Part shown: positions 1 to 64,000 of the stretch, piece by piece | Numbering within the stretch: the stretch's first letter is position 1 | How the letters are laid out: each line of letters begins with the position of its first letter | Assembly (NCBI GenBank): GCA_963767925.1 | Contig: CAVYGB010000001.1 | Coordinates: 224,001-288,000 of the forward strand | Reading direction: 5' to 3' | Length of the DNA stretch: 64,000 nt | Source of the DNA: an uncultured delta proteobacterium | GTDB taxonomy: Bacteria; Myxococcota_A; Polyangia; Fen-1088 | Notes under the pieces: generated by a model | Databases searched by the model: none | What the model saw: only the letters and a program-made list of their open reading frames with translations | Told to the model about the DNA's origin: nothing | Translations under genes and position numbers: made by a program

Positions 1-203
1 AGGGCGGCCGGGCCCCCCAGGCGCGCAAGGGCGGGCGGGCGAAGGGAACGAAGAGGACGACGAAGACGGCCCGGACCAGCGCCGCCAAGCGCGGCCGCGC
101 CAAGCTGGCCAGCAAGCGCCGCGCCCCGACGGCGAAGGGCGGTCGCAAGACGGCGCGCCAGCGCCTCTTGCTGCTGTCGCACATGGCGCCCATCGTGGCC
201 TGA
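1..203 (+). CDS. 3' end of a gene entering the window; Lys/Arg-rich low-complexity C-terminus
   Basis: Frame 3 is open from the window edge to TGA 201-203 (…KGTKRTTKTARTSAAKRGRAKLASKRR…MAPIVA*). Confidence 0.5.
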   Translation, partial: GGRAPQARKGGRAKGTKRTTKTARTSAAKRGRAKLASKRRAPTAKGGRKTARQRLLLLSHMAPIVA

Positions 204-250
204 GGTCCCGCCCGCCGCCCGCCACCCGGATCTGCTAGCCTCGCGGGCCA

Positions 251-2737
251 ATGACGCGGGCACGGCCAGAGGTGCTGGCGCCGGCGGGCGATCGCGCGGC
301 GCTGGAGGCGGCGGTGTCGGCGGGGGCCGACGCGGTCTACTTCGGGCTGCCCAGCTTCAGCGCCCGGGCCCGGGCGACCAACGTCGCCGAGGGGGAGCTG
401 GCGGCGGCCATGGCCCACCTGCGCCGCCACGGGGTCAAGGGGTACGTCGCCCTCAACACCCTCCTGTTCGACAGCGAGCTCGAGGCGGGCGAGCGCGCGA
501 TCCGCGCCTGCGCCGAGGCCGGCGTCGACGCCCTGATCGTGCAGGACCTCGGCGTCGCCCAGCTCGCCCGGGCGGTGGCGCCGCAGGTGGCCCTGCATGC
601 CTCGACCCAGATGACCTGCACCGACGCGGGCGCGGTCGAGCTGGCCCGCAGCCTGGGGGCCAGCCGGGTCATCCTGGCCCGCGAGCTGAGCCTCGACGAG
701 ATCGCCGCCATCACCCGCGCCACCACCGTCGAGCTCGAGGTCTTCGTGCACGGCGCCCTGTGCATCGCCTACTCCGGCCAGTGCCTCACCAGCGAGGCCA
801 TCGGCGGCCGCAGCGCCAACCGCGGCGCCTGCGCCCAGGCCTGCCGCCTGCCGTACGAGCTGGTGGTCGACGGGGTGGTGCGCGAGCTGGGCGATCGGGC
901 CTACCTCCTGTCGCCCGAGGACCTCGAGGCGGCCACCCTGGTCCCGCGCCTGATCGACCTGGGGGTGCGGTCGCTCAAGATCGAGGGGCGCCTCAAGAGC
1001 CCGGAGTATGTGGCCGCCACCACCCGGCTGTACCGGGCCGCCGTCGACGCGGCCGCCGGCGGTCGCGCGGTGGCCCCGCGGCTGCGCCAGCAGGCCCTGC
1101 AGACCTACAGCCGCGGCTCGGGGCCGGGCTTCTTCGCCGGGATCGATCACCAGCGGCTGGTCGACGGGACGACCTGCGAGCACCGCGGCCTGCGGGTGGG
1201 CACCTGCGCGGGCGTGCGGCGCTGGCGAGGTGAGCCCCAGATCGTGGTCCACCTGTCCGAGGCGATCGCCCGGGGCGATGGCCTGGTGGTGGCCGGGGGC
1301 CGCGAGGGCGCCGGCGAGGTGGGCGGGCGCGTCTGGCGCATCGTCGCGCGCGGGCGGGAGGTGGAGCGCGCGGCGGCCGGCGCCGAGGTGGGCCTCTGGC
1401 TGGGCCCCTCGGTGGCGCTCGCGGACGCCGGCGCCGGCCGGGCCGTGTTCCGCACCTCGGACCCCGCCGCCGAGCGCGCGGTGCGCGCCGCCCCGCCGGC
1501 CACGGTGGCGCTCGACCTGCGCCTGTCGGGCGAGGCGGGCGGACCGCTCACCCTGAAGGCCCGCAGCGCCCGCGGCCAGCAGGCCGAGGTGGCGGGCGAC
1601 GTCACCTCTGGCCGCTCGGCGGGCGCCCCCTCGACGCCGAGCTGGCCCGGGCCCAGCTCGGCCGCCTGGGCGACACGCCGTTCGTCCTGCGCGATCTGCA
1701 GATCGCGCTGCCCGCCGGGGTGGGGCTACCCACCTCGGCGCTGAACCGGGCCCGCCGCACCCTGGTGGCCGCGCTGGCTGCCCACGAGCCGGCCGTCCTC
1801 CCCGTGGCGCCGGTGTTGCCCGGGCTGCTCGCCGCCGCTGGCCCGCCCGACCGCGCCCCGCCGCCGCCCGGCCTGTTCGTGCTCTGCCGCAACCTGCGCC
1901 CAGGCCCGCGCCGCGGTGGCCGCCGGCGCCGACGGCGTCTACCTCGACATCCTCGAGCTCACCGGCACCGGCGCCGCCCTCCGCGCCCTGCGCGCCGAGG
2001 GGGCCCCGTCGGTGGGCGTGGCCCCGCCCCGCATCCGCAAGCCCGGCGAGGAGAAGATCGACCGCTTCCTGCGCGGCCTGCAGCCCGCCAGCCTGCTGGT
2101 GCGCGGCCTCGGCGCCCTGCACGAGCTGGCCGGCGCCCGCGCCGGGGCGCCGCCCTTCCTGGCGGTGGGCGACTTCTCGCTCAACGTGACCAACCAGCTC
2201 GGCGCCGCCTTCGTGCTGGCCCGCGGCCTCGACGCCTTCACCCCGTCGTTCGACCTCGACGCCGCCCAGCTCCGCCGCCTGTGCGCCGGCCGCCTGGCCC
2301 CCTTCGCCGAGGTGGTCATCCACAACCCCATGCCGCTCTTCCACATGGAGCACTGTCTGTTCGCCGCCCTGCTCTCCGAAGGCCACGACCACCGCGACTG
2401 CGGCCGCCCCTGCGAGCGGCACGCCCTCACCGTGCGCGACCGGGCCGGCCTCGAGCACCCGGTGGAGGCCGACGTCGGCTGCCGCAACACCGTCTTTCAC
2501 GGCAAGTCCCAGAGCGCCGCCGAGCTGGTCCCCGCCCTGCGCAGCGCCGGCGTCCGCCGCTTCCGCATCGAGCTGGTGCGCGAATCCCCCGCCCAGGTCA
2601 GCGCGCTGGTCGGCAGCTACCGGGCCCTCACCGAGGGGACCGCCACCGCCCGCGCCGTCTGGCAGCAGCTCTCCAGCAGCGACTGCACCACCGGCTACGG
2701 CGTCGTGCGCGGCTCCCTCCGCGTCCTGCCCTCCTGA
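251..2737 (+). pseudogene. Peptidase U32 family protein with DUF3656-type C-terminal region (long, RlhA-like type), split by two frameshifts
   Basis: Motifs PEVLAPAG, ELEVFVHGALCIAYSGQC, NRGACAQACR and SLKIEGRLK are in frame 2. QLGRLGDTPF…SALNRARR is in frame 1 (~1625-1896). The C-terminal half resumes in frame 2 (…MPLFHMEHCLF…CGRPCE…DVGCRNTVF). Confidence 0.8.
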
Positions 2738-2754
2738 CGCCGGGTCGCCCCGGG

Positions 2755-3096
2755 TCAGTGCGGGGGGTTGCGGCGTTCGGGGCCGTGGTGGTCCTGGCTG
2801 CGCTTCTTCGTCGAGGTAGCGAAGAGGGAGGCGCGCACCAGGGTGACGACGCGGCCGACGGTGGCCCGGGCCCAGCGGGTGGCCTGGACGGCGTCGGTGG
2901 GGCGGGGCCGGCGGGCGCCGACGACGCAGATGGCGAGGACCCCGGCGGCGAGGCCGAGGTGGATGAGCAGCGCCAGCGGCGGGACGAAGGCGGCGACGAG
3001 GAGGAGGGCGAAGGTCCCGGCTGCGGCCCAGGCCCCCGGTCGCAGCCCGAGCCAGTAGGCGGTCAACCCTCCGACGATCAGGGCAGCGAGCAGCAT
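2755..3096 (-). CDS. Small hypothetical membrane protein
   Basis: ATG 3096; two to three hydrophobic segments followed by a basic tail. Confidence 0.6.
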   Translation of the reverse strand: MLLAALIVGGLTAYWLGLRPGAWAAAGTFALLLVAAFVPPLALLIHLGLAAGVLAICVVGARRPRPTDAVQATRWARATVGRVVTLVRASLFATSTKKRSQDHHGPERRNPPH

Positions 3097-3232
3097 CCCC
3101 CAAGTCTCCCCCACTGCGGGGCGTTGGCAAGCCCCCTCTGTCGGTCCTGGCCGGGCCCGAGGCTGGCGAGGGAAACCCCTGGTCGGGCCCGAGCGTGGCG
3201 AGGGAACCCGGTATTTTTTCGGGGACAGTCTC

Positions 3233-4165
3233 TCAGCGGGCGGTGGCGGTGGCGGCGGCGGGGGGCGGGGCGGCCGGCGGCGGGTCGGGGGTGGACAGCA
3301 GGGGCCGGTTCAGGCCGGACTTGATGACCCGGGTCCGCAGCAGGTGGGAGACCAGGTCGATCAGGGCGACGACCGCGGTGATGAGGAGGATGATGAACCC
3401 CACCTCCTCCCAGCGGTGGGCCCGGATCCGGTCGGACAGGGCGAAGCCGATGCCGCCCGCGCCGATGATGCCCAGGATGGTCGCCGACCGCGTGTTCGAC
3501 TCGAACATGTAGAGCACGTTCGACAGCATGATCGGCAGCACCTGGGGGAGGATCCCGAAGCGCATGGTCTTGACCGCGCTGCCGCCGGTGGCGCGCACCC
3601 CCTCCACCTGTTTGCGGTCGACGTTCTCGATGGCCTCGGCGAACAGCTTGGCGAAGATGCCGATGTCGGTGGTGGCGATGGCGAGGACGCCGGCCAGGGG
3701 GCCCAGGCCCACCGCGCGCACGTAGACCAGGGCCCACACCAGCGCGTCGACCCCCCGCAGGAAGTCGAACGAGCGCCGGATGGGGAAGCGCAGGAGCCGG
3801 CTGGCCAGCACGTTGCGCGCGCCCAGGAACCCCAGGGGGAAGGCGATGACCGCCGCCAGCAGCGTGCCCAGGAAGGCCATCCCGAGGCTCTCCAGCATGG
3901 CCCGCAGCAGATCGGCGAGGGCCTCGCCGGCGGTGGGCGGGACCAGGCCGCTGGCGATCTGCCCGGCGCGGCCCAGCCCCTTGACGACGCGCGACCAGGA
4001 GACGTCGAAGCGCACGAGCGAGAACACCACGAACGCGACAACCCCGATCGCCAGGCCGATCCGCAGCGCCCGCTCGCCGGGCGGGCGGGCGAAGGCCCGG
4101 GGATAACGCCCGCGGAGGGCGGCGAGCTGAGCGCCGTCGATCGCGCCGCCGGATGGCAGGCTCAT
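3233..4165 (-). CDS. phnE: Phosphonate ABC transporter permease
   Basis: EAIENVD…GVRATGG EAA loop; FESNTRSATILGIIGAGGIG motif; ATG 4165 overlaps the upstream stop (ATGA). Confidence 0.9.
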   Translation of the reverse strand: MSLPSGGAIDGAQLAALRGRYPRAFARPPGERALRIGLAIGVVAFVVFSLVRFDVSWSRVVKGLGRAGQIASGLVPPTAGEALADLLRAMLESLGMAFLGTLLAAVIAFPLGFLGARNVLASRLLRFPIRRSFDFLRGVDALVWALVYVRAVGLGPLAGVLAIATTDIGIFAKLFAEAIENVDRKQVEGVRATGGSAVKTMRFGILPQVLPIMLSNVLYMFESNTRSATILGIIGAGGIGFALSDRIRAHRWEEVGFIILLITAVVALIDLVSHLLRTRVIKSGLNRPLLSTPDPPPAAPPPAAATATAR

Positions 4166-5031
4166 CGCAGGGCCTCCCGGCCGATCAGGCGGTGGCGGAT
4201 CCGCTCGCAGGCGAGATCGATGATGGTGAGGGTCGCGATCACCATCAACACGATGGCGCTGATGTCCTCGTAGTAGTTCAGCCCGATGGCCTGGTACAGC
4301 TCCTGGCCGATGCCGCCCGCGCCGACGAAGCCGATGATGGCCGCCGAGCGGATGTTCAGCTCCAGCCGCCACAACGTGTAGGAGATGAAGTTGGGCAGCA
4401 CCTGGGGCAGGGCCGCGAAGCGCACCACCTCGAACCAGTTGCCCCCCGCGGCGCGCAGGCCTTCGAGCGGGCGCTCGTCGAGGTTCTCGTTCACCTCGGC
4501 GAACAGCTTGCCGAGCGCCCCGGTGGTGTGGGCGGTCAGCGCCAGGAACCCGGCGAAGGGCCCGATCCCGAAGGCCACCACGAAGATGAGGGCGTACACC
4601 ACCTCGGGCACGCAGCGGGCGAGCTCGGCCAGGCGGCGGAACAGAAAGTACACCCAGGCCCGGCCCGCCAGGTTGCGCGCGGCCGGGAAGCCCAGCACCA
4701 GGCCCCCCAGCGCGCCGAACAGGGTGGCCATCAGGGCGATGAGGATGGTGTCGCCCAGCAGGCCCAGCCAGCGAAACAGCCCGTAATACCAGACGCCCAG
4801 ATCCTTGCCGAAGGTGCCGAGCCCGAGGGCGGGCAGGGTCATCCCCAGGTATTCGCCGATGCGGGGCAGCCCGGCGGCCAGCCGCTCGCCGGAGAAGCCG
4901 GTCAGCCGGGTGGTCAGCTGCAGCAGGAGCAGCAGCACCGCCCCCAGCCCGAGGAACTGCAGCCGCTGCCGCCGGCGCTGGCGCGCGAACGCCTCCTCGA
5001 AGTGCTGCAGGCGGGCGCTGGCGGGCGACAT
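4162..5031 (-). CDS. phnE: Phosphonate ABC transporter permease
   Basis: GKLFAEVNEN; ELNIRSAAIIGFVGAGGIG. Confidence 0.9.
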   Translation of the reverse strand: MSPASARLQHFEEAFARQRRRQRLQFLGLGAVLLLLLQLTTRLTGFSGERLAAGLPRIGEYLGMTLPALGLGTFGKDLGVWYYGLFRWLGLLGDTILIALMATLFGALGGLVLGFPAARNLAGRAWVYFLFRRLAELARCVPEVVYALIFVVAFGIGPFAGFLALTAHTTGALGKLFAEVNENLDERPLEGLRAAGGNWFEVVRFAALPQVLPNFISYTLWRLELNIRSAAIIGFVGAGGIGQELYQAIGLNYYEDISAIVLMVIATLTIIDLACERIRHRLIGREALR

Positions 5032-5043
5032 GGTTGGCGGGCG

Positions 5044-6006
5044 CTACTTCCGGCTGCGCCGCTCGCTGGCGAGCTGCTTGCGCAGGTCGACGGCGATCTG
5101 GTAGGCCTCGTGCTTGATCTCCTTGTAGCCCTGCGAATCGCCGCGGGCGACCTCGCGGAACACCTTGGGGTCGTCCTTGTGCAGGCCGAGGAACATCGCC
5201 TTGAGGTCGGCCTTCATGTCGGCGGGCAGGTCGGCGCGGATGGCGACGACCGGGTTGGGGATCAGGTCGGAGGTCCAGATGATGCGGATGTCCTCCTTCT
5301 TGAGGACGTTGCGCGACAGCATCATGTGCAGGCCGCCCCGGCTGTGCTTTTTGACGTCGTCGGTCCAGGTGACCGCGCCGTCGTAGGACTTGTCGAGCAC
5401 GCCGATGATGCTCTGCTCGTGCCCGCCCGAGAAGACCACCTTGCCGAAGTGCTTGTCCGGCTCGAGCCCCAGCTTACGCAGGCCGACCAGGGGGAAGAGG
5501 TAGCCGGAGGAGGAGTTCGGCTCGGCCCAGGCCCAGGTCTTGCCCTTGAGGTCGGCGAGGGTCTTGTAGGGGCTGTCGCTGCGCACGAAGGCGACGGCGT
5601 AGTAGCCGACGGTGCCGTCGTTGTTGGTGGGGACGACGAGCGGCTCGACCCCGCCCTTGCTCTCCACCCAGGCGGAGGCGTAGCCCGAGGCGCCCATGTC
5701 CATCACCTCGATCTGCTTGGCGCCGATGGCCTGGATGACGCCGGCGTATTCGGAGGCGAGGAACAGCTCCAGCTCGACGCCGAGCTTCTTCTTCACGTAG
5801 TCGCCGAAGCCCTTGTAGCGGGTCAGCGAGGCGGCCTGGGTCTCCACGCTCTGCACGCCGTAGCGCAGCTTGGGGTACTTCTTGCGCCAGCCCTCGGCGG
5901 TCTGGGCGGCGGCGCTGTTGCTCGCCAGCAGGGCGAGGGCGAGGGCGGCGAAGGTGGTCAGGCGCAGGGGCCGGCTCGTTGGCTTCGAAGAGGATGTTGT
6001 CGTCAT
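5044..6006 (-). CDS. phnD: Phosphonate ABC transporter substrate-binding protein
   Basis: Signal peptide; GYYAVAFV…DLKGKT…[10 protein letters not shown] and FSGGHEQS motifs; start ATG 6006 (the ORF track over-extends it). Confidence 0.88.
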
Positions 6007-6878
6007 GTCTGCTCCGCTGTTCCGAGGATGCCGAGGCCGGGCGTCCCGCTGCCGGGGAGGGCCGTCGACGTCACGTTTTCGTCGATCTCGCGCGCGCCCT
6101 CCAGTCCGTAGATCTCCCGGATGCTGCCCGCGTCGAGCGCGTGGGGCGGCCCGTCGAAGGCGACCTTCCCCATGCGCATCCCGATGATCCGGTCGCAATA
6201 TGACCTTGCCGTGTCGAGTGTGTGAAGGTTGCACAGGACGGTGATCCCGTCGTCGCGGTTGATGGCCCGCAGGATCTCCATCACCCGGGTGGCGCTGGGC
6301 GGATCGAGCGAGGCGATCGGCTCGTCGGCCAGCAGGATGGACGGCTGCTGGACCAGCGCCCGGGCGATGGCCACCCGCTGCTGCTGCCCGCCCGAGAGCG
6401 TGTCGCTGCGCTTGAACACGAAGCCTGCCATCTCGACCCGCTCGAGCGTGGCCAGGGCGAGGGCGCGCTCCTCCGCCGTCCAGAGCTGCAGGAGCGAGCG
6501 CAGCGTCGGCTGGTAGCTGAGGCGCCCCATGAGGACGTTGGTCAGCACATCGAGGCGCGGCACCAGGTTGAACTGCTGGAACACCATCGCGCAGCGCCGC
6601 CGCCACAGCCGCAGCTCCCGCCCCCGCAGGGCCCCGACGTCGACCGCGGGCCCCGGCGCCGCCGCCGTTGTTGCCGTGGTTCCCCGCGCCTCCGCCTGGT
6701 AGAGCATCCGCCCGCCGGTGGGATCGATGAGCCGGTTGATCATGCGCAGCAGGGTCGACTTGCCCGCGCCCGACCGCCCGATGATCCCGACCATCTGCCC
6801 CCGGGGCACCTGGAACGACACGCCGTCGACCGCGACGAGCGATCCGAACGCCTTCGTGAGGCCCTCGAAGGTCAACAT
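6003..6878 (-). CDS. phnC: Phosphonate ABC transporter ATP-binding protein
   Basis: [40 protein letters not shown]; start ATG 6878. Confidence 0.9.
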
Positions 6879-6994
6879 CGAGCCGCAGATTACGCCGACC
6901 CACCCCCGATCGCCCAAAGCGAAAGCACCCCCTGACGCAGGGGGCCCAGCGGCAGGCGCGAGCGTCGGAGGCCCGACCCGGGGAGCCACCGGGG

Positions 6995-7190
6995 ACCAGG
7001 CGCTCACCCAGGTTTCGCCGGGGTTGCCCATCGGGCCCGCGGGGCCCTGCAGCCCGGTCGAGGCGCCCACCCAGCGGCCCATGCTGTCGATCCACCGTCT
7101 GGCCGCCGACCCGCACGCTGCGCAGTGATGTCTCCGGTCGCGTTTTCGGCGATCGCGTAGGGGACCGAGGTGAGGCGCGAGCGGTGCACT
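6995..7190 (-). pseudogene. Remnant of a collagen-like surface protein gene
   Basis: Reads [20 protein letters not shown] / VGGQTV / [24 protein letters not shown] across three frames. Confidence 0.45.
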
Positions 7191-7245
7191 AGCCCCCTCC
7201 GCCCCGGGAACCCGCGGTCAAGTCCTCGTGCGAGGATGCTCGCCC

Positions 7246-8772
7246 ATGAGCGCCGCTGCCCCCGTCCTCGCCACGATGCTCTCCTTCCTGTGCCTGCCCG
7301 GCTGCGGCGGCGGCGCCGACGACCCGGGCGCCGTGGATCCGGAACGCGAGGCCGGGGGCCTGCGCCTCGAGCTGCCGGCGGAGCCGCCGGTCGGCGCGCC
7401 CTTTCCCATCGTGGTGCGCACCACCGACGGGCGGCCGCTGTCGGGCACCGGCGCGGTGACGGTCGGCGACGGACCGCCCCTGCCGATCACCCTGTACCGC
7501 GGCCGGGGTAGCGTGAGCGCCACTCTCGCGGGCGCGGGGGACGTCGCCGTGCGGGCGGAGGTGGCGGGCGCGGGCGGCGCGCGCACCGTCCGGGCGACGT
7601 CGCGGCCGCAGCGGCGGCTGACCGGGATCCTGCAGGGGGCCGATCTGCGCTGGGATCCCGGGGCCGACGTGGTCCTCGACGGGCTGGCCCAGGTCCCCGG
7701 CGGGGAGAAGCTGACCATCGCGGCGGGGACCCGCGTGCTGGGCGCCGCCCGGGCCAACCTCGACGTGGCCGGCGAGATCGACGCCGCCGGCACGGCCGAG
7801 GCGCCCATCCTGTTCACGCGCGAGGGCCCCGGGCCCTGGGGGCAGATCAAGCTGCTCGAGGGCGCCCGCGGCCGGCTGATCCACGTCCTCGTCACCCAGG
7901 CGGGCGGCGACGAGGCCCGCCTGTTCAAGCCCGACCACAGCATGTCCCAGGCGGTGGTCCTGGCCGACGCCGCCGCCGAGCTGGTGGTGGAGGGCGGCGG
8001 CGCCATCGACAACCCGGGCAAGTGTTACAGCTCGCGCGCCTCCCGGGTCACCCTGCGCGACGTCCTGGTCAGCCGCTGCGATCAGGGCGGCGAGCACGAC
8101 GCCACCGAGCTGCTGATCGAAGGCAGCCACTACCTCGAGATCCCCGACGCCGACGGCCGCTTCGAGGACGACGACAACGACGGCCTCCACCTGGGCCTCG
8201 ACCCGGCGCGAACGCCGCCGATGATGATCATCCGCGACAGCGTGTTCGCCGTCTGCGAGGACGACGGCATCGACCACGCCGGCCCGCCGCTGCTGATCCA
8301 GCGGGTCTGGGTGCAGGACATGCACCACGAGGGCATCGCCACCTCCTCCGGCAACACCGTCGTGATCGAGGACAGCGTCGTGCTCCGCACCGAAAACGGC
8401 ATCGAGGCGGGCTGGGGTGCGCCGGACACGACCGTGCGCAACACCCTCCTGCTCGACAACACGGTGGCCCTCCGCTTCGGCGACGAATACCGCCCGCCGA
8501 TGATCAGCCGGGGCAAGCTGACCGCCAGCTACGTCGCCGCCTTCGGCAGCCGCCAGGCCAACGTGCTCAACTGGTACACCGGCGGCGGGTACGCCGTCCC
8601 CGGCGCCATCGCCGTCTCCTGCTCGAGGGTCGACACGCCCGAGTGGGACGTCCAGGGCGGCAACCACCCCGGCGCCCTGGCGATCGACCTCGAGACCGGC
8701 TGCCTGCCCGCCGACGCGCGCACGCTGCCCGGCTGCCCGGAGGGCCCCCTCGGCCCCCGGACCTGTCGATAG
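7246..8772 (+). CDS. Putative lipoprotein with right-handed beta-helix (pectin-lyase-like) repeats
   Basis: N-terminal hydrophobic stretch plus Cys; GTAEAPILFT…WGQI and DDGID / HEGIA / ENGIE beta-helix-type repeats. Confidence 0.7.
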   Translation: MSAAAPVLATMLSFLCLPGCGGGADDPGAVDPEREAGGLRLELPAEPPVGAPFPIVVRTTDGRPLSGTGAVTVGDGPPLPITLYRGRGSVSATLAGAGDVAVRAEVAGAGGARTVRATSRPQRRLTGILQGADLRWDPGADVVLDGLAQVPGGEKLTIAAGTRVLGAARANLDVAGEIDAAGTAEAPILFTREGPGPWGQIKLLEGARGRLIHVLVTQAGGDEARLFKPDHSMSQAVVLADAAAELVVEGGGAIDNPGKCYSSRASRVTLRDVLVSRCDQGGEHDATELLIEGSHYLEIPDADGRFEDDDNDGLHLGLDPARTPPMMIIRDSVFAVCEDDGIDHAGPPLLIQRVWVQDMHHEGIATSSGNTVVIEDSVVLRTENGIEAGWGAPDTTVRNTLLLDNTVALRFGDEYRPPMISRGKLTASYVAAFGSRQANVLNWYTGGGYAVPGAIAVSCSRVDTPEWDVQGGNHPGALAIDLETGCLPADARTLPGCPEGPLGPRTCR

Positions 8773-8789
8773 TCGCTCAGAACGGTTGC

Positions 8790-8972
8790 CCGGAGGCCCC
8801 TCACCCCACCGTGTCCCCGCTCCGCGGGGCGAGGGTGAACCGGCGACGGAAAGTCGAAGATCTCGGAGGAAGTCACCATGGTACGCGCTCGGGAGAGGAT
8901 TCGAGGCACCTCCGCAAATCGCTCGCCCTCGCCCCGCGGCAGCGGGGAGAGGGAGGGGTGAGGGGTCTCCGG
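8790..8972. repeat. Composite REP/MITE-like palindromic element, full copy 1
   Basis: Inverted arms CCGGAGGCCCCTCACCCC…CCCCGCTCCGCGGGGCGAGGG and CCCTCGCCCCGCGGCAGCGGGGAGAGGG…GGGGTGAGGGGTCTCCGG; lies between convergent genes. Confidence 0.8.
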
Positions 8973-8979
8973 TGGATGG

Positions 8980-11900
8980 TCAGGGTGGCGTGAACTTCAA
9001 CGCGGCGAATGTGGTGGGAGGTATCTCGGGGCCCAGGTGGAACAGCGCCTGGCTCGGGAAGGCGCGCGCGAGACAGCGGCTGGCCTGGCGCTCGTAGACC
9101 CCGCCGAAGTAGGGCGCTCCCACCCGGTGCAGGCGGGACCGGGCGGGGCAGGTGCCGGGCATCGCCAGCGCCAACACCGTGGGCGGCGCGCAGGTCAGCC
9201 GGCCGGAGACGACGGGGGCCCGGCAGTCCGGATCGGAGAACATCGCGATCTCCCCCTCCGACCGGGGCAGGCAGCGCAGGAGGCCGTCGGCGGCGACACC
9301 GGGAAGGCAGGTCACCTGGCGCTCGCCGTCGTGAAACGCGTCCTCGGGCGCGGCGGCGTCTCCGGCCAGCCGCACCAGCGGGCGCAGCCGGCCGGCGCTG
9401 CCCAGCGCGCCGGTGGTCAGGCCGCCGGCGAAGGTCGCCGCGGGCACCTCCATGCCCAGCGGGAAGGTCGCGGGCGGGTCGCCGGCCACCGGGCCGCACC
9501 GTCCGCCCATCTGCTGGTGGGCGACGGCCCGGTCCCCGCCGGCCGCGACCGCGAAGCGGGTCTCGCAGCGGGCCGTCATCGCACGCAGGACCTGCTCGGC
9601 GCGCGCGCAGGTGCTGGCCAGGCCCACCGCCGCCGGCACCCGGCAGCGATCGTCGGCGAATAGCCCGGCCTGAACCACCGGCAGCTCTGCCGGCAGGCAG
9701 CGCAGCTCCCCGTCGGCCGCGGTGAGGAGCGCACACCCGTGCCCGAGCTGCGTGTCCCGCCACCCGGCCGGGCTGGCCGCGCCGTCCTCGGCGATCAGCC
9801 GCGCGGGGACCAGCCGCCCCCCGACCGCGGGCGCGGGTGCCGGCACCGCCGCCACGAAGGCCGCCGGCGGCGCCTCCTCGAGCGCGAGCACCTGGTCGGT
9901 GGCGGACGGCGCCGGGAGCCGGGCGCATCCGCCCGCCGCGTCCCGGCCGAACAGCTCCGCCTCCGCCACGGGCGCGCCCGCGCGGTACAGGACCTCGGCG
10001 CCCGGGCAGCCCTGCCCGGAGCGCACCCCCAGATACGCCGGCGGCTCGCACGCGCTGGCCGGCCGCACCTGCACCGGCCGGGTGCAGGCCGCGTCCTGGT
10101 ACAGCACCGCGGCCGCGAAGCTGCGCAGCGGGAGGCACCGCTGGCTGCCGTCGGCGGCCCGCGCGAACCAGCAGCGCACGCCGAGCTGCCGGTCGTGAAA
10201 GCCCGCGAACACCCGCCCACCCGCCGCCGCAGGCTCCGCGCCCTCCAGCCACAGCGCCGCCAGGCGCGCGCCGCTCGCCGCCGGCACCACCCGGGCCGGG
10301 TCGATCGCCGCCGGCGCCGGCTCGGTGCGCGCCGGCTGCAGGTCGCCGGGCCCGGGATCGGGGATCGCGACCCCCGCGCTCGGGTCGCCCGGCAGCCCGC
10401 TGCCCAGCTTCTCCAGGCGCGCGCGCAGGCTCGCGCGCCGCTCGTCGTACTGGGTGACGAGCAGCTCGAGCTCGCCCGCCATCAGCGTGGTCACCAGCGC
10501 GAAGCCGTCCGCCGCGTTCGCGTCGAGGCCCAGCTCGGTCATCGCCGCCAGCACGGCCGGCTTGCGCAGGTGGACCAGCAGCCGATCGGCGGTCTCCCGC
10601 AGCCGCCCGGCGAACCGCTCGACGGTGAAGCGGTCGAGCCAGCGCCCGAGCACCTCGGCGTAGCGGCGGTACAGCAGCGGGTCGCTGAAGATGCGGCGGT
10701 CGAGCTCCGATTCGCTGCACCCGAGCAGCCCGGCCGGATCCTGGATGGCCAGCGCGCCCCCGAAGTGGCAGGTGGAGAAGGCGTCGTCCTGGTCCCAGCC
10801 CATGACGAGGTGGTAGTCGCTGCGCGCGCCGGCGGCGTCGGTGCTCTCGGTGGCGTAGAAGAACACCTCGTCGACGTAGTCCCCGCTCTGGAACCCGTTC
10901 AGGATGGCGGTCCACAGGAGATATCCGTCGAGGTGGAACCGCCGCCGCAGGCCCGCCTCCAGCGCCGCGCCCTGCAGGCCGCTCACGCCCGCGAGGATGC
11001 CGTGGTAACTGGCCAGCGCCTCGCTCTCCGGCGCCGGCGCCGCGACCCAGCGGACCTCGGGGGTGGTGGCGGCCACCGCCGGCACCTTGTAGCGCCGGAG
11101 CACGGCCCGCACCCCCGCCTGCTGCACGCGCAGCGAATCGGCCGCGTTCTCCAGCAGCAGGTACATCCCCTGCTCCTGGCCGTCGACCACCAGCTCGATC
11201 AGATCGAAGGGCACCGGGAACAGCCCCTCGGCCGCCAGGGTGGTCAGCACCAGCAGGTTGCGCAGGTAAAACCGGTCCCGGCACATCGACACCAGGTGGA
11301 ACTTGTCCTGGGCGAACCCGGGGAACACGAAGCGCGGCGTCCGGCCCGCCAGGTTCACGCTGTAGTTCCGGCGCGGGCAGGCGTAAGAACCCTCGCCCCG
11401 GTAGTGGGCGGTGGCCTGCACCGGCTGGCTGTCGGGCGACATGCGCACCGCCACCGGGAAGTCCTCCCGGGAGCGCTGCTGGTGGAGGGCGGCGGCGGCC
11501 GCCTTCTGCTCGGGGGTGAAGACCAGCTCGATGCGCCGGGGCTGCGGGGGCCCCGCCTGCGCCAGCCGGGGGGCGTCGCAGCTCCCGCCCGCCGCGTCCT
11601 CCGCGATCAACGGTCGCACCGGTCGGGGCGGGGCGCGCCCCGCGCGCACGGCGAGCGCGCCGCCCGGCGGGACTCCGCAAGCCGCCACGGCGTAATGCCC
11701 GTACCGCTGGTAGGCGTCGATGCGCGCCGACAGCTCCGCCACCGCCGCGCTGAGGCTGGATGCCTCTCCGCTGCTGCCGGCCACCGCTGCGTCGAGGTCG
11801 GGGGTCACGGCGCTGGCGTCCGCCGTCGCGGCGTTGACGTCGGCCGCGGCGAAGGAGAAGCGCAGGCCCGTCGACAATGCCGCTGCGCTCGCCTGCGCCG

Positions 11901-12696
11901 CCTCCGGGCCCAGCCAGACGACCAGGGTGCCGTCGCCCGCCCCGGTCGCGGGCAGCGCCGGGTGCGCCCTGGCCGTGACGATCACCAGGGTTCGCTGGGC
12001 CACCGTGCCGGGCGCGCTCAACCCGGCCAGCGCCGCGCCCGCCACCGCCAGCGCCTCGGCCGGTGGGGCGATCGACCCACCCGCGGGCGCCAGCCCCTCT
12101 GTCAGACGCTCCGCGAGCACCGGGCGATCGGCCAGGAACGGCGCCACCTGGGTGGTCTCCGCGCCCCAGCGGTAGATCGCCACGCGCTCGTCCGCCGGTC
12201 GCTGCGCCAGCACCGCCCGCACCGCCGCCCGGGCCCGCGCGTTCTCCGCGGCGGATGCCCCCGGATCCACGAGCAACAGCGTGAAGGCAATCTCCCGCGG
12301 CCGCCGCGCCACCGCCGTGGCCCCCACCGCCGGCCCGCTCACCGCCAGGCAGCGCCCGAGGTCGGCCTCCACCGGCACCCCATCCTGGAACGACAGCGCC
12401 ACCGCCACCTCCAGCCCGGCCCCGCCGTGGTCCGCCGCCCGCGCGATCTGCCCGTCCGCCAGCCGATCACAGGGATCGTCGCCGCCACAGGCCACCACCG
12501 TCAGGGCGAGCGCGACGGCGAGCGTGAACGCGGGCCCTGGCCGCCACCCGGGCCGCGCCGAGCGAGCGAAGGGCCCCCCGACCGCCAGATCGGGATCGAT
12601 CCGCGCGCCCGCGGGCCGTCGCGATCGATCGTGCGAAGGGAGCCGGGCCGGAAGCGCGGGCTCCGGCTCGGTCACGAGAAGAGGGGAGGGGTTCAC
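8980..12696 (-). CDS. Multidomain secreted/lipoprotein: VWA-like N-terminus, CotH-kinase-like domain, three Cys-containing C-terminal repeats
   Basis: TVVAC lipobox-like; HYRGEGS…DRFYLRN…GMYLLLE…WDQDDAF CotH-like motifs; repeats D-x-x-L-G-x-x-C…AADG-x-x-RCLP…F-x-D-x-x-C. Start uncertain; GTG 12696 is chosen because it abuts the upstream stop. Confidence 0.7.
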   Translation of the reverse strand: MNPSPLLVTEPEPALPARLPSHDRSRRPAGARIDPDLAVGGPFARSARPGWRPGPAFTLAVALALTVVACGGDDPCDRLADGQIARAADHGGAGLEVAVALSFQDGVPVEADLGRCLAVSGPAVGATAVARRPREIAFTLLLVDPGASAAENARARAAVRAVLAQRPADERVAIYRWGAETTQVAPFLADRPVLAERLTEGLAPAGGSIAPPAEALAVAGAALAGLSAPGTVAQRTLVIVTARAHPALPATGAGDGTLVVWLGPEAAQASAAALSTGLRFSFAAADVNAATADASAVTPDLDAAVAGSSGEASSLSAAVAELSARIDAYQRYGHYAVAACGVPPGGALAVRAGRAPPRPVRPLIAEDAAGGSCDAPRLAQAGPPQPRRIELVFTPEQKAAAAALHQQRSREDFPVAVRMSPDSQPVQATAHYRGEGSYACPRRNYSVNLAGRTPRFVFPGFAQDKFHLVSMCRDRFYLRNLLVLTTLAAEGLFPVPFDLIELVVDGQEQGMYLLLENAADSLRVQQAGVRAVLRRYKVPAVAATTPEVRWVAAPAPESEALASYHGILAGVSGLQGAALEAGLRRRFHLDGYLLWTAILNGFQSGDYVDEVFFYATESTDAAGARSDYHLVMGWDQDDAFSTCHFGGALAIQDPAGLLGCSESELDRRIFSDPLLYRRYAEVLGRWLDRFTVERFAGRLRETADRLLVHLRKPAVLAAMTELGLDANAADGFALVTTLMAGELELLVTQYDERRASLRARLEKLGSGLPGDPSAGVAIPDPGPGDLQPARTEPAPAAIDPARVVPAASGARLAALWLEGAEPAAAGGRVFAGFHDRQLGVRCWFARAADGSQRCLPLRSFAAAVLYQDAACTRPVQVRPASACEPPAYLGVRSGQGCPGAEVLYRAGAPVAEAELFGRDAAGGCARLPAPSATDQVLALEEAPPAAFVAAVPAPAPAVGGRLVPARLIAEDGAASPAGWRDTQLGHGCALLTAADGELRCLPAELPVVQAGLFADDRCRVPAAVGLASTCARAEQVLRAMTARCETRFAVAAGGDRAVAHQQMGGRCGPVAGDPPATFPLGMEVPAATFAGGLTTGALGSAGRLRPLVRLAGDAAAPEDAFHDGERQVTCLPGVAADGLLRCLPRSEGEIAMFSDPDCRAPVVSGRLTCAPPTVLALAMPGTCPARSRLHRVGAPYFGGVYERQASRCLARAFPSQALFHLGPEIPPTTFAALKFTPP

Positions 12697-12697
12697 G

Positions 12698-14230
12698 TCA
12701 TCGCTCCGTGCAAAAGCCGCCGCGGCAGCCGAGGGTGAGGCCGCCGGGACAGGCGGTCGGGGTGGGGACAAGCGCGAAGGGCAGGGGGTCGGCGCAGCAC
12801 GGGTCGCCCCGGTTCCCGCAGGGCAGGCAGCGCTCGCCGTGACCCGCGATGAGCCGGCAGGTGGTGAGGGCCGCCGTGCAGGCCCCCGCGCAGCAGGGCT
12901 GGCCCGCGCCGCCACAGGCCCCGCAGGCGCCGCCCTGGCATACCCCACCGCCGCTGCCGCAGGTGGCGCCCGCCGCCACGCAGGCGCCCCCGTCGTTCAC
13001 TCCGGCGCGCACGCAGCAGCCGGCGCCGCAGCGGTTGCCCGGGCAGCAGGGCTGGCCGGGCTGCCCGCAGGCCTGGCACACCCGCGGCGGCGGCATCAGC
13101 AGCGGATCCGATGTCCCCACCGGGGTGAGCCCCACCGCCGCGCACAGCGCCTCGCCGTCGCTGTCGCAAGGCGGCCGCCCCGGATCGAAGCAGCAGCTCT
13201 GTCCGTTCTGCCCGCAGCCGGCACAGCGGCCCTGCTGGCAGGTCCCGGCCGGGCCCGACGGGGACGGGCAGGTCGCCCCGGTGGCCACGCAGGCCCCACC
13301 GGCGCAGCAGCCTCCCTCCGCACACGCGACGGCGCCGGGCCCGGCCGGACAGCAGGGCTGTCCGTTCTGCCCGCAGCCCCGGCACACCCGCGGCGCCGGC
13401 AGCCCCGAGCCCGCCGGCGCCGCCCCCTCGGGGACGCAGGCCATCCCGGCGGCACACGGCAGGTCGAGGCAGCAGGGCTGCCCCGCGCCGCCACAGGGCG
13501 AGACGCAGGTGGCGGACGCGAAGTCGCAGGTCACCCCCGCGCCCTCGCAGGGCGCGCGCCCGGGCTGGGCGCAGCAGGCCTGCCCCAGGCCGCCGCAGCG
13601 ATCGCAGCGCCCGCCCTCGCAGCGCCCGCCCGCCCCGCAGCTCGCCCCGCCGGCCAGGCAGCGGCCGGCGCTGCAGCAGCCGCCGCCGTTGCAGGCGCCG
13701 CCGGAGCAGCAGGCCTGCCCCGGTTCGCCGCAGGGAAAGCAGCGCCCGCTGCCGCCGCAGGCGGTGTCCGCCGCCAGGCAGCCCCCACCGGGACAGCACT
13801 CCTGCCCGTAGCCGCCACACGCGGTGCAGACGCCCCCCGCGCACACGCTGCCAGCAGCGGTGCAGCTCCCCCGCGCGCAGCAGGGCTGATCGATCCCGCC
13901 GCAGGCTCCGCCTCCGCACGAGCCCTGCTGGCACATCCCCGGCAGCCGCAGGCAGGCCGTCCCCGCCGCCACGCAGGCCCGCTCCACGCAGCACCCACCC
14001 CCCGCGCACAGGTTCCCCGCGCAGCAGGCCTGCCCCGCCCCCCCGCACACAACCGCCGCCCCGCTCCCCGCCTCTCGCCCCGCCGCGTCCGCCGCCCCGG
14101 CCGCATCGACCGCCACCCGCGGCCGCGGCAGATCCGCCCGCGCCCCATCCGCCCCCGCCACCATAGCCGTGGGCGCCCGCTCCCCTGACGAGCAGCCGAG
14201 CAACAACAGCGCAACGATCCCGATCCGCAT
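12698..14230 (-). CDS. Cys-rich repeat lipoprotein
   Basis: MRIGIVALLLLGC lipobox; 11 copies of CGxxG(Q/D)xCC-type repeats. Confidence 0.8.
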   Translation of the reverse strand: MRIGIVALLLLGCSSGERAPTAMVAGADGARADLPRPRVAVDAAGAADAAGREAGSGAAVVCGGAGQACCAGNLCAGGGCCVERACVAAGTACLRLPGMCQQGSCGGGACGGIDQPCCARGSCTAAGSVCAGGVCTACGGYGQECCPGGGCLAADTACGGSGRCFPCGEPGQACCSGGACNGGGCCSAGRCLAGGASCGAGGRCEGGRCDRCGGLGQACCAQPGRAPCEGAGVTCDFASATCVSPCGGAGQPCCLDLPCAAGMACVPEGAAPAGSGLPAPRVCRGCGQNGQPCCPAGPGAVACAEGGCCAGGACVATGATCPSPSGPAGTCQQGRCAGCGQNGQSCCFDPGRPPCDSDGEALCAAVGLTPVGTSDPLLMPPPRVCQACGQPGQPCCPGNRCGAGCCVRAGVNDGGACVAAGATCGSGGGVCQGGACGACGGAGQPCCAGACTAALTTCRLIAGHGERCLPCGNRGDPCCADPLPFALVPTPTACPGGLTLGCRGGFCTER

Positions 14231-14329
14231 CCCGCCGACCTTAGCGAAAACCGTTGCCGCCGCCCGAAATTCCGCCGCGACGCCGTGCTCCCCCGCACCC
14301 CCCCCCGGCCCGGTCGCCCGGGCCTCCCG

Positions 14330-14800
14330 TCACCCCTGCGTCGTCCCTCGCGCCCGCACCCGCTCGAGCACCCGGACGTCCGCCAGGTCTTGCGGCCGCC
14401 CGGCCGCCCGCTTGTTCACGATCAGATCGTCGAGGCCGATGATCCGGACGGCGAGCCCGTCCCACTGGCCCGTCACGGAACGTGCGAAGACCGCATCCAC
14501 GTCGATCCCGTCGATTGTCCGCAGCAGGTCGATGCGCAACGGTGGCAAACCCAGGAAGACGACGTCCGCGTCCGCCATGGATCGGGTCGCGGCGACGACG
14601 TTGTCGGGGGCCCCGAAGCGCGCCAGCGCCGTGGCCGCGCGCTGGAGGTTCTCCGCGTCTCCCTTCAGGAGGAGGTCGAGGTCCTTGGTGGCGCGCGGCC
14701 GCGCGTGGAACGCGAAGGCGTATCCGCCGACGATGAGGTGTTCAACCCTTTCGCGGTCGAACTCCTCCAGCAGCTCTCGAAAGTCCAGGGGGAGCGTCAT
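14330..14800 (-). CDS. Nucleotidyltransferase-fold protein (DUF6036-like)
   Basis: LIVGGYA…RATKDLDLL (GG…DxD) and C-terminal NKRAAGRPQDLAD. Confidence 0.8.
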   Translation of the reverse strand: MTLPLDFRELLEEFDRERVEHLIVGGYAFAFHARPRATKDLDLLLKGDAENLQRAATALARFGAPDNVVAATRSMADADVVFLGLPPLRIDLLRTIDGIDVDAVFARSVTGQWDGLAVRIIGLDDLIVNKRAAGRPQDLADVRVLERVRARGTTQG

Positions 14801-14987
14801 GGTCCTGCTTCAATCCCTCCTGTTCGGTCCACATGGCGAAGACGGCCCCGATGCGTTGCGGAGCGGGCGCCGCGAGCCAGAACGCGAGGTCGGCATCCTC
14901 CATCTCCTCGAACGAGTGAGCGACGCCGCCATGCCACGACTCTCGACGCATCGAAGCCCGAATTCGCCGTGCCTCGGCATCATCCAT
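14742..14987 (-). CDS. Small hypothetical protein overlapping the NTase gene (possible antitoxin/partner)
   Basis: 81 aa; DLAFWLAAPAPQRIGAV motif resembles the small proteins that typically precede such NTases. Confidence 0.6.
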   Translation of the reverse strand: MDDAEARRIRASMRRESWHGGVAHSFEEMEDADLAFWLAAPAPQRIGAVFAMWTEQEGLKQDHDAPPGLSRAAGGVRPRKG

Positions 14988-15105
14988 GGCCGAAGAAGCA
15001 TATCACGCTCCGTTCGAGGAGCCCCCGTTCCGGGTCAGGCGCCGGGCCGGTCGTCTCGACGCGGGCGCCGGGCGCAGCCCGTGGACGAAGCGACGTCTCG
15101 GGTTG

Positions 15106-15234
15106 GGCACGTCTGAACGCACCGGCCGACTACCGAGCTTGGCACCAAGAGGCGGTACGTGAGGCTTGTCAGAGGAGCCTCACGTATCGCGATGATCGAG
15201 ATGACGCTCATCGGCCGGTGCGTTCAGACGTGCC
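15106..15234. repeat. Nested inverted repeat (24-bp perfect outer arms, 15-bp inner hairpin)
   Basis: GGCACGTCTGAACGCACCGGCCGA (15106-15129) pairs with 15211-15234; the inner arms 15152-15166 and 15176-15190 have one G-T pair. Confidence 0.85.
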
Positions 15235-15264
15235 GGGCTGGAACGTCACTTTATCCGCAGTCTG

Positions 15265-16197
15265 CTACGGGCCCTTGCGGGGCTTCTTCGACGCCGGCGC
15301 CGCGGCGGCGGGCGGGGGCTTGGCCTTGCTGGGCGGCCTGGCGCGGGGCTCGGGGTCCACGCCCAGCTCGGCGCGGATGCGGCGGATCTCGGGGAGCGCC
15401 TTCTCGCGCATGCGCGCGAGGTGATCGCGCCAGGCCTCGCGGTAAGGGCGCAGGGTCAGCACCAGGCGCTGCAGGATCGCCAGGTTGCGAAACCACTTTC
15501 GATCCGCGGGCACCAGGTGCCAGGGCAGCTCCGGCGAAGCGCAGCGCTCGAGCGCGTCCTGGTAGGCCTCGGTGGTGCGGTCCCACCGGGGCAGCTCGCG
15601 CCAGTCGTTCACGTTCAGCTTCCAGGCGGTGCGGGGATCCGCCTCGCGCTCGCGCAGGCGCTCGATCTGCTCCTCGCGGCTGATGTGCAGGTACAGCTTC
15701 ACCACCAGGGTGCCGCTGTCGGCGAGCTGCTCTTCGAAGTGGTTGATCTGCCGGAACCGGCGCCCCCACACCTTCTCGGGCACCAGGTCGTGCACCCGCA
15801 CCGCGATCACGTCTTCGTAGTGGGAGCGGTTGAACAGCGCGATCTTCCCCTTGCCCGGTGTCTCCCGGTGGACGCGCCAGAGGAAGTCGTGGGCCAGCTC
15901 CTCGCTGCTGGGCGCCTTGAAGGCGACAACCCGGGCGTTGAGCACGTTGGCGTACTCCAGGATCTTGCGGATCGCCCCGTCCTTGCCGCTGGCGTCCCGG
16001 CCCTGGACCACCACCAGCAGCGCGTGTTGTCCGGCGTAGGCCAGCAGGTTCGTCAGCTCGGTCAGCTCGACGCCCAGCTCCTCGAGCTCCTTTTGCGCCC
16101 GGGCCTTGTCCAGGCCGCCGTCGTCGCGGGCGTCCACCTCGTCGAGCTGGACCGGCTTTTTACCGTCGAGGACGCGGGCGTAAGGATCGCGGGCCAT
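15265..16197 (-). CDS. Polyphosphate kinase 2 family (PPK2) phosphotransferase
   Basis: QGRDASGKDG, FKAPSSEELAHDFLWR, FNRSHYEDV, VPADRKWFRN. Confidence 0.9.
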   Translation of the reverse strand: MARDPYARVLDGKKPVQLDEVDARDDGGLDKARAQKELEELGVELTELTNLLAYAGQHALLVVVQGRDASGKDGAIRKILEYANVLNARVVAFKAPSSEELAHDFLWRVHRETPGKGKIALFNRSHYEDVIAVRVHDLVPEKVWGRRFRQINHFEEQLADSGTLVVKLYLHISREEQIERLREREADPRTAWKLNVNDWRELPRWDRTTEAYQDALERCASPELPWHLVPADRKWFRNLAILQRLVLTLRPYREAWRDHLARMREKALPEIRRIRAELGVDPEPRARPPSKAKPPPAAAAPASKKPRKGP

Positions 16198-16333
16198 CGC
16201 CGCGACTTTACCAGACCGGACGACGCGACGTCCCGGTTCCCCGCGCGCCCGCCGTCCAATCCCCGCGCGCCGCGGACCGCGGTTTCAGGCCTCGCCTTTC
16301 CCGTCGATTCGTGGCAGAGCACCCGAAGCCGAG

Positions 16334-18142
16334 ATGAAGCAGAAGGTCCGTCAGGTGGTCGAGGCCACGCTCGCCTCGCTCAGGGCGAAGGGGAGCCTGA
16401 ATTTCGCCGAGCTGCCCCCCTACAGCGTCGAGGTGCCCAAGTCGGCCGACCACGGCGACTGGAGCTGCAACGTCGCGATGGTGCTCGCCCGGGCCGCCGG
16501 CAAGAAGCCGCGCGAGATCGCCGAGGCCATCGCCGCCAACCTCGTCGACCCCGACGGCCTGGTGACCAAGGTCGAGACCGCCGGCCCCGGCTTCCTCAAC
16601 TTCCGCCTGGTAGACAAGGTCTTCCAGCAGGTCGCGCGCGAGGTGCTGGCCGCCGGCCCGCGCTTCGGGCGCCAGCCCCCCCGCTCCACCGGCAAGCGCA
16701 TGCTGGTCGAGTTCGTCTCGGCCAACCCCACCGGCCCGATCCACATCGGCCACGCCCGGGGGGCCCTCATGGGCGACGCCATCGCCCGCCTGCTGGAGGC
16801 CGTCGGCCACGACGTCACCCGCGAGTTTTACATCAACGACCACGGCAAGCAGGTCGAGACTCTCGGTCGCACCGTCTACAAGCGCTACCGCGAGCTGTTC
16901 GGGTTCGAGGCCCTCCTGGCCGAGGGGGAGTACCCCTCGCCCTACGTCATCGACATCGCCAGGGTCTGGCGCGACGAGGTGGGCAACCGCTACCTCGAGG
17001 CCCCCGAGGCGGAGTGGCTGCCCGCCGCCATGGCGGTCGGCATCCGGGAGAACCTCGCCGCGATCCGCGCGACCCTGGAGAAGGCCGGCATCCGCCACGA
17101 CGCCTTCTTCAGCGAGGCGTCGCTGCACGCCGCGGGCAAGGTGCGCGAGGTGGTGGAGGTGTACCGCAACCGCGGCGTCACCTACGAGGCCGACCAGGGC
17201 CGCCGCCGCGAGCAGAACGAGAAGGTCCGCAGCGAGGAGTCCAAGGCCGCCCAGTTCGCCGACCGGCAAAAGGGCGGCACCTTCCTGATGACCGCCACCT
17301 ATCAGGAGGACGGCAAATACGTCCTCAAGGACGACGAGGACCGGGTCATCTTGCGCCCCGACGACTCGCCCGTCTATCTGACCGCCGACCTCGCCTACCA
17401 CAAGGAGAAGTTCGACCGGGGCTACGACCTCATGGTCGACGTGCTCGGCGCCGACCACTTCGGCCACGTCCCCCGCATCCAGTCCGGGATGGCCCTGCTG
17501 GGCCACGACGTGAGCAAGCTGCAGTTCGTGCTGGTGCAGATGGTGCGCATCACCCGGGGAGGCGAGGAGGTCAAGGTCAGCAAGCGCCGGGGCACGGTGT
17601 TCGAGCTCGCCGATCTGATCGACGAGGCGGGCCCCGACGTCTGCCGCTTCCTCTTCCTCATGAAGACCCGGGACGCCCAGTTCGACTTCGACCTGGACGC
17701 CGTCCAGCAGCAGTCCCGGGAGAACCCGGTCTTCTACCTCCAGTACGGCCACGCGCGCTGCGCCGCCATCCTGGCCAGGGCCCAGGAGCGCGGCACCCCC
17801 TTCCGCCCCGACGACCTCGGCGACGCCGCCCTCGCTCGCCTGACGCTCGCCGAGGAGAAGGCCCTGCTCAAGCGGATGAGCCAGCTCCCGGACGTGATCG
17901 CCCTGGCCGCCGACAAGCTGGAGCCCCACCACGTCCTGTATTTTTGCCAGCAGCTCATCACCGACTTTCACAGCTACTACACCCAGTACAAGAGCGACCC
18001 CGTGATCAGCGCCGACGTGGACCGGACCCAGGGCCGCCTGGCCATGGTCGCCGCGTTGAAACAGACCCTGCAGAGCGCCTTCAACATCCTCGGCATCCAG
18101 GCCCCCGACCACATGGTCGCGCCCGAAGCCGACCCCGACTGA
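16334..18142 (+). CDS. argS: Arginine--tRNA ligase
   Basis: VEFVSANPTGPIHIGHARGA (HIGH), GADHFG, SKRRG, ENPVFYLQYGHAR. Confidence 0.97.
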   Translation: MKQKVRQVVEATLASLRAKGSLNFAELPPYSVEVPKSADHGDWSCNVAMVLARAAGKKPREIAEAIAANLVDPDGLVTKVETAGPGFLNFRLVDKVFQQVAREVLAAGPRFGRQPPRSTGKRMLVEFVSANPTGPIHIGHARGALMGDAIARLLEAVGHDVTREFYINDHGKQVETLGRTVYKRYRELFGFEALLAEGEYPSPYVIDIARVWRDEVGNRYLEAPEAEWLPAAMAVGIRENLAAIRATLEKAGIRHDAFFSEASLHAAGKVREVVEVYRNRGVTYEADQGRRREQNEKVRSEESKAAQFADRQKGGTFLMTATYQEDGKYVLKDDEDRVILRPDDSPVYLTADLAYHKEKFDRGYDLMVDVLGADHFGHVPRIQSGMALLGHDVSKLQFVLVQMVRITRGGEEVKVSKRRGTVFELADLIDEAGPDVCRFLFLMKTRDAQFDFDLDAVQQQSRENPVFYLQYGHARCAAILARAQERGTPFRPDDLGDAALARLTLAEEKALLKRMSQLPDVIALAADKLEPHHVLYFCQQLITDFHSYYTQYKSDPVISADVDRTQGRLAMVAALKQTLQSAFNILGIQAPDHMVAPEADPD

Positions 18143-18250
18143 CACGCACGCCCCTCGCCCCCTGGGCAGGCTGGGAGGACGGGGCCGTCCGCTCATGTCG
18201 GTGGGCGACCTGCCTGGCCCTTCATTCAGGGGGGACAGGGGTTTGCCGAT

Positions 18251-19471
18251 GTGGGATCAGAGATGCCAGGCCCACGGCGGCAACCAGCGCGGATGTCGGC
18301 GGCGCGACCCACAGCCACCCGGGTCGGTCCGGGCGCTTTGCTGGCCTGGCTGGGCCGGCTGTTTCGCGATCGCCGCTCGCCCGACGCCGGGGCCCCCGAC
18401 GCGGCCGCGGCCTCCGACGCCGCCCCGAGCCCCGACGCGGCCCCGGCCCCGGCCGCCATGTCTGCCGCAGCCAGGCTGGAGGCCTTGCGGTCGGCGCCGA
18501 CCGGCAGCTTCCGCTTCGACGGGCCGCTGCTCGATCGCGACGGGCTGGCTGGCTTCTCGCGGTTCATCGGGTTCGAGCTCACCCTTGTGGCTCCCTTGCC
18601 CGCCGCCGAGGCGGAGGCGCTCGAGGCGCTGGCCGCCCAGGTGCTCGCGCACGCCTCGGCCAACCCGCCGGATCCGGACGCCGCGCCCAGCCTGGCCTCT
18701 CGCATCCTCGAGCGGGCCAGCGATCCGGAGGTCGACGTCCCCCAGCTCACGCGCCTCGTGTCGCAGGACCCGGCCGTGGCGGCGGAGGTGCTCAACGTGG
18801 CCAACTCGGCGGCCATGCGCGGGCGCGAAGAGGCCAAGAACGTGCGCGACGCCATCACCCGCATCGGCCTGCGCGAGGCGGCCCAGATCGCCGCCGCCCT
18901 GGCCGTGCGCACGCTGTTCGACGGGGAACTGCGCGCCAGCCCGGCCAGCCTGCGCAGCCGCCTGGCCTCGCAGTTCAAGGAGGCCATGGTGGTGGCGATG
19001 GGGTCGGCGGCGCTGGCCATGCAGCTCGGCCGCGGGCGCTCCGACTACGCCTTCCTCGGCGGCATGTTCCACGACGTCGGCGGCCCGCTGGCCTTGCGCG
19101 CGCTGGGGGCCCTGCTCCAGGACGGGAAGGTCCCGGCCGAGCCCGCCGAGGTGGTGATCGATCGCCTGCTCGACCGGGTGCACCTGCCGATCGGCCTCGC
19201 CGCCCACCAGGCCTGGAAGCTGCCCAGCTACCTGATCGACCTGTGCGCCCACCACCACGACACCGTCGTGCCCCCCACCCCGGACAACGACAACCTCCTC
19301 ATCGTCCGGGTCGTCTCGGGGCTGCGCCGCCTGCGCCGCGGCCCGGCCGTCCCCCCCTCCCTGCCCGTCGAGATCGAGCAGAGCCTGAAGGTCCTCGGCG
19401 TCGACGCCTTCCGCCTCCGCGCCCTCGACACGCAGCTGAACGAGTTCGCCGAGCGCTTCGGCGTCTCCTAG
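18251..19471 (+). CDS. HDOD domain-containing protein
   Basis: SQDPAVAAEVLNVANSA, AITRIG, AFLGGMFHDVG, AWKLP…HHH; start uncertain. Confidence 0.85.
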   Translation: MGSEMPGPRRQPARMSAARPTATRVGPGALLAWLGRLFRDRRSPDAGAPDAAAASDAAPSPDAAPAPAAMSAAARLEALRSAPTGSFRFDGPLLDRDGLAGFSRFIGFELTLVAPLPAAEAEALEALAAQVLAHASANPPDPDAAPSLASRILERASDPEVDVPQLTRLVSQDPAVAAEVLNVANSAAMRGREEAKNVRDAITRIGLREAAQIAAALAVRTLFDGELRASPASLRSRLASQFKEAMVVAMGSAALAMQLGRGRSDYAFLGGMFHDVGGPLALRALGALLQDGKVPAEPAEVVIDRLLDRVHLPIGLAAHQAWKLPSYLIDLCAHHHDTVVPPTPDNDNLLIVRVVSGLRRLRRGPAVPPSLPVEIEQSLKVLGVDAFRLRALDTQLNEFAERFGVS

Positions 19472-19477
19472 AACGCG

Positions 19478-19659
19478 GGAGGCCCCCCCACCCCCCCTCT
19501 CCCCGCTGCCGCGGGGCGGGGCGAACAACCGCGGAGTTGACTCGCCCATCTCCCGAGCGGGTGCTCATGGCCGGATCGGGCTGAGGTTTCCGCTTCCCTG
19601 GGGGCCGGTCGCCCTCGCCCCGCGGCAGCGGGGAGAGGGTTGGGGTGAGGGGTCTCCGG
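19478..19659. repeat. Composite REP/MITE-like palindromic element, full copy 2
   Basis: Same arms as 8790-8972; internal spacer is partly homologous in the opposite orientation. Confidence 0.8.
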
Positions 19660-19915
19660 CCTGACCGTTCGGCGTCTCCTCGGGCCCGGCCCGCCGATCC
19701 CGTCGTGGATCCGTTCGCGGGCCCCGGCGGCGGCCCACCCGCCGCCGTCGCGGCCGCCCTGGCCCCGCCGGCGGATCCGGAGGGGGCCAGCGCCGCGCCA
19801 TCGACCCGGGCGACTCCCCCGCGCGCGGCAACCCCCGCGCGCCCGTGACCCTCGTCGTCTGGAGCGACCATTCGCAGCATCACCGCCCAGTTCATCTGAA
19901 CGGCGGGTCGCGCGG

Positions 19916-21715
<1,800 letters not shown>

Positions 21716-21898
21716 TTATTCCATGAGCCTGGCTAATCCGGACCCACGCCGGTGCCCACGCGCCCCGCCGCGCCGGCGCCCGGCGCTCCGGGCAGCAGCG
21801 CCCCCCCCCGCCCGCGCCCGGCGCTCCGGGCCACTGCGCGCCCCCGCCCGCCATCTTGCCGCGGGGAGTCGGGGAGGCGGCGAAAATACGGGGCGGCC

Positions 21899-21928
21899 TG
21901 TCGATCCGGCAGCCCCCGATTCGTCGTC
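21899..21928 (+). promoter_or_regulatory. Putative ECF sigma (ECF42-like) promoter
   Basis: TGTCGA-N17-CGTC; same architecture as 43998-44027. Confidence 0.6.
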
Positions 21929-21985
21929 CTCTCGAAGCCGGTCGGAAAGACTGACCGCGACGAAGAGAGCGAGAGGAGACCCCCC

Positions 21986-22570
21986 ATGCGCAAGCTCGTT
22001 GTTTCCGAGTTCATCACCCTCGACGGCGTCATCCAGGCCCCCGGAGGCGAGGACGAAGACCGCGACGGCGGCTTCACCCACGGCGGCTGGACCCAGCCCT
22101 ACTGGCACGACGACATCGGCAAGTCCTTCATGACCCTCATCGCCGACGTCGACGCCTTCCTGCTCGGCCGCCGCACCTACGTCACCCACGCCCAGGCCTT
22201 CGAGCCCATGCCCGCCGGCGACCCCTTCGGCGACGTCATGAACGCCCCCGCCAAATACGTCGTGTCGACGACGCTAGAAAAACCCATCTGGCGCAACACC
22301 ACCATCATCCGCGACAACGTCGTCGAGTCCGTCCGCCGCCTCAAGACCCAGCCCGGCAAGACCATCATCACCGACGGCAGCAGCCAGCTCCTCCACACCC
22401 TCCTCCCCGCCGACCTCGTCGATGAGCTCCACCTCCTCGTCTACCCCCTCGTCCTCGGCACCGGCAAACGCCTTTTCCCCCAGGGCCTCACCAACCGCCT
22501 CACCCTGAAAACCGCCCACCCCTTCCCCACCGGCGTCGTCGCCCTCCACTACACCCGGACGCCCAGGTAA
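21986..22570 (+). CDS. Dihydrofolate reductase / RibD C-terminal family protein
   Basis: MRKLVVSEFITLDGV, LLGRRTY, LVDELHLLVYPLVLGTGKRLF; GAGGAG RBS. Confidence 0.9.
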   Translation: MRKLVVSEFITLDGVIQAPGGEDEDRDGGFTHGGWTQPYWHDDIGKSFMTLIADVDAFLLGRRTYVTHAQAFEPMPAGDPFGDVMNAPAKYVVSTTLEKPIWRNTTIIRDNVVESVRRLKTQPGKTIITDGSSQLLHTLLPADLVDELHLLVYPLVLGTGKRLFPQGLTNRLTLKTAHPFPTGVVALHYTRTPR

Positions 22571-22630
22571 CGCCGATGGCAGGGTCCGGACGGAGTCTTC
22601 CCCCAGATCTCCGCCCCCCCGCTGCCCATT

Positions 22631-22673
22631 CGCCCTCGCCCCGCGCAGCGGGGAGAATGGTGAGGGGCCTCCG
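22631..22673. repeat. Single arm of the REP-like repeat
   Basis: CGCCCTCGCCCCGCGCAGCGGGGAGAATGGTGAGGGGCCTCCG. Confidence 0.7.
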
Positions 22674-22729
22674 CCGCAACCGCTGGGTGCCTACCCAGCC
22701 TTGTCCCCCCAGGGTAGTGTGGCTGCTCC

Positions 22730-22960
22730 ATGTTCGAGATCGTCGGTGCTCTTCAGGGCGTGGAGCAGATCGCGATCGGGAGAGGCATTCGAGAGCTTCG
22801 GCGTTTGAAGAAAGCGTACGGAGCGGGCCGATGGCGGAAGATGAAGGGCATTGCTAAACTACGGCTCCAAGATGGCAGCGTCCGGACGGCCGAGATCCAC
22901 TGGTACGAAGCGCATGGCGTCGGCCGCAAGGAGCTCAAGATCAAGCGCTTCGTCCCGTAG
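22730..22960 (+). CDS. Small basic conserved hypothetical protein (putative TA-like component)
   Basis: 76 aa; GRWRKMKG…AEIHWYEAHGVG. Confidence 0.75.
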   Translation: MFEIVGALQGVEQIAIGRGIRELRRLKKAYGAGRWRKMKGIAKLRLQDGSVRTAEIHWYEAHGVGRKELKIKRFVP

Positions 22961-23189
22961 ATCTGCCCGACGAAAGATCCGGTACGTCGTGTGTGTATCG
23001 AATGAAGGTTTCCAGGTATCCCTGGAGCTGCGGAAGATCTACGAGAGAACGCCGGACGTCGAGGCCGAGAAGGTAGGCTTCGTTCGTGTGGTCGATGAGT
23101 CCGGCGGGGATTATCTGTTTCCACGCGCCATGTTCGTGGACATCGACGTTCCCGCGTCTCTAGCCCGCGCCCTGTCCGCGGCCGCCTAG
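22914..23189 (+). CDS. Small conserved hypothetical protein, partner of 22730-22960
   Basis: YVVCVSNEG…SLELRKIY…RVVDESGGDYLFP; overlaps the upstream gene; start uncertain. Confidence 0.65.
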   Translation: MASAARSSRSSASSRRSARRKIRYVVCVSNEGFQVSLELRKIYERTPDVEAEKVGFVRVVDESGGDYLFPRAMFVDIDVPASLARALSAAA

Positions 23190-23563
23190 GCAGGCCCGTC
23201 CCCCCAGAACACGAGGAGGTTCCCGTCGAGGTCCTCCACCTCGAACTGGAGTGTGTTCTTCTGCCAGACCACCTCGAAGGGCGGGCGCACGACCTTCGCT
23301 CCGCGCCCCGCGAGCTCCCGATGCAGCTCGAGCAGCTTGTCGATCGACAGGGTGAGGACCGACAGCCCAGCCGGCTTCGGCACCACGCTCTCCGAATCCA
23401 GGATCACGCTCAGGTCGCCGCGCTCGACCTCCGCGATGATCGGCCTGTCCGCCCCACCGTGGTCCCAGCGCTTCGTACAGCCCAGCTTCTCGCAGTAATA
23501 CGCCACGCTCGCCGCGACATCGCGAACCCGGAACACCGGCCGAATGAAGTACTTGTCATTCAT
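23186..23563 (-). CDS. VOC/glyoxalase family protein
   Basis: RPVFRVRDVAASVAYY…FEVEDLDGNLLVF; own ATG 23563. Confidence 0.85.
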   Translation of the reverse strand: MNDKYFIRPVFRVRDVAASVAYYCEKLGCTKRWDHGGADRPIIAEVERGDLSVILDSESVVPKPAGLSVLTLSIDKLLELHRELAGRGAKVVRPPFEVVWQKNTLQFEVEDLDGNLLVFWGDGPA

Positions 23564-23603
23564 CGTGCTGGACCCCGTGCTGCCTGATCGTGGCCGTACG
23601 CTA

Positions 23604-26600
23604 TCACCCGCCCACCCACCGTCGCCAGATCTCCGCGGAAGCGTCCCCGGGGATGGGGGACTGGACGGTCTCGAGGTTTCCGGCTTCGTCGTAGGTGTTC
23701 GTGCTGGTGTGGCCGAGGGGATTGTTGTGGTCAGACGGCGGCTGAAGGGGCCGTAGGTGTGGGTTGTGGTCTTGGCGTCGGAGTCTGTCTCGGTCAGGGC
23801 GTTGTTCTTGGCGTCGTAGGTCCAGCTTCGGGTGCGGTTGGTGGGGTCGGTTTCGGTGAGCTGGTTGCCGTTGGCGTCGTAGGTGCGCGTGGTGATGGCG
23901 CCTTCCTGGTCGGTCTCCTTCGTGACGAAGCCCTGGGCGTTGTACTCGAGGATGCGGGTGTTGCCGAGGCGGTCGGTGATGGTTTGGCGGCGGTTCGGGA
24001 TGTCGTAGCCGAAGTTGGTGGGCCTCCCCAGGGAGTCGGTGCTGGAGAGCAGGCGGCCGGCGGCGTCGTAGTCGTTGCGGATGGCACGGATGCCGCGGGG
24101 GTCGATGATGTCGCGGAGGTGGTGGATGCGGGTGGGGGTGTAGTAGGTGAAGCGGGTCTGGGCGCCGCCGCGGTCGGTGACTTTGGCGAGGTTGCCGTCG
24201 AGGTCGTAGCTGTATTGCAGGAATTTTCCGGCGGGGTCGGTGATGCGGGTGATGCGGCCCTGGGGGTCGCGGTCGAAGGCGATGGACCGGCCGGAGGAGT
24301 GCAGGATGCCCTGGCTGCCGAAGATGACGCTGTTGCCGTTGAGGTCCTTGATCTGCTGGAAGCCGGCGAACTGGTCGAAGTAGAGCTCCCGGCCGTCGGC
24401 GAGGGTCAGGATGTAGGCGCGCGGGTCGAGGACGGCGCCGTTCTCGTCGAGGACCTCGTCCTGGACCCACAGCAGCTCGTTGTTGCCCTGGACCTCCAGG
24501 GTGGACGTGGTGCCGGGCAGGGGCTGGAAGTCCAGGGTCACGAAGTCCGGGGGCTGGAAGGCGTCGCAGTTGTCGGCGAGGTGGGCCTCGAAGCGGTGGG
24601 TGTCGCCGTCTGGGGTCACCACCATGACCACGTTCCTCCGGGCGGGGACGATGCAGAAGGTGGGGACGGTCCCGCCGCTGGACTCCACCCGGAAGCCCTC
24701 GCCGATCTTGTCGCTCTCGAAGACCCGGACGCGGTTGATGTCGAGGGTCCAGCCGAAGCCGAAGTCACCCTTGCGGGTGTCGCGGCTGTCGTAAGAACGG
24801 AGGACCTGGATGGCGATGCCCGAGAGGGGGACGTTCAGGTCCTCGAAGGTGAGGGCCACGTGGCCCAGCTTCATCTGGTCCTTGACCATCAGCTTGATGG
24901 ACGCCTCGGCCTGGCGACCGGCGCTGTCGATGGCGACGAGGCGCAGCTCGTGCATGCCGTTCATCATCAGGGTCGGGTCGAGGCTGGCCAGCACGCCGTC
25001 GGTCACCGGGGTCTCGCCGGTCGCCAGGGGCGAGAACTCCCCTGCGTCGCCGACCTCGCGGATCTCCAGCCGCCAGGCCAGGGGGCCCTCGCCGGCGACC
25101 GAGCCGACGACCGACACCGGCTCGGTGACCTCGGCGAGGTGCAGGGGGCTGGTGAACGAGACGGTGGGCGGGTCGGCGGGTGCTTCTCCCGGCTGGACCA
25201 CGACGGTGACCTGGTCGAAGGCAGACAGCACGCTGTCGTGGGCCGCGAGGGTCAACATGTAGGTGCCCGGGGCGGCGAAGGTCACGGTGGTGCTGGCGGC
25301 GAAGCGGTCTCCGAACTGGACCGGGGCGGGGCCGGACATCTGGGCCCAGCTGCTGATCAACGGGACGCCGATCGGGCGGCCGTCGTCGGTGGCCGAGCCG
25401 GCCAGGGTCACGGTGCGGCTGGGCAGCGCGGTCACGAGGTCGGGCCCGGCGCTGACGACGGGAGCCTGGTTCGAGAGGGCGTTCAGGGTCACGACCACGG
25501 TGTCGCTGCCCAGGAGCGCGCCGTCCCAGCCCTGGAGGGCGAAGACGTAGGGACCGGCGGTGGGCCCGACGGTCACCGAGGTCGTCATGTCGCCGGGCTG
25601 GTCGATCCGGGCGGGCGCGGGCCCGGAGACCTGCACCCACTGCGTGGTCACGAGCGAGCCGGGCGGCCGGCCGTCGTCGGAGACGGTGCCCGACAGGGCG
25701 GCTGACACGGCGGGCTCGATCAGGGTCACGTCGGGACCGGCGTTGACCGAGGGCGGGCTGTTGCCCTGCACGACCTTCACGGCTACCTCGGCGAACGAGG
25801 TGCGCTCGGAGTCGCTCGCGGTCAGCCGCACGACGTAGTCGCCGAGCGCGCTGAAGGTGGCCGGGGTGCTCGGGGCGTTGGGGCTGGCGAAGGCGACGCT
25901 GGCGGGGCCGCTGACCGTGGTCCAGGAGATCGAGAGCGCGCCCCACGTCGGCAGGCCGTCATCGGTGACCACACCGGCGAGCTGCATGGTCCCGGGCGAG
26001 ACCACGATGACCCCCGAGCTGTTGGCGGCCATCACGTTCGGCGGTTGATTCGCCGTCTGGGGGTGGACGTCGACGACCAGGGTGGCAGCCGTCTGGTACT
26101 GGGAATCGCTGGCCAGCAGCTCCAGCACGTAAGAGCCGGGCAAGGGGAAGCTGGCGGTCGTGCTCGCCGCGGTGCTGTCCGCGAACGTGGCGGTCGTGGG
26201 ACCCGTGAGCTGGCGCCAGGTCGTGCGCACGACAGCGCCGGCGGGCAAGCCGTCGTCTTCGACGGTCCCTGGCAGCATCACGGCCGTCGCCGGGTGCGGC
26301 ACGCTAAGGTTCGGTCCGACCGACACGGCTGGCGCGACATTGCGGGTGGAGGCGGCGTGGAGCACGAGGGTCCCCGTCGCGCTGCCGGCCAGCTGCGAGT
26401 CGTTGGCGCTGAGGCGCACGACGTAGGTGCCCGGGACCTGCGGCAGGGTCAGGTGCGTGGCGGCCGCGTTCGGCGCGCCGAAGGCGGCTCCTGGAGGGCC
26501 GCTGAGCAGCTCCCACTGGTAGGACAGCGCCGCCCCGGCGGGGAGCCCGTCGTCGGTCACGGAGCCAATCAGCGTCACAGCACGCTCGGGTAAGGTCAGC

Positions 26601-29600
26601 TCCAGGTCCGACGGTACGACGACCACGGGCGGAGCGTTGGCCGGCGGCGCGGGGCTGTCCACGGCGACCGCGACGTCGGCGCTGGCCGCCAGCTGCCCGT
26701 CGCTCGCGGTCAGCCGCACCACGTAGCTTCCCGCGGCGTCGAACGTCGCCGCGGTCACCGGATCGGTCGCGTCTGCGAAGGCGACGTTGCCGGGGCCGCT
26801 CACCTGCGTCCAGGTGGCCGCCACGGTCCCCCCGACCGGGAGGCCGTCGTCGGACACCACGGCCGACAGACCGATGGGCACGCCCACCGGACCGGTCACC
26901 GGCGTGCTCACCATGAGGACCGGCGGCCGGTTACCCCCGACGACGGTCAACGTCATGTCGTCCGATCGCTGGTGCTGGTTGTCGCTGGCGGTCAGTCGCA
27001 GGACGTAGACCCCCGGGGCCGTGATGGTCAGGTCGGTGGCCTCGGCGTTCGGCGTGGCAAAAGTGACGCCGCCGGGGCCGCTGACCTTGCTCCACGCCAT
27101 CGCGAGGTTCCTGGACAGGGGGCTGACGTCGTCGCAGGCAAAGCCGGTCACTCGAAGGCGGTCGGTGAGCGCCACGGTGCGGTCGGGGCCTGCGCCGACC
27201 TCCGGGATGGCGTTCGGCGCGGGAGGCGGGTCGAGGACGGTGTCCTCGGCGGCCAGGTCCAGGTCGTGAATCTCCGGGCTCACGCCCTGGCTCGACCGTG
27301 TCACGGCGACCGCCACGCGTACGAAGCCGGCAAAGGGGAGGTCGAAGGTCGCGGCCTGGCCGTTGCCGGCGGAGTGGCCCCTGAACTGGTTGACGCCGTC
27401 GTAGCTCCTGTCGACCCTGACTCCGATCTTGCCGTCGCCGCAGACGCGCCCTTGCCAGGCGACCTTGATGCTGAACCCGCCGAGGCCCGTGCGAAGGAAG
27501 GACCAGGCCCCCGTCGACGGCGCGCCCCGCAGGGTGCTGCCGGTCATGTCGGCGCGGCTGTCGAGGGTGCCGCCCAGGTCCTGCGAGGTGAAGTCGACCT
27601 GCCCAACCGGGGTCACGCCATCGGTGCCCACCGGGCCGGCGCTGGGGTCGATGCGTGAGACGGTGCGGGTATGGTGGTTGGCCGTCCAGATCCGCCCCTT
27701 ACCGTCGACCGACACGCCGGTGGGGCCGGTGTTGGCGGCGAACGCGCCCGCGTAGCTACCGGGGATCTCGACGATGCCCAGCAAGTTGCCGTCCAGGTCG
27801 AGGCGGCCAACGGTCCGGCTGCCGAACCTGGTGGTTCCCGAGTCCGGCCAGCGCGAGTGCGCGACCCACACGTGTCCGCCGGGCGTTGCGACGCAGCCTT
27901 CGGCGTAGCTCGAGCCGTGGGGAAAGGTGCCCAGCAGGTCGCCCGCTGGCGAGATCTTGCGGATCTCGCTGTCCGGTGAGGAGAGCTGGCTGGTGTTCCA
28001 GACGTTTCCTGCCGGGTCCAGGCACAGGGCGTAGCTGTCGTGCTCGAAACCCCGCCAGTTCCCGCCGTTGGGACCCGAGAGGGGCCGGGCCGGATCCCTT
28101 GTCCACGTGCTCCAGGTTGACCAGGGTCTCGCTGGGCGCAGGTGCGCCAGGGGGTTGACTGGTCCCGCCGCCGCCATTCGGCGGGTTGGCCGAAACCTCG
28201 GTGTCGTCGCTGACAGAGAACTGACCGTCATTTGCAGTCAGGCGCAGCCAGTAGTTTCCCGCTTTGGGGAAAAGGGCCTCCGCATTGGGAAGCCTGGGAT
28301 CAGCAAAAGTCACCGGCGCCGGGCCGCTGAGCACGGTCCACATTACGCTCAGCTGCCTGTCGTACGGACGTCGGTCGTCGTGGACGGTGCCATTCAGACG
28401 TGCCGGACTGCCCAGGGTAGCCCGATGGAGGATGGGGCCGGCGTCGACGAACGGCGCTGCGTTTGGCGGGTTGGCGACGACCGTGACACCTATCCAGTCC
28501 GCCGTGGCAAACTGACCATCAGAAGCACGCACTTGAAGCTCGTACTTCCCAAGCGCCGTGAAGACGACGTCGGTCCGGAGCGCGGTGGGCGCCGTGAAGG
28601 TGACAGGGGCGGGGCCGTCGTGAAGGCTCCAGGCGATCTCGACTGGACCGCCGGCCGGCAGGCCGTCGTCGGTGTAGATCGCCTTCAGGTCGAGGGGGCG
28701 CCCGGTTTCCCACAGGAGGTCCGGCTCGATCGCGACCGTGGGCGGAGTGTTGGGGTTCTTCGGGACGACGGAGAGAGTGACTTCCTCGGAATCGGTAAAC
28801 TGCCCGTCGCTGACGTTCAGGCGAACCACGTAGTTTCCCGGGGTATCGATCTGAAACTGGAAGTACCCGTTGGTGCTGAAAGTCCCAATGGGCTTCGGTC
28901 CCGAAACAAAGGTCGCGCTATATGAAAGGAAGGCGCTGGGACGGCCATCGTCCCGGGCGAGGCACGCCACATACGGCTCAATTACGGACGTCACCATTTC
29001 GGTGACCGGGGGCGTGTCGCAGACAATTGTGGGAGGACTATTCGGGTTCGCGTCGACGGTCACGCGGACGTCGTCTTGCCCAGTGAGGTGTCCATCGCTC
29101 ACGGCCAGTCTGAGCGTGTAGATTCCGGGCGCCGAGAAGCTAGCCTTCGTGAGCCGAGCGTGCGAGTCGGTGAAGGCCACCAAGCCCGGCCCGTCGACAA
29201 GCGTCCAGGAGCTCTGAAGGTGACCGGGAACCGGAAGTCCGTCGTCCGCCAGCCTCGCCTCGAAGGTCGCCGTTGCGGAGATGGCGATATTGATGTCGGG
29301 TCCGACGTCGACGGATGGTGGCCGGTTGGCGCTAGGCAGTGTCGCCAGGTTGTTGTACTCGTTGACCTCGGTAAGCTCGCCGACCAAGCCGCCCTTGTCG
29401 TCGACGGAAGCCCACAGATCGGCAAATGACTGACCGAAGGCCACGGCGATGTTGCGATGCTGGCCGGGCGCGAACCCGTCGGGCAACGGGACGGTGACCA
29501 GCAACGTCCCGCCAAACCCGGGTTGTCCATCGTAGAGGGAGAGCGACAGCCCCGCTTTGGCGGCGTCGGCTCCGCGATTCCCGACGCGAACGGTGGCGGT

Positions 29601-30290
29601 GCTGCCAGACGCCCCCAGCAGGGACGCGACCAGATCGGGACGCGACCACTTGCATGTGCCCGCGATCTCCCGGTTCAGACGATAGGTGTTTCCTGCTTCC
29701 CATGACCGAACTTCATTGGCCGGGATGGTGCCGTCGTCGTTAACGTTGGTGATGTGGTAGCTGTGCTGGTTCCAGATCGGGCGTGCCGAGACCCACGCAT
29801 CACCCCTGCTTCCGAATACGCGGATGCCGGTCCGGGGTGGCTGCAGCAGGTCCTTGTTGGCGGCGACGACGATCTCAGTGTGGCCGTCCGCGTCGACGTC
29901 CGCGACGACGGGATATTCGAAGAAGGTTCCGCTCGGGTTGATGTGCGTAGAGAGTACCTCGCCGGTAGCGCCTTCGTAGATTCGCAGATGGCGCTCGTCT
30001 GCGTAGACAATCTGGGTCTTTCCGGAGCCGAGGAAGTCGAACATCGTCGATCCGGTCACGCCGGAGCTGCCGTCGACGGTGTCGGCGCTCCAGAGCAGCG
30101 ATCCGTCTCCGCGCAGCACCAGGTATTTGCTTCGGGTGGCGATACCGATCTCAGGCGTCCCGTCGCCGTCCACGTCTCCGATGGTTGGCGGGCCGCCGAG
30201 CGGGGGGCCAATAGTCCCCGGCTGGTTCGGCGGCAAGTCTCTCGACCAGGTCAGCGTTCCGTCATGCTCCTTGAATTTGATAACCGTTGT
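23604..30290 (-). pseudogene. Truncated giant FG-GAP/VCBS + PKD(Ig-like) repeat + YD/Rhs-repeat protein
   Basis: DVDGDG repeats, then many N-x-P-P-x-V-x-AGPD…DDG-x-P…W-x-x-x-SGP…GxY-x-LxLTASD repeats, then YD repeats. Frame changes occur near 28085 and 23715. It has no start or signal peptide and no Rhs core end. Confidence 0.8.
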
Positions 30291-30606
30291 CGCTCACCTC
30301 GCGACCATGCAAGACCGGAGTGCATTCTCCGGCACCAGCGGCGAATCAGGGCGCCCCTCCGTGGATCCGTCACCCCCGACCAGGGCGCCTGGAGACCTGC
30401 GGTGCGGCCTTCGACGTCGAGACTCGTCCGGCGTGCGCTCGTGGTTTCACTGCCGCTGCGAGCCCGAGGGCCCGGTCTCCATCGACGACCTCCGCCTCGA
30501 CGGGCGATGCTCATCTCTTCCGGCGGATACGCGTCCTGGTAGTATCCCCGTCCGCTGCGGGCGCTGAAGCCCTGAGCGGTCTGCGGACACAGGGGGGACA
30601 CATGCC

Positions 30607-31071
30607 ATGCGAATCTGGATTGCTTTGGTGGTGGCGTTGTTTGGAGCGGCGGGGTGTGTTCCCCGGGTCGAGGCGAGGCGGGGGCCGATGACGACGGAGG
30701 CCGGGGTGGGCGTCGCGACGCTGGAGCAGGTTCTGGCGGCTTTCAATGCCCACGACCTCGATGCGATCATGCGGTTCTTCGCCGAGGACTGCGAATTGCT
30801 CATGCCCAGGGGCAAGGATCCCTGGGGCACGCGCTATGTGGGCAAGGCTGCCGTGCGCGAGGGGCTGGCGACGCGCTTTTCGGGGGTGCCCGACGTGCAC
30901 TACGGCGAGGACCGCCACTGGGTGGCCGGCGACCTCGGGGTCTCGACGTGGCTTCTCACGGGTACCACCCGATCTGGCGACAAGCTTCGCGTCCGCGGCG
31001 TCGATCTCCTCGAGTTTCGGGGGGGCAAGATCGTGAAGAAGGACTCCTACTGGAAGATCGTGGAGCCCTGA
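30607..31071 (+). CDS. SnoaL-like / NTF2 family protein
   Basis: AFNAHDLDAIM…PDVHY…KKDSYWKIV. Confidence 0.85.
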   Translation: MRIWIALVVALFGAAGCVPRVEARRGPMTTEAGVGVATLEQVLAAFNAHDLDAIMRFFAEDCELLMPRGKDPWGTRYVGKAAVREGLATRFSGVPDVHYGEDRHWVAGDLGVSTWLLTGTTRSGDKLRVRGVDLLEFRGGKIVKKDSYWKIVEP

Positions 31072-31351
31072 AGACGCGGGCGAGGAACCACCGCCTCGGT
31101 GGGGGCGGGGTGCTGGCGGGCGCGGTGGTGGGGGCGGCGCTTCGTTCCTTGCCGGTTCTTCATGATCAGATCCTTTCGTTCGTGTCCCGGACCGTCGTCC
31201 GGCTGGATCGGTCGCAAGGGGCGGGCCGCGGGCAGGGCGCCAAACCCTTCATTCGGTGCCGGCCGGCCTGCCCGGTTCGGCGCGGCGCTCGAGGTTCGTC
31301 GAATCGGGTCGCCGCCCCCAGCAACGCGTGCGCCTGCCGGCTGACGATCGG

Positions 31352-32098
31352 TCAGCGCGCGCCCGCCCGTCGCGGGGGGGCGATGTCGACGTCGACGCCG
31401 TCGCTGAACAGGTCGGGTGCGCGGGGTCCCAGGGTGTCGATCCCGGCGGCGGCGGTGAGGCTCTCGTGCAGGTGGCCGACGGTCACCTGCCGAAGCGGGT
31501 AGGGCGGGTGGCGGACCTGCCCGCGCAGCAGGCCCAGGAGCGGATGGCGGGCGTAGAGGGTGTAGCGCTCGACCAGGAAGCTGGCGAGCGTGCCGGGGAT
31601 GGCGGGGCCGATTGGATCGCCGACCTGGTAGCGCAGGTCGAGCGCGGCCGTCGCCGAGGCGGGCCCCGTGGGCCAGAGGCGGCGGCTGGTGTAGTGGGTC
31701 TCCCGCCCGTCCTCCTGCCGGGTCAGGCGGGCGCGGAAGTAGGGCAGGCCGAAGGTGGCCCGGGCGCCGAGCACGGCGAGGGTGCTCCCGGCGTCGAGGC
31801 TGAAGAACCAGACGCCCGGCTGTCCGTCGAGGACCACGTACGTGCGCAGGTTGGTCTCCAGGAAGCGGGCCGCGGTGGGGATCGGCGGCAAGGCGCGCAG
31901 CGGGCGGATCTCCGGGATGTCGAAGGGGATCAGCCCCAGGTAGGCCTTCCCCTCGAAGGTGTCGATCGCGAGCGGGGCCGGGACGAGCGGCCGCAGCGTC
32001 TCGATCGCGACCTCCCAGTGCACGAACAGCAGCTTCCGCCAGCGCTGTGACCCCAGGCTCGCGGCGGAGAACCCGGGCCAGGCGCTCGTCACGCGCAC
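31352..32098 (-). CDS. DUF2071 (YqjF) family protein
   Basis: QRWRKLLFVHW, FLETNLRTYV, GVWFFSLDA, FLVERY, HPPYPL. Confidence 0.88.
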   Translation of the reverse strand: MRVTSAWPGFSAASLGSQRWRKLLFVHWEVAIETLRPLVPAPLAIDTFEGKAYLGLIPFDIPEIRPLRALPPIPTAARFLETNLRTYVVLDGQPGVWFFSLDAGSTLAVLGARATFGLPYFRARLTRQEDGRETHYTSRRLWPTGPASATAALDLRYQVGDPIGPAIPGTLASFLVERYTLYARHPLLGLLRGQVRHPPYPLRQVTVGHLHESLTAAAGIDTLGPRAPDLFSDGVDVDIAPPRRAGAR

Positions 32099-32232
32099 CT
32101 CCTGCCGGCGGATCTCGGTGACATGGAAAAGAGGATGGAGCGCGGTGTTGAAAAATCAACCGGGCGGGCTCTTGCAGCGGCCCGGGATCGCGACCGCCAG
32201 GCGGCCCATCTCCTCCTGGCGCCTGTCCCGAT

Positions 32233-32272
32233 ACCATGTCATGACCATCCCTATGGATGGTATAGAGATGGT
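32233..32272. promoter_or_regulatory. Symmetric four-box operator ACCAT-N6-ACCAT-N8-ATGGT-N6-ATGGT
   Basis: Boxes at 32233, 32244, 32257 and 32268, immediately upstream of the CopG/RHH regulator. Confidence 0.7.
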
Positions 32273-32289
32273 GAAGGGAAGGCATCCGG

Positions 32290-32685
32290 ATGGCGGACCT
32301 GGAAAAGACCGAGAAAATCACGATCAACCTGGGGCTCGTCGATCTCGGGCAGATCGACCTGCTGGTGGGGGAGGGCTTTTACGCCAACCGCACCGACTTC
32401 ATCCGCTCGGCGATCCGCAGCCAGCTCGCCACCCGTGCGGCGGCGGTGGACCAGACCGTCGCGCGGCGGACGCTGGTGCTGGGGACGCAGCACTTCACCC
32501 GCGCGCAGCTCGAGGAGGTGCGGCGGGCCAAGCAGACCGTCCAGATTCGCGTGCTCGGGCTGGCCTCCATCGCCGCCGACGTCTCCCCGGAGCTGGCGCG
32601 CCAGACGATCACCTCGGTCGAGGTGCTGGGCGCCTTCCGCGCCAGCGCCGCGGTCAAGGCGGCCCTGGCTTCGCGCATGGTCTGA
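32290..32685 (+). CDS. CopG/ribbon-helix-helix family transcriptional regulator
   Basis: EKITINLGLVDLGQIDLLV…FYANRTDFIRSAIR. Confidence 0.85.
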   Translation: MADLEKTEKITINLGLVDLGQIDLLVGEGFYANRTDFIRSAIRSQLATRAAAVDQTVARRTLVLGTQHFTRAQLEEVRRAKQTVQIRVLGLASIAADVSPELARQTITSVEVLGAFRASAAVKAALASRMV

Positions 32686-32700
32686 ACGAAAGGAGTCACC

Positions 32701-33930
32701 ATGGATGAACCCACATTGGCCCGGATGCTCGAAGCGACCCGCCTGACCAGCCGCGCGCGCTTCGCCGAAGCGATCGCGCTGCTACAGCAGGGACCCGCCG
32801 GTGCGGGGATGCCCGGCATGCCCGGTGGCGGGATGCCCCGGATGCCCGGAATGCCCAGTGGCGGCGGCATGCCCAGCATGCCCGGCGGCGGGATGCCCGG
32901 GATGCCCAGCGGCGGGATGCCCAGCATGCCCGGCGGCGGGATGCCCGGGATGCCCAGCGGCGGGATGCCCAGCATGCCCGGCGGCGGGATGCCCGGGATG
33001 CCCACCATGCCCGGCGGGGGAGTGCCCGGCATGCGCGTGCGGTCCAGGCCGCGTCCCGGTCCCACCGCTCCCGGTCGCTTCCTCGACCTCACGTACGCCA
33101 GCGCGGCGGGCGAGCGTGCGTACAAGCTGTACGTGCCGCGTGAGCACGCCGGCGCGGCCGTCCCCCTGATCGTTCTGCTGCACGGGGGGACCCAGGACGC
33201 CGACGACTTCGCCGCCGGGACCCGGATGAACCACCTGGCCGAGCGCCACGGGTTCCTCGTCGCGTATCCCCAGCAGTCGAGGAACGCCAACCCGATGGGG
33301 TACTGGAACTGGTTCCAGCCCGAGCACCAGCGGCGCGGCAGCGGAGAGGCGTCGCTCATCGCCGGGCTCAGCGAGGAGATCGTGCAGTCGTACGCCCTCG
33401 ACGGCCGCCGCGTGTACGTCGCCGGGTTCTCCGCGGGCGGCGCCATGGCCGCGGTGATGGCGACCACCTACCCCGATGTCTTCGCCGCCTTCGGTGTCCA
33501 CTCCGGCCTGGCCGCCGGCGTCGCCCGCGACATCCCCTCCGCGTACGCCGCGATGGCGCGAGGCGGGCCAGCCCCTCGGACCCCGCCGATCCCGCTGATC
33601 GTCTTTCACGGGGACTGCGATCCGACCGTCGACCACATCAACGCCGACGGCCTCGTCCAGGCCGCCTTGCCGAGCTCGGGAGCCTATCAGCATCCGTTCA
33701 TCACCACCGGAGAGGTGCCCGGCGGCCGCGCCTACACCCGCCGCGACCACTCCGCCCGCGACGGCACGACGCGGGTGGAGCAGTGGACCATCCACGACGC
33801 CGGCCACGCCTGGTCCGGCGGAAGCCCGGACGGCACGTACACCGACCCCCAGGGGCCCGACGCCTCGGCCGAGCTGATCCGCTTCTTCGCCCAGCACGCC
33901 CTCCGCCACACTCGCCACCGCGCCGCCTGA
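32701..33930 (+). CDS. PHB depolymerase family esterase (LpqC-like)
   Basis: LHGGTQ, WNWF, GFSAGG nucleophile elbow, FHGDCD, GHAWSGG. Confidence 0.9.
   Translation: MDEPTLARMLEATRLTSRARFAEAIALLQQGPAGAGMPGMPGGGMPRMPGMPSGGGMPSMPGGGMPGMPSGGMPSMPGGGMPGMPSGGMPSMPGGGMPGMPTMPGGGVPGMRVRSRPRPGPTAPGRFLDLTYASAAGERAYKLYVPREHAGAAVPLIVLLHGGTQDADDFAAGTRMNHLAERHGFLVAYPQQSRNANPMGYWNWFQPEHQRRGSGEASLIAGLSEEIVQSYALDGRRVYVAGFSAGGAMAAVMATTYPDVFAAFGVHSGLAAGVARDIPSAYAAMARGGPAPRTPPIPLIVFHGDCDPTVDHINADGLVQAALPSSGAYQHPFITTGEVPGGRAYTRRDHSARDGTTRVEQWTIHDAGHAWSGGSPDGTYTDPQGPDASAELIRFFAQHALRHTRHRAA
32809..33033 (+). repeat. Intragenic tandem repeat encoding MPG/MPSGG linker
   Basis: A 48-bp unit at 32869-32916 is repeated exactly at 32917-32964, with partial copies around it. 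Confidence 0.85.
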
Positions 33931-34222
33931 TCGGCCCGGCGATAGCGGACTCATGTAACGCCGCCTCCGAATCGAAGCGCTCGACTCGCAGGCACCGGAG
34001 GCGTTCGCCGCTGAGGTGTCGCTCGCGCGGCCGCCTGGCTGCGCCCCGCGGGGGCGACCGTGCACGATGGCTGGAGCAGATCGGAGGATTTCCTGCCGCG
34101 ACCGGTTGGCCTTAACGGACGAGCCGGTATATTTTGCGGGAAATGATGGCGGATGGCTCGGTTAGGCTCTAACCAAGCTCCTACCTGTCACCACCTTGTC
34201 GTTCACCGAAGGAGCCTCATCC

Positions 34223-35938
34223 ATGACCACTGTTTTCACGAGACCATCCGGGCCGGGCGCCGGCTCGAGAGGGGGCCTCGCGGCGCTCCTTCTGTTACCT
34301 CTGCTGGCCCTGCTGGCCTGCGGCTCGGACAAGCCGCCGCCCCCGCCGGTGACCGGGGTCGTCGCCGGGGATGGCGGCGCCGCCAGCCCGTGTGGCGGAC
34401 CGGGACAGCCTTGCTGCCAGGCGAACACCTGTGAAGGCGGCGGCTGCTGCGTGCCGGTCTCGGGGGGCAACGGCATCCGCGTCTGTATCGGGGCCGGCCA
34501 GACCTGCACCGGCGGCGGCTCGACCGGCACCTGCAACAACGGCGCCTGCGCCACGGTGGCGGGCGCCCCCTGCGGGCTGACCGGCCAGGCCTGCTGCGGG
34601 ATCAACGCGACCGGCGGCGGCGGGTTCTGCAGCGGGGACTCGGCCAGATGCACGATGGGCACCTGCCTCGAGTGCGGCGGCCCCGGTCAGCTCTGCTGCC
34701 AGGGCGGTGACGCCTACGCCTGTTCGAGCGGCCTGCAGTGCCTGGACAACGGCATGGCCGGTCCGGACACCTGCGGCCAGTGCGGCGGGCCCGACCAGCG
34801 CTGTTGCTCGGACGACGAGTGCGAGACCGGGCTGAACTGCGCGGGCGGCGGCGCCGGTGTGCCGGAGATGTGCCTCGCCTGCGGCGGCGCCGGGCAGCCT
34901 TGCTGCGACAACGACACCTGCAGCGCGGGGCTCGGCTGCTCCGATCCGCCCAACACCGATGGACCGGGGACCTGCACCGCCTGTGGCGGGAGCGGCGAGG
35001 CCTGCTGTCCAGGCGCCAACTGCCAGTCCGGCTTCGGCTGCACGGGGGTCGTGATGGGCATGGGCGGCACCTGCTCGGCGTGCGGCAAGGCCGACCAGGC
35101 CTGCTGTCCGGGCGGCGGCCCGACCGCCTGCGAGTCCGGCCTCGGCTGCGTCGTGGCCACCGGGGGCAACAAGTGCGGCGCCTGCGGCGGCGCCAACCAG
35201 CCCTGCTGCGGCTCGGGGAACACCGGCAACTGTCCCACCGCTGGGCTGGTCTGCACCGGGCGGGGCATGGGCAATCCCGGCACCTGCAACGCCTGTGGCG
35301 CCGCCGACCAGCTCTGCTGCGCCGGGGACAACCCCTGCCGGATGGGGCTGGGCTGCGTGGCGGGCGCGGCGGGCAACCGCTGCGGCACCTGCGGCGCCAT
35401 GGGCCAGGTCTGCTGCGGGACCGGCGGCGCCGGTACCTGCACCGGCGCTGGGCTGGGCTGCGGCGGGCGGGGCGCGGGCAACCCCGGCACCTGCACGACC
35501 TGCGGGGCCGCCGGCCAGGCCTGCTGCAGCATGGGCGGGTCGTGCCAGGGTCCCCTCGGCTGCGTGCAGAGCCCGACCGGCAACACGTGCGGCACCTGCG
35601 GCGCCCTCGGCCAGGTCTGCTGCGGGTCCGGTGGCACCGGCGACTGCCAGGGCGGCCTCGGCTGCAGCGGTCGCGGGATGGGCAACCCGGGGTCCTGCGC
35701 CGTCTGCGGCGGCCCCGGTCAGCCCTGCTGCGACGACAACACCTGCGCGGCCGGCCACCGCTGCGCCATGAGCATGTGTCGCCCGTGCGGGGCCATGGGT
35801 CAGGTCTGCTGCCCCGGCGGCGGGGTCGTGAGCTGCGCCCCGGGCCTGTCCTGCAGCGGCAACGCCAACAACGTCGCCAACACCTGCGCCCCCCCCGCCC
35901 CGCCCGCCCCGCCCGCCGACGCCGGCGTCAACGGGTGA
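34223..35938 (+). CDS. Cys-rich repeat lipoprotein
   Basis: LLALLAC lipobox; 14 copies of CGxx(G/D/N)(Q/E)xCC; AAGGAG RBS. Confidence 0.85.
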   Translation: MTTVFTRPSGPGAGSRGGLAALLLLPLLALLACGSDKPPPPPVTGVVAGDGGAASPCGGPGQPCCQANTCEGGGCCVPVSGGNGIRVCIGAGQTCTGGGSTGTCNNGACATVAGAPCGLTGQACCGINATGGGGFCSGDSARCTMGTCLECGGPGQLCCQGGDAYACSSGLQCLDNGMAGPDTCGQCGGPDQRCCSDDECETGLNCAGGGAGVPEMCLACGGAGQPCCDNDTCSAGLGCSDPPNTDGPGTCTACGGSGEACCPGANCQSGFGCTGVVMGMGGTCSACGKADQACCPGGGPTACESGLGCVVATGGNKCGACGGANQPCCGSGNTGNCPTAGLVCTGRGMGNPGTCNACGAADQLCCAGDNPCRMGLGCVAGAAGNRCGTCGAMGQVCCGTGGAGTCTGAGLGCGGRGAGNPGTCTTCGAAGQACCSMGGSCQGPLGCVQSPTGNTCGTCGALGQVCCGSGGTGDCQGGLGCSGRGMGNPGSCAVCGGPGQPCCDDNTCAAGHRCAMSMCRPCGAMGQVCCPGGGVVSCAPGLSCSGNANNVANTCAPPAPPAPPADAGVNG

Positions 35939-35972
35939 CCTGGCGCCGATAGCGTTCGGTCAAGTCTGTGAA

Positions 35973-36004
35973 ACCTCTCCCCGCGGCAGACCGCGGGGAG
36001 AGGT
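35973..36004. terminator. Perfect 14-bp hairpin between convergent genes (REP-core related)
   Basis: ACCTCTCCCCGCGG-caga-CCGCGGGGAGAGGT. Confidence 0.6.
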
Positions 36005-36097
36005 CATTTCGCTCCGGCTCGGGGGAGAACCTCTCCGCCGACCCGCCCGGCATTGCGGCCAGCGCTCCGCTGGCGCATCAGCCACCCGCCGCTCCGG

Positions 36098-37027
36098 TCA
36101 GGCCGGGATGGGCCCGAACTTGCCCTCCTCGACGTCGACGAAGGCCTGGCGGATCTCGTCGAAGGTGTTCATCACGAAGGGGCCGTATTGCACGATGGGC
36201 TCGTCGAGCGGCTGGCCGGCCAGCACGATGACGTGGCTGCTCTCGAGCGCGGTCAGCTCCAGGTGCTCGCCGTCGTTGGCGAACAGGATCAGCTCCCCCG
36301 CGCCGGCCTCGACGTCCCCCGCGCGCACCTTTCCCCTGGCGACAACCGCCAGGGCGTTGTGGGTGGCGGGCAGGCTGACCGGCAGGCGCCCGCCGGCCTC
36401 GAGGCGCGCGTCCAGCATGGTGATCGGGGTGAAGGTGTGAGCGGGACCCTGGGCGCCGGCGTGGGCTCCGGCGATGACCCGCACCGATCCGCCCGCTTCG
36501 AGCGGCACGCTGGGGATGTCGGCCGAGGTGATGGGTTGATAGGCGGGCGGCGCGCCCTTGTCCTTGCGGGGCAAGTTCACCCAGAGCTGCATCATGTGCA
36601 TCGGGCCACCGGCGCGGCTGAAGCGCTCCTCGTGGTACTCCTCGTGGAAGATGCCCGCTCCCGCGGTCATCCATTGCACGTCCCCGGGGCCGATGATCCC
36701 GGCGTGGCCGGCGTTGTCCCGGTGGGCGACGGCGCCTTCCCAGGCCAGGGTGACGGTCTCGAAGCCGCGGTGGGGGTGCCAGCCGACGCCGCGCTTGCCC
36801 TGGGGCAGGGGCGCGAAAGGCTTGGGCGGGCCGTAGTCCATCAGCACGAAGGGGCTCACCCGTTCGGCCGGCAGCTTGCCGCTGGGAAAGTAGGTCGACA
36901 CGTGAAAGCCGTTGCCGACCCAGTGGAACGTGGTGCTGTGAAAGACGCCCTCGACGCTGCGGGTGCTGCTGGGCGCAGTCTGGGCGCGGGCTGTCGCGAG
37001 CGGCGGGGCGCTGGCTGAATTCGACAT
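36098..37027 (-). CDS. Pirin family protein
   Basis: WHPHRGFETVT, WMTAGAGIFHEE, QLWVNLP, YGPFVMNT. Confidence 0.93.
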   Translation of the reverse strand: MSNSASAPPLATARAQTAPSSTRSVEGVFHSTTFHWVGNGFHVSTYFPSGKLPAERVSPFVLMDYGPPKPFAPLPQGKRGVGWHPHRGFETVTLAWEGAVAHRDNAGHAGIIGPGDVQWMTAGAGIFHEEYHEERFSRAGGPMHMMQLWVNLPRKDKGAPPAYQPITSADIPSVPLEAGGSVRVIAGAHAGAQGPAHTFTPITMLDARLEAGGRLPVSLPATHNALAVVARGKVRAGDVEAGAGELILFANDGEHLELTALESSHVIVLAGQPLDEPIVQYGPFVMNTFDEIRQAFVDVEEGKFGPIPA

Positions 37028-37085
37028 GCACCTAGTCTAAGCCCCGGGTCGCGGGCGAACAGCCCGGTCGGGGTGATGACTGGTA

Positions 37086-38042
37086 TCACCCGGGGTGATT
37101 GGCGGCCGGGCCCTTGGTGGGCGCCACCGCCTTGCGGCACAGGTCGGTCAGGCGATCCTGGGCCCACCCGGCGACTGGACCCATCACAGCGTTGCGGCGC
37201 CAGACCAGCACCAGGGCGCGCCGGGGGGCCACCGCGCCCCAGGCGTCCAGGGGCAATTCGACGAGGCGCCCGGCGCGCAGGTCCTCGCGCACGAGGTGCT
37301 CGGGCATGTGCCCCCAGCCGAGGCCGCCGGCGATCAGCGCCTGTTTCGTCGCCAGATCCACCACCCGCCAGGTGCGGGTCGACAGCACGCCCTTATCGTC
37401 CTTCTTGCTCTCGGCCTCGTGGCGGTGCTCGCCGAGCACGATCTGCACCGCCTGGTCCAGGGTGGCCGCATCGATCGGGCTGTTCGGATCTTCGGGGTGG
37501 GCCAGGGGATGTTCGCGCGCGGCTACCGGGATGAGACGCACGTCCGCGATCGCCCGGCGGTCGAGATCGCCGAGGTCGGCGTCCTCGATGGCGATGCCCC
37601 AGGCCGCGCGCTTGTCCCGCACGTGCGCCGTCACCGCCGAGAGGATCTCGGTGAACAGCACGAGCTGGACGCCGGGGTGGGCGCGGGCGAAGTCCTGCGC
37701 GAACCCGACCAGCGATGCGGTCGGGAACAGGACGTCCACGACGATCCGCAGCGTCGTCTCCGCGCCCCGCTTGAGGTGGCCCACCAGCTCGTCCAGGGCA
37801 TCGACCTCGGCGCCCACCTTGTCGGCGGCGGAGACGACGGCCTCCCCGTGTGCGGTCAGGACCGGGACCCGCCCGGTGCGGTCGAACAGCCGCAGCTCGA
37901 GCTGCGCCTCCAGCCGATCGATCGACTGGCTGACGGCGGCCTGGACCCGTCCGAGCTGGCGCGCGGCCGCCGAGAAGCTGCCCGCCGCCGCCACCGCGCG
38001 CAAGGTCCGGAGCTGCTCGAACGTCACGCCCTCGATCGACAT
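37086..38042 (-). CDS. LysR family transcriptional regulator
   Basis: GSFSAAARQLGRVQAAVSQSIDRLE…LFDR HTH; GLGWGHMP. Confidence 0.93.
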   Translation of the reverse strand: MSIEGVTFEQLRTLRAVAAAGSFSAAARQLGRVQAAVSQSIDRLEAQLELRLFDRTGRVPVLTAHGEAVVSAADKVGAEVDALDELVGHLKRGAETTLRIVVDVLFPTASLVGFAQDFARAHPGVQLVLFTEILSAVTAHVRDKRAAWGIAIEDADLGDLDRRAIADVRLIPVAAREHPLAHPEDPNSPIDAATLDQAVQIVLGEHRHEAESKKDDKGVLSTRTWRVVDLATKQALIAGGLGWGHMPEHLVREDLRAGRLVELPLDAWGAVAPRRALVLVWRRNAVMGPVAGWAQDRLTDLCRKAVAPTKGPAANHPG

Positions 38043-38149
38043 GACGCGAATCTACGCCGTCCGCTCGGTCCGGTCGACAGAGGGGCTCCGGTAGCCAGAG
38101 GACCGTCATCGCGACGGACGAGCGTGGCCTCGAGCGGCGACCGCAAACC

Positions 38150-38360
38150 TGGGCGGGGCGAACCTGGGCGGCAGCAACCTCGGTGGCTCCAACCCGAGCG
38201 GCAGCAAGTCTGGGGCAAGACCGAGTGCACCAACAGCTCGGGCTGGACCCGCTGCCCGGTCACCTGCGATCCCGCCGCCGGCCTGCAGGTGCGCATCGGG
38301 ATCGGTCTCGGCACCGACAGCGGCGAAGGGCCCATCGACAACTTCAGCCTGGTCCAGTAA
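38150..38360 (+). pseudogene. Probable 3' remnant of a carbohydrate-binding-module-like gene
   Basis: …SSGWTRCPVTCDP…IGIGLGTDSGEGPIDNFSLVQ*, with no plausible start. Confidence 0.3.
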
Positions 38361-38378
38361 GAGGGCCTCGGCGGCCCC

Positions 38379-38576
38379 TCAGCGGCGGCGCCCGGCCCGC
38401 TTGTGGGCCAGGCTCTCGGCGGTCAGGTCGAGGCCCACGCGATCGATCGGGCCCAGCCCTTCCACCCCGGCCGCGCGCGCCTCCCCCTCGGGGTCGGCGA
38501 GGAACCGGGCGCGGGCCGTTGGGTCCACGTAGATCCGGGCGAGCAACGCCTCCAGCCGCTCGGCCGCGTCGCTCAT
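38379..38576 (-). CDS. Small helical protein, putative MNIO partner
   Basis: MSDAAERLEALLARIYVDPTARARFLADP…; ATG overlaps the MNIO stop (ATGA). Confidence 0.75.
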   Translation of the reverse strand: MSDAAERLEALLARIYVDPTARARFLADPEGEARAAGVEGLGPIDRVGLDLTAESLAHKRAGRRR

Positions 38577-39445
38577 GCCGTGCTCCGCAGGGCGGTCAGC
38601 CGGGCGCGGCCGGCGGCCAGGGCGACGCGGGCCTGCTCGAGCTCGGCCAGCAGCGGGTCGACGCCCGCGAAGCCGCCGTCGCGCTCGATGAGCACGGTCA
38701 GCGGACGGGGGGTGAGCGCCCCCACCTCGGACAGCAGGTCTAGGACCGCGGGTGGGACCGGGTGCTTGTGGTCGTCGAGCAGGCGCCGCTCGCCCCGGCT
38801 CGTCGCGACCCAGCGCCCGCCCGCGAGGTGGACGGCGGCGATGCGGTCGGCGGGGAGCGCCGCCAGCAGCGCCCGCGGCTGGTGCCCGAAGTTGAGCGCG
38901 TTGGCGTACAGGTTCTGCAGATCGAGCAGCAGGTCGCAGCCCGTGCCCTCGAGGATGGCGGACACCCAGCTCGGCTCGTCGAGGACGCTGCCGGGCGGGG
39001 CGATCAGGGTGGCCACGTTCTCCAGCAGCGGGCGGGCGCCGATCACGGCGGCGGCGCGGGCGACGTTGCGCACGGTTCCGGCGATGGTGGCCGGCGTGCG
39101 GGGCGGGGCGCACAGGTGGCCGATCTCCATCCCGCCCCCGCGCACGAAGGCCAGGTGCTCGGACCAGAACCGCGGCCGGACCAGGGCGGCGACGCGGGCG
39201 AAGAGCGGCAAGCGCGCCTCGTCCACCGGAGCAGCCGAGGCCAGCCCGAGCGAGACCCCGTGCAAGACCACCGGCACGTTGGCCGCCAGGGTCTCGAGCG
39301 CCCGCCACTCGGCCGGCGGGGCGTGGAAGAAGTCGTCCGCCATGACCTCGACCACGTCGATCCGATCCAGGTTGGCGAGGATCCCGGCGGCCAGCGGCCG
39401 CCGCCAGCCCAGCCCGAAGCAGTCGTCGATCTGGCGGCCCGTCAT
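38573..39445 (-). CDS. DUF692 family multinuclear non-heme iron-dependent oxidase (MNIO)
   Basis: GLGWR, HGVSLGL, WSEHLAF, LLENVA, LLLDLQNLYAN, VHLAGG, DDH, VLIERD; ATG overlaps the upstream stop. Confidence 0.9.
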   Translation of the reverse strand: MTGRQIDDCFGLGWRRPLAAGILANLDRIDVVEVMADDFFHAPPAEWRALETLAANVPVVLHGVSLGLASAAPVDEARLPLFARVAALVRPRFWSEHLAFVRGGGMEIGHLCAPPRTPATIAGTVRNVARAAAVIGARPLLENVATLIAPPGSVLDEPSWVSAILEGTGCDLLLDLQNLYANALNFGHQPRALLAALPADRIAAVHLAGGRWVATSRGERRLLDDHKHPVPPAVLDLLSEVGALTPRPLTVLIERDGGFAGVDPLLAELEQARVALAAGRARLTALRSTA

Positions 39446-40326
39446 CCCCCACACCCGCCGCAGCCCCCGCCACCGCCACAGCCCCCCCCGCCGCCGCAGG
39501 ACGAGCCGGAGGCGCCACAGGAGGCGCCGCCGCCCGAGCGGCTGGCCGCGGCGTGGGCCCTGGGAAACAGGCTGGCGACCCGCCCCTGGTACAGCGCCGG
39601 CGCCGCCGCCAGGCCGAACACGCCCAGCAGCAGGGCCAGCTCGTTGGTGCTTCCGTCGGTCGGGAGGCTCTCGCGCCGGGCGTGCAAGCCCCCGAACAAG
39701 GTGCGCAGGTCGGCCAGCAGGCGGTCGCCGCGGGTCGTGCGCGGGTGGCGGAGGATCCAGGCCAGCAGCAGCAGCGCGATGACCGCGCCGAAGATCAGGA
39801 ACAGGACGTTGTGGCGGCCGCGGCTGAGCGCCACGAACACCTTCACCGAGGCCACCGCCGCCAGGACCGCCGCCGCCAGCAGGCCCAGCCCCCAGCGCGC
39901 GCTGCTCTGTGCCTGATCGGGGATCAGCCCCTGGCGCCGCAGCTCGGCCCGGAGCTCGAGGCTCGCGGCCAGGACCTGCCGGTTCCCGTTCAGGGCGTGC
40001 CCCTTCTGCGGCTGGCGGCAGGCCTCGAGGATCGCCCGCTCGATCGGCCGGCGGACGCGCCTGGCGGCCTGGTCGTCGGCGGCGCGGACCAGGTCCCCCT
40101 CCTGCTTCAACAGACCCCGTTCACACAGGGCCAGCGTCACCAGCCGGATCGCCTCGTTCTCCTGCCCGCGCAGGAAGGCCGCCAGGTAGGGATCCATGTC
40201 GGGCAGACGCGGGACCGGCCCGTCCTCGTTGCGCTGGCGCCGGCGCCTGACGACAACCAGGACCAGCACCGCGAAGGCGGCGTAAAACAGCAGGAACGCC
40301 GGCCCGGGCCAGTCGAACGGATTCAT
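39442..40326 (-). CDS. TIGR04222-type membrane protein with Gly/Ser/Cys-rich C-terminal tail
   Basis: MNPFDWPGPAFLLFY, DPYLAAFLRG, three TM segments, T-x-x-G motif, tail GGGASCGASGSSCGGGGGCGGGGGCGGCGG. Confidence 0.85.
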   Translation of the reverse strand: MNPFDWPGPAFLLFYAAFAVLVLVVVRRRRQRNEDGPVPRLPDMDPYLAAFLRGQENEAIRLVTLALCERGLLKQEGDLVRAADDQAARRVRRPIERAILEACRQPQKGHALNGNRQVLAASLELRAELRRQGLIPDQAQSSARWGLGLLAAAVLAAVASVKVFVALSRGRHNVLFLIFGAVIALLLLAWILRHPRTTRGDRLLADLRTLFGGLHARRESLPTDGSTNELALLLGVFGLAAAPALYQGRVASLFPRAHAAASRSGGGASCGASGSSCGGGGGCGGGGGCGGCGG

Positions 40327-40374
40327 GCCCACCTCATCGTCTCGGTCCGCATCGCGCCCGTAAGCATCGCCCCG

Positions 40375-41100
40375 TCAGCGCACCTGCTGGGCCCGCCCGT
40401 GCAGCGCCTGGGCCAGCTCCGCCAGGCGCAGCAGGGTGGCCGCGCCGCTGCCGGGCGCCAGCGCCCGCTGCTGGCGGGCTTCGCTGATCTGGGCCAGCAG
40501 GGGCTCCCAGGGACCGCCCGGCAGCGCTCGCGCCACCTCGGCCAGCGCCTCCCGGGGGCCGGGGGCAGGCTTTCCCTCCAGCTCGAGCAGGGCGGCGGCC
40601 GCCGAACGCAGGGGACCGGCCGCGTCGGCCACCGCCAGGGCCGCCTGCTCGTCGCGCAGGCTCTGCAGCACGTAGCGCTCCCGCAGCCGCAGCGTCAGGT
40701 TCAGCAGCACCTGCCGGCAACGGGCCAGCTCCGCCGGCCGCGAGATGGGCAGGTCGGCGAACGGATCGCTGCCGTGGAGCACCCGATGCCGCCGGCGAAT
40801 GTCGGCGAACTTCACCGCAAAGGCCTCCGCCGCCGCCGGCACCTCCTCGGCCAGGATGAACATCGCCTCGAGAGCGATCGCCGCGTGGCTCAGCCGGAAC
40901 GGCTCGCGCAGCCGATCGACCGCCGCCGCGTCGAACCGGCGAAGCACGACGATGAGGTTGACGTCCGAAGTAGGCCGCCACTGCCCCTCCGCCCCGCTGC
41001 CGAACAGGACGACCGACACGAGATCCGCCCCGAGCACCTCGCGGGCCGCGCTGACGAACAGCTCCAACCCACGCTCGACCGGCCCAGGCAACGGCGACAT
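40375..41100 (-). CDS. Nucleotidyltransferase domain protein (Pol-beta/MNT fold plus helical domain)
   Basis: SVVLFGSGAEG…SDVNLIVV; FAVKFADI…VLHGSDPF. Confidence 0.8.
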   Translation of the reverse strand: MSPLPGPVERGLELFVSAAREVLGADLVSVVLFGSGAEGQWRPTSDVNLIVVLRRFDAAAVDRLREPFRLSHAAIALEAMFILAEEVPAAAEAFAVKFADIRRRHRVLHGSDPFADLPISRPAELARCRQVLLNLTLRLRERYVLQSLRDEQAALAVADAAGPLRSAAAALLELEGKPAPGPREALAEVARALPGGPWEPLLAQISEARQQRALAPGSGAATLLRLAELAQALHGRAQQVR

Positions 41101-41243
41101 CTGCGGCGTCACCGCCCCATCTTAAACCCCCTCACCGAAGCCGGCAACGGCGCCAGCCAGCTCGTCCTGCGCCTCACGCCCCCCAGCCACCGCTGAGGGA
41201 GGTTCATCGAGCGTTGCCGCCCAGGCGGGAGCAGCCGCAGGCC

Positions 41244-41620
41244 CTACTCGACGAGCTGCACGGGGACGAAGCGATCCGGCGGGATCTCGTCGAGGAGATC
41301 CGCAGGTACTGCTGCCTGGCGGGGCGGCCGGGAGCTATCTCGAGCGACTCGACACAGCCCGATCCGACGCGGTCGTAGACCTTCGTCCCCGAGTAGCCGC
41401 TGCCGACGGGGTGGATGGCGAGCCGTCCATCCCGCCACGATTCGGCATAGGCTCCCAGGACCTGGTCGGTCACCAGCGGCTTCGTGCACGTCGGGTCGCC
41501 GAAGAACTCGGCCGGCTTGTCCAGCACGCCGGTTTTGGGGGAGACAGCGGAGCTGCCCCTCGGAGGCGACGCGCGGCCGGCAGGGGACGCCCAGCTCGAG
41601 GTCGGTGGGCGGATAGGTCA
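41244..41620 (-). pseudogene. Frameshifted remnant of a Cys-repeat module homologous to the C-terminus of 8980-12696
   Basis: DLELGVPCRPRVASEGQLRCLP / FFGDPTCTKPLV…HPVGSGYSGTKVY…GC / DEIPPDRFVPVQLVE*. Confidence 0.55.
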
Positions 41621-41719
41621 GGTCTGTCTGTCGTCGTCGGTTGTTTGTCGCATATTGCAACAAGGTGACGGCGGCGGGTCTGGCGTGGGCTACCAATGGG
41701 GCCGGGAGAACCAGCCTCG

Positions 41720-43495
41720 ATGTTGACGAGCAGACCATTTCATCTCGCCGGTGTGTTGTGCCTGCTGGCCTCCTGTGTGGAGCCCTACGACGGTCCCGAC
41801 CTGGCGATCGTCGATGCGGGCCCGGGGATGGCGGGGGAGCGCGATGGCGGGGCGGTGCCCTCCGGGAACGCCGACGGACCGGCGCCCGGCGAGAGCCTCG
41901 ACGGACCGGCGCCCGGCGAGGGCCTCGACGGGCCGCCGCCCCCCGCAGCGGTGGTCTGTCCAGCGGGGTTCCATGCCTGCCGCGACCGCTGCGCGTCCGA
42001 CACAGATCCCGACACGTGCGGCGTGGCCTGCGAGCCCTGCCCGTCGATCCAGGGCGGGGGCCGCACCTGCGACGGCCGCAAGTGCGGCATCACCTGTCCG
42101 GCCGGCAGCAAACCCTGCCTGGACGCCTGCGTCCCCGACAACGCCCCCTGCGACAACACCTGTCAGCCGGGGCAGAACCTGTGTGGCGGCCTGTGCGTCG
42201 ACGGCAAGAGCGTGAGCGCCTGTGGCCCGACCTGCTCGCCCTGTCCCTCCTCGCCCAGCGGCACCCCCTCCTGCGACGGCGAGAAGTGCGCGCTCGCCTG
42301 CAAAGCGGGCTTCCACCGCTGCGGTGACAGGTGCGAGAGCGACAGCAGCACCGAGGCCTGCGGCCCCTCCTGCCTGGCTTGCCCGGTCCCGGCCGGCGGC
42401 AAGGCCACCTGCCGCAGCGGCCAGTGTGAGTTCGACTGCCCGGGCGGGCGCAAGTGCGGCAACCTGTGCATCGCCAACGACCTGCCCTGCAACGGGGCCT
42501 GCCCGGGCGGGATGCGCGTCTGCAACGGGCGCTGCTTCCCCAACGATGCGGGACCGTGCTGCGTGCCGGGCAGCAAGCGCTGCAACCCCAACGGGCGCGC
42601 CGTCCAGACCTGCAGCGGCAACGCGGCCTTCGCCGACAGCGCGAGCTGCCCCCTGGGCTGCGACGCGGCCCGGTCGGCCTGCATCACCTGCCAGCCGCGG
42701 ACGGAGGTGTGCAACCGCCAGGACGACGACTGCGACGGCGAGATCGACGACAACGTGGCTCCGGTCCCCTGCAGCCCGGCCTGCGCCGGCAACCAGATCT
42801 GCCGGCCCGGGTCGGGGCTCGACGCCTCCTCCTGCGCGCCCACCAACACCGTCGAGCGCTGCGGATCGAGCTGCACCCGCTGCCCGGCCGCCCCCGACGG
42901 CGGCACCATGGCCTGCGAAGGCGGCCGCTGCGTGGCCCGCTGCCCCGGCGCCACCCTGTGCGGGGGCCGCTGCCTGCCCGCCGATCGGGTGTGCGACGGC
43001 CGCTGCGACCAGATCCGCTGCCGCGCCGGCTGCGTCCCGGCCAGCACGGGCTGTCCGCCCACCCGCCCGCTGCGCCTCTTCTTCAGCGTCCCCCGGCTCG
43101 ACAACTACACCACCGGCACCGAGGCCGGCGCGTCCAACGCCGTCAACTCCGGGTACTTCGACGCCGGCACCATGGGCCACCTCGAGAGCGCCCAGCTGCC
43201 CGGGACCAAGCCGCTGTTCTGCTACTTCAACCCGACCACGGGCGACAATCTGGTCACCGACGCCTCCTCGCCCCCCGGCGGGTTCGGCCCCTGCAACCTG
43301 GGCAACGGCAACGTGGAGGGCTTCGTCTACGGCAGCGCCCGCGCCGACACGGTCCCCCTCGTCCTGTGGCTCAACGACAGCGACCGCAGCGACCACCACC
43401 TCATCAGCGACGGCTTCCAGTCCGACAGCGACCTCACCGGCCAGAACTACCGCAAGCTCCGCACCGTCGGCCACGCCCTCCGCCGCCCGAACTGA
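41720..43495 (+). CDS. Cys-rich lipoprotein with a C-terminal repeat domain
   Basis: LLASC lipobox; many Cys modules; EVCNRQDDDCDGEIDD metal-binding-type motif; C-terminal T-x-PL…DN/DH repeats. Confidence 0.8.
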   Translation: MLTSRPFHLAGVLCLLASCVEPYDGPDLAIVDAGPGMAGERDGGAVPSGNADGPAPGESLDGPAPGEGLDGPPPPAAVVCPAGFHACRDRCASDTDPDTCGVACEPCPSIQGGGRTCDGRKCGITCPAGSKPCLDACVPDNAPCDNTCQPGQNLCGGLCVDGKSVSACGPTCSPCPSSPSGTPSCDGEKCALACKAGFHRCGDRCESDSSTEACGPSCLACPVPAGGKATCRSGQCEFDCPGGRKCGNLCIANDLPCNGACPGGMRVCNGRCFPNDAGPCCVPGSKRCNPNGRAVQTCSGNAAFADSASCPLGCDAARSACITCQPRTEVCNRQDDDCDGEIDDNVAPVPCSPACAGNQICRPGSGLDASSCAPTNTVERCGSSCTRCPAAPDGGTMACEGGRCVARCPGATLCGGRCLPADRVCDGRCDQIRCRAGCVPASTGCPPTRPLRLFFSVPRLDNYTTGTEAGASNAVNSGYFDAGTMGHLESAQLPGTKPLFCYFNPTTGDNLVTDASSPPGGFGPCNLGNGNVEGFVYGSARADTVPLVLWLNDSDRSDHHLISDGFQSDSDLTGQNYRKLRTVGHALRRPN

Positions 43496-43619
43496 CCCCG
43501 CCCGGCCCCGCGCCCGCCCGCTACTGGCGGGCCAGGGCGAGGTGGAAGCGTTCTTCGGCGGCCAGGAAGTGGTCGGGGTCGGGGCCGCCGAGGTCGATCT
43601 GGACCCAGCCGCGGAAGGA

Positions 43620-43853
43620 TCACTCCTTCTTGATGGTGTGGCAGCCGGCGCAGCCGAACCCGCCCGCCTCCGGCTTGTTGGGATCGAACTCGGGCAGGCC
43701 GAGCAGGGCCGCCATCCGGGGCTTGACGACCTCGGCCATGAACTTCACCATCTCCGGGGCCGCGGCGGGCGGTTGCTTGTCGGCGACGGCCAGGCCAGAG
43801 AGCCCTCCGAGCAAGAGCAGGCCAGAGAGGGACGCGACGTTCTTGACGTTCAT
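43620..43853 (-). CDS. Small secreted protein with a single C-terminal CxxCH heme-binding motif
   Basis: Signal peptide (…GLAVA|DK); FGCAGCHT; GAGGAG RBS. Confidence 0.7.
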   Translation of the reverse strand: MNVKNVASLSGLLLLGGLSGLAVADKQPPAAAPEMVKFMAEVVKPRMAALLGLPEFDPNKPEAGGFGCAGCHTIKKE

Positions 43854-43997
43854 GGTGGCTCCTCAGGTGCGCAGGCACGATTTGGGTTCTGGTTACCCAT
43901 TGTGACCGAGGCTACGACGCTCACCCGGATCGATTGGCTTGCTCGAAGCGGTCGGGGTTGGATCTCGCTCGCGGCCCAGGAAAAAAGGTAGCGACCC

Positions 43998-44027
43998 TGT
44001 CGATCCGGCTCTGGCTCGTTCGTCGTC
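43998..44027 (+). promoter_or_regulatory. Putative ECF sigma (ECF42-like) promoter
   Basis: TGTCGATCCGGC…TTCGTCGTC, same spacing as 21899-21928. Confidence 0.6.
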
Positions 44028-44065
44028 TCTCCAGCGACCGCCCACCACCCACCAGAGGAGACCCG

Positions 44066-44929
44066 ATGTTCCGCACCGCTTTGATCGCCGCCAGCCTGCT
44101 TGTCATCCCCCTCGCCCCGGCCGGGGCCCAGGCCGCGGGCCGCCGGGCCCAGGTCAACGGCATGCAGATGTATTACGAGGTCTCTGGCCGCGGCGATCCC
44201 CTCGTCGTGATCCACGGGGCCTACATGAACATCCCGACCATGGGCGCGATCATCCCCAGGCTCGCCAGGACCCACAAGGTCTACGCCCTCGAGCTGCAGG
44301 GCCACGGTCGCACCACCGACATAGACCGGCCGATCACCTATCCCAACCTGGCTGACGACGTGGCGGCCTTCATGGACGCCGTGGGGCTCGCCAAGGCAGA
44401 CCTGTTCGGGTACTCGATGGGGGCCGCCGTCGGGCTGCAGGTCGCCATCCGCCACCCGGCCAAGGTGAACAAGCTCGCCGCCGCCTCCGTCGCCTACGAC
44501 GTCGGGGGCTGGCAACCGGAGTTCAAGGCCTTCATCCCCCAGATGAACGTCGAGATGTTCCTGCAGATGCCCTTCGCCAAGGAGTATCGCAAGCTCGCCG
44601 CCAACCCCGACGGCTTCCCCGAGCTGGTCAGAAAGCTCATCGCCCTCGAGAAGGAGCCGATGGCCTGGGAAAAAGACGTGAAGGCGCTCAAGACCCCGGT
44701 GCTCATCATCACCGGCGACGCCGACGTCGCCACCCTCGAACACTCGGTCGCGATGTTCCGTCTCCTCGGCGGCGGGGGCATGGGCGACATGGGCAAGCCG
44801 CTGCCGGCCTCCCGGATCGCCGTCCTGCCCGCGACCTCCCACACCGCCGTCATCACCCAGCCCGACCTCCTGCACGCCTTCATCGAACCCTTCCTGAAAG
44901 GCACCACCCCCAAGGGCATGTTCCAGTAG
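44066..44929 (+). CDS. Secreted alpha/beta hydrolase
   Basis: IHGA, QGHGRT, GYSMG, GDAD, SHTAV; GAGGAG RBS. Confidence 0.9.
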   Translation: MFRTALIAASLLVIPLAPAGAQAAGRRAQVNGMQMYYEVSGRGDPLVVIHGAYMNIPTMGAIIPRLARTHKVYALELQGHGRTTDIDRPITYPNLADDVAAFMDAVGLAKADLFGYSMGAAVGLQVAIRHPAKVNKLAAASVAYDVGGWQPEFKAFIPQMNVEMFLQMPFAKEYRKLAANPDGFPELVRKLIALEKEPMAWEKDVKALKTPVLIITGDADVATLEHSVAMFRLLGGGGMGDMGKPLPASRIAVLPATSHTAVITQPDLLHAFIEPFLKGTTPKGMFQ

Positions 44930-45044
44930 CACCCTCGCCAGACGGCGCGCCCGCCCCTCGAGTGGTACCTTCAGCGCCGCGTGTGGTCGTAGCGCCCTGG
45001 TTGCTGCAGGCGGGCAGGTCGCGCGCGCGAACGAAAAGGGAGAT

Positions 45045-45899
45045 ATGGCGATCAGGTGGTACCCGGGGCACATGGCGACCGCACGCAAGGAGGCGGCGGA
45101 GACCATGCGCAAGACCGATCTGGTCATCGAGGTGCTCGACGCGCGCGTGCCGCAGTCGAGCTGCAACCCGGTGTTCGAGGGCCTGCGCCGGCAGGGAAAG
45201 CGACCGGCGCTCAAGCTGCTCAACAAGTCCGACGCGGCCGATCCGGAACATACCCGGCGCTGGCTGGACCACTACAACAGTCAGCCGGAGGTGAAGGCGA
45301 TCGCCCTGTGCGCCAAGAACCCCTCCGAGACCAGGCGCATCCTCGCCGCCTGTCGAGGGGTGCTCCCCGATCGGGGAACCCCGGCCAGGCCGCTGCGCAT
45401 GATGATCCTCGGCATCCCCAACGTCGGGAAGTCCACGCTCATGAACGCGCTGCTCGGGCGCCACGTGGCCCATGTGGGTGACGAGCCCGCGATCACGAAG
45501 ATGCAGATGCTCCACCAGCTTGGCCCCGGCATGACTCTGGTGGATACACCCGGATTGCTGTGGTCGGGCGTCGAGGAGCGCGCCGCCCTCAAGCTGGCCG
45601 CGACCCACAGCATAAGCCGCTCGGCCTACGAGGACGAAGACGTCGCGGTGGACCTCGGTCGCCATCTCCTCGCCGAATACCCGGACCTCCTCACCCGGCG
45701 CTACGGCCCGCTCCCCGAGGATTGCGACGGCCACGCTCTCATCAGCCTGATCGCCACCCGTCGCAGTCTCACGAAGAAGGCGGGTGAGCTGGACGTGGCA
45801 AGAGGCGCCCTGGCGCTGCTCAATGACTTCCGCAGCGGCGCGCTCGGCCGGATCACCCTCGAGAGCGTCCCGCAGGTGATCCCGCCGGCTGCTCCGTGA
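45045..45899 (+). CDS. ylqF: Ribosome biogenesis GTPase YlqF/RbgA
   Basis: WYPGHM, DARVP, NKSD, GIPNVGKST, DTPG (circularly permuted GTPase). Confidence 0.95.
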   Translation: MAIRWYPGHMATARKEAAETMRKTDLVIEVLDARVPQSSCNPVFEGLRRQGKRPALKLLNKSDAADPEHTRRWLDHYNSQPEVKAIALCAKNPSETRRILAACRGVLPDRGTPARPLRMMILGIPNVGKSTLMNALLGRHVAHVGDEPAITKMQMLHQLGPGMTLVDTPGLLWSGVEERAALKLAATHSISRSAYEDEDVAVDLGRHLLAEYPDLLTRRYGPLPEDCDGHALISLIATRRSLTKKAGELDVARGALALLNDFRSGALGRITLESVPQVIPPAAP

Positions 45900-45946
45900 G
45901 CCCCCGGCCTCAGTGTCGAAGGACAGTCGGCACCTGGCCGGACGTT

Positions 45947-45990
45947 CGCCCTCGCCCCGCGGTAGCGGGGAGGGGTGAGGGGTCCTCCGG
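45947..45990. repeat. Single arm of the REP-like repeat
   Basis: CGCCCTCGCCCCGCGGTAGCGGGGAGGGGTGAGGGGTCCTCCGG. Confidence 0.7.
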
Positions 45991-46270
45991 CGTTCGCGGT
46001 TCGACGACAGCTCGAGCCGCGGCTTCGACAACGCCTCCTGCCGCCCCCTCATCGGTCAGCCCTGGTAGCGCTCCCGGCGGCCGGGCAGCGACGCCGCCGC
46101 AGGTTCACCCGGGTGGGCCGGGTAGGTGCAGCGCTCCCGAGTCGGTGCGGCGGGATCCCAGGGGAGGGCCGGATGAAGGCGTCAATAGACTTGTAACTTG
46201 CGTTACCTGTCAACCGTGAGAGACACGTAAAGTCCGGGGGTGAAACGGCCGGCGCGGCCCCCCCCGGCTG

Positions 46271-46815
46271 GTGCAGTACCGGGACACCGGCTTTTTCCTG
46301 AACTACGCCCCCCGCCTGGTCAACCTGCGCACCTTCGCCGCCTCCGCGGAGGTCGGCGCCAGCGTCGCCGGGCAGCTCCTCTTCTCCTCGCTGTCATTCG
46401 ACCCGATCCGGGGCCTGCAGCGCGGGATGACCAACCTCACCCTCGACGAGCCGGGCCAGCTCCGCCGCTGGGTCATCGGCGACTCCTTCGTGAGCGCCAA
46501 TGGGCCGCTCGGCGGCGCGGCCTACCTGGCCGGGCTGAGCGTGGGACGGGCCTTCGAGCTCGACCCCTGCTTCGTCTCCTTTCCCACCGCCCAGAGCAGC
46601 GGAAACGCGCTCAGCGCCTCGGTGCTGGAGGTCTACGTCAACGGGGTTCTGGTCCGCCGCGTGCCGATCTCACCGGGGCGCTTCCAGGTCCAGAACATCC
46701 CCGCCGTGACCGGCGCGGGGACCACCCGTTGCGTCCTGCGGGACGCCTACGGGCGCGAGCAGCAGGTGGTGTCGTCCTGCTACGCCTCGGCCTCGGTCCT
46801 CGCGTCCGGTACCAG
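46271..46815 (+). pseudogene. Internal fragment of a fimbrial outer-membrane usher gene
   Basis: FLNY…GDSFV…LAGLSVGRAFELDP…SVLEVYVNG…GRFQVQNIP…G…VLRDAYGREQ…VLASG; both ends missing. Confidence 0.75.
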
Positions 46816-46920
46816 CGGGGGTCCGACGCTCACCCTGCTCACGCCGCTGGGCCAGATCGATCCCGAACCTGATGCCCTACTACGAGAACCGCTTGACCGT
46901 CAGCAACGACGACCTGCCAA

Positions 46921-47065
46921 TCAACTTTCGCATCGAGGGCGACGACCAGGTCGCCGCAGGCAGTAGTAGGTGAAGGTGTTGATGCCGATGACCGGCGAGG
47001 CGATGGTCAGGATGTGTCCCGCGGTGGTTCCGAGATAGTTGGTCCGCGCGGCGTCGGTGAACGTC
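46921..47065 (-). pseudogene. Probable remnant of a spore-coat-U/Csu-type pilin gene
   Basis: FTDAARTNYLGTTAG…TFTYY resembles the SCPU C-terminal (Y/F)TDAART motif. Confidence 0.4.
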
Positions 47066-47260
47066 TGATTAGGTGAAGGTGGCGGACTGGCTGAACCGGC
47101 GGCCTGGCGACATGCGGCGGCGCGACCAGACGCGGCAATTTGCCTTGCCCTGGAGGGGCGTGGCATGATTGCGTACATAGGGATCGAAACCCAGAGCTGG
47201 AGGCGGGCCCTGATCGGCGCGCCACCGGCCGGGCCATCTTCTAGAGAAGTAGAAAAACCA

Positions 47261-48691
47261 ATGAAGTATCGCCTTTGTGTGCTCCTGGCGCTCCTCCCCG
47301 CCTGCGGGGGCTCGCGCCGCCGCCCCATCGAGGCGCCTGACGTCATGGTGGTTCCAGGTGGGGTGCCGGACGCCGGATCCGTCGATGCGGCGGTTTCCGG
47401 GACCGACGCGAGGGCTGCGGCCGACGCGCCCGCGGCCGACGCAGGCGCGATGGACACGCCCCTGGCGCCCGACGCCCGCCGCCCTGCTGACGCCGGCCCG
47501 GTCAGCCCCGCCCCCGCCCCGAGCAGCGACTACGAAGCCCGCCTGGCCTTCTTCCGCACCGACCTGTTTCATCGCATCGACCTCACCATCGATCCCGCAC
47601 AGTGGGAGGCCTACCTGGCCGAGCACCGGCGCTTCGACGAGGACGCCGACAAGACGTGGTTCCAGGGCACCTTCCGCATCGACGGGGTCGAGCTGCGCAA
47701 CGTCGGGTTCCACTCGTTCGGCTGGGGCAGCCGCGACGAGAACCTCAACAAGCCCAACCTGAGCCTCGACCTCGACCGCAACGTCCCCGGCCAGAGCCTG
47801 CGCGGGATCGAGCGCATGCGTCTCAAGAACAACGGCCAGGACGTCTCGGGCCTGCGACAGGCGCTCCTCTATCAGGCGATGCGCGAGTCGAGCCTGCTGG
47901 CCCCGCGCTCGACCTACGCCGAGCTGTACGTCAACGACGTCCCCTACGGCTTTTACTTCGTCGAGGAGTCCTTCACTCAGGGGTTCGTGCGCCAGCGGAC
48001 CGGCAACGCCAACGGCGCCACCTACGAGCCGACCGGCTGCCAGGGCTTCGTCGCCCCCCGCGAGGGCGGCTGCGAGGCCCTCGCCTACTACTACGAGAGC
48101 AACTTCAACCCCAGCGCCGGCGGCGTCGAGCACCTGGTGGGCCTGTGCCGCGTCCTCAACGGCCCGGCCGAGGACATGATCGACGGCGTCGCGCCCTACA
48201 TCGTGCTGTCCGAGTGGGTGCACCAGGTCGCCATCGACACCGCCCTCGCCGGCAACAACGACGGCTTTTCCACCGCGGGCGCCAACTACCGCCTCTACCA
48301 CGACACCACCTTGGACAAGCTGCGCCTCATTGTCCTCGGCCCCGACGACACCTTCGTCCCCGGCGAGCTGCCCGAGCCGGACTTCCTCGAGCCCGAGCCC
48401 TACGAGGATTGCCTCGACGAGAACCCCGACTTCCGCGACATCTTCCTCGAGAAGCTGGTGGCCACCCAGCGTGGCCTCGACATCTACCGCGGCACCGTGC
48501 ACAAGCTGCGCACCGGCGTCCTCGCCGCCGGCACCTTCAAGGCCCGGATCGACACCCTCTGGAGCGTCGTCGGCCCCCACGCCAAGGCCGACCCCCGCCG
48601 CAACCCCGACTACGACGCCGAGGAGAGCAAGGACCTCATCAAGGAGTTCGTCGACCGCCGCTGGCCCACCCTCGAACAAGCCGGCTTCTGA
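47261..48691 (+). CDS. CotH kinase family lipoprotein
   Basis: LLPAC lipobox; NVG…GS…KPN…RLKNNGQD…LRQ…YAELYVN…YGFY…GNNDG…NYRLY. Confidence 0.8.
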   Translation: MKYRLCVLLALLPACGGSRRRPIEAPDVMVVPGGVPDAGSVDAAVSGTDARAAADAPAADAGAMDTPLAPDARRPADAGPVSPAPAPSSDYEARLAFFRTDLFHRIDLTIDPAQWEAYLAEHRRFDEDADKTWFQGTFRIDGVELRNVGFHSFGWGSRDENLNKPNLSLDLDRNVPGQSLRGIERMRLKNNGQDVSGLRQALLYQAMRESSLLAPRSTYAELYVNDVPYGFYFVEESFTQGFVRQRTGNANGATYEPTGCQGFVAPREGGCEALAYYYESNFNPSAGGVEHLVGLCRVLNGPAEDMIDGVAPYIVLSEWVHQVAIDTALAGNNDGFSTAGANYRLYHDTTLDKLRLIVLGPDDTFVPGELPEPDFLEPEPYEDCLDENPDFRDIFLEKLVATQRGLDIYRGTVHKLRTGVLAAGTFKARIDTLWSVVGPHAKADPRRNPDYDAEESKDLIKEFVDRRWPTLEQAGF

Positions 48692-48699
48692 CCGCTCCC

Positions 48700-48774
48700 G
48701 CCTCCGCGCACCGGGCGCCTTCCGTGCGCTGGGCGCCTTCCGCGCACCGGGCGTCTTGCGTGCACCGGGGCGCC
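48700..48774. repeat. ~4 imperfect 18-bp tandem repeats
   Basis: (CCTTCCGCGCACCGGGCG)-like units between convergent genes. Confidence 0.65.
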
Positions 48775-48813
48775 GACCGCGCCTTCGAACGGCGACCGGC
48801 TGCCGATTGGCCC

Positions 48814-49418
48814 TCACCCACGGGGGGGCGTGGGCGGCGGCGGGGGTGAGGTGGCGCAGCGGAAGCCGGCGTCGGAGGTGAGGTGGAGCTTGCTGGGGTT
48901 GTTGCGGTTGTAGATGCGCGAGAAGAGCTCGTCGTCGCGCCAGCTCCCGCCCTTGAGCACATGGCCGCGCGCGCCGGGGCAGCGCTTGCTGGCGGGGCAG
49001 GGGCCACCCGGGTTGCGGCCGGCGGCGCCCTGCCTCGATCCGGCGGAGAGGTACCAGTCGCTCACCCATTCGGCGACGTTGCCGGTGAGGTCGCACAGGC
49101 CCTCGGCGGAGTTGCCTCTCGGCCGGCTGCAGACCGGGCGGGTGTAGGGCTCCTCGGCGGGGCGATCGCCGGCGCCGGAGTCGGGGCGCTGGTCGGTGTC
49201 GCTGACGGCCTGCTCGCAGCGGGGCAGGGGAGGGTCGTGGCCCCAGGGAAAGGCGCTGCTCGCGCCCCGGCGGGCCCGTGGTGACCGCGCCATCGCCGGG
49301 CGCCTTCACGTCCGGGCAGGCCCCCGCCGCCACACACCGCCAGTAGCAACCCGAACAGCGCGGCCGGCCCGAGCGGCGCGCCCGCGGGCACCCGGACCCA
49401 GCGGCGATCAGCGCCCAT
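48814..49418 (-). pseudogene. FGE-sulfatase (SUMF1) domain gene, frameshifted and internally deleted
   Basis: FPWG…GLCDLTGNVAEWVSDWY…VLKGGSW…GFRCA is present; the N-terminal half of the domain is absent; the signal-peptide-like start lies in another frame. Confidence 0.65.
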
Positions 49419-49460
49419 TCGCCAGTTCCATCATCGGTCGCCCGTCGAGTCGATCATGCA

Positions 49461-49890
49461 TCAGGGGAACAGCTCGGGGTGGCGGACGCGGAGGACATCG
49501 TCGCGGCGTTGCTCGAGCGCGGGCCGGGAGGCGGCCGGCAGGTCGGGGGAGGCGAGGGCGTTCTGGAGGTCGCGGTAGTAGCGATCCAGCTCGGCATCCC
49601 GTCCGCCCGGCGCCAGCGTGCGGGCCCCCCGCTGGTGCTCCGCCCACACCCCCTCGCTGCCCCTGCAGAGCGCGCTCGGCGTCGAGCCAGGACACGCCCG
49701 AGAAGTTCTGCTCGCCGTCGACCGGGTTCCAGGTCGCGGCGTTGCTCTCGCGCGGGTCCATGGCGCTGGGGTCGTCGCCGTCGCTGCGGGTGGCCCAGGT
49801 GCGCAGGCGCGCGGGCGCGCTCGTCTCCGCCAGCGGGCTGGTGCCGTTGTAGCCCCAGGCGGGCTCCCCGGACAGCCTCCATCGCCATCT
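49461..49890 (-). pseudogene. 3' remnant of an unknown gene with a frameshift
   Basis: Protein-like text in two frames ending …DDVLRVRHPELFP*. Confidence 0.35.
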
Positions 49891-50090
49891 CCGCGGGGCA
49901 CCTCCCGCTCTACCGGCACCTCCCGGGAGGCATCTGGGAGGTCCCTGAGGCGTGGGGTGGGGTGGGCCGGGGTGCATTCCTGTGATTGCGCTTGCGTATC
50001 CGCGGATGGGGCACAGACTGAGGCCCTGGTTTTTGCGTGCGGTGGTGGGCCGGGCCAATCTCGCGAACCACGAACCGGGAGTCTTGATCG

Positions 50091-51224
50091 ATGTGGATGG
50101 AGACCGTCCTGCGCACGACGCGTGGCAAGCCTGCGTGGCTGACGCTGCTGGTGCCGTTGCTGGCAGGGATGTTCGCCGGCGGGTGCCGGAAGGATCTCTC
50201 GGGGCTGCTGGACCCGGCCGTGGAGCCGGGCGCTCCCGATCCGGGCGTCGGCGGCGGCGGCCGCGGCGTGGTCGGATCGTCCGTCGACCCGCCCGCTCCG
50301 CCATCCCCTCCGCCATCCGCTGCCGGATCGGCGTCCACGTCGGTCGATGGGGGGGCGGCGCCTGACGCGCGCGGGGCGGGAATGACCGCCGGCCCGATCC
50401 CCGACGGCGCGCCCATCTCCGACGGCGCGCCCATCTCCGACGGCGCACCCAGCCGCGGCGCCGACGCAGCCCTGGCTTCGCCCGACGGCGGCGCCGGCGC
50501 TCCGCCGGACGCGGCCGCTGCGCCGGCTCGGCGACCCGTGGCGGCAGGTTCGCTGGCCATGGGGGCGCTGCTGTACCTGCAATTCGATGAAGGACCGAGC
50601 ACCCTGTTTGCCCGGGACCGCTCGCCGCTCGGCCAGGTGGTCCGCCTCCAGGGCTTCGACTCCGGGGCGCTCTGGACGGAAGGTCGCTTCGGCGGCGCGG
50701 TCGAGCTCGCCGGTGGCAGGGCGGGAGGATGGCTCGAGGTGGCCAGCGCGCTGAGCCTCAACGGCATCGACGAGGGGTTCACCGTCTCGGCCTGGGTGAG
50801 CTGCCCGCCGCGCGGCTGCGACGGCGTCATCGTCTCCCGGCGGGCCGGCGGTGCGCAGGGTTTCCACTATGCCCTCCAGATCAGCGGCGAACGCCTGCGG
50901 GTGCTCATCAACTCGACGAACGGGTATCGCGCCGATCTCACGGCGCCGCAGGCGCTGCCCCGCGGCCGCTGGGTGCACGTCGCGACGACCTACGACCTGC
51001 AGGACGCCCGGCTGTTCGTCGACGGGACGCTGGCGGCGGTGACCGTGTACCAGCACACGCTGGGCCCCGACATCACCCCCGTCGTGGTCGGCGGCGCCCA
51101 GACCGCCACCGGCATCGAGCAGCGCCTGTCCGCGCGCCTGGACGAGGTGCTGCTCTACGACCGCCCGCTCGCGGCGGGTGAGATCGCCAGCCTGGCCCGG
51201 GGAGCCGAGCCGGGGTTTCGCTAG
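50091..51224 (+). CDS. LamG/concanavalin-A-like domain lipoprotein
   Basis: FAGGC lipobox; Pro/Ala/Asp linker; FTVSAWV, WVHVATTYD…LFVDG, LDEVLLYDRPL. Confidence 0.85.
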   Translation: MWMETVLRTTRGKPAWLTLLVPLLAGMFAGGCRKDLSGLLDPAVEPGAPDPGVGGGGRGVVGSSVDPPAPPSPPPSAAGSASTSVDGGAAPDARGAGMTAGPIPDGAPISDGAPISDGAPSRGADAALASPDGGAGAPPDAAAAPARRPVAAGSLAMGALLYLQFDEGPSTLFARDRSPLGQVVRLQGFDSGALWTEGRFGGAVELAGGRAGGWLEVASALSLNGIDEGFTVSAWVSCPPRGCDGVIVSRRAGGAQGFHYALQISGERLRVLINSTNGYRADLTAPQALPRGRWVHVATTYDLQDARLFVDGTLAAVTVYQHTLGPDITPVVVGGAQTATGIEQRLSARLDEVLLYDRPLAAGEIASLARGAEPGFR

Positions 51225-51333
51225 CGGCCCCCACCGGTCGAACCGCGACCGCCGGCTTCCGGGGCGTCCCCACGGCGATGGACGCCGATGGACGCCGATG
51301 ATCGGGGGGCCGATTCGTGGTTGGATCGGGGGG

Positions 51334-52422
51334 ATGTTTCGCGCCGCCGCTGTCGCCATCTCCCTCGTCTCGCTGACCACCACCTCGGACGCCGGGGCGC
51401 AGGCGCCCGGGCGCGTGCTGATTCGCGGGACCTACGCGTCGCCGAAGCCGCTCTGGGAGACGGGGGCGCGGCTGGACCAGCAGGGGATCAACGCCATCTT
51501 CGTGCACGCGCAGAGCCTGGACGCGGCGATGATCAAGCGGGCGCGGGCGGAGGGGGCGAAGGTGTTTGCGGAGTTCGGGACCTTGAACGGCAGCTACGGG
51601 CTCGCCGAGCATCCGGATGCCCATCCCATCGACGAGACGGGCAAACCTGCGCCCAAGGCGACCTGGTTCATGGGGGTCTGTCCCACCCACCGGGGGTTCC
51701 GGCAGAGCCGCATGAAGGCGCTGCGCGCGTTGCTGGAGGCGCACGACCTGGACGGGGTCTGGATGGACTACCTGCACTGGCACGCGCAGTTCGAGGACCC
51801 CTACCCGGTGTTCATCAAGACCTGCTTTTGCGACCGGTGCCTGGCGGCGTTCCAGGCGGCGGCGGGAGTGACGGTGCCGGGGGCGACCGTGCCGAAGAAG
51901 GCGGAGTGGATCCTGCGCCACGCGCCCGCGAAGTGGGAGGACTGGCGGGTCTCGGTGCTGGTCGACTGGGCGCGGGAGATTCGCGGGATCGTCAAGGCCA
52001 TCCGGCCGAAGGCGCTGGTAGGCAACTACCACGCCGCCTGGAAGGACGACGACTTCTGGGGCGCGCGGCGGCGCTGCCTGGGGCTCGACTTCCAGGCCCT
52101 CGCGCCCCACGTCGACGTGTTCTCGCCGATGCCGTACCACGAGCGCAGCGGCATGCCGGTCGCCTACGTCGCCGACTTCGTTCGCTGGTTCAGCGAGCGG
52201 CTGCCCTTCGCCACCGAGCCGGGGAAATATCCGCAGCTCTGGCCGATCGTGCAGGCCTCCGACGCCACCGCCGCCGACTTCGAGCAGGCCCTGCGCGGCG
52301 CCCTGGTGGGCAAGTCCACCGGGGTCATGATGTTCACCCTCGGCAGCGTTGTCGCCGATCCGGCCAAGCTGGCGGCGATGAAGCGGGTGTACCTGCCCCC
52401 GGCCCGCGCCGCCACGCCTTAG
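51334..52422 (+). CDS. Secreted glycoside-hydrolase-like TIM-barrel protein (GHL10-like)
   Basis: Signal peptide; VCPTH, LDGVWMDYLHW, CFCDRC, VDVFSPMPYH. Confidence 0.7.
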   Translation: MFRAAAVAISLVSLTTTSDAGAQAPGRVLIRGTYASPKPLWETGARLDQQGINAIFVHAQSLDAAMIKRARAEGAKVFAEFGTLNGSYGLAEHPDAHPIDETGKPAPKATWFMGVCPTHRGFRQSRMKALRALLEAHDLDGVWMDYLHWHAQFEDPYPVFIKTCFCDRCLAAFQAAAGVTVPGATVPKKAEWILRHAPAKWEDWRVSVLVDWAREIRGIVKAIRPKALVGNYHAAWKDDDFWGARRRCLGLDFQALAPHVDVFSPMPYHERSGMPVAYVADFVRWFSERLPFATEPGKYPQLWPIVQASDATAADFEQALRGALVGKSTGVMMFTLGSVVADPAKLAAMKRVYLPPARAATP

Positions 52423-53030
52423 AGCCAGCCGCTGAAACCTGTGGAGAATTTGCGCCGATGGGCGAAACGAGGTATCGGGGCCGGGACGCGTGCTCGTGGG
52501 CGTGTTCGAGCGCGTGTTCGTGTTCGAGTTCGTGTGGGGCGAGCGTTGAGCGGCCAGGCGGCTCTCGGTGCGCGTAAATCACGCGAGCCGAGGCCCGCGG
52601 GCCGAACACGCTCACCACACACGGACACGAAACCGTCACCATCACAGGGGCGAACGTGCACGACAAGTGGATGGTGGGCCAGACCCTGGATGCCATGGTC
52701 CTGCGGGGTCCGCGTGGTCCACGTCGCCCCAAGAACTTGTGCCTCGACAAAGGCTACGACTACGCCGACTGTGAGCAGGAGGTTCGCCGCCGTCGAATCG
52801 TTCCTCACATCCGCCGGCGAGGCGAACCACCACTGGTCGGCTGTGTTCACGGTAGGCCGCGACGCTGGGTGGTCGAGCGCACCAACAGCTGGCACAACCG
52901 ATATCGAGGTCTTCTCATCCGCTGGGAACGCAAAGCCGAGAATTACTTAGCCTTCGTTCGGCTCGCCTGTGCGCTGATTGCCTTCAACGCTGCCTCTCGT
53001 GCGTAATTCACAGGTTTCAGCGGCTCACTC
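52422..53030 (+). mobile_element. Internally deleted IS5-family (IS1031-like) element, 609 bp
   Basis: 22-bp terminal IRs GAGCCAGCCGCTGAAACCTGTG / revcomp GAGTGAGCCGCTGAAACCTGTG; TTA duplicated at 52419-52421 and 53031-53033. Confidence 0.9.
52632..53006 (+). pseudogene. IS5-family transposase, C-terminal half only
   Basis: ITGANVHD…LCLDKGYD…RWVVERTNSWHNRYRGLLIRWER. Confidence 0.88.
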
Positions 53031-53085
53031 TTAGCCGCCGCTTCCCTCGCGCCGCGCCCGGTGCCTTCGCCGGCCGTGCGCGCGC

Positions 53086-54966
53086 TCAGCAGACGCCGCT
53101 GCTGCAGGCTACCTGGGCGGAGAGGGCGAGCATCAGCCAGGCGCCGTGCGGGATCCACTGCTCGGACCAGCGCCAGCGCTCGCCGGGGTCCTTGTCCTGG
53201 GGGGAGGGGAGGAAGGTGATGTCGCGCTCGTCGTCCCAGCCGCCGGTGATGCCGTTGGCCACGCCGCCGGGGGAGTTGGGGCGCCCGGCCTGGTACTCGG
53301 GGTTGTTGCGGCCCTTGCCGTGCATCATCGAGGTGTCGAAGGGGTTGAGGCCGAGGATCCAGTCGATCTGGTCGCGGGCGTAGGTCGCCAGCGGCGCCTG
53401 CAGGGCCGGCAGGCTGACCGAGGCCAGCAGGGCGGCCGAGGCCAGCGAGCCCTGGCGGGCGCTCTCGCCTTGCCACCAGTAGCCCGACTCGTTCTTGTGG
53501 GGGAAGAAGAAGGCGCTGCGCTTGCCGCCGCCCAGGTCCTTGACGTACTGGCGGGCGTAGCCGAACGGGTTGAACACCTCGGCGGTGACGGCCAGCTCGA
53601 ACTTCAGCGACCGCTCCACCACCGCCAGCGCCGCCTTCTGCAGGGCAGGGTCGGTCTCGACGGCGCGGTAGCGGAGCAGCGCCACCACCGGCAGGCCGGC
53701 CTCGACAGCGTGGAAGAAGGGGCGCTCGCCCTTGGCGTCGGCCCGCCAGAAGTCCTTCCAGGCGCCCTCGCCGTGCAGGCGCGCGGCCAGGGCGGTCTGC
53801 CGCTGGCGGGCGGCCTGCAGGTAGGCGGGCTTCTTCGTCGCCGCGTAGAGCTCGGTCGCGGCGAGCAGGGCGGTGTAGTCGTCGATGATGTTCTCCTGGC
53901 CGTCGTCCAGGTACTTGCGGCCGTGCGCCGCCAGGTGGGCCCAGCCCTTCTCGGCGACCGCGAGGTAGCGGGCGGCGGCGTGTTCACCCGGGCGATCCAC
54001 CTTGCTCAGCCGGGCCAGGGCGGCGATGGCCAGGCCCCCGCCCTCGCGCATGCCGGCCTGGTAGTCCGCTGTCTTCTTGCCGGCCTTGGTCTCGTAGGCG
54101 CAGATCTCGCGGCGCTTCGGGTCGTACGACCAGTTGTCGAAGATGGTGAGGTAGAAAAAGCCCGCCGGGTCCTGCATGCGCACCAGGAAGTCCCCGCCGT
54201 GCAGGGCCTCGTCCAGCATGCGCGGGCGCACGCCGTTGCTGCGCTCGTCCTTGACCCTCGAGAGCAGCTCCGCCGCCTCGAGGAAGCTCCAGACCACGAA
54301 CGGCGTCTGCTGCGGGTTCATGTAGTTGGCGTAGCTCAGGTGGCTGAGGTACTTGCTGACGTCGCCCGAGGCGTCGTACCAGCCCCCGTGCACGTCGACC
54401 TTCCGGGCCGGCTTGCCGACCAGCGGCACCGCCCGGTCCGTGCGGTCGTAGATGCCCGAGGCCCGCTGGGTCTTGAAGTAGAACGTGAGGTCCGACAGCG
54501 CCGCCTCCGGCAGCAGCCGCGGCCCGATGGCGAACGGCTCGGAGCGGACGTCGCCGCCGCCCTCGACCCCCGTCAGCCGGACGCGGTACACGCCCGGCGT
54601 GTCGAAGGCGCTGAAGTCCCCGCGCGCGAAGCGCCAGCTCTTCCAGCGGTCGACGATGGCCAGCTTGGCCGGGGCGCCTCCCGCGCCCAGCTTGCCCTCG
54701 AACACCGCGCGCCCCTGCCCGTCGAGGAGCTGGAAGCCGGCGACGGTGACCTCCCGGTCCCCCTGCACGACGAACTTCTTGCTGCTGCCCACGTCGTACC
54801 CCACCTGGTTGGTGAGCACGCGCAGCACCACGCCCTTGCCCTGGGCGGCCGCCACCGCCGGCGCCCCCAGCATGGCCAGGACGGCCAGCACGCCGAGCCA
54901 GCGCCGCCGGCCATCACGGGATCGAACCTCGAAGGGCACTCCAGCAGGGGGGATGAGCGTCGACAT
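53086..54966 (-). CDS. Glycoside hydrolase family 9 with N-terminal Ig-like domain
   Basis: VLTNQVGY; HGGWYDASGDVSKYLSHLSYANYMNPQQ; WILGLNPFD; NGITGG; WRWSEQWIPH. Confidence 0.9.
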   Translation of the reverse strand: MSTLIPPAGVPFEVRSRDGRRRWLGVLAVLAMLGAPAVAAAQGKGVVLRVLTNQVGYDVGSSKKFVVQGDREVTVAGFQLLDGQGRAVFEGKLGAGGAPAKLAIVDRWKSWRFARGDFSAFDTPGVYRVRLTGVEGGGDVRSEPFAIGPRLLPEAALSDLTFYFKTQRASGIYDRTDRAVPLVGKPARKVDVHGGWYDASGDVSKYLSHLSYANYMNPQQTPFVVWSFLEAAELLSRVKDERSNGVRPRMLDEALHGGDFLVRMQDPAGFFYLTIFDNWSYDPKRREICAYETKAGKKTADYQAGMREGGGLAIAALARLSKVDRPGEHAAARYLAVAEKGWAHLAAHGRKYLDDGQENIIDDYTALLAATELYAATKKPAYLQAARQRQTALAARLHGEGAWKDFWRADAKGERPFFHAVEAGLPVVALLRYRAVETDPALQKAALAVVERSLKFELAVTAEVFNPFGYARQYVKDLGGGKRSAFFFPHKNESGYWWQGESARQGSLASAALLASVSLPALQAPLATYARDQIDWILGLNPFDTSMMHGKGRNNPEYQAGRPNSPGGVANGITGGWDDERDITFLPSPQDKDPGERWRWSEQWIPHGAWLMLALSAQVACSSGVC

Positions 54967-55177
54967 GAGGCGGCCATCTTCCCGGCCCGGCGACACCCTG
55001 GCAATCCAATCCAGGTCGAAAGGATAGACCTTCACGCTTTAGGGCCCGAAGGCCGATCTCCGGCGGTCCGCCGCCCCGTACCGGTGCGTGGCCGGGGCCA
55101 TGGCGCAGGCCGCCATCGGACCACACGGTCGAACCCCCGGCGTGGCCCGCGCGTGGCGCCGCGGGATCAGGGCGGAA

Positions 55178-55395
55178 TCAGCGAGCGGAACTGCGGCTCG
55201 GCTTGCCGGGCTTCGGCTTGCCGGGCTTCGGCTTGCCGGGCTTCGGCTTGCCGGCAGTGGCCTTCGCGACCTTCACCTTCGCGACCTTCGCCTTCGCGAG
55301 CGCCTCCTTGGCGCGAAACTTCGCGATGTCGGCGATCAGCTTCGTGGGCACCGGCTGATCGAGCGGGAAGCGGATCGCGCTCTTCGAGACCGCCT
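55178..55395 (-). pseudogene. 3' remnant of a DUF1801 (YdhG-like) gene with KPKPG tandem tail
   Basis: SKSAIRFPLDQPVPTKLIADIAKFRAKE…GKPKPGKPKPGKPKPGKP*; 15-bp tandem repeats. Confidence 0.6.
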
Positions 55396-55485
55396 CGTCG
55401 CCGGTGGCCGGGAGCGCCTCGTCTCCGGGCCGGGTCCTGCGGTAGGGTCACCCAACATTCGGTTTCGGCCGGCGTGATCCTGAAC

Positions 55486-58400
55486 ATGGAGACTTCGCTC
55501 GAGACCACCCGCGTCGAGGACCTGCTCGCCCACGCCGAATGGCTGCGGCGGCTGGCGGGCCGGCTGGTAGGCCCCAACGACCTGGAAGACCTGCTGCAGG
55601 AGACCTGGAAGGCCGCGCTCCGCTCGCCGCCCCGGGGAGAGCCGGAGGATGCCCGGCCCTGGCTGGCCAGGGTGTTGCGCAACCTGACTCACAACCGCTG
55701 GCGATCGCAGACCCGGGCGCAGCGGACCGTCGACGCCCTGCCAGAGAGCCCGCAGGTCCCCTCGACCGACGAGCTGCTCGACAACGCCCGCACCGAGCGC
55801 CGGCTGGCCGACCTGGTGCTCACCCTGGACGAGCCGTATCGATCCACCATCCTGCTCCGCTATTACGAGGGCAAGTCCGCCGCCCAGATCGCCGCGGCCC
55901 TGGGCATCCCCGCGGGGACCGTGCGCTGGCGCCTGTCCGAGGCGATCGGGCGGCTGCGCGGCAAGCTGGACGACGAACATGGCGGCGACCGGGCGCGCTG
56001 GCGGGCGCTGCTGCTGCCGATCGCTCACCTGCCGATGACGCTGGCCCCGGGGGCGGCGCTGCTGGCGAGCAAGAAGCTGATCGGGGTGATGGCGCTGGGG
56101 CTGACCCTGCTCGTCGCCGGCGCGGCCTCGTGGCTGCGGCCGACGCCGCCGGCGGGCGCGCCGCTGGGAACGGCGGTGGAGCTCGCGGTGGCGGACCGCA
56201 GCCCGCTGGTGGGGTTCCTGGCGTCGGCGGCGAGCCTGGCCTCCGCGGGAGCGGCCGAGGTGGAAGGTGTGGTCCTGGATCCCGAGGGCCGTCCGGCGGG
56301 TGGAGCGCGGGTCGCGCTCTCCACCGTCGGCCACGCCGACATCGCCGCCCGCGGCGCGCCCGTGAGGGCGTCGGGTGACGGCCGCTTTCGCTTCGGCGAT
56401 GTGACGTCCGGCCGCTACGTGGCGACCGCCACCGATGACCGCTGGGCGGGGGCCTTTTCGGCGCCTTTCGTGCTGGCGCCCGGTGGCCGCCACCGGATCA
56501 CATTGCGTTTGCAGGCGGGGGGCCAGCCGATCGAGGGCCAGATCCTCGACGAGGGTGGGGGGGCCATCCCCGGGGCGCGGGTGCGGGCGGAGCTGGGATA
56601 TCCCTGGTCCGGGCCGGGCGCGGCCCGGGGCTTCGAGGCGGTCGCCGACGCGCAGGGGCGCTACCGGCTGCTGCTCGAGCCGCGCGAATACACCCTCCGG
56701 GCGCGCGCGGACGGCTACGCCGAGGCCAGCATCACCGCTGCCGTCGATCAGCCCCTGCGGCGGGACGTCCAGCTGCAGCCTGCCGCCGGGGTGGCCGGGC
56801 AGGTGATCGACGGGAGGACCCGACAGCCCGTGGCCGACGCCCGCGTCCAGCTGACCACCTCTCCCCTCGGATCGGGCAGCTCCCTGGCCGGTCGCACCGA
56901 TCGCGAGGGCCGGTTCCAGTTCGGCGGGGTGCTGGCTGGCACCTATCAGGTCCACGCCGCCAGCGGCAGAAACGCCGGCGTGGGCCCGCCGCTCTCGGTG
57001 GCGGCGCTCCAGGACGTCGAGGGGATCGTCGTCGAGCTGGCCGAGGGGCTAGACCTGGCTGGCCGGATCACCGATGGCCAGGGCGCCGGCATCGGCGGGG
57101 TCGACGTCGCGGTGCAGTCCGGGGATCTCCTGCTCGCCGGGACGCGCACCTCCACCCGGACCACGACGGACGGCGCTTACCGCCTGGCCGGGCTGCTGCC
57201 GGGATCCTACCGGCTGTCCGTCGACGGCGGCGACGTCGGATACGCCGGTCAGGAGCGCGTCGTCCAGCTCGCCTCCGGCCCGGCCGCCCGGCAGGACGTG
57301 TCGCTGGCCCCCGCCCCCCGCCTGACCGGCCGGGTGCTCGGGGTGGACGGCCGCGCCGCGCGCGGCGTCCTGGTGCGGCTGCAGCCCCAGGATGGCTCCG
57401 GGCAGGGGCCGGGGGTGGAGCCGACCGTGACCGACGAGGAGGGGCGGTTCGCGCTGGTGCTGACCGACAGCGGGCCCATGCTGCTCACATGCTGGGATCG
57501 CGGCCAGGGGATCGCCCGCGTGCCGGTGGAGCTCGCCCCCGCTGCGCGCGACCGCCACTTCGAGGTGCGGCTGGTCCAGGGGGCGAGCATCGGCGGGCGG
57601 GTCCGCTACGAGGACGGCGCGCCCGCCGCCGGCATCGGCGTCGCCGTGACCCTGCAGGAGGGCACCACCAGCTACGACAGCGCCAGCACGGCGCCCGACG
57701 GGAGCTTCGAGGTGAGGAACCTGGCCCCCGGACGCTACACCGTCCTCGCCCGGCGCAAGGCCGGTCCCTGGAACCTGTGGACCTCCCGGGAGGAGCCCAA
57801 TCTCGAGCTGGTGGAGGTCGGAGCGAGCGAGCGCAAGGGCGGCGTCACCCTCGTCTTGCCCCGGGGCGGTCATCAGATCGCCGGCGTGGTGCTGCTGGCC
57901 GACGGTAGCCCGGCGGCCGGCAGCCGCTTGATCGCCCGGGTCGACGACGGTGAGACGTGGAAGCCGTCGGGCCCCACCCTGGAGCACGCCGCCACCGCTG
58001 GTGAGGACGGCCGCTTCGTCCTGCCGGACCTGGAGAAGGCGAAATTCATCGTATGGGCCACGTATCCCGGGCTTCCGGAGGCCCTGCAGCAAGGGATCGC
58101 TGCCGACCGGGAGGACGTCGTGATGGAGTTCGCCGCGGCGGCCAGGATCGCCGGTTCGGTGCGCGACAGCGCTGGCAATCCGGTGACCGACTTCACCGTC
58201 GTCCTGGTCCCCGCCCCGGGCGACAACCTGACCCGGGAGCAGCAGCTGGCCCGCCGGATGGGGCTGCGCGAGGCGCAGCGGGTGCGGGCGGCCGACGGGC
58301 GCTTCTCGATCGACGCGCTCGAGCCCGGGACCTACGAGGTGCGCATCGCCAGCCCGCAGGGCAGCAACGCCAGCCGCGTGGTCGCGGTGAAGGCCGGCGC

Positions 58401-58986
58401 GCGCACGCACGACGTCGACGTCGTGCTCCAGTCCGGAGTCACCGTGACGGGGAAGGTGGCCGACTGGAAGAGCGGGACGCCCCTCGCCAGCGCCGAGGTG
58501 CAGGCGGAGCTCGCCGGACAGCGGATCGACACGCAGACCGACGCCAGCGGCCAGTTCACGCTGCCCGGCGTCCCGGCCGGCGAGATCTTCGAGCTGGAGG
58601 TGCGCGCCCGCGACGAAGCCTTCGTGCCCGAGCAGCAGGAGATCGCGGTCCCGGCCGGCGCGCGCACGCTGCACGTCGGGACCGTCCGCCTGCTGGCGGC
58701 TCCCGACTGGCGGCAGCGCTGGGAGAGCAGCGGGCGCGTCGGGATCGGAGGGGCCTTCCGCGACGGCAGGATCGTCCTGCGCGGAGTACCTCCCGAGAGC
58801 GCCGCCGCCCGCGCCGGCCTGACCGCCGGGGACGTGGTGCTGGCGGTCGACGGCCGCTCGATCGAGGGAATGGGTCTGGGCGCAGCGACCTACACCTTCT
58901 CCCGACCCCCCGGCGCCAAGCTCTCCTTGTCCGTCCTCACCGCTCGCGGTGAGAAGAAGACCGTCGAGCTGGTCGCCGAGAAGTGA
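55486..58986 (+). CDS. ECF sigma factor fused to a TM helix, carboxypeptidase-regulatory-like repeats and a C-terminal PDZ domain
   Basis: Sigma2 (EDLLQETW…WLARVLRN) and sigma4 (LLRYYEG…IAAALGIPAGTVRWRL); TM LIGVMALGLTLLVAGAASWL; repeated G-x-V-x-D-x-x-G-x-P…D-x-x-GRF…PGxY; PDZ (SAAARAGL-x-AGDVVLAVDG). Confidence 0.88.
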   Translation: METSLETTRVEDLLAHAEWLRRLAGRLVGPNDLEDLLQETWKAALRSPPRGEPEDARPWLARVLRNLTHNRWRSQTRAQRTVDALPESPQVPSTDELLDNARTERRLADLVLTLDEPYRSTILLRYYEGKSAAQIAAALGIPAGTVRWRLSEAIGRLRGKLDDEHGGDRARWRALLLPIAHLPMTLAPGAALLASKKLIGVMALGLTLLVAGAASWLRPTPPAGAPLGTAVELAVADRSPLVGFLASAASLASAGAAEVEGVVLDPEGRPAGGARVALSTVGHADIAARGAPVRASGDGRFRFGDVTSGRYVATATDDRWAGAFSAPFVLAPGGRHRITLRLQAGGQPIEGQILDEGGGAIPGARVRAELGYPWSGPGAARGFEAVADAQGRYRLLLEPREYTLRARADGYAEASITAAVDQPLRRDVQLQPAAGVAGQVIDGRTRQPVADARVQLTTSPLGSGSSLAGRTDREGRFQFGGVLAGTYQVHAASGRNAGVGPPLSVAALQDVEGIVVELAEGLDLAGRITDGQGAGIGGVDVAVQSGDLLLAGTRTSTRTTTDGAYRLAGLLPGSYRLSVDGGDVGYAGQERVVQLASGPAARQDVSLAPAPRLTGRVLGVDGRAARGVLVRLQPQDGSGQGPGVEPTVTDEEGRFALVLTDSGPMLLTCWDRGQGIARVPVELAPAARDRHFEVRLVQGASIGGRVRYEDGAPAAGIGVAVTLQEGTTSYDSASTAPDGSFEVRNLAPGRYTVLARRKAGPWNLWTSREEPNLELVEVGASERKGGVTLVLPRGGHQIAGVVLLADGSPAAGSRLIARVDDGETWKPSGPTLEHAATAGEDGRFVLPDLEKAKFIVWATYPGLPEALQQGIAADREDVVMEFAAAARIAGSVRDSAGNPVTDFTVVLVPAPGDNLTREQQLARRMGLREAQRVRAADGRFSIDALEPGTYEVRIASPQGSNASRVVAVKAGARTHDVDVVLQSGVTVTGKVADWKSGTPLASAEVQAELAGQRIDTQTDASGQFTLPGVPAGEIFELEVRARDEAFVPEQQEIAVPAGARTLHVGTVRLLAAPDWRQRWESSGRVGIGGAFRDGRIVLRGVPPESAAARAGLTAGDVVLAVDGRSIEGMGLGAATYTFSRPPGAKLSLSVLTARGEKKTVELVAEK

Positions 58987-59301
58987 AGCGAGTCCCGTCG
59001 TCGAGCAGACCGCAGCTCGTGTCGCTCCGTCAAACCTGCATGGGTGGTCCGTCACCCCTCTGCGGAGCGGGTGAGGGCGTGGCGGGTGAGGAGGTCGGTG
59101 ATGCGACCTGGCGTCTACCAGGAGATTTGCCATCTCCCTCGGACTGTTGCGAGCACTCACGACGCTTGTTCCTGAAACGCCGTCACCCCGCCCCATGTTC
59201 GCAAAAAGATCCCCCCGCCCACCCCCCCTCCCGGCGCCCCACCGCGTCGCCCGCCGCACCGCCCGGCCCGACGCGGAGCCGGCCGGGGTAAAACGGCGGC
59301 C

Positions 59302-59670
59302 ATGCGGCTCTTTCCGTGCCTGTTGATGTTCGCCCTGGGGGCGGTGGGCTGCGCGTCGGCTCCGCTGGCGCCTTTCGTGCGCACGCCCGACGCGCAGGTC
59401 GCCACCTTCCCGCGGGCGGTGATCGAGCCGCAGCCGACCCGGCCCGAGGGGGTGGGGGCGGGGCAGATCGCTACCCAGGTCACCATGCGGGTGGGGGTGG
59501 ATCGGACCGGCGCGGTCCGCGAGGTGACGGTCGTCGAGGGCGCTGGGGAGCCCTACGACCGCGACGCGGTCGACGCCATGAGACGCGCCCGCTTCCAGCC
59601 CGCGCTCGACAGGGCCGGCCAGCCGGTCGACTGCGAGATCCTCTGGCGCCTGGACTACTCCGGCCGCTAG
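59302..59670 (+). CDS. Lipoprotein with TonB C-terminal domain
   Basis: GAVGC lipobox; VDRTGAV…DRDAVDAMRRARFQPA…GQPV. Confidence 0.75.
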   Translation: MRLFPCLLMFALGAVGCASAPLAPFVRTPDAQVATFPRAVIEPQPTRPEGVGAGQIATQVTMRVGVDRTGAVREVTVVEGAGEPYDRDAVDAMRRARFQPALDRAGQPVDCEILWRLDYSGR

Positions 59671-59857
59671 CGCCCCGCCCGGTTGGGCGATGTCTGACGT
59701 GGCCCGTCCACCGGCGCGGCGCCGGGGCGCGGGCTCGTGACGCCGCACGGCTGGGTGGAGGGCGTTGCTACGGAGGGGGCGCTCGCTTACCCTCCTGGCC
59801 ACGTTGCCCGACGGCGGCAGCGCGTGCCCCGCGATCGAAGGAGCCAGAGCCAAGCCC

Positions 59858-60418
59858 ATGGGTGAACTTCACGCCACCATGAACGTGACCCTCGACGGAT
59901 GCTGCGAGCACACGCGGGTCATTGCGGACGACGAGTTGCACGCCTGGGCGACCGATCTCGTCAACCGGTCGGCGGCCCTGCTGTTCGGTCGCGTGACCTA
60001 CAACCTGTTCCGGGACTACTGGCCGGCGGTTGCCACCGGGCAGGGACCGGCGGGGGAGATTCGCTTCGGCAGGCTGCTCGAGACCAAGGCGAAATACCTG
60101 GTCTCGCGGCAGGATCCCGCGCCGGGCTGGAACACCTCCCGGGTGGCGTTCGGTCAGAACGGCGAGGCCATCGGGCGGCTCAAGCGCGAGCTCGGCGGTC
60201 CGCTCTTGCTGCTCGGCAGCCCGACGCTGGCCCGCGCCCTGGTGGAGGTCGGCCTCATCGACGAGTACCACCTGGCGATCCAGCCGGTCTTCGCCGGCCA
60301 CGGTCCGACCTTCCTCGCCGGCCTCTCCGCGCCGAAGCAGCCGCGCCTGGTGGACACCAGGCGGCTCCCCTCCGGCGTGGCGATCCACCGCTACCAGCTC
60401 GGCACCGCCAACCGTTAG
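59858..60418 (+). CDS. Dihydrofolate reductase / RibD C-terminal family protein
   Basis: NVTLDGCC, LFGRVTY, GSPTLA…GLIDEY…QPVFAGHGP. Confidence 0.88.
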   Translation: MGELHATMNVTLDGCCEHTRVIADDELHAWATDLVNRSAALLFGRVTYNLFRDYWPAVATGQGPAGEIRFGRLLETKAKYLVSRQDPAPGWNTSRVAFGQNGEAIGRLKRELGGPLLLLGSPTLARALVEVGLIDEYHLAIQPVFAGHGPTFLAGLSAPKQPRLVDTRRLPSGVAIHRYQLGTANR

Positions 60419-60615
60419 CCACGTCGCGGAGCCAGACGCGACGGCGCTGGCACGAACCGACCCGCGCCGCCCGCCCCTGCGCGCCCGATATAGATCGCGA
60501 CCGACCCCGATCACCATGCTAGGTTCTGATTCCGGATACGTCGGTCTCCCTCCTCTGCCTCACGGTTGGCCTCCACCAACCGTCCGAGCCGTTCAGGCAG
60601 ACGGGAAGGGCACGG

Positions 60616-62469
<1,854 letters not shown>

Positions 62470-62558
62470 TCTTTCCGCCGCTGCACCGCTAACCGCCTGC
62501 GCCAACGCCCGCGGAAACAGCCGCCTGCGCCGGCCGAGATTCTTCCAGCTTGGCGCGG

Positions 62559-62574
62559 TGGCGCGGCGTATGCT
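62559..62574 (+). promoter_or_regulatory. Possible sigma-54 (-24/-12) promoter
   Basis: TGGCGCGGCGTATGCT (GG-N10-GC) upstream of ptsI. Confidence 0.35.
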
Positions 62575-62597
62575 TGCCGCGAAAGGGTGGCGTGGAT

Positions 62598-64000
62598 ATG
62601 GATAGGTTCAAGGGAGTGGGCGCCTCGGACGGAATCGTCATCGGTCCCGTCTATCCGCTCGACGCAGCCGTCGCCGTCCGCGAGACGGTGATCGCCGCCG
62701 ACCAGGTCGAGCCGGAGCTGGCTCGCTTCGATCGCGCCCTGGCGGTCGCCGACGGACAGCTCGAGGGGCTGCAGGAGCAGCTGGCCGGGCGCCACGCCGG
62801 GCACGGCCGCCAGGTCCTGGAGGCGCACCGGCTCATGCTCAAGAGCTCGGACCTCCTCGACGAGGTGAAGCGCTTCATCCGCGAGGAACATTTCGGGGCC
62901 GAGTGGGCCGTCCGCCGCACCCTCGACACGATCCGCGCCGTGTTCGCCGACCTCGACAACCTGTACTTTCGCGATCGGGTCAGCGACATCGACGCCATCG
63001 GCGAGCGCCTGCTGCGCTGCCTGCTCGAGCTGCCCGAGCCCCGCCCCGGCGAAGGGGCGCCCGCCGGATCGGTGGCGGTGGGGGTCGATCTGTCGCCCCT
63101 CGATCCGTTCCTGCTCAAGCGCGCCGGGGTGGTGGGCCTGGCCACCGACCGCGGCGGCCGCACCTCACACACCGCGATTCTGGCCCAGGCGCTGGGGCTG
63201 CCCTTCGTCGTCGGTCTCAAGCAGGTATCGGCCCGGGTGCGGGCCGGCGACATCATCCTGGTCGACGGGGGGCGCGGCGAGGTGGTCGTCGATCCCGACG
63301 GGGCGACCCGCCAGTCCTACGAACGGCTGGCCGCGGCCGAGCGGGCCCACCGCCAGGATCTGCGCTCGCTGCGGTCGTTGCCGGCGGTGACCGCCGACGG
63401 CGTGCCGATCCACCTGGCGGCCAACGTCGAGTGCCTGCCCGAGGTGGCCGCCGCCGTCGACGCCGGCGCCGAGTCGATCGGCCTGTTCCGCACCGAGTTC
63501 CTCTACCTCGAGCGGGCCACCCTGCCCGACGAGGAGGAGCAATATCAGGACGCCGTCGCGGTCATCCGCGCCCTCGGCGGCCGACCGGTCACCTTCCGCA
63601 CCCTCGATCTCGGCGCCGACAAGCTCCCCGCCGGGATCGAGCGCCCCCGGGGGGCAAACCCCGCCCTCGGCCTGCGCTCGATCCGCCTCTCCTTCGCCCG
63701 ACGGGACATCTTCCGCACCCAGCTCCGGGCCCTGTTCCGGGCGGCGGCGGTCGGTCCCATGCGGATCTCCTTCCCTCTGATCTCCGGCGTGACCGAGCTG
63801 ATCGAGGCGCAGGCGCTGTGCGACGAGGTCTGCGTCGAGCTGGCCCGCGAGGGCAAGGCTCACGATCGCAACACCCCGGTGGGGATGGTCATCGAGACCC
63901 CCAGCGCGGCGCTGACCGTCGACCACCTGGCGCGCAAGTGCAACTTCTTCAGCGTGGGGACCAACGACCTCATCCAGTACGCCTTCGCCGCCGACCGCCA
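62598..64000 (+). CDS. ptsI: Phosphoenolpyruvate-protein phosphotransferase (PTS enzyme I), runs off the window
   Basis: Absent from the ORF track (no stop in the window). Translated by hand: MDRFKGVGASDG…GGRTSHTAILA…IGLFRTEFLYL…RTLDLGADK…NPALGLRSIR…MVIETP…FSVGTNDLIQY. Confidence 0.93.
   Translation, partial: MDRFKGVGASDGIVIGPVYPLDAAVAVRETVIAADQVEPELARFDRALAVADGQLEGLQEQLAGRHAGHGRQVLEAHRLMLKSSDLLDEVKRFIREEHFGAEWAVRRTLDTIRAVFADLDNLYFRDRVSDIDAIGERLLRCLLELPEPRPGEGAPAGSVAVGVDLSPLDPFLLKRAGVVGLATDRGGRTSHTAILAQALGLPFVVGLKQVSARVRAGDIILVDGGRGEVVVDPDGATRQSYERLAAAERAHRQDLRSLRSLPAVTADGVPIHLAANVECLPEVAAAVDAGAESIGLFRTEFLYLERATLPDEEEQYQDAVAVIRALGGRPVTFRTLDLGADKLPAGIERPRGANPALGLRSIRLSFARRDIFRTQLRALFRAAAVGPMRISFPLISGVTELIEAQALCDEVCVELAREGKAHDRNTPVGMVIETPSAALTVDHLARKCNFFSVGTNDLIQYAFAADR

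Follow-up and report, generated by a model that had tools for sequence, protein, structure and literature searches.

What does the oxidase encoded at this locus act on, and with which partner does it work? MNIOs (DUF692) are among the fastest-growing families of peptide-modifying metalloenzymes, and the TIGR04222 proteins, more than 3,500 in number, make up the largest listed group of candidate MNIO substrates that have no signal peptide. To our knowledge, no TIGR04222 protein has yet been tested as an MNIO substrate. The window, a stretch of 64,000 nucleotides from an uncultured delta proteobacterium, carries on its minus strand genes for a TIGR04222 membrane protein (g1), an MNIO (g2) and a protein of only 65 amino acids (g3), joined by ATGA stop/start overlaps at 39445-39442 and 38576-38573 (Table 1). 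Both overlaps, described in an earlier sequence-only reading of this DNA, were present on base-by-base reading and they suggest translational coupling. That reading spoke of a three-gene system; the cassette has four genes, and the conserved gene directly upstream (g0) had been missed. On balance we lean towards an answer in which the MNIO, together with g3 as its small subunit, oxidises cysteines into metal-binding heterocycles, the candidate substrate being the C-terminal tail of g1. A scan of positions 37900-41800 gave no promoter and no terminator sites, and among the runs listed in a sequencing-run search for the locus there was no RNA run, two DNA runs having small shares (0.07 and 0.06).

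Table 1. Genes of the cassette and segments of g1, in positions of the window.
Feature	Position	Strand	Description
g0	41112..40375	-	245 aa; nucleotidyltransferase-fold protein; directly upstream of g1
g1	40326..39442	-	294 aa; TIGR04222 membrane protein
g1 pre-tail segment	39556..39642	-	aa 229-257, LALLLGVFGLAAAPALYQGRVASLFPRA
g1 Gly/Ser/Cys tail	39445..39534	-	aa 265-294, 5 Cys; candidate MNIO target at the terminus
g2	39445..38573	-	290 aa; MNIO (DUF692) oxidase
g3	38576..38379	-	65 aa; NHLP/LigA-superfamily domain, proposed MNIO small subunit/adaptor

Related loci were retrieved through relatives of g3, with a 10-row alignment as query. The 64 loci obtained span Acidobacteriota, Planctomycetota, Verrucomicrobiota, Chloroflexota, Methylomirabilota, Elusimicrobiota, Binatia and Polyangia. 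In all 64 the g3 relative is directly preceded, on the same strand, by MNIO-homologous sequence, and a TIGR04222 gene lies upstream of the MNIO in 58; the six exceptions are four contig ends and two degenerate remnants. Wherever there is enough sequence and the MNIO is intact (58 of 58 loci, in many phyla), the order is TIGR04222, MNIO, small protein. Since the same order recurs in 58 of 64 loci from other genomes, it is not due to chance. The earlier proposal had been made to depend on the three genes occurring together in other genomes, and they do so in strict synteny. The locus defines a clean, minimal four-gene subfamily that is strictly syntenic across phyla.

No free precursor peptide had been visible nearby in the sequence-only reading. 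Small open reading frames (40-130 aa) were compared up to 900 nt from the cassette; none of their families is present in more than 5 of the 64 loci, and the recurring ones (in up to 5 loci) come from close relatives and lie in all frames. A plus-strand frame at 38124-38360, in the gap between g3 and the LysR gene, contains three Cys but was rejected as a precursor because its only possible start is GTG and it has no match in five related genomes. In addition, no protease or exporter/transporter family is conserved beside the cassette. The claim of a missing precursor holds in so far as the cassette has no separate small precursor conserved beside it, but it needs amending, since g3 itself is NHLP/LigA leader-like. 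The only other MNIO of the genome, on another contig, is a BufB (351.9 bits, cut-off 310) with its own DUF2063 partner and forms a self-contained system.

Membership of g1 in the TIGR04222 family, as first proposed from the letters alone, was confirmed by a profile score of 103.9 bits (cut-off 43) over residues 13-242. Its N-terminus, MNPFD, is the start found in 33 of 35 aligned homologues. Hydropathy gave three strong transmembrane helices and a marginal fourth, with a soluble domain of 110 aa between TM1 and TM2, in agreement with the multi-spanning protein ending in a five-Cys tail that had been described. The AF2 model (pLDDT 90.1, pTM 0.82) contains helices at 8-34, 138-168 and 175-192, and residues 266-294 of the tail are disordered in it (pLDDT <50). 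Foldseek and VIA-align comparisons with this model returned generic helical-bundle matches only (best Z 11.6, below the guide value of about 13 for helical folds), and no fold was assigned from them to the 110-aa domain.

The C-terminal end of g1 reads GGGASCGASGSSCGGGGGCGGGGGCGGCGG and includes C270, C277, C283, C289 and C292; in composition the tail has 20 Gly, 7 Ser and 5 Cys. In the terminal motif G286-x-G288-C289-G290-G291-C292-G293, none of the seven named residues varies among the 35 cassette homologues, and C289-G-G-C292-G is invariant in 149 of 149 TIGR04222 relatives. The Cys repeats upstream of this motif are variable, and the number of Cys in the last 60 aa ranges from 2 to 9 across the loci. 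Invariance of the C-terminal GxGCGGCG means that the tail is under selection. The segment before it (aa 229-257) has the family consensus LAAVFGxGAL...F.Y..LFPxA with an invariant G238, and its KD(19) of 1.5-1.6 compares with about 1.4-2.0 in homologues and 2.2-3.0 for TM1-3. In the AF2 model it forms short helices only (229-237, 244-253 and 255-264, pLDDT 89-96). It is either a marginal fourth transmembrane helix or a recognition segment. The positive-inside rule places the 110-aa domain and the loop 194-228 in the cytoplasm, so that the tail would be periplasmic if segment 229-246 spans the membrane, as has been inferred for other TIGR04222 members (PMC12452194); modification by a cytoplasmic MNIO would then have to precede translocation of the tail.

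The idea that such a tail is the substrate is reasonable but not new, because it is already in print: the 'MNIO landscape' study (Microb Genom 2025, PMC12452194) independently proposed Cys-tailed TIGR04222 proteins as MNIO substrates, as a bioinformatic hypothesis. The sequence-only reading had called the system uncharacterised, and this remains correct for experiments but not for the hypothesis, which dates from 2025. The TIGR04222-MNIO clusters described in that study resemble the window in having a Cys/Gly/Ser-tailed TIGR04222 gene directly before a bufferin/oxazolin-like MNIO and no DUF2063 gene; partners of PME-type 2 (DUF2063-like by HHpred) accompany at least 10% of them and many have no partner. 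A class of 'very small proteins' (adjamnio-V) is given no interpretation in the study, and g3 may be part of the adjamnio-V or PME-type 2 sets. For the cassette described here, by comparison, the protein after the MNIO can be assigned to NHLP/LigA, its relatives form one protein with the MNIO in some genomes, and no DUF2063 signal is obtained. The terms 'nucleotidyltransferase', 'NHLP', 'nitrile hydratase' and 'LigA' were not found in the main text of PMC12452194. The superfamily of g3, the MNIO-g3 fusions, the strict gene order, the fourth gene g0 and the invariant G-x-G-C-G-G-C-G tail end are what our analysis adds to the published hypothesis.

As to the enzyme, g2 scored 219.1 bits against PF05114 over its full length (cut-off 25), which bears out its earlier assignment to DUF692/MNIO. 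The metal-ligand pattern noted in the first reading is likewise kept: the motifs SEH, LEN, LLD, HLAG, DDH and IERD are all present, and H62, S95, E96, H97, E142, N143, D175, N178, H206, D224, D225, H226, H228, E254, R255 and D256 are either invariant or kept in at least 90% of 51 MNIOs of the subfamily. The His, Asp, Glu and Asn positions we take to be iron ligands, by analogy with MbnB. PDB matches include 3bww (E 2e-21), TglH (1.9e-10) and MbnB (about 1e-5). By profile score g2 is closest to the BufB and HvfB types, but it lies outside both equivalogs, with 183.7 bits against NF050167 (BufB, cut-off 310) and 133.4 bits against NF003818 (HvfB, cut-off 360), and so its chemistry may differ. 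BufB and HvfB act on Cys (PMC13056109). In the bufferin (BufABC) and oxazolin (HvfABC) systems the substrates carry Cys followed by Gly, as does the g1 tail, and their products, which bind copper, act outside the cytoplasm (PMC12452194, PMC13056109). Their precursors, however, are small peptides with a Sec signal and their partner combines DUF2063 with an RRE, whereas in the window the corresponding elements are the end of a polytopic protein and a 65-aa NHLP/LigA-like domain, with a nucleotidyltransferase-fold gene in addition.

The small protein g3 belongs to the NHLP/LigA leader-domain superfamily. A database search gave 209 relatives at E<=1e-3; the family alignment comprised 110 of them, after exclusion of P0053 (HEAT repeats) and P0083 as spurious and of all matches longer than about 110 aa. 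The Os1348 NHLP-clan model NF038399 was matched by 91 of the 110 at E<=1e-3 (best 8.2e-12), Pfam LigA by 82, Pfam Frankia_peptide by 63 and the 'NHLP-related RiPP peptide' model by 25; g3 of the window itself reached 25.1 bits against NF038399, below the cut-off of 40. Its AF2 model (pLDDT 90.2) has four helices. When this model was compared with 48,161 chains, Os1348 (6lk7_A) was the only one with Z>=5 (Z 6.5, rmsd 3.8, 65 of 65 residues). Foldseek returned nothing at E<=1e-3, its top rows being a proteusin precursor, nitrile hydratase, OphA, SonA and DesB, and the g3 profile matches the SonA precursor and residues 321-366 of DesB. Common to g3 and the Os1348, NHLP-clan and LigA-domain proteins are a small all-helical fold and the signature ...YxDxxxRxRFLxDP...AGL... 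Proteins of this superfamily bind to partner enzymes, either as separate chains or fused to them, as do the LigA subunit, the LigA-like domain of DesB and SonA in the SonM-SonA complex. Our literature searches found no report of an NHLP/LigA-like protein linked to an MNIO. The nearest relatives of g3 (Os1348, proteusin leaders and SonA) are themselves precursor proteins and not enzyme subunits, an observation that counts against reading g3 as a subunit.

The place of g3 beside the enzyme was examined further. In 12 of the 64 loci, and in the database proteins P0033, P0057, P0084 and P0029, it shares an open frame with the MNIO. In these fused proteins the g3 region is not matched by the ChrH model, whose match does not extend beyond position 259-261 of 363, and hhalign gave no relation between the g3 profile and the C-terminal extension of about 200 aa in the G003 MNIO. 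None of the 110 family members matched DUF2063 (PF09836) at E<=0.1, and hhalign of g3 against the DUF2063 domain of the same genome gave a probability of 0.25%. A partner of PME-type 1 (DUF2063 plus RRE, about 250-260 aa) was rejected on this missing signal and on the length of 65 aa. With regard to PME-type 2, for which resemblance to NGO1945 (3dee) or TglI (8hi7) by structure or HHpred is the mark, the TglI chain 8hci_C aligned with the g3 model at Z 4.0 (62 residues, rmsd 2.7), a score tied with unrelated rows. MelHc, a small separate protein in stable complex with the MNIO MelH (PNAS 2026, PMC13056109), is an earlier example of a C-terminal MNIO domain that has been split off and binds to the enzyme, comparable to the proposed pairing of g3 with g2. 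In the MelH system and in RiPP-lipoproteins the MNIO-modified peptides are also anchored to the membrane (PMC13056109). MelHc, however, corresponds to the C-terminal domain of the ChrH type, and what anchors the secreted peptide there is its lipidation, while the g3 region of the fused proteins is unmatched by the ChrH model and anchoring in our system would be through a multi-pass membrane protein. A complex prediction of the MNIO with g3, residues 222-294 of g1 and three Fe scored 0.04 against a mark of 0.32, which counts neither for nor against binding.

In the mechanism that we propose, the module is compact and horizontally scattered, with the order NTase-like g0, TIGR04222 g1, MNIO g2 and NHLP/LigA-like g3. 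The cytoplasmic MNIO would act as a heteromer with g3, which in this MNIO subfamily would replace the usual DUF2063/RRE partner. The pair would oxidise Cys of the Gly/Ser/Cys tail of g1, chiefly those of the invariant terminal C-G-G-C-G, into heterocycles of the thiooxazole or oxazolone-thioamide type, by analogy with BufB, HvfB and MbnB. The product would be a metal-binding peptide, the metal probably being copper, with the TIGR04222 body as its anchor in the inner membrane, and the Arg/Trp-rich tails of g3 relatives may hold the enzyme at the membrane surface beside its substrate. A modified tail would be the first product of an MNIO to form part of an integral membrane protein, and it would come with a new type of partner, derived from RiPP leader domains. 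Such a finding would bear on the evolution of leader recognition and on how copper or other metals are managed at the bacterial membrane. The subfamily offers three experimental handles: the invariant C-terminal CGGCG, the 65-aa partner, which some genomes encode as one protein with the enzyme, and the atypical nucleotidyltransferase.

More tentatively, the cassette could be a 'three-piece RiPP', a possibility that we rate well short of even. Here g3 would be a leader-type protein devoid of a core that activates the MNIO in trans or as a fused domain, the core would be the CGGCG end of the polytopic g1, and the nucleotidyltransferase-fold g0 with its D-x-N motif would be a further component. 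Were this true, the fusions of leader and enzyme engineered by chemists would have a natural counterpart, and the C-terminus of a membrane protein would be a metallophore assembled after translation.

A different reading takes g3 as the true or a second substrate, an NHLP-type precursor modified by the MNIO at a residue other than Cys. OphMA-type borosins are enzyme-core fusions, and the MNIO-g3 fusions would be enzyme-substrate fusions like those of fused borosin precursors; the part left to TIGR04222 would be that of a membrane scaffold, an exporter or an immunity component. The matches of the g3 family to the Os1348, 'NHLP-related RiPP peptide' and Frankia_peptide models speak for it, as do the best structural matches, Os1348 (a proposed precursor, PMC7726476) and a proteusin precursor, and the profile match to SonA. 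Furthermore, MNIOs modify Asp, Asn and Phe besides Cys (PMC13056109). We nevertheless regard this reading as unlikely. The conserved residues of g3 (E9, L12, A13, Y16, D18, F25, P29, L38, D45, G48, L49, S55, K59 and R60) all lie in the folded domain. The tails that follow the Lys-Arg pair are 3-46 aa long (5 aa in the window), unconserved, rich in Arg (23%) and net positive in 109 of 110 members. A GG-type cleavage motif is not conserved in them (GG in 15 of 110), and the family has no conserved Cys, 55 of the 110 members having none at all. With no conserved Cys and with variable, Arg-rich, positive tails, this pattern is unlike that of a core peptide. Compared with the Os1348/NHLP clan, g3 has no core peptide after the domain and no accompanying cyclodehydratase, epimerase or methyltransferase genes; its link is to an MNIO instead. 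As a member of the NHLP/Nif11-type RiPP precursors it was rejected because no motif or residue is kept after K59-R60 and no protease or transporter is linked. In addition, g3 occupies the partner position after the MNIO and TIGR04222 the precursor position, by the arrangement given in PMC12452194, and a substrate role for g3 would leave the invariant CGGCG tail unexplained.

It seems distinctly improbable that the tail thiols stay unmodified and bind a metal or Fe-S-like cluster directly, in the manner of metallothionein or CxxC sites, with the MNIO, g3 and g0 acting on another small-molecule or protein substrate and co-located only for regulation or metal supply. CGGC is indeed a CxxC-type motif, and in Table 3 of PMC12452194 about a third of the complete genomes with TIGR04222 (490 of 1372) have no MNIO. 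C-proximal Cys are moreover absent from over a quarter of TIGR04222 proteins (PMC12452194), and from both figures, which also weigh against the reading we prefer, it follows that the TIGR04222 body has a function independent of MNIO. Within the g3-bearing subfamily, however, the coupling of TIGR04222 to MNIO is absolute in all loci with room and an intact MNIO, the stop/start overlaps in the window point to coupled translation, and the characterised MNIOs cited in PMC13056109 all act on a ribosomal peptide or protein encoded alongside.

The upstream protein g0 consists of an ANT/AadA-like N-terminal domain and a helical domain. It scored 21.5 bits against PF01909 (cut-off 21), with further weak ANT matches; Pfam Polbeta was matched by 33 of 34 homologues, and the family profile matches AadA-type adenylyltransferases in the PDB (7uy4_A, E 1e-5). 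Its motif G38-S39...S49-D50-V-N52 has D-x-N in place of the canonical D-x-[DE], the alignment with AadA showing DID against DVN. D50, N52 and E90 do not vary among 34 sequences, and Asn52, at the position of the second catalytic carboxylate, may reduce or change the activity. In 33 of the 48 loci where the sequence leaves over 800 nt of room the gene lies directly upstream and co-directional, with three further partial copies at contig ends, and as it is absent from the other 15 it is dispensable for the core system. That nucleotidylation by g0 is the decisive chemistry, for example O-AMPylation of the tail, which is Ser-rich across the loci, or of an MNIO-made intermediate, with the MNIO as a tailoring and not the core enzyme, is hardly probable given these 15 loci and the invariant Asn, even though g0 is conserved beside TIGR04222 in the other 33. 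Also on the side of this reading is a homologous nucleotidyltransferase (35% identity, E 8e-21) located after the MNIO in a differently arranged, g3-less TIGR04222-MNIO locus of a related genome.

Base-by-base reading upheld the three minus-strand genes chained by ATGA stop/start overlaps that the sequence-only reading had described, the overlaps lying at 39445-39442 (g1/g2) and 38576-38573 (g2/g3). The family assignments made there also stood in profile searches: the membrane protein g1 scored 103.9 bits against the TIGR04222 model (cut-off 43) and the DUF692-type oxidase (MNIO) g2 scored 219.1 bits against PF05114 (cut-off 25). Nearest to g2 are BufB (183.7 bits) and HvfB (133.4 bits), both under the equivalog cut-offs of 310 and 360, respectively. 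All metal-ligand motifs attributed to g2 (SEH, LEN, LLD, HLAG, DDH, IERD) are present, and their key residues, which we take to be iron ligands as in MbnB structures, are conserved in all, or in no fewer than 90%, of 51 MNIOs of the same subfamily. The g1 gene is the only TIGR04222 gene found in a search of the genome, and its MNPFD start is common to 33 of 35 aligned homologues. A minority of close g1 homologues (P0156, P0164, P0178 and others) carry a precomputed PF20990 match; g1 has none at E ≤ 0.01.

Coordinates of the cassette genes, their surroundings and features of compared loci.
Feature	Location	Coordinates	Strand	Remarks
g0, Pol-beta-type nucleotidyltransferase fold	window	41112..40375	-	245-aa ORF, 48 nt upstream of g1
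g1, TIGR04222 membrane protein	window	40326..39442	-	294 aa; start MNPFD, end ...SCGASGSSCGGGGGCGGGGGCGGCGG, five Cys
g2, MNIO	window	39445..38573	-	290 aa
g3, small protein	window	38576..38379	-	65 aa
LysR-family regulator	window	37086-38042	-	downstream of cassette
Pirin	window	36098-37027	-	downstream of cassette
Cys-rich ORF	window	34196-35938	+	580 aa
Cys-rich ORF	window	41696-43495	+	599 aa
Rejected Cys-containing frame	window, 336-nt g3-LysR gap	38124-38360	+	end ...ECTNSSGWTRCPVTCDP...GPIDNFSLVQ
Second MNIO	same genome, contig C8 (locus L001)	1423-2361	-	
DUF2063/HvfC-type partner	contig C8 (L001)	609-1814	-	after the MNIO
Small ORF	contig C8 (L001)	2454-2687	-	77 aa, upstream of the MNIO
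TIGR04222 gene with Cys tail	related genome G003 (locus L006)	2487-3548	+	divergent from the MNIO

The cassette is a conserved operon-like module. A g3 alignment of 10 rows, used to scan a single genome from each species, gave 64 loci, the majority in Acidobacteriota and the others in Thermoanaerobaculia, Planctomycetota, Verrucomicrobiota, Elusimicrobiota, Binatia, Methylomirabilota, Limnocylindria and Polyangia/“delta proteobacterium” records. Their six-frame translations were scored with three local HMMs: one of g1 with 120 homologues, one of five MNIOs, and one of g3 with its small relatives. The neighbourhood conservation earlier proposed as a check was found: in 64/64 loci g3 is directly preceded, on its own strand, by MNIO-homologous sequence, which forms one continuous match in 60 loci, falls into two pieces in L070 and into four in L100, and amounts to no more than a C-terminal fragment in L093 and L101. 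The MNIO is in turn preceded by TIGR04222 in 58/64, the six exceptions being four contig ends (L049, L058, L064, L077) and two remnants (L093, L101). In these two remnants g3 follows a lone MNIO C-terminal fragment without TIGR04222, and they are apparently decayed or rearranged copies; in L100 all cassette genes are broken across several frames. Within the window's class, L035 and L036 show the cassette gene order too; it is also found in L034, which duplicates L067. Strong g3 matches occur in 4 of 301 sampled genomes of this class (the window's included) and in 0 of 46 of its own family, and the cassette is thus patchily distributed, as expected of a mobile accessory cassette. A genome of the same genus keeps the NTase-TIGR04222-MNIO order as far as the contig end.

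Relatives of g3 numbered 2 by word-index search and 209 at E ≤ 1e-3 (mostly 60-125 aa) by exhaustive HMMER search of 1.84 billion representatives. Aligning g3 with 109 small relatives, after exclusion of hits above about 110 aa and of the spurious P0053 and P0083, revealed a core of about 60 aa with near-invariant E9, L12, A13, Y16, D18, F25, P29, L38, D45, G48, L49, S55, K59 and R60; no Cys is conserved in the 110 sequences, and 55 of the proteins have none at all. The NCBIfam model NF038399 (“Os1348 family NHLP clan protein”) matches 91/110 members with a best E of 8.2e-12, the “NHLP-related RiPP peptide” model 25/110, and Pfam LigA, Frankia_peptide and Nif11 match 82, 63 and 8, respectively, while DUF2063, a known MNIO partner type, matches none of the 110. 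The window's g3 scores 25.1 bits against NF038399, under the cut-off of 40, and is therefore a superfamily relative rather than a curated member. Weak PDB matches of the family profile (E 6e-4 to 6e-3) include nitrile hydratase alpha, LigA-domain proteins, the LigA-like domain at the C-terminus of gallate dioxygenase, the RiPP precursor SonA and Os1348. The AF2 model of g3 (pLDDT 90.2) has four helices; Foldseek returned no significant match for it, and all-against-all VIA-align gave Z ≥ 5 for a single chain among 48,161, namely Os1348 (6lk7_A; Z 6.5, rmsd 3.8, 65/65 residues, 23% identity); next came a proteusin precursor with Z 4.5. Alignment of the g3 profile with the DUF2063 domain of its own genome gave an hhalign probability of 0.25%. 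Given the profile matches, the structural match to Os1348 and the lack of DUF2063 signal, g3 is an NHLP/LigA-type domain without a core peptide behind it. In RiPP precursors this fold is the leader that docks on enzymes, whereas in g3 the core peptide is absent; Os1348 itself is described, in the part of the source that concerns it, as a proposed precursor only (PMC7726476).

Three proteins carry a complete MNIO domain followed by a g3-like domain (P0033, 400 aa; P0057, 369 aa; P0084, 366 aa), and the same arrangement is seen in fragmentary form in P0094, P0106, P0139 and P0011. Moreover, one stop-free frame spans MNIO and g3 in 12/64 loci (L056, L067, L074, L091, L095, L096, L097, L100, L101, L103, L104 and L106, with L100 and L101 degenerate). 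These gene fusions argue for a physical association of g3 with the MNIO. P0029 (683 aa, representative library) reads as an apparent triple fusion of TIGR04222, a garbled stretch, MNIO and g3; its MNIO-g3 junction is in frame and its TIGR04222-side junction resembles a frameshifted tail (Ala/Val-rich instead of Gly/Cys). P0029 probably reflects either a frame error in sequencing or assembly, or a pseudogene. A direct precedent for the association of g3 with the MNIO is the ChrH-type C-terminal domain, separately encoded as the small MelHc and pulled down with its MNIO, according to the portion of PMC13056109 that treats it. The g3-family tails past K59-R60 span 3-46 aa (median 24.5; Arg 23%, Trp 4.4%) and are net positive in 109/110 members, with Cys in 12 and GG in 15; to judge from this composition, the Arg-rich tail resembles a tether, either electrostatic or to the membrane surface.

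The position of its gene after the MNIO, the fusions, the tether-like Arg tail and an invariant Cys motif located on g1 lead us to favour g3 as a small subunit or adaptor of the MNIO. That g3 is itself modified by the MNIO is quite unlikely. In favour of it, the proteins nearest to g3 are precursors, and borosins include fusions of enzyme and precursor. Against it, the family tail, with no conserved position in 110 sequences and AGRRR only in the window's g3, is unlike a core peptide, and so speak the gene order and the Cys motif on g1.

As for g1, the last 60 residues of TIGR04222 proteins hold 2-9 Cys across loci, usually in SCGSS repeats. Every aligned cassette protein (n=35) ends in GxGCGGCG[G/S], with G286, G288, C289, G290, G291, C292 and G293 (g1 numbering) invariant in 35/35, and C289-G-G-C292-G is still invariant among 149 sequences; low complexity alone does not explain this, which indicates selection on a C-terminal CxxC-like motif. 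Acidic SSDGG-type inserts separate the tail Cys repeats in several g0-less loci (L050, L053, L056, L062, L063, L071 and L074, Blastocatellia-type records), which may be merely close kin, and no correlation with the absence of g0 is claimed.

Three strong hydrophobic helices were found in g1 (8-26, 145-166, 173-193), and Arg clusters after TM1 (RRRRQR) and TM3 place both the 110-aa domain and loop 194-228 in the cytoplasm, in contrast to the “large periplasmic domain(s)” that PMC12452194, in the sections concerned, describes for other TIGR04222 members. The pre-tail segment (LAAVFGxGAL...F.Y..LFPxA; G238 invariant) is marginally hydrophobic, with KD(19) of 1.5-1.6 in g1, about 1.4-2.0 in homologues and below 1.4 in several. 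The AF2 model (pLDDT 90.1, pTM 0.82) shows there three short high-confidence helices (229-237, 244-253, 255-264) and a disordered tail. The tail is periplasmic if 229-246 crosses the membrane and cytoplasmic if not; in the former case the cytoplasmic MNIO would have to act before translocation, as with the bufferins.

A 2025 Microbial Genomics study (PMC12452194) collected more than 3,500 TIGR04222 proteins, mostly actinobacterial, often encoded just before MNIO genes and with Ser/Gly tails containing Cys, and proposed subsets as MNIO substrates with periplasm-facing tails. Its passages on these clusters describe DUF2063 genes as absent, “PME-type 2” partners (DUF2063-like by HHpred) in at least 10%, many clusters without a recognisable partner, and “very small proteins” (adjamnio-V) without structural homologue after MNIO genes; they report no experiment on TIGR04222-MNIO clusters. 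Experimental work on such a system was likewise not found in the literature on MNIOs with NHLP, membrane precursors or cysteine-rich transmembrane proteins. The tail as MNIO substrate is an already printed hypothesis, which we put forward here as a proposal for g1. Four elements are new: the small protein is of NHLP/LigA type and occurs naturally fused to the MNIO, a D-x-N nucleotidyltransferase is often the fourth gene of the cassette, g1 carries an invariant CGGCG at its C-terminal end, and cassette synteny is strict across phyla. The finding is real, and the chemistry is a proposal in all steps.

The fourth member, g0, scores 21.5 bits against PF01909 (cut-off 21); Polbeta is matched by 33 of 34 family members, and the family profile matches AadA-type adenylyltransferases (E 1e-5). 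Of the 48 loci that leave over 800 nt of space there, 33 have a co-directional g0 homologue directly upstream of TIGR04222 and 15 have none; three further partial copies lie at contig ends. G38, S39, D50, N52 and E90 are invariant, and where AadA has S-D-I-D the g0 family has S-D-V-N. In G003, from the family that also contains the window's genome, a TIGR04222-MNIO locus without g3-like sequence has an MNIO frame extending about 200 aa beyond the MNIO domain, and the gene after the MNIO is an NTase homologous to g0 (35% identity, E 8e-21) with a canonical D-V-D. With g0 ahead of g1 in the cassette and its homologue behind the MNIO in G003, there are two architectures in which an NTase is linked to a TIGR04222-MNIO pair.

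That no free precursor is visible nearby agrees with the ORF-family comparison across the 64 loci, in which no family of 40-130 aa recurs next to the cassette in more than 5 loci and g0 is the only conserved neighbour of 120 aa or more. The Cys-containing plus-strand frame was rejected: its sole potential start codon is a GTG, and nothing in five related genomes matches it. The LysR and pirin genes are on the cassette strand and are not conserved beside it in other genomes. The two Cys-rich ORFs on either side of the region carry repeated modules (C-G-x-C-G-G-x-G-Q-x-C-C type) after signal-like N-termini and match no NCBIfam or Pfam family. The other MNIO of the genome, on contig C8, passes the BufB cut-off (351.9 bits against 310) and has a DUF2063/HvfC-type partner, and is thus a bona fide BufB of a separate classical system; the 77-aa ORF beside it, which matches no family, may be its precursor.
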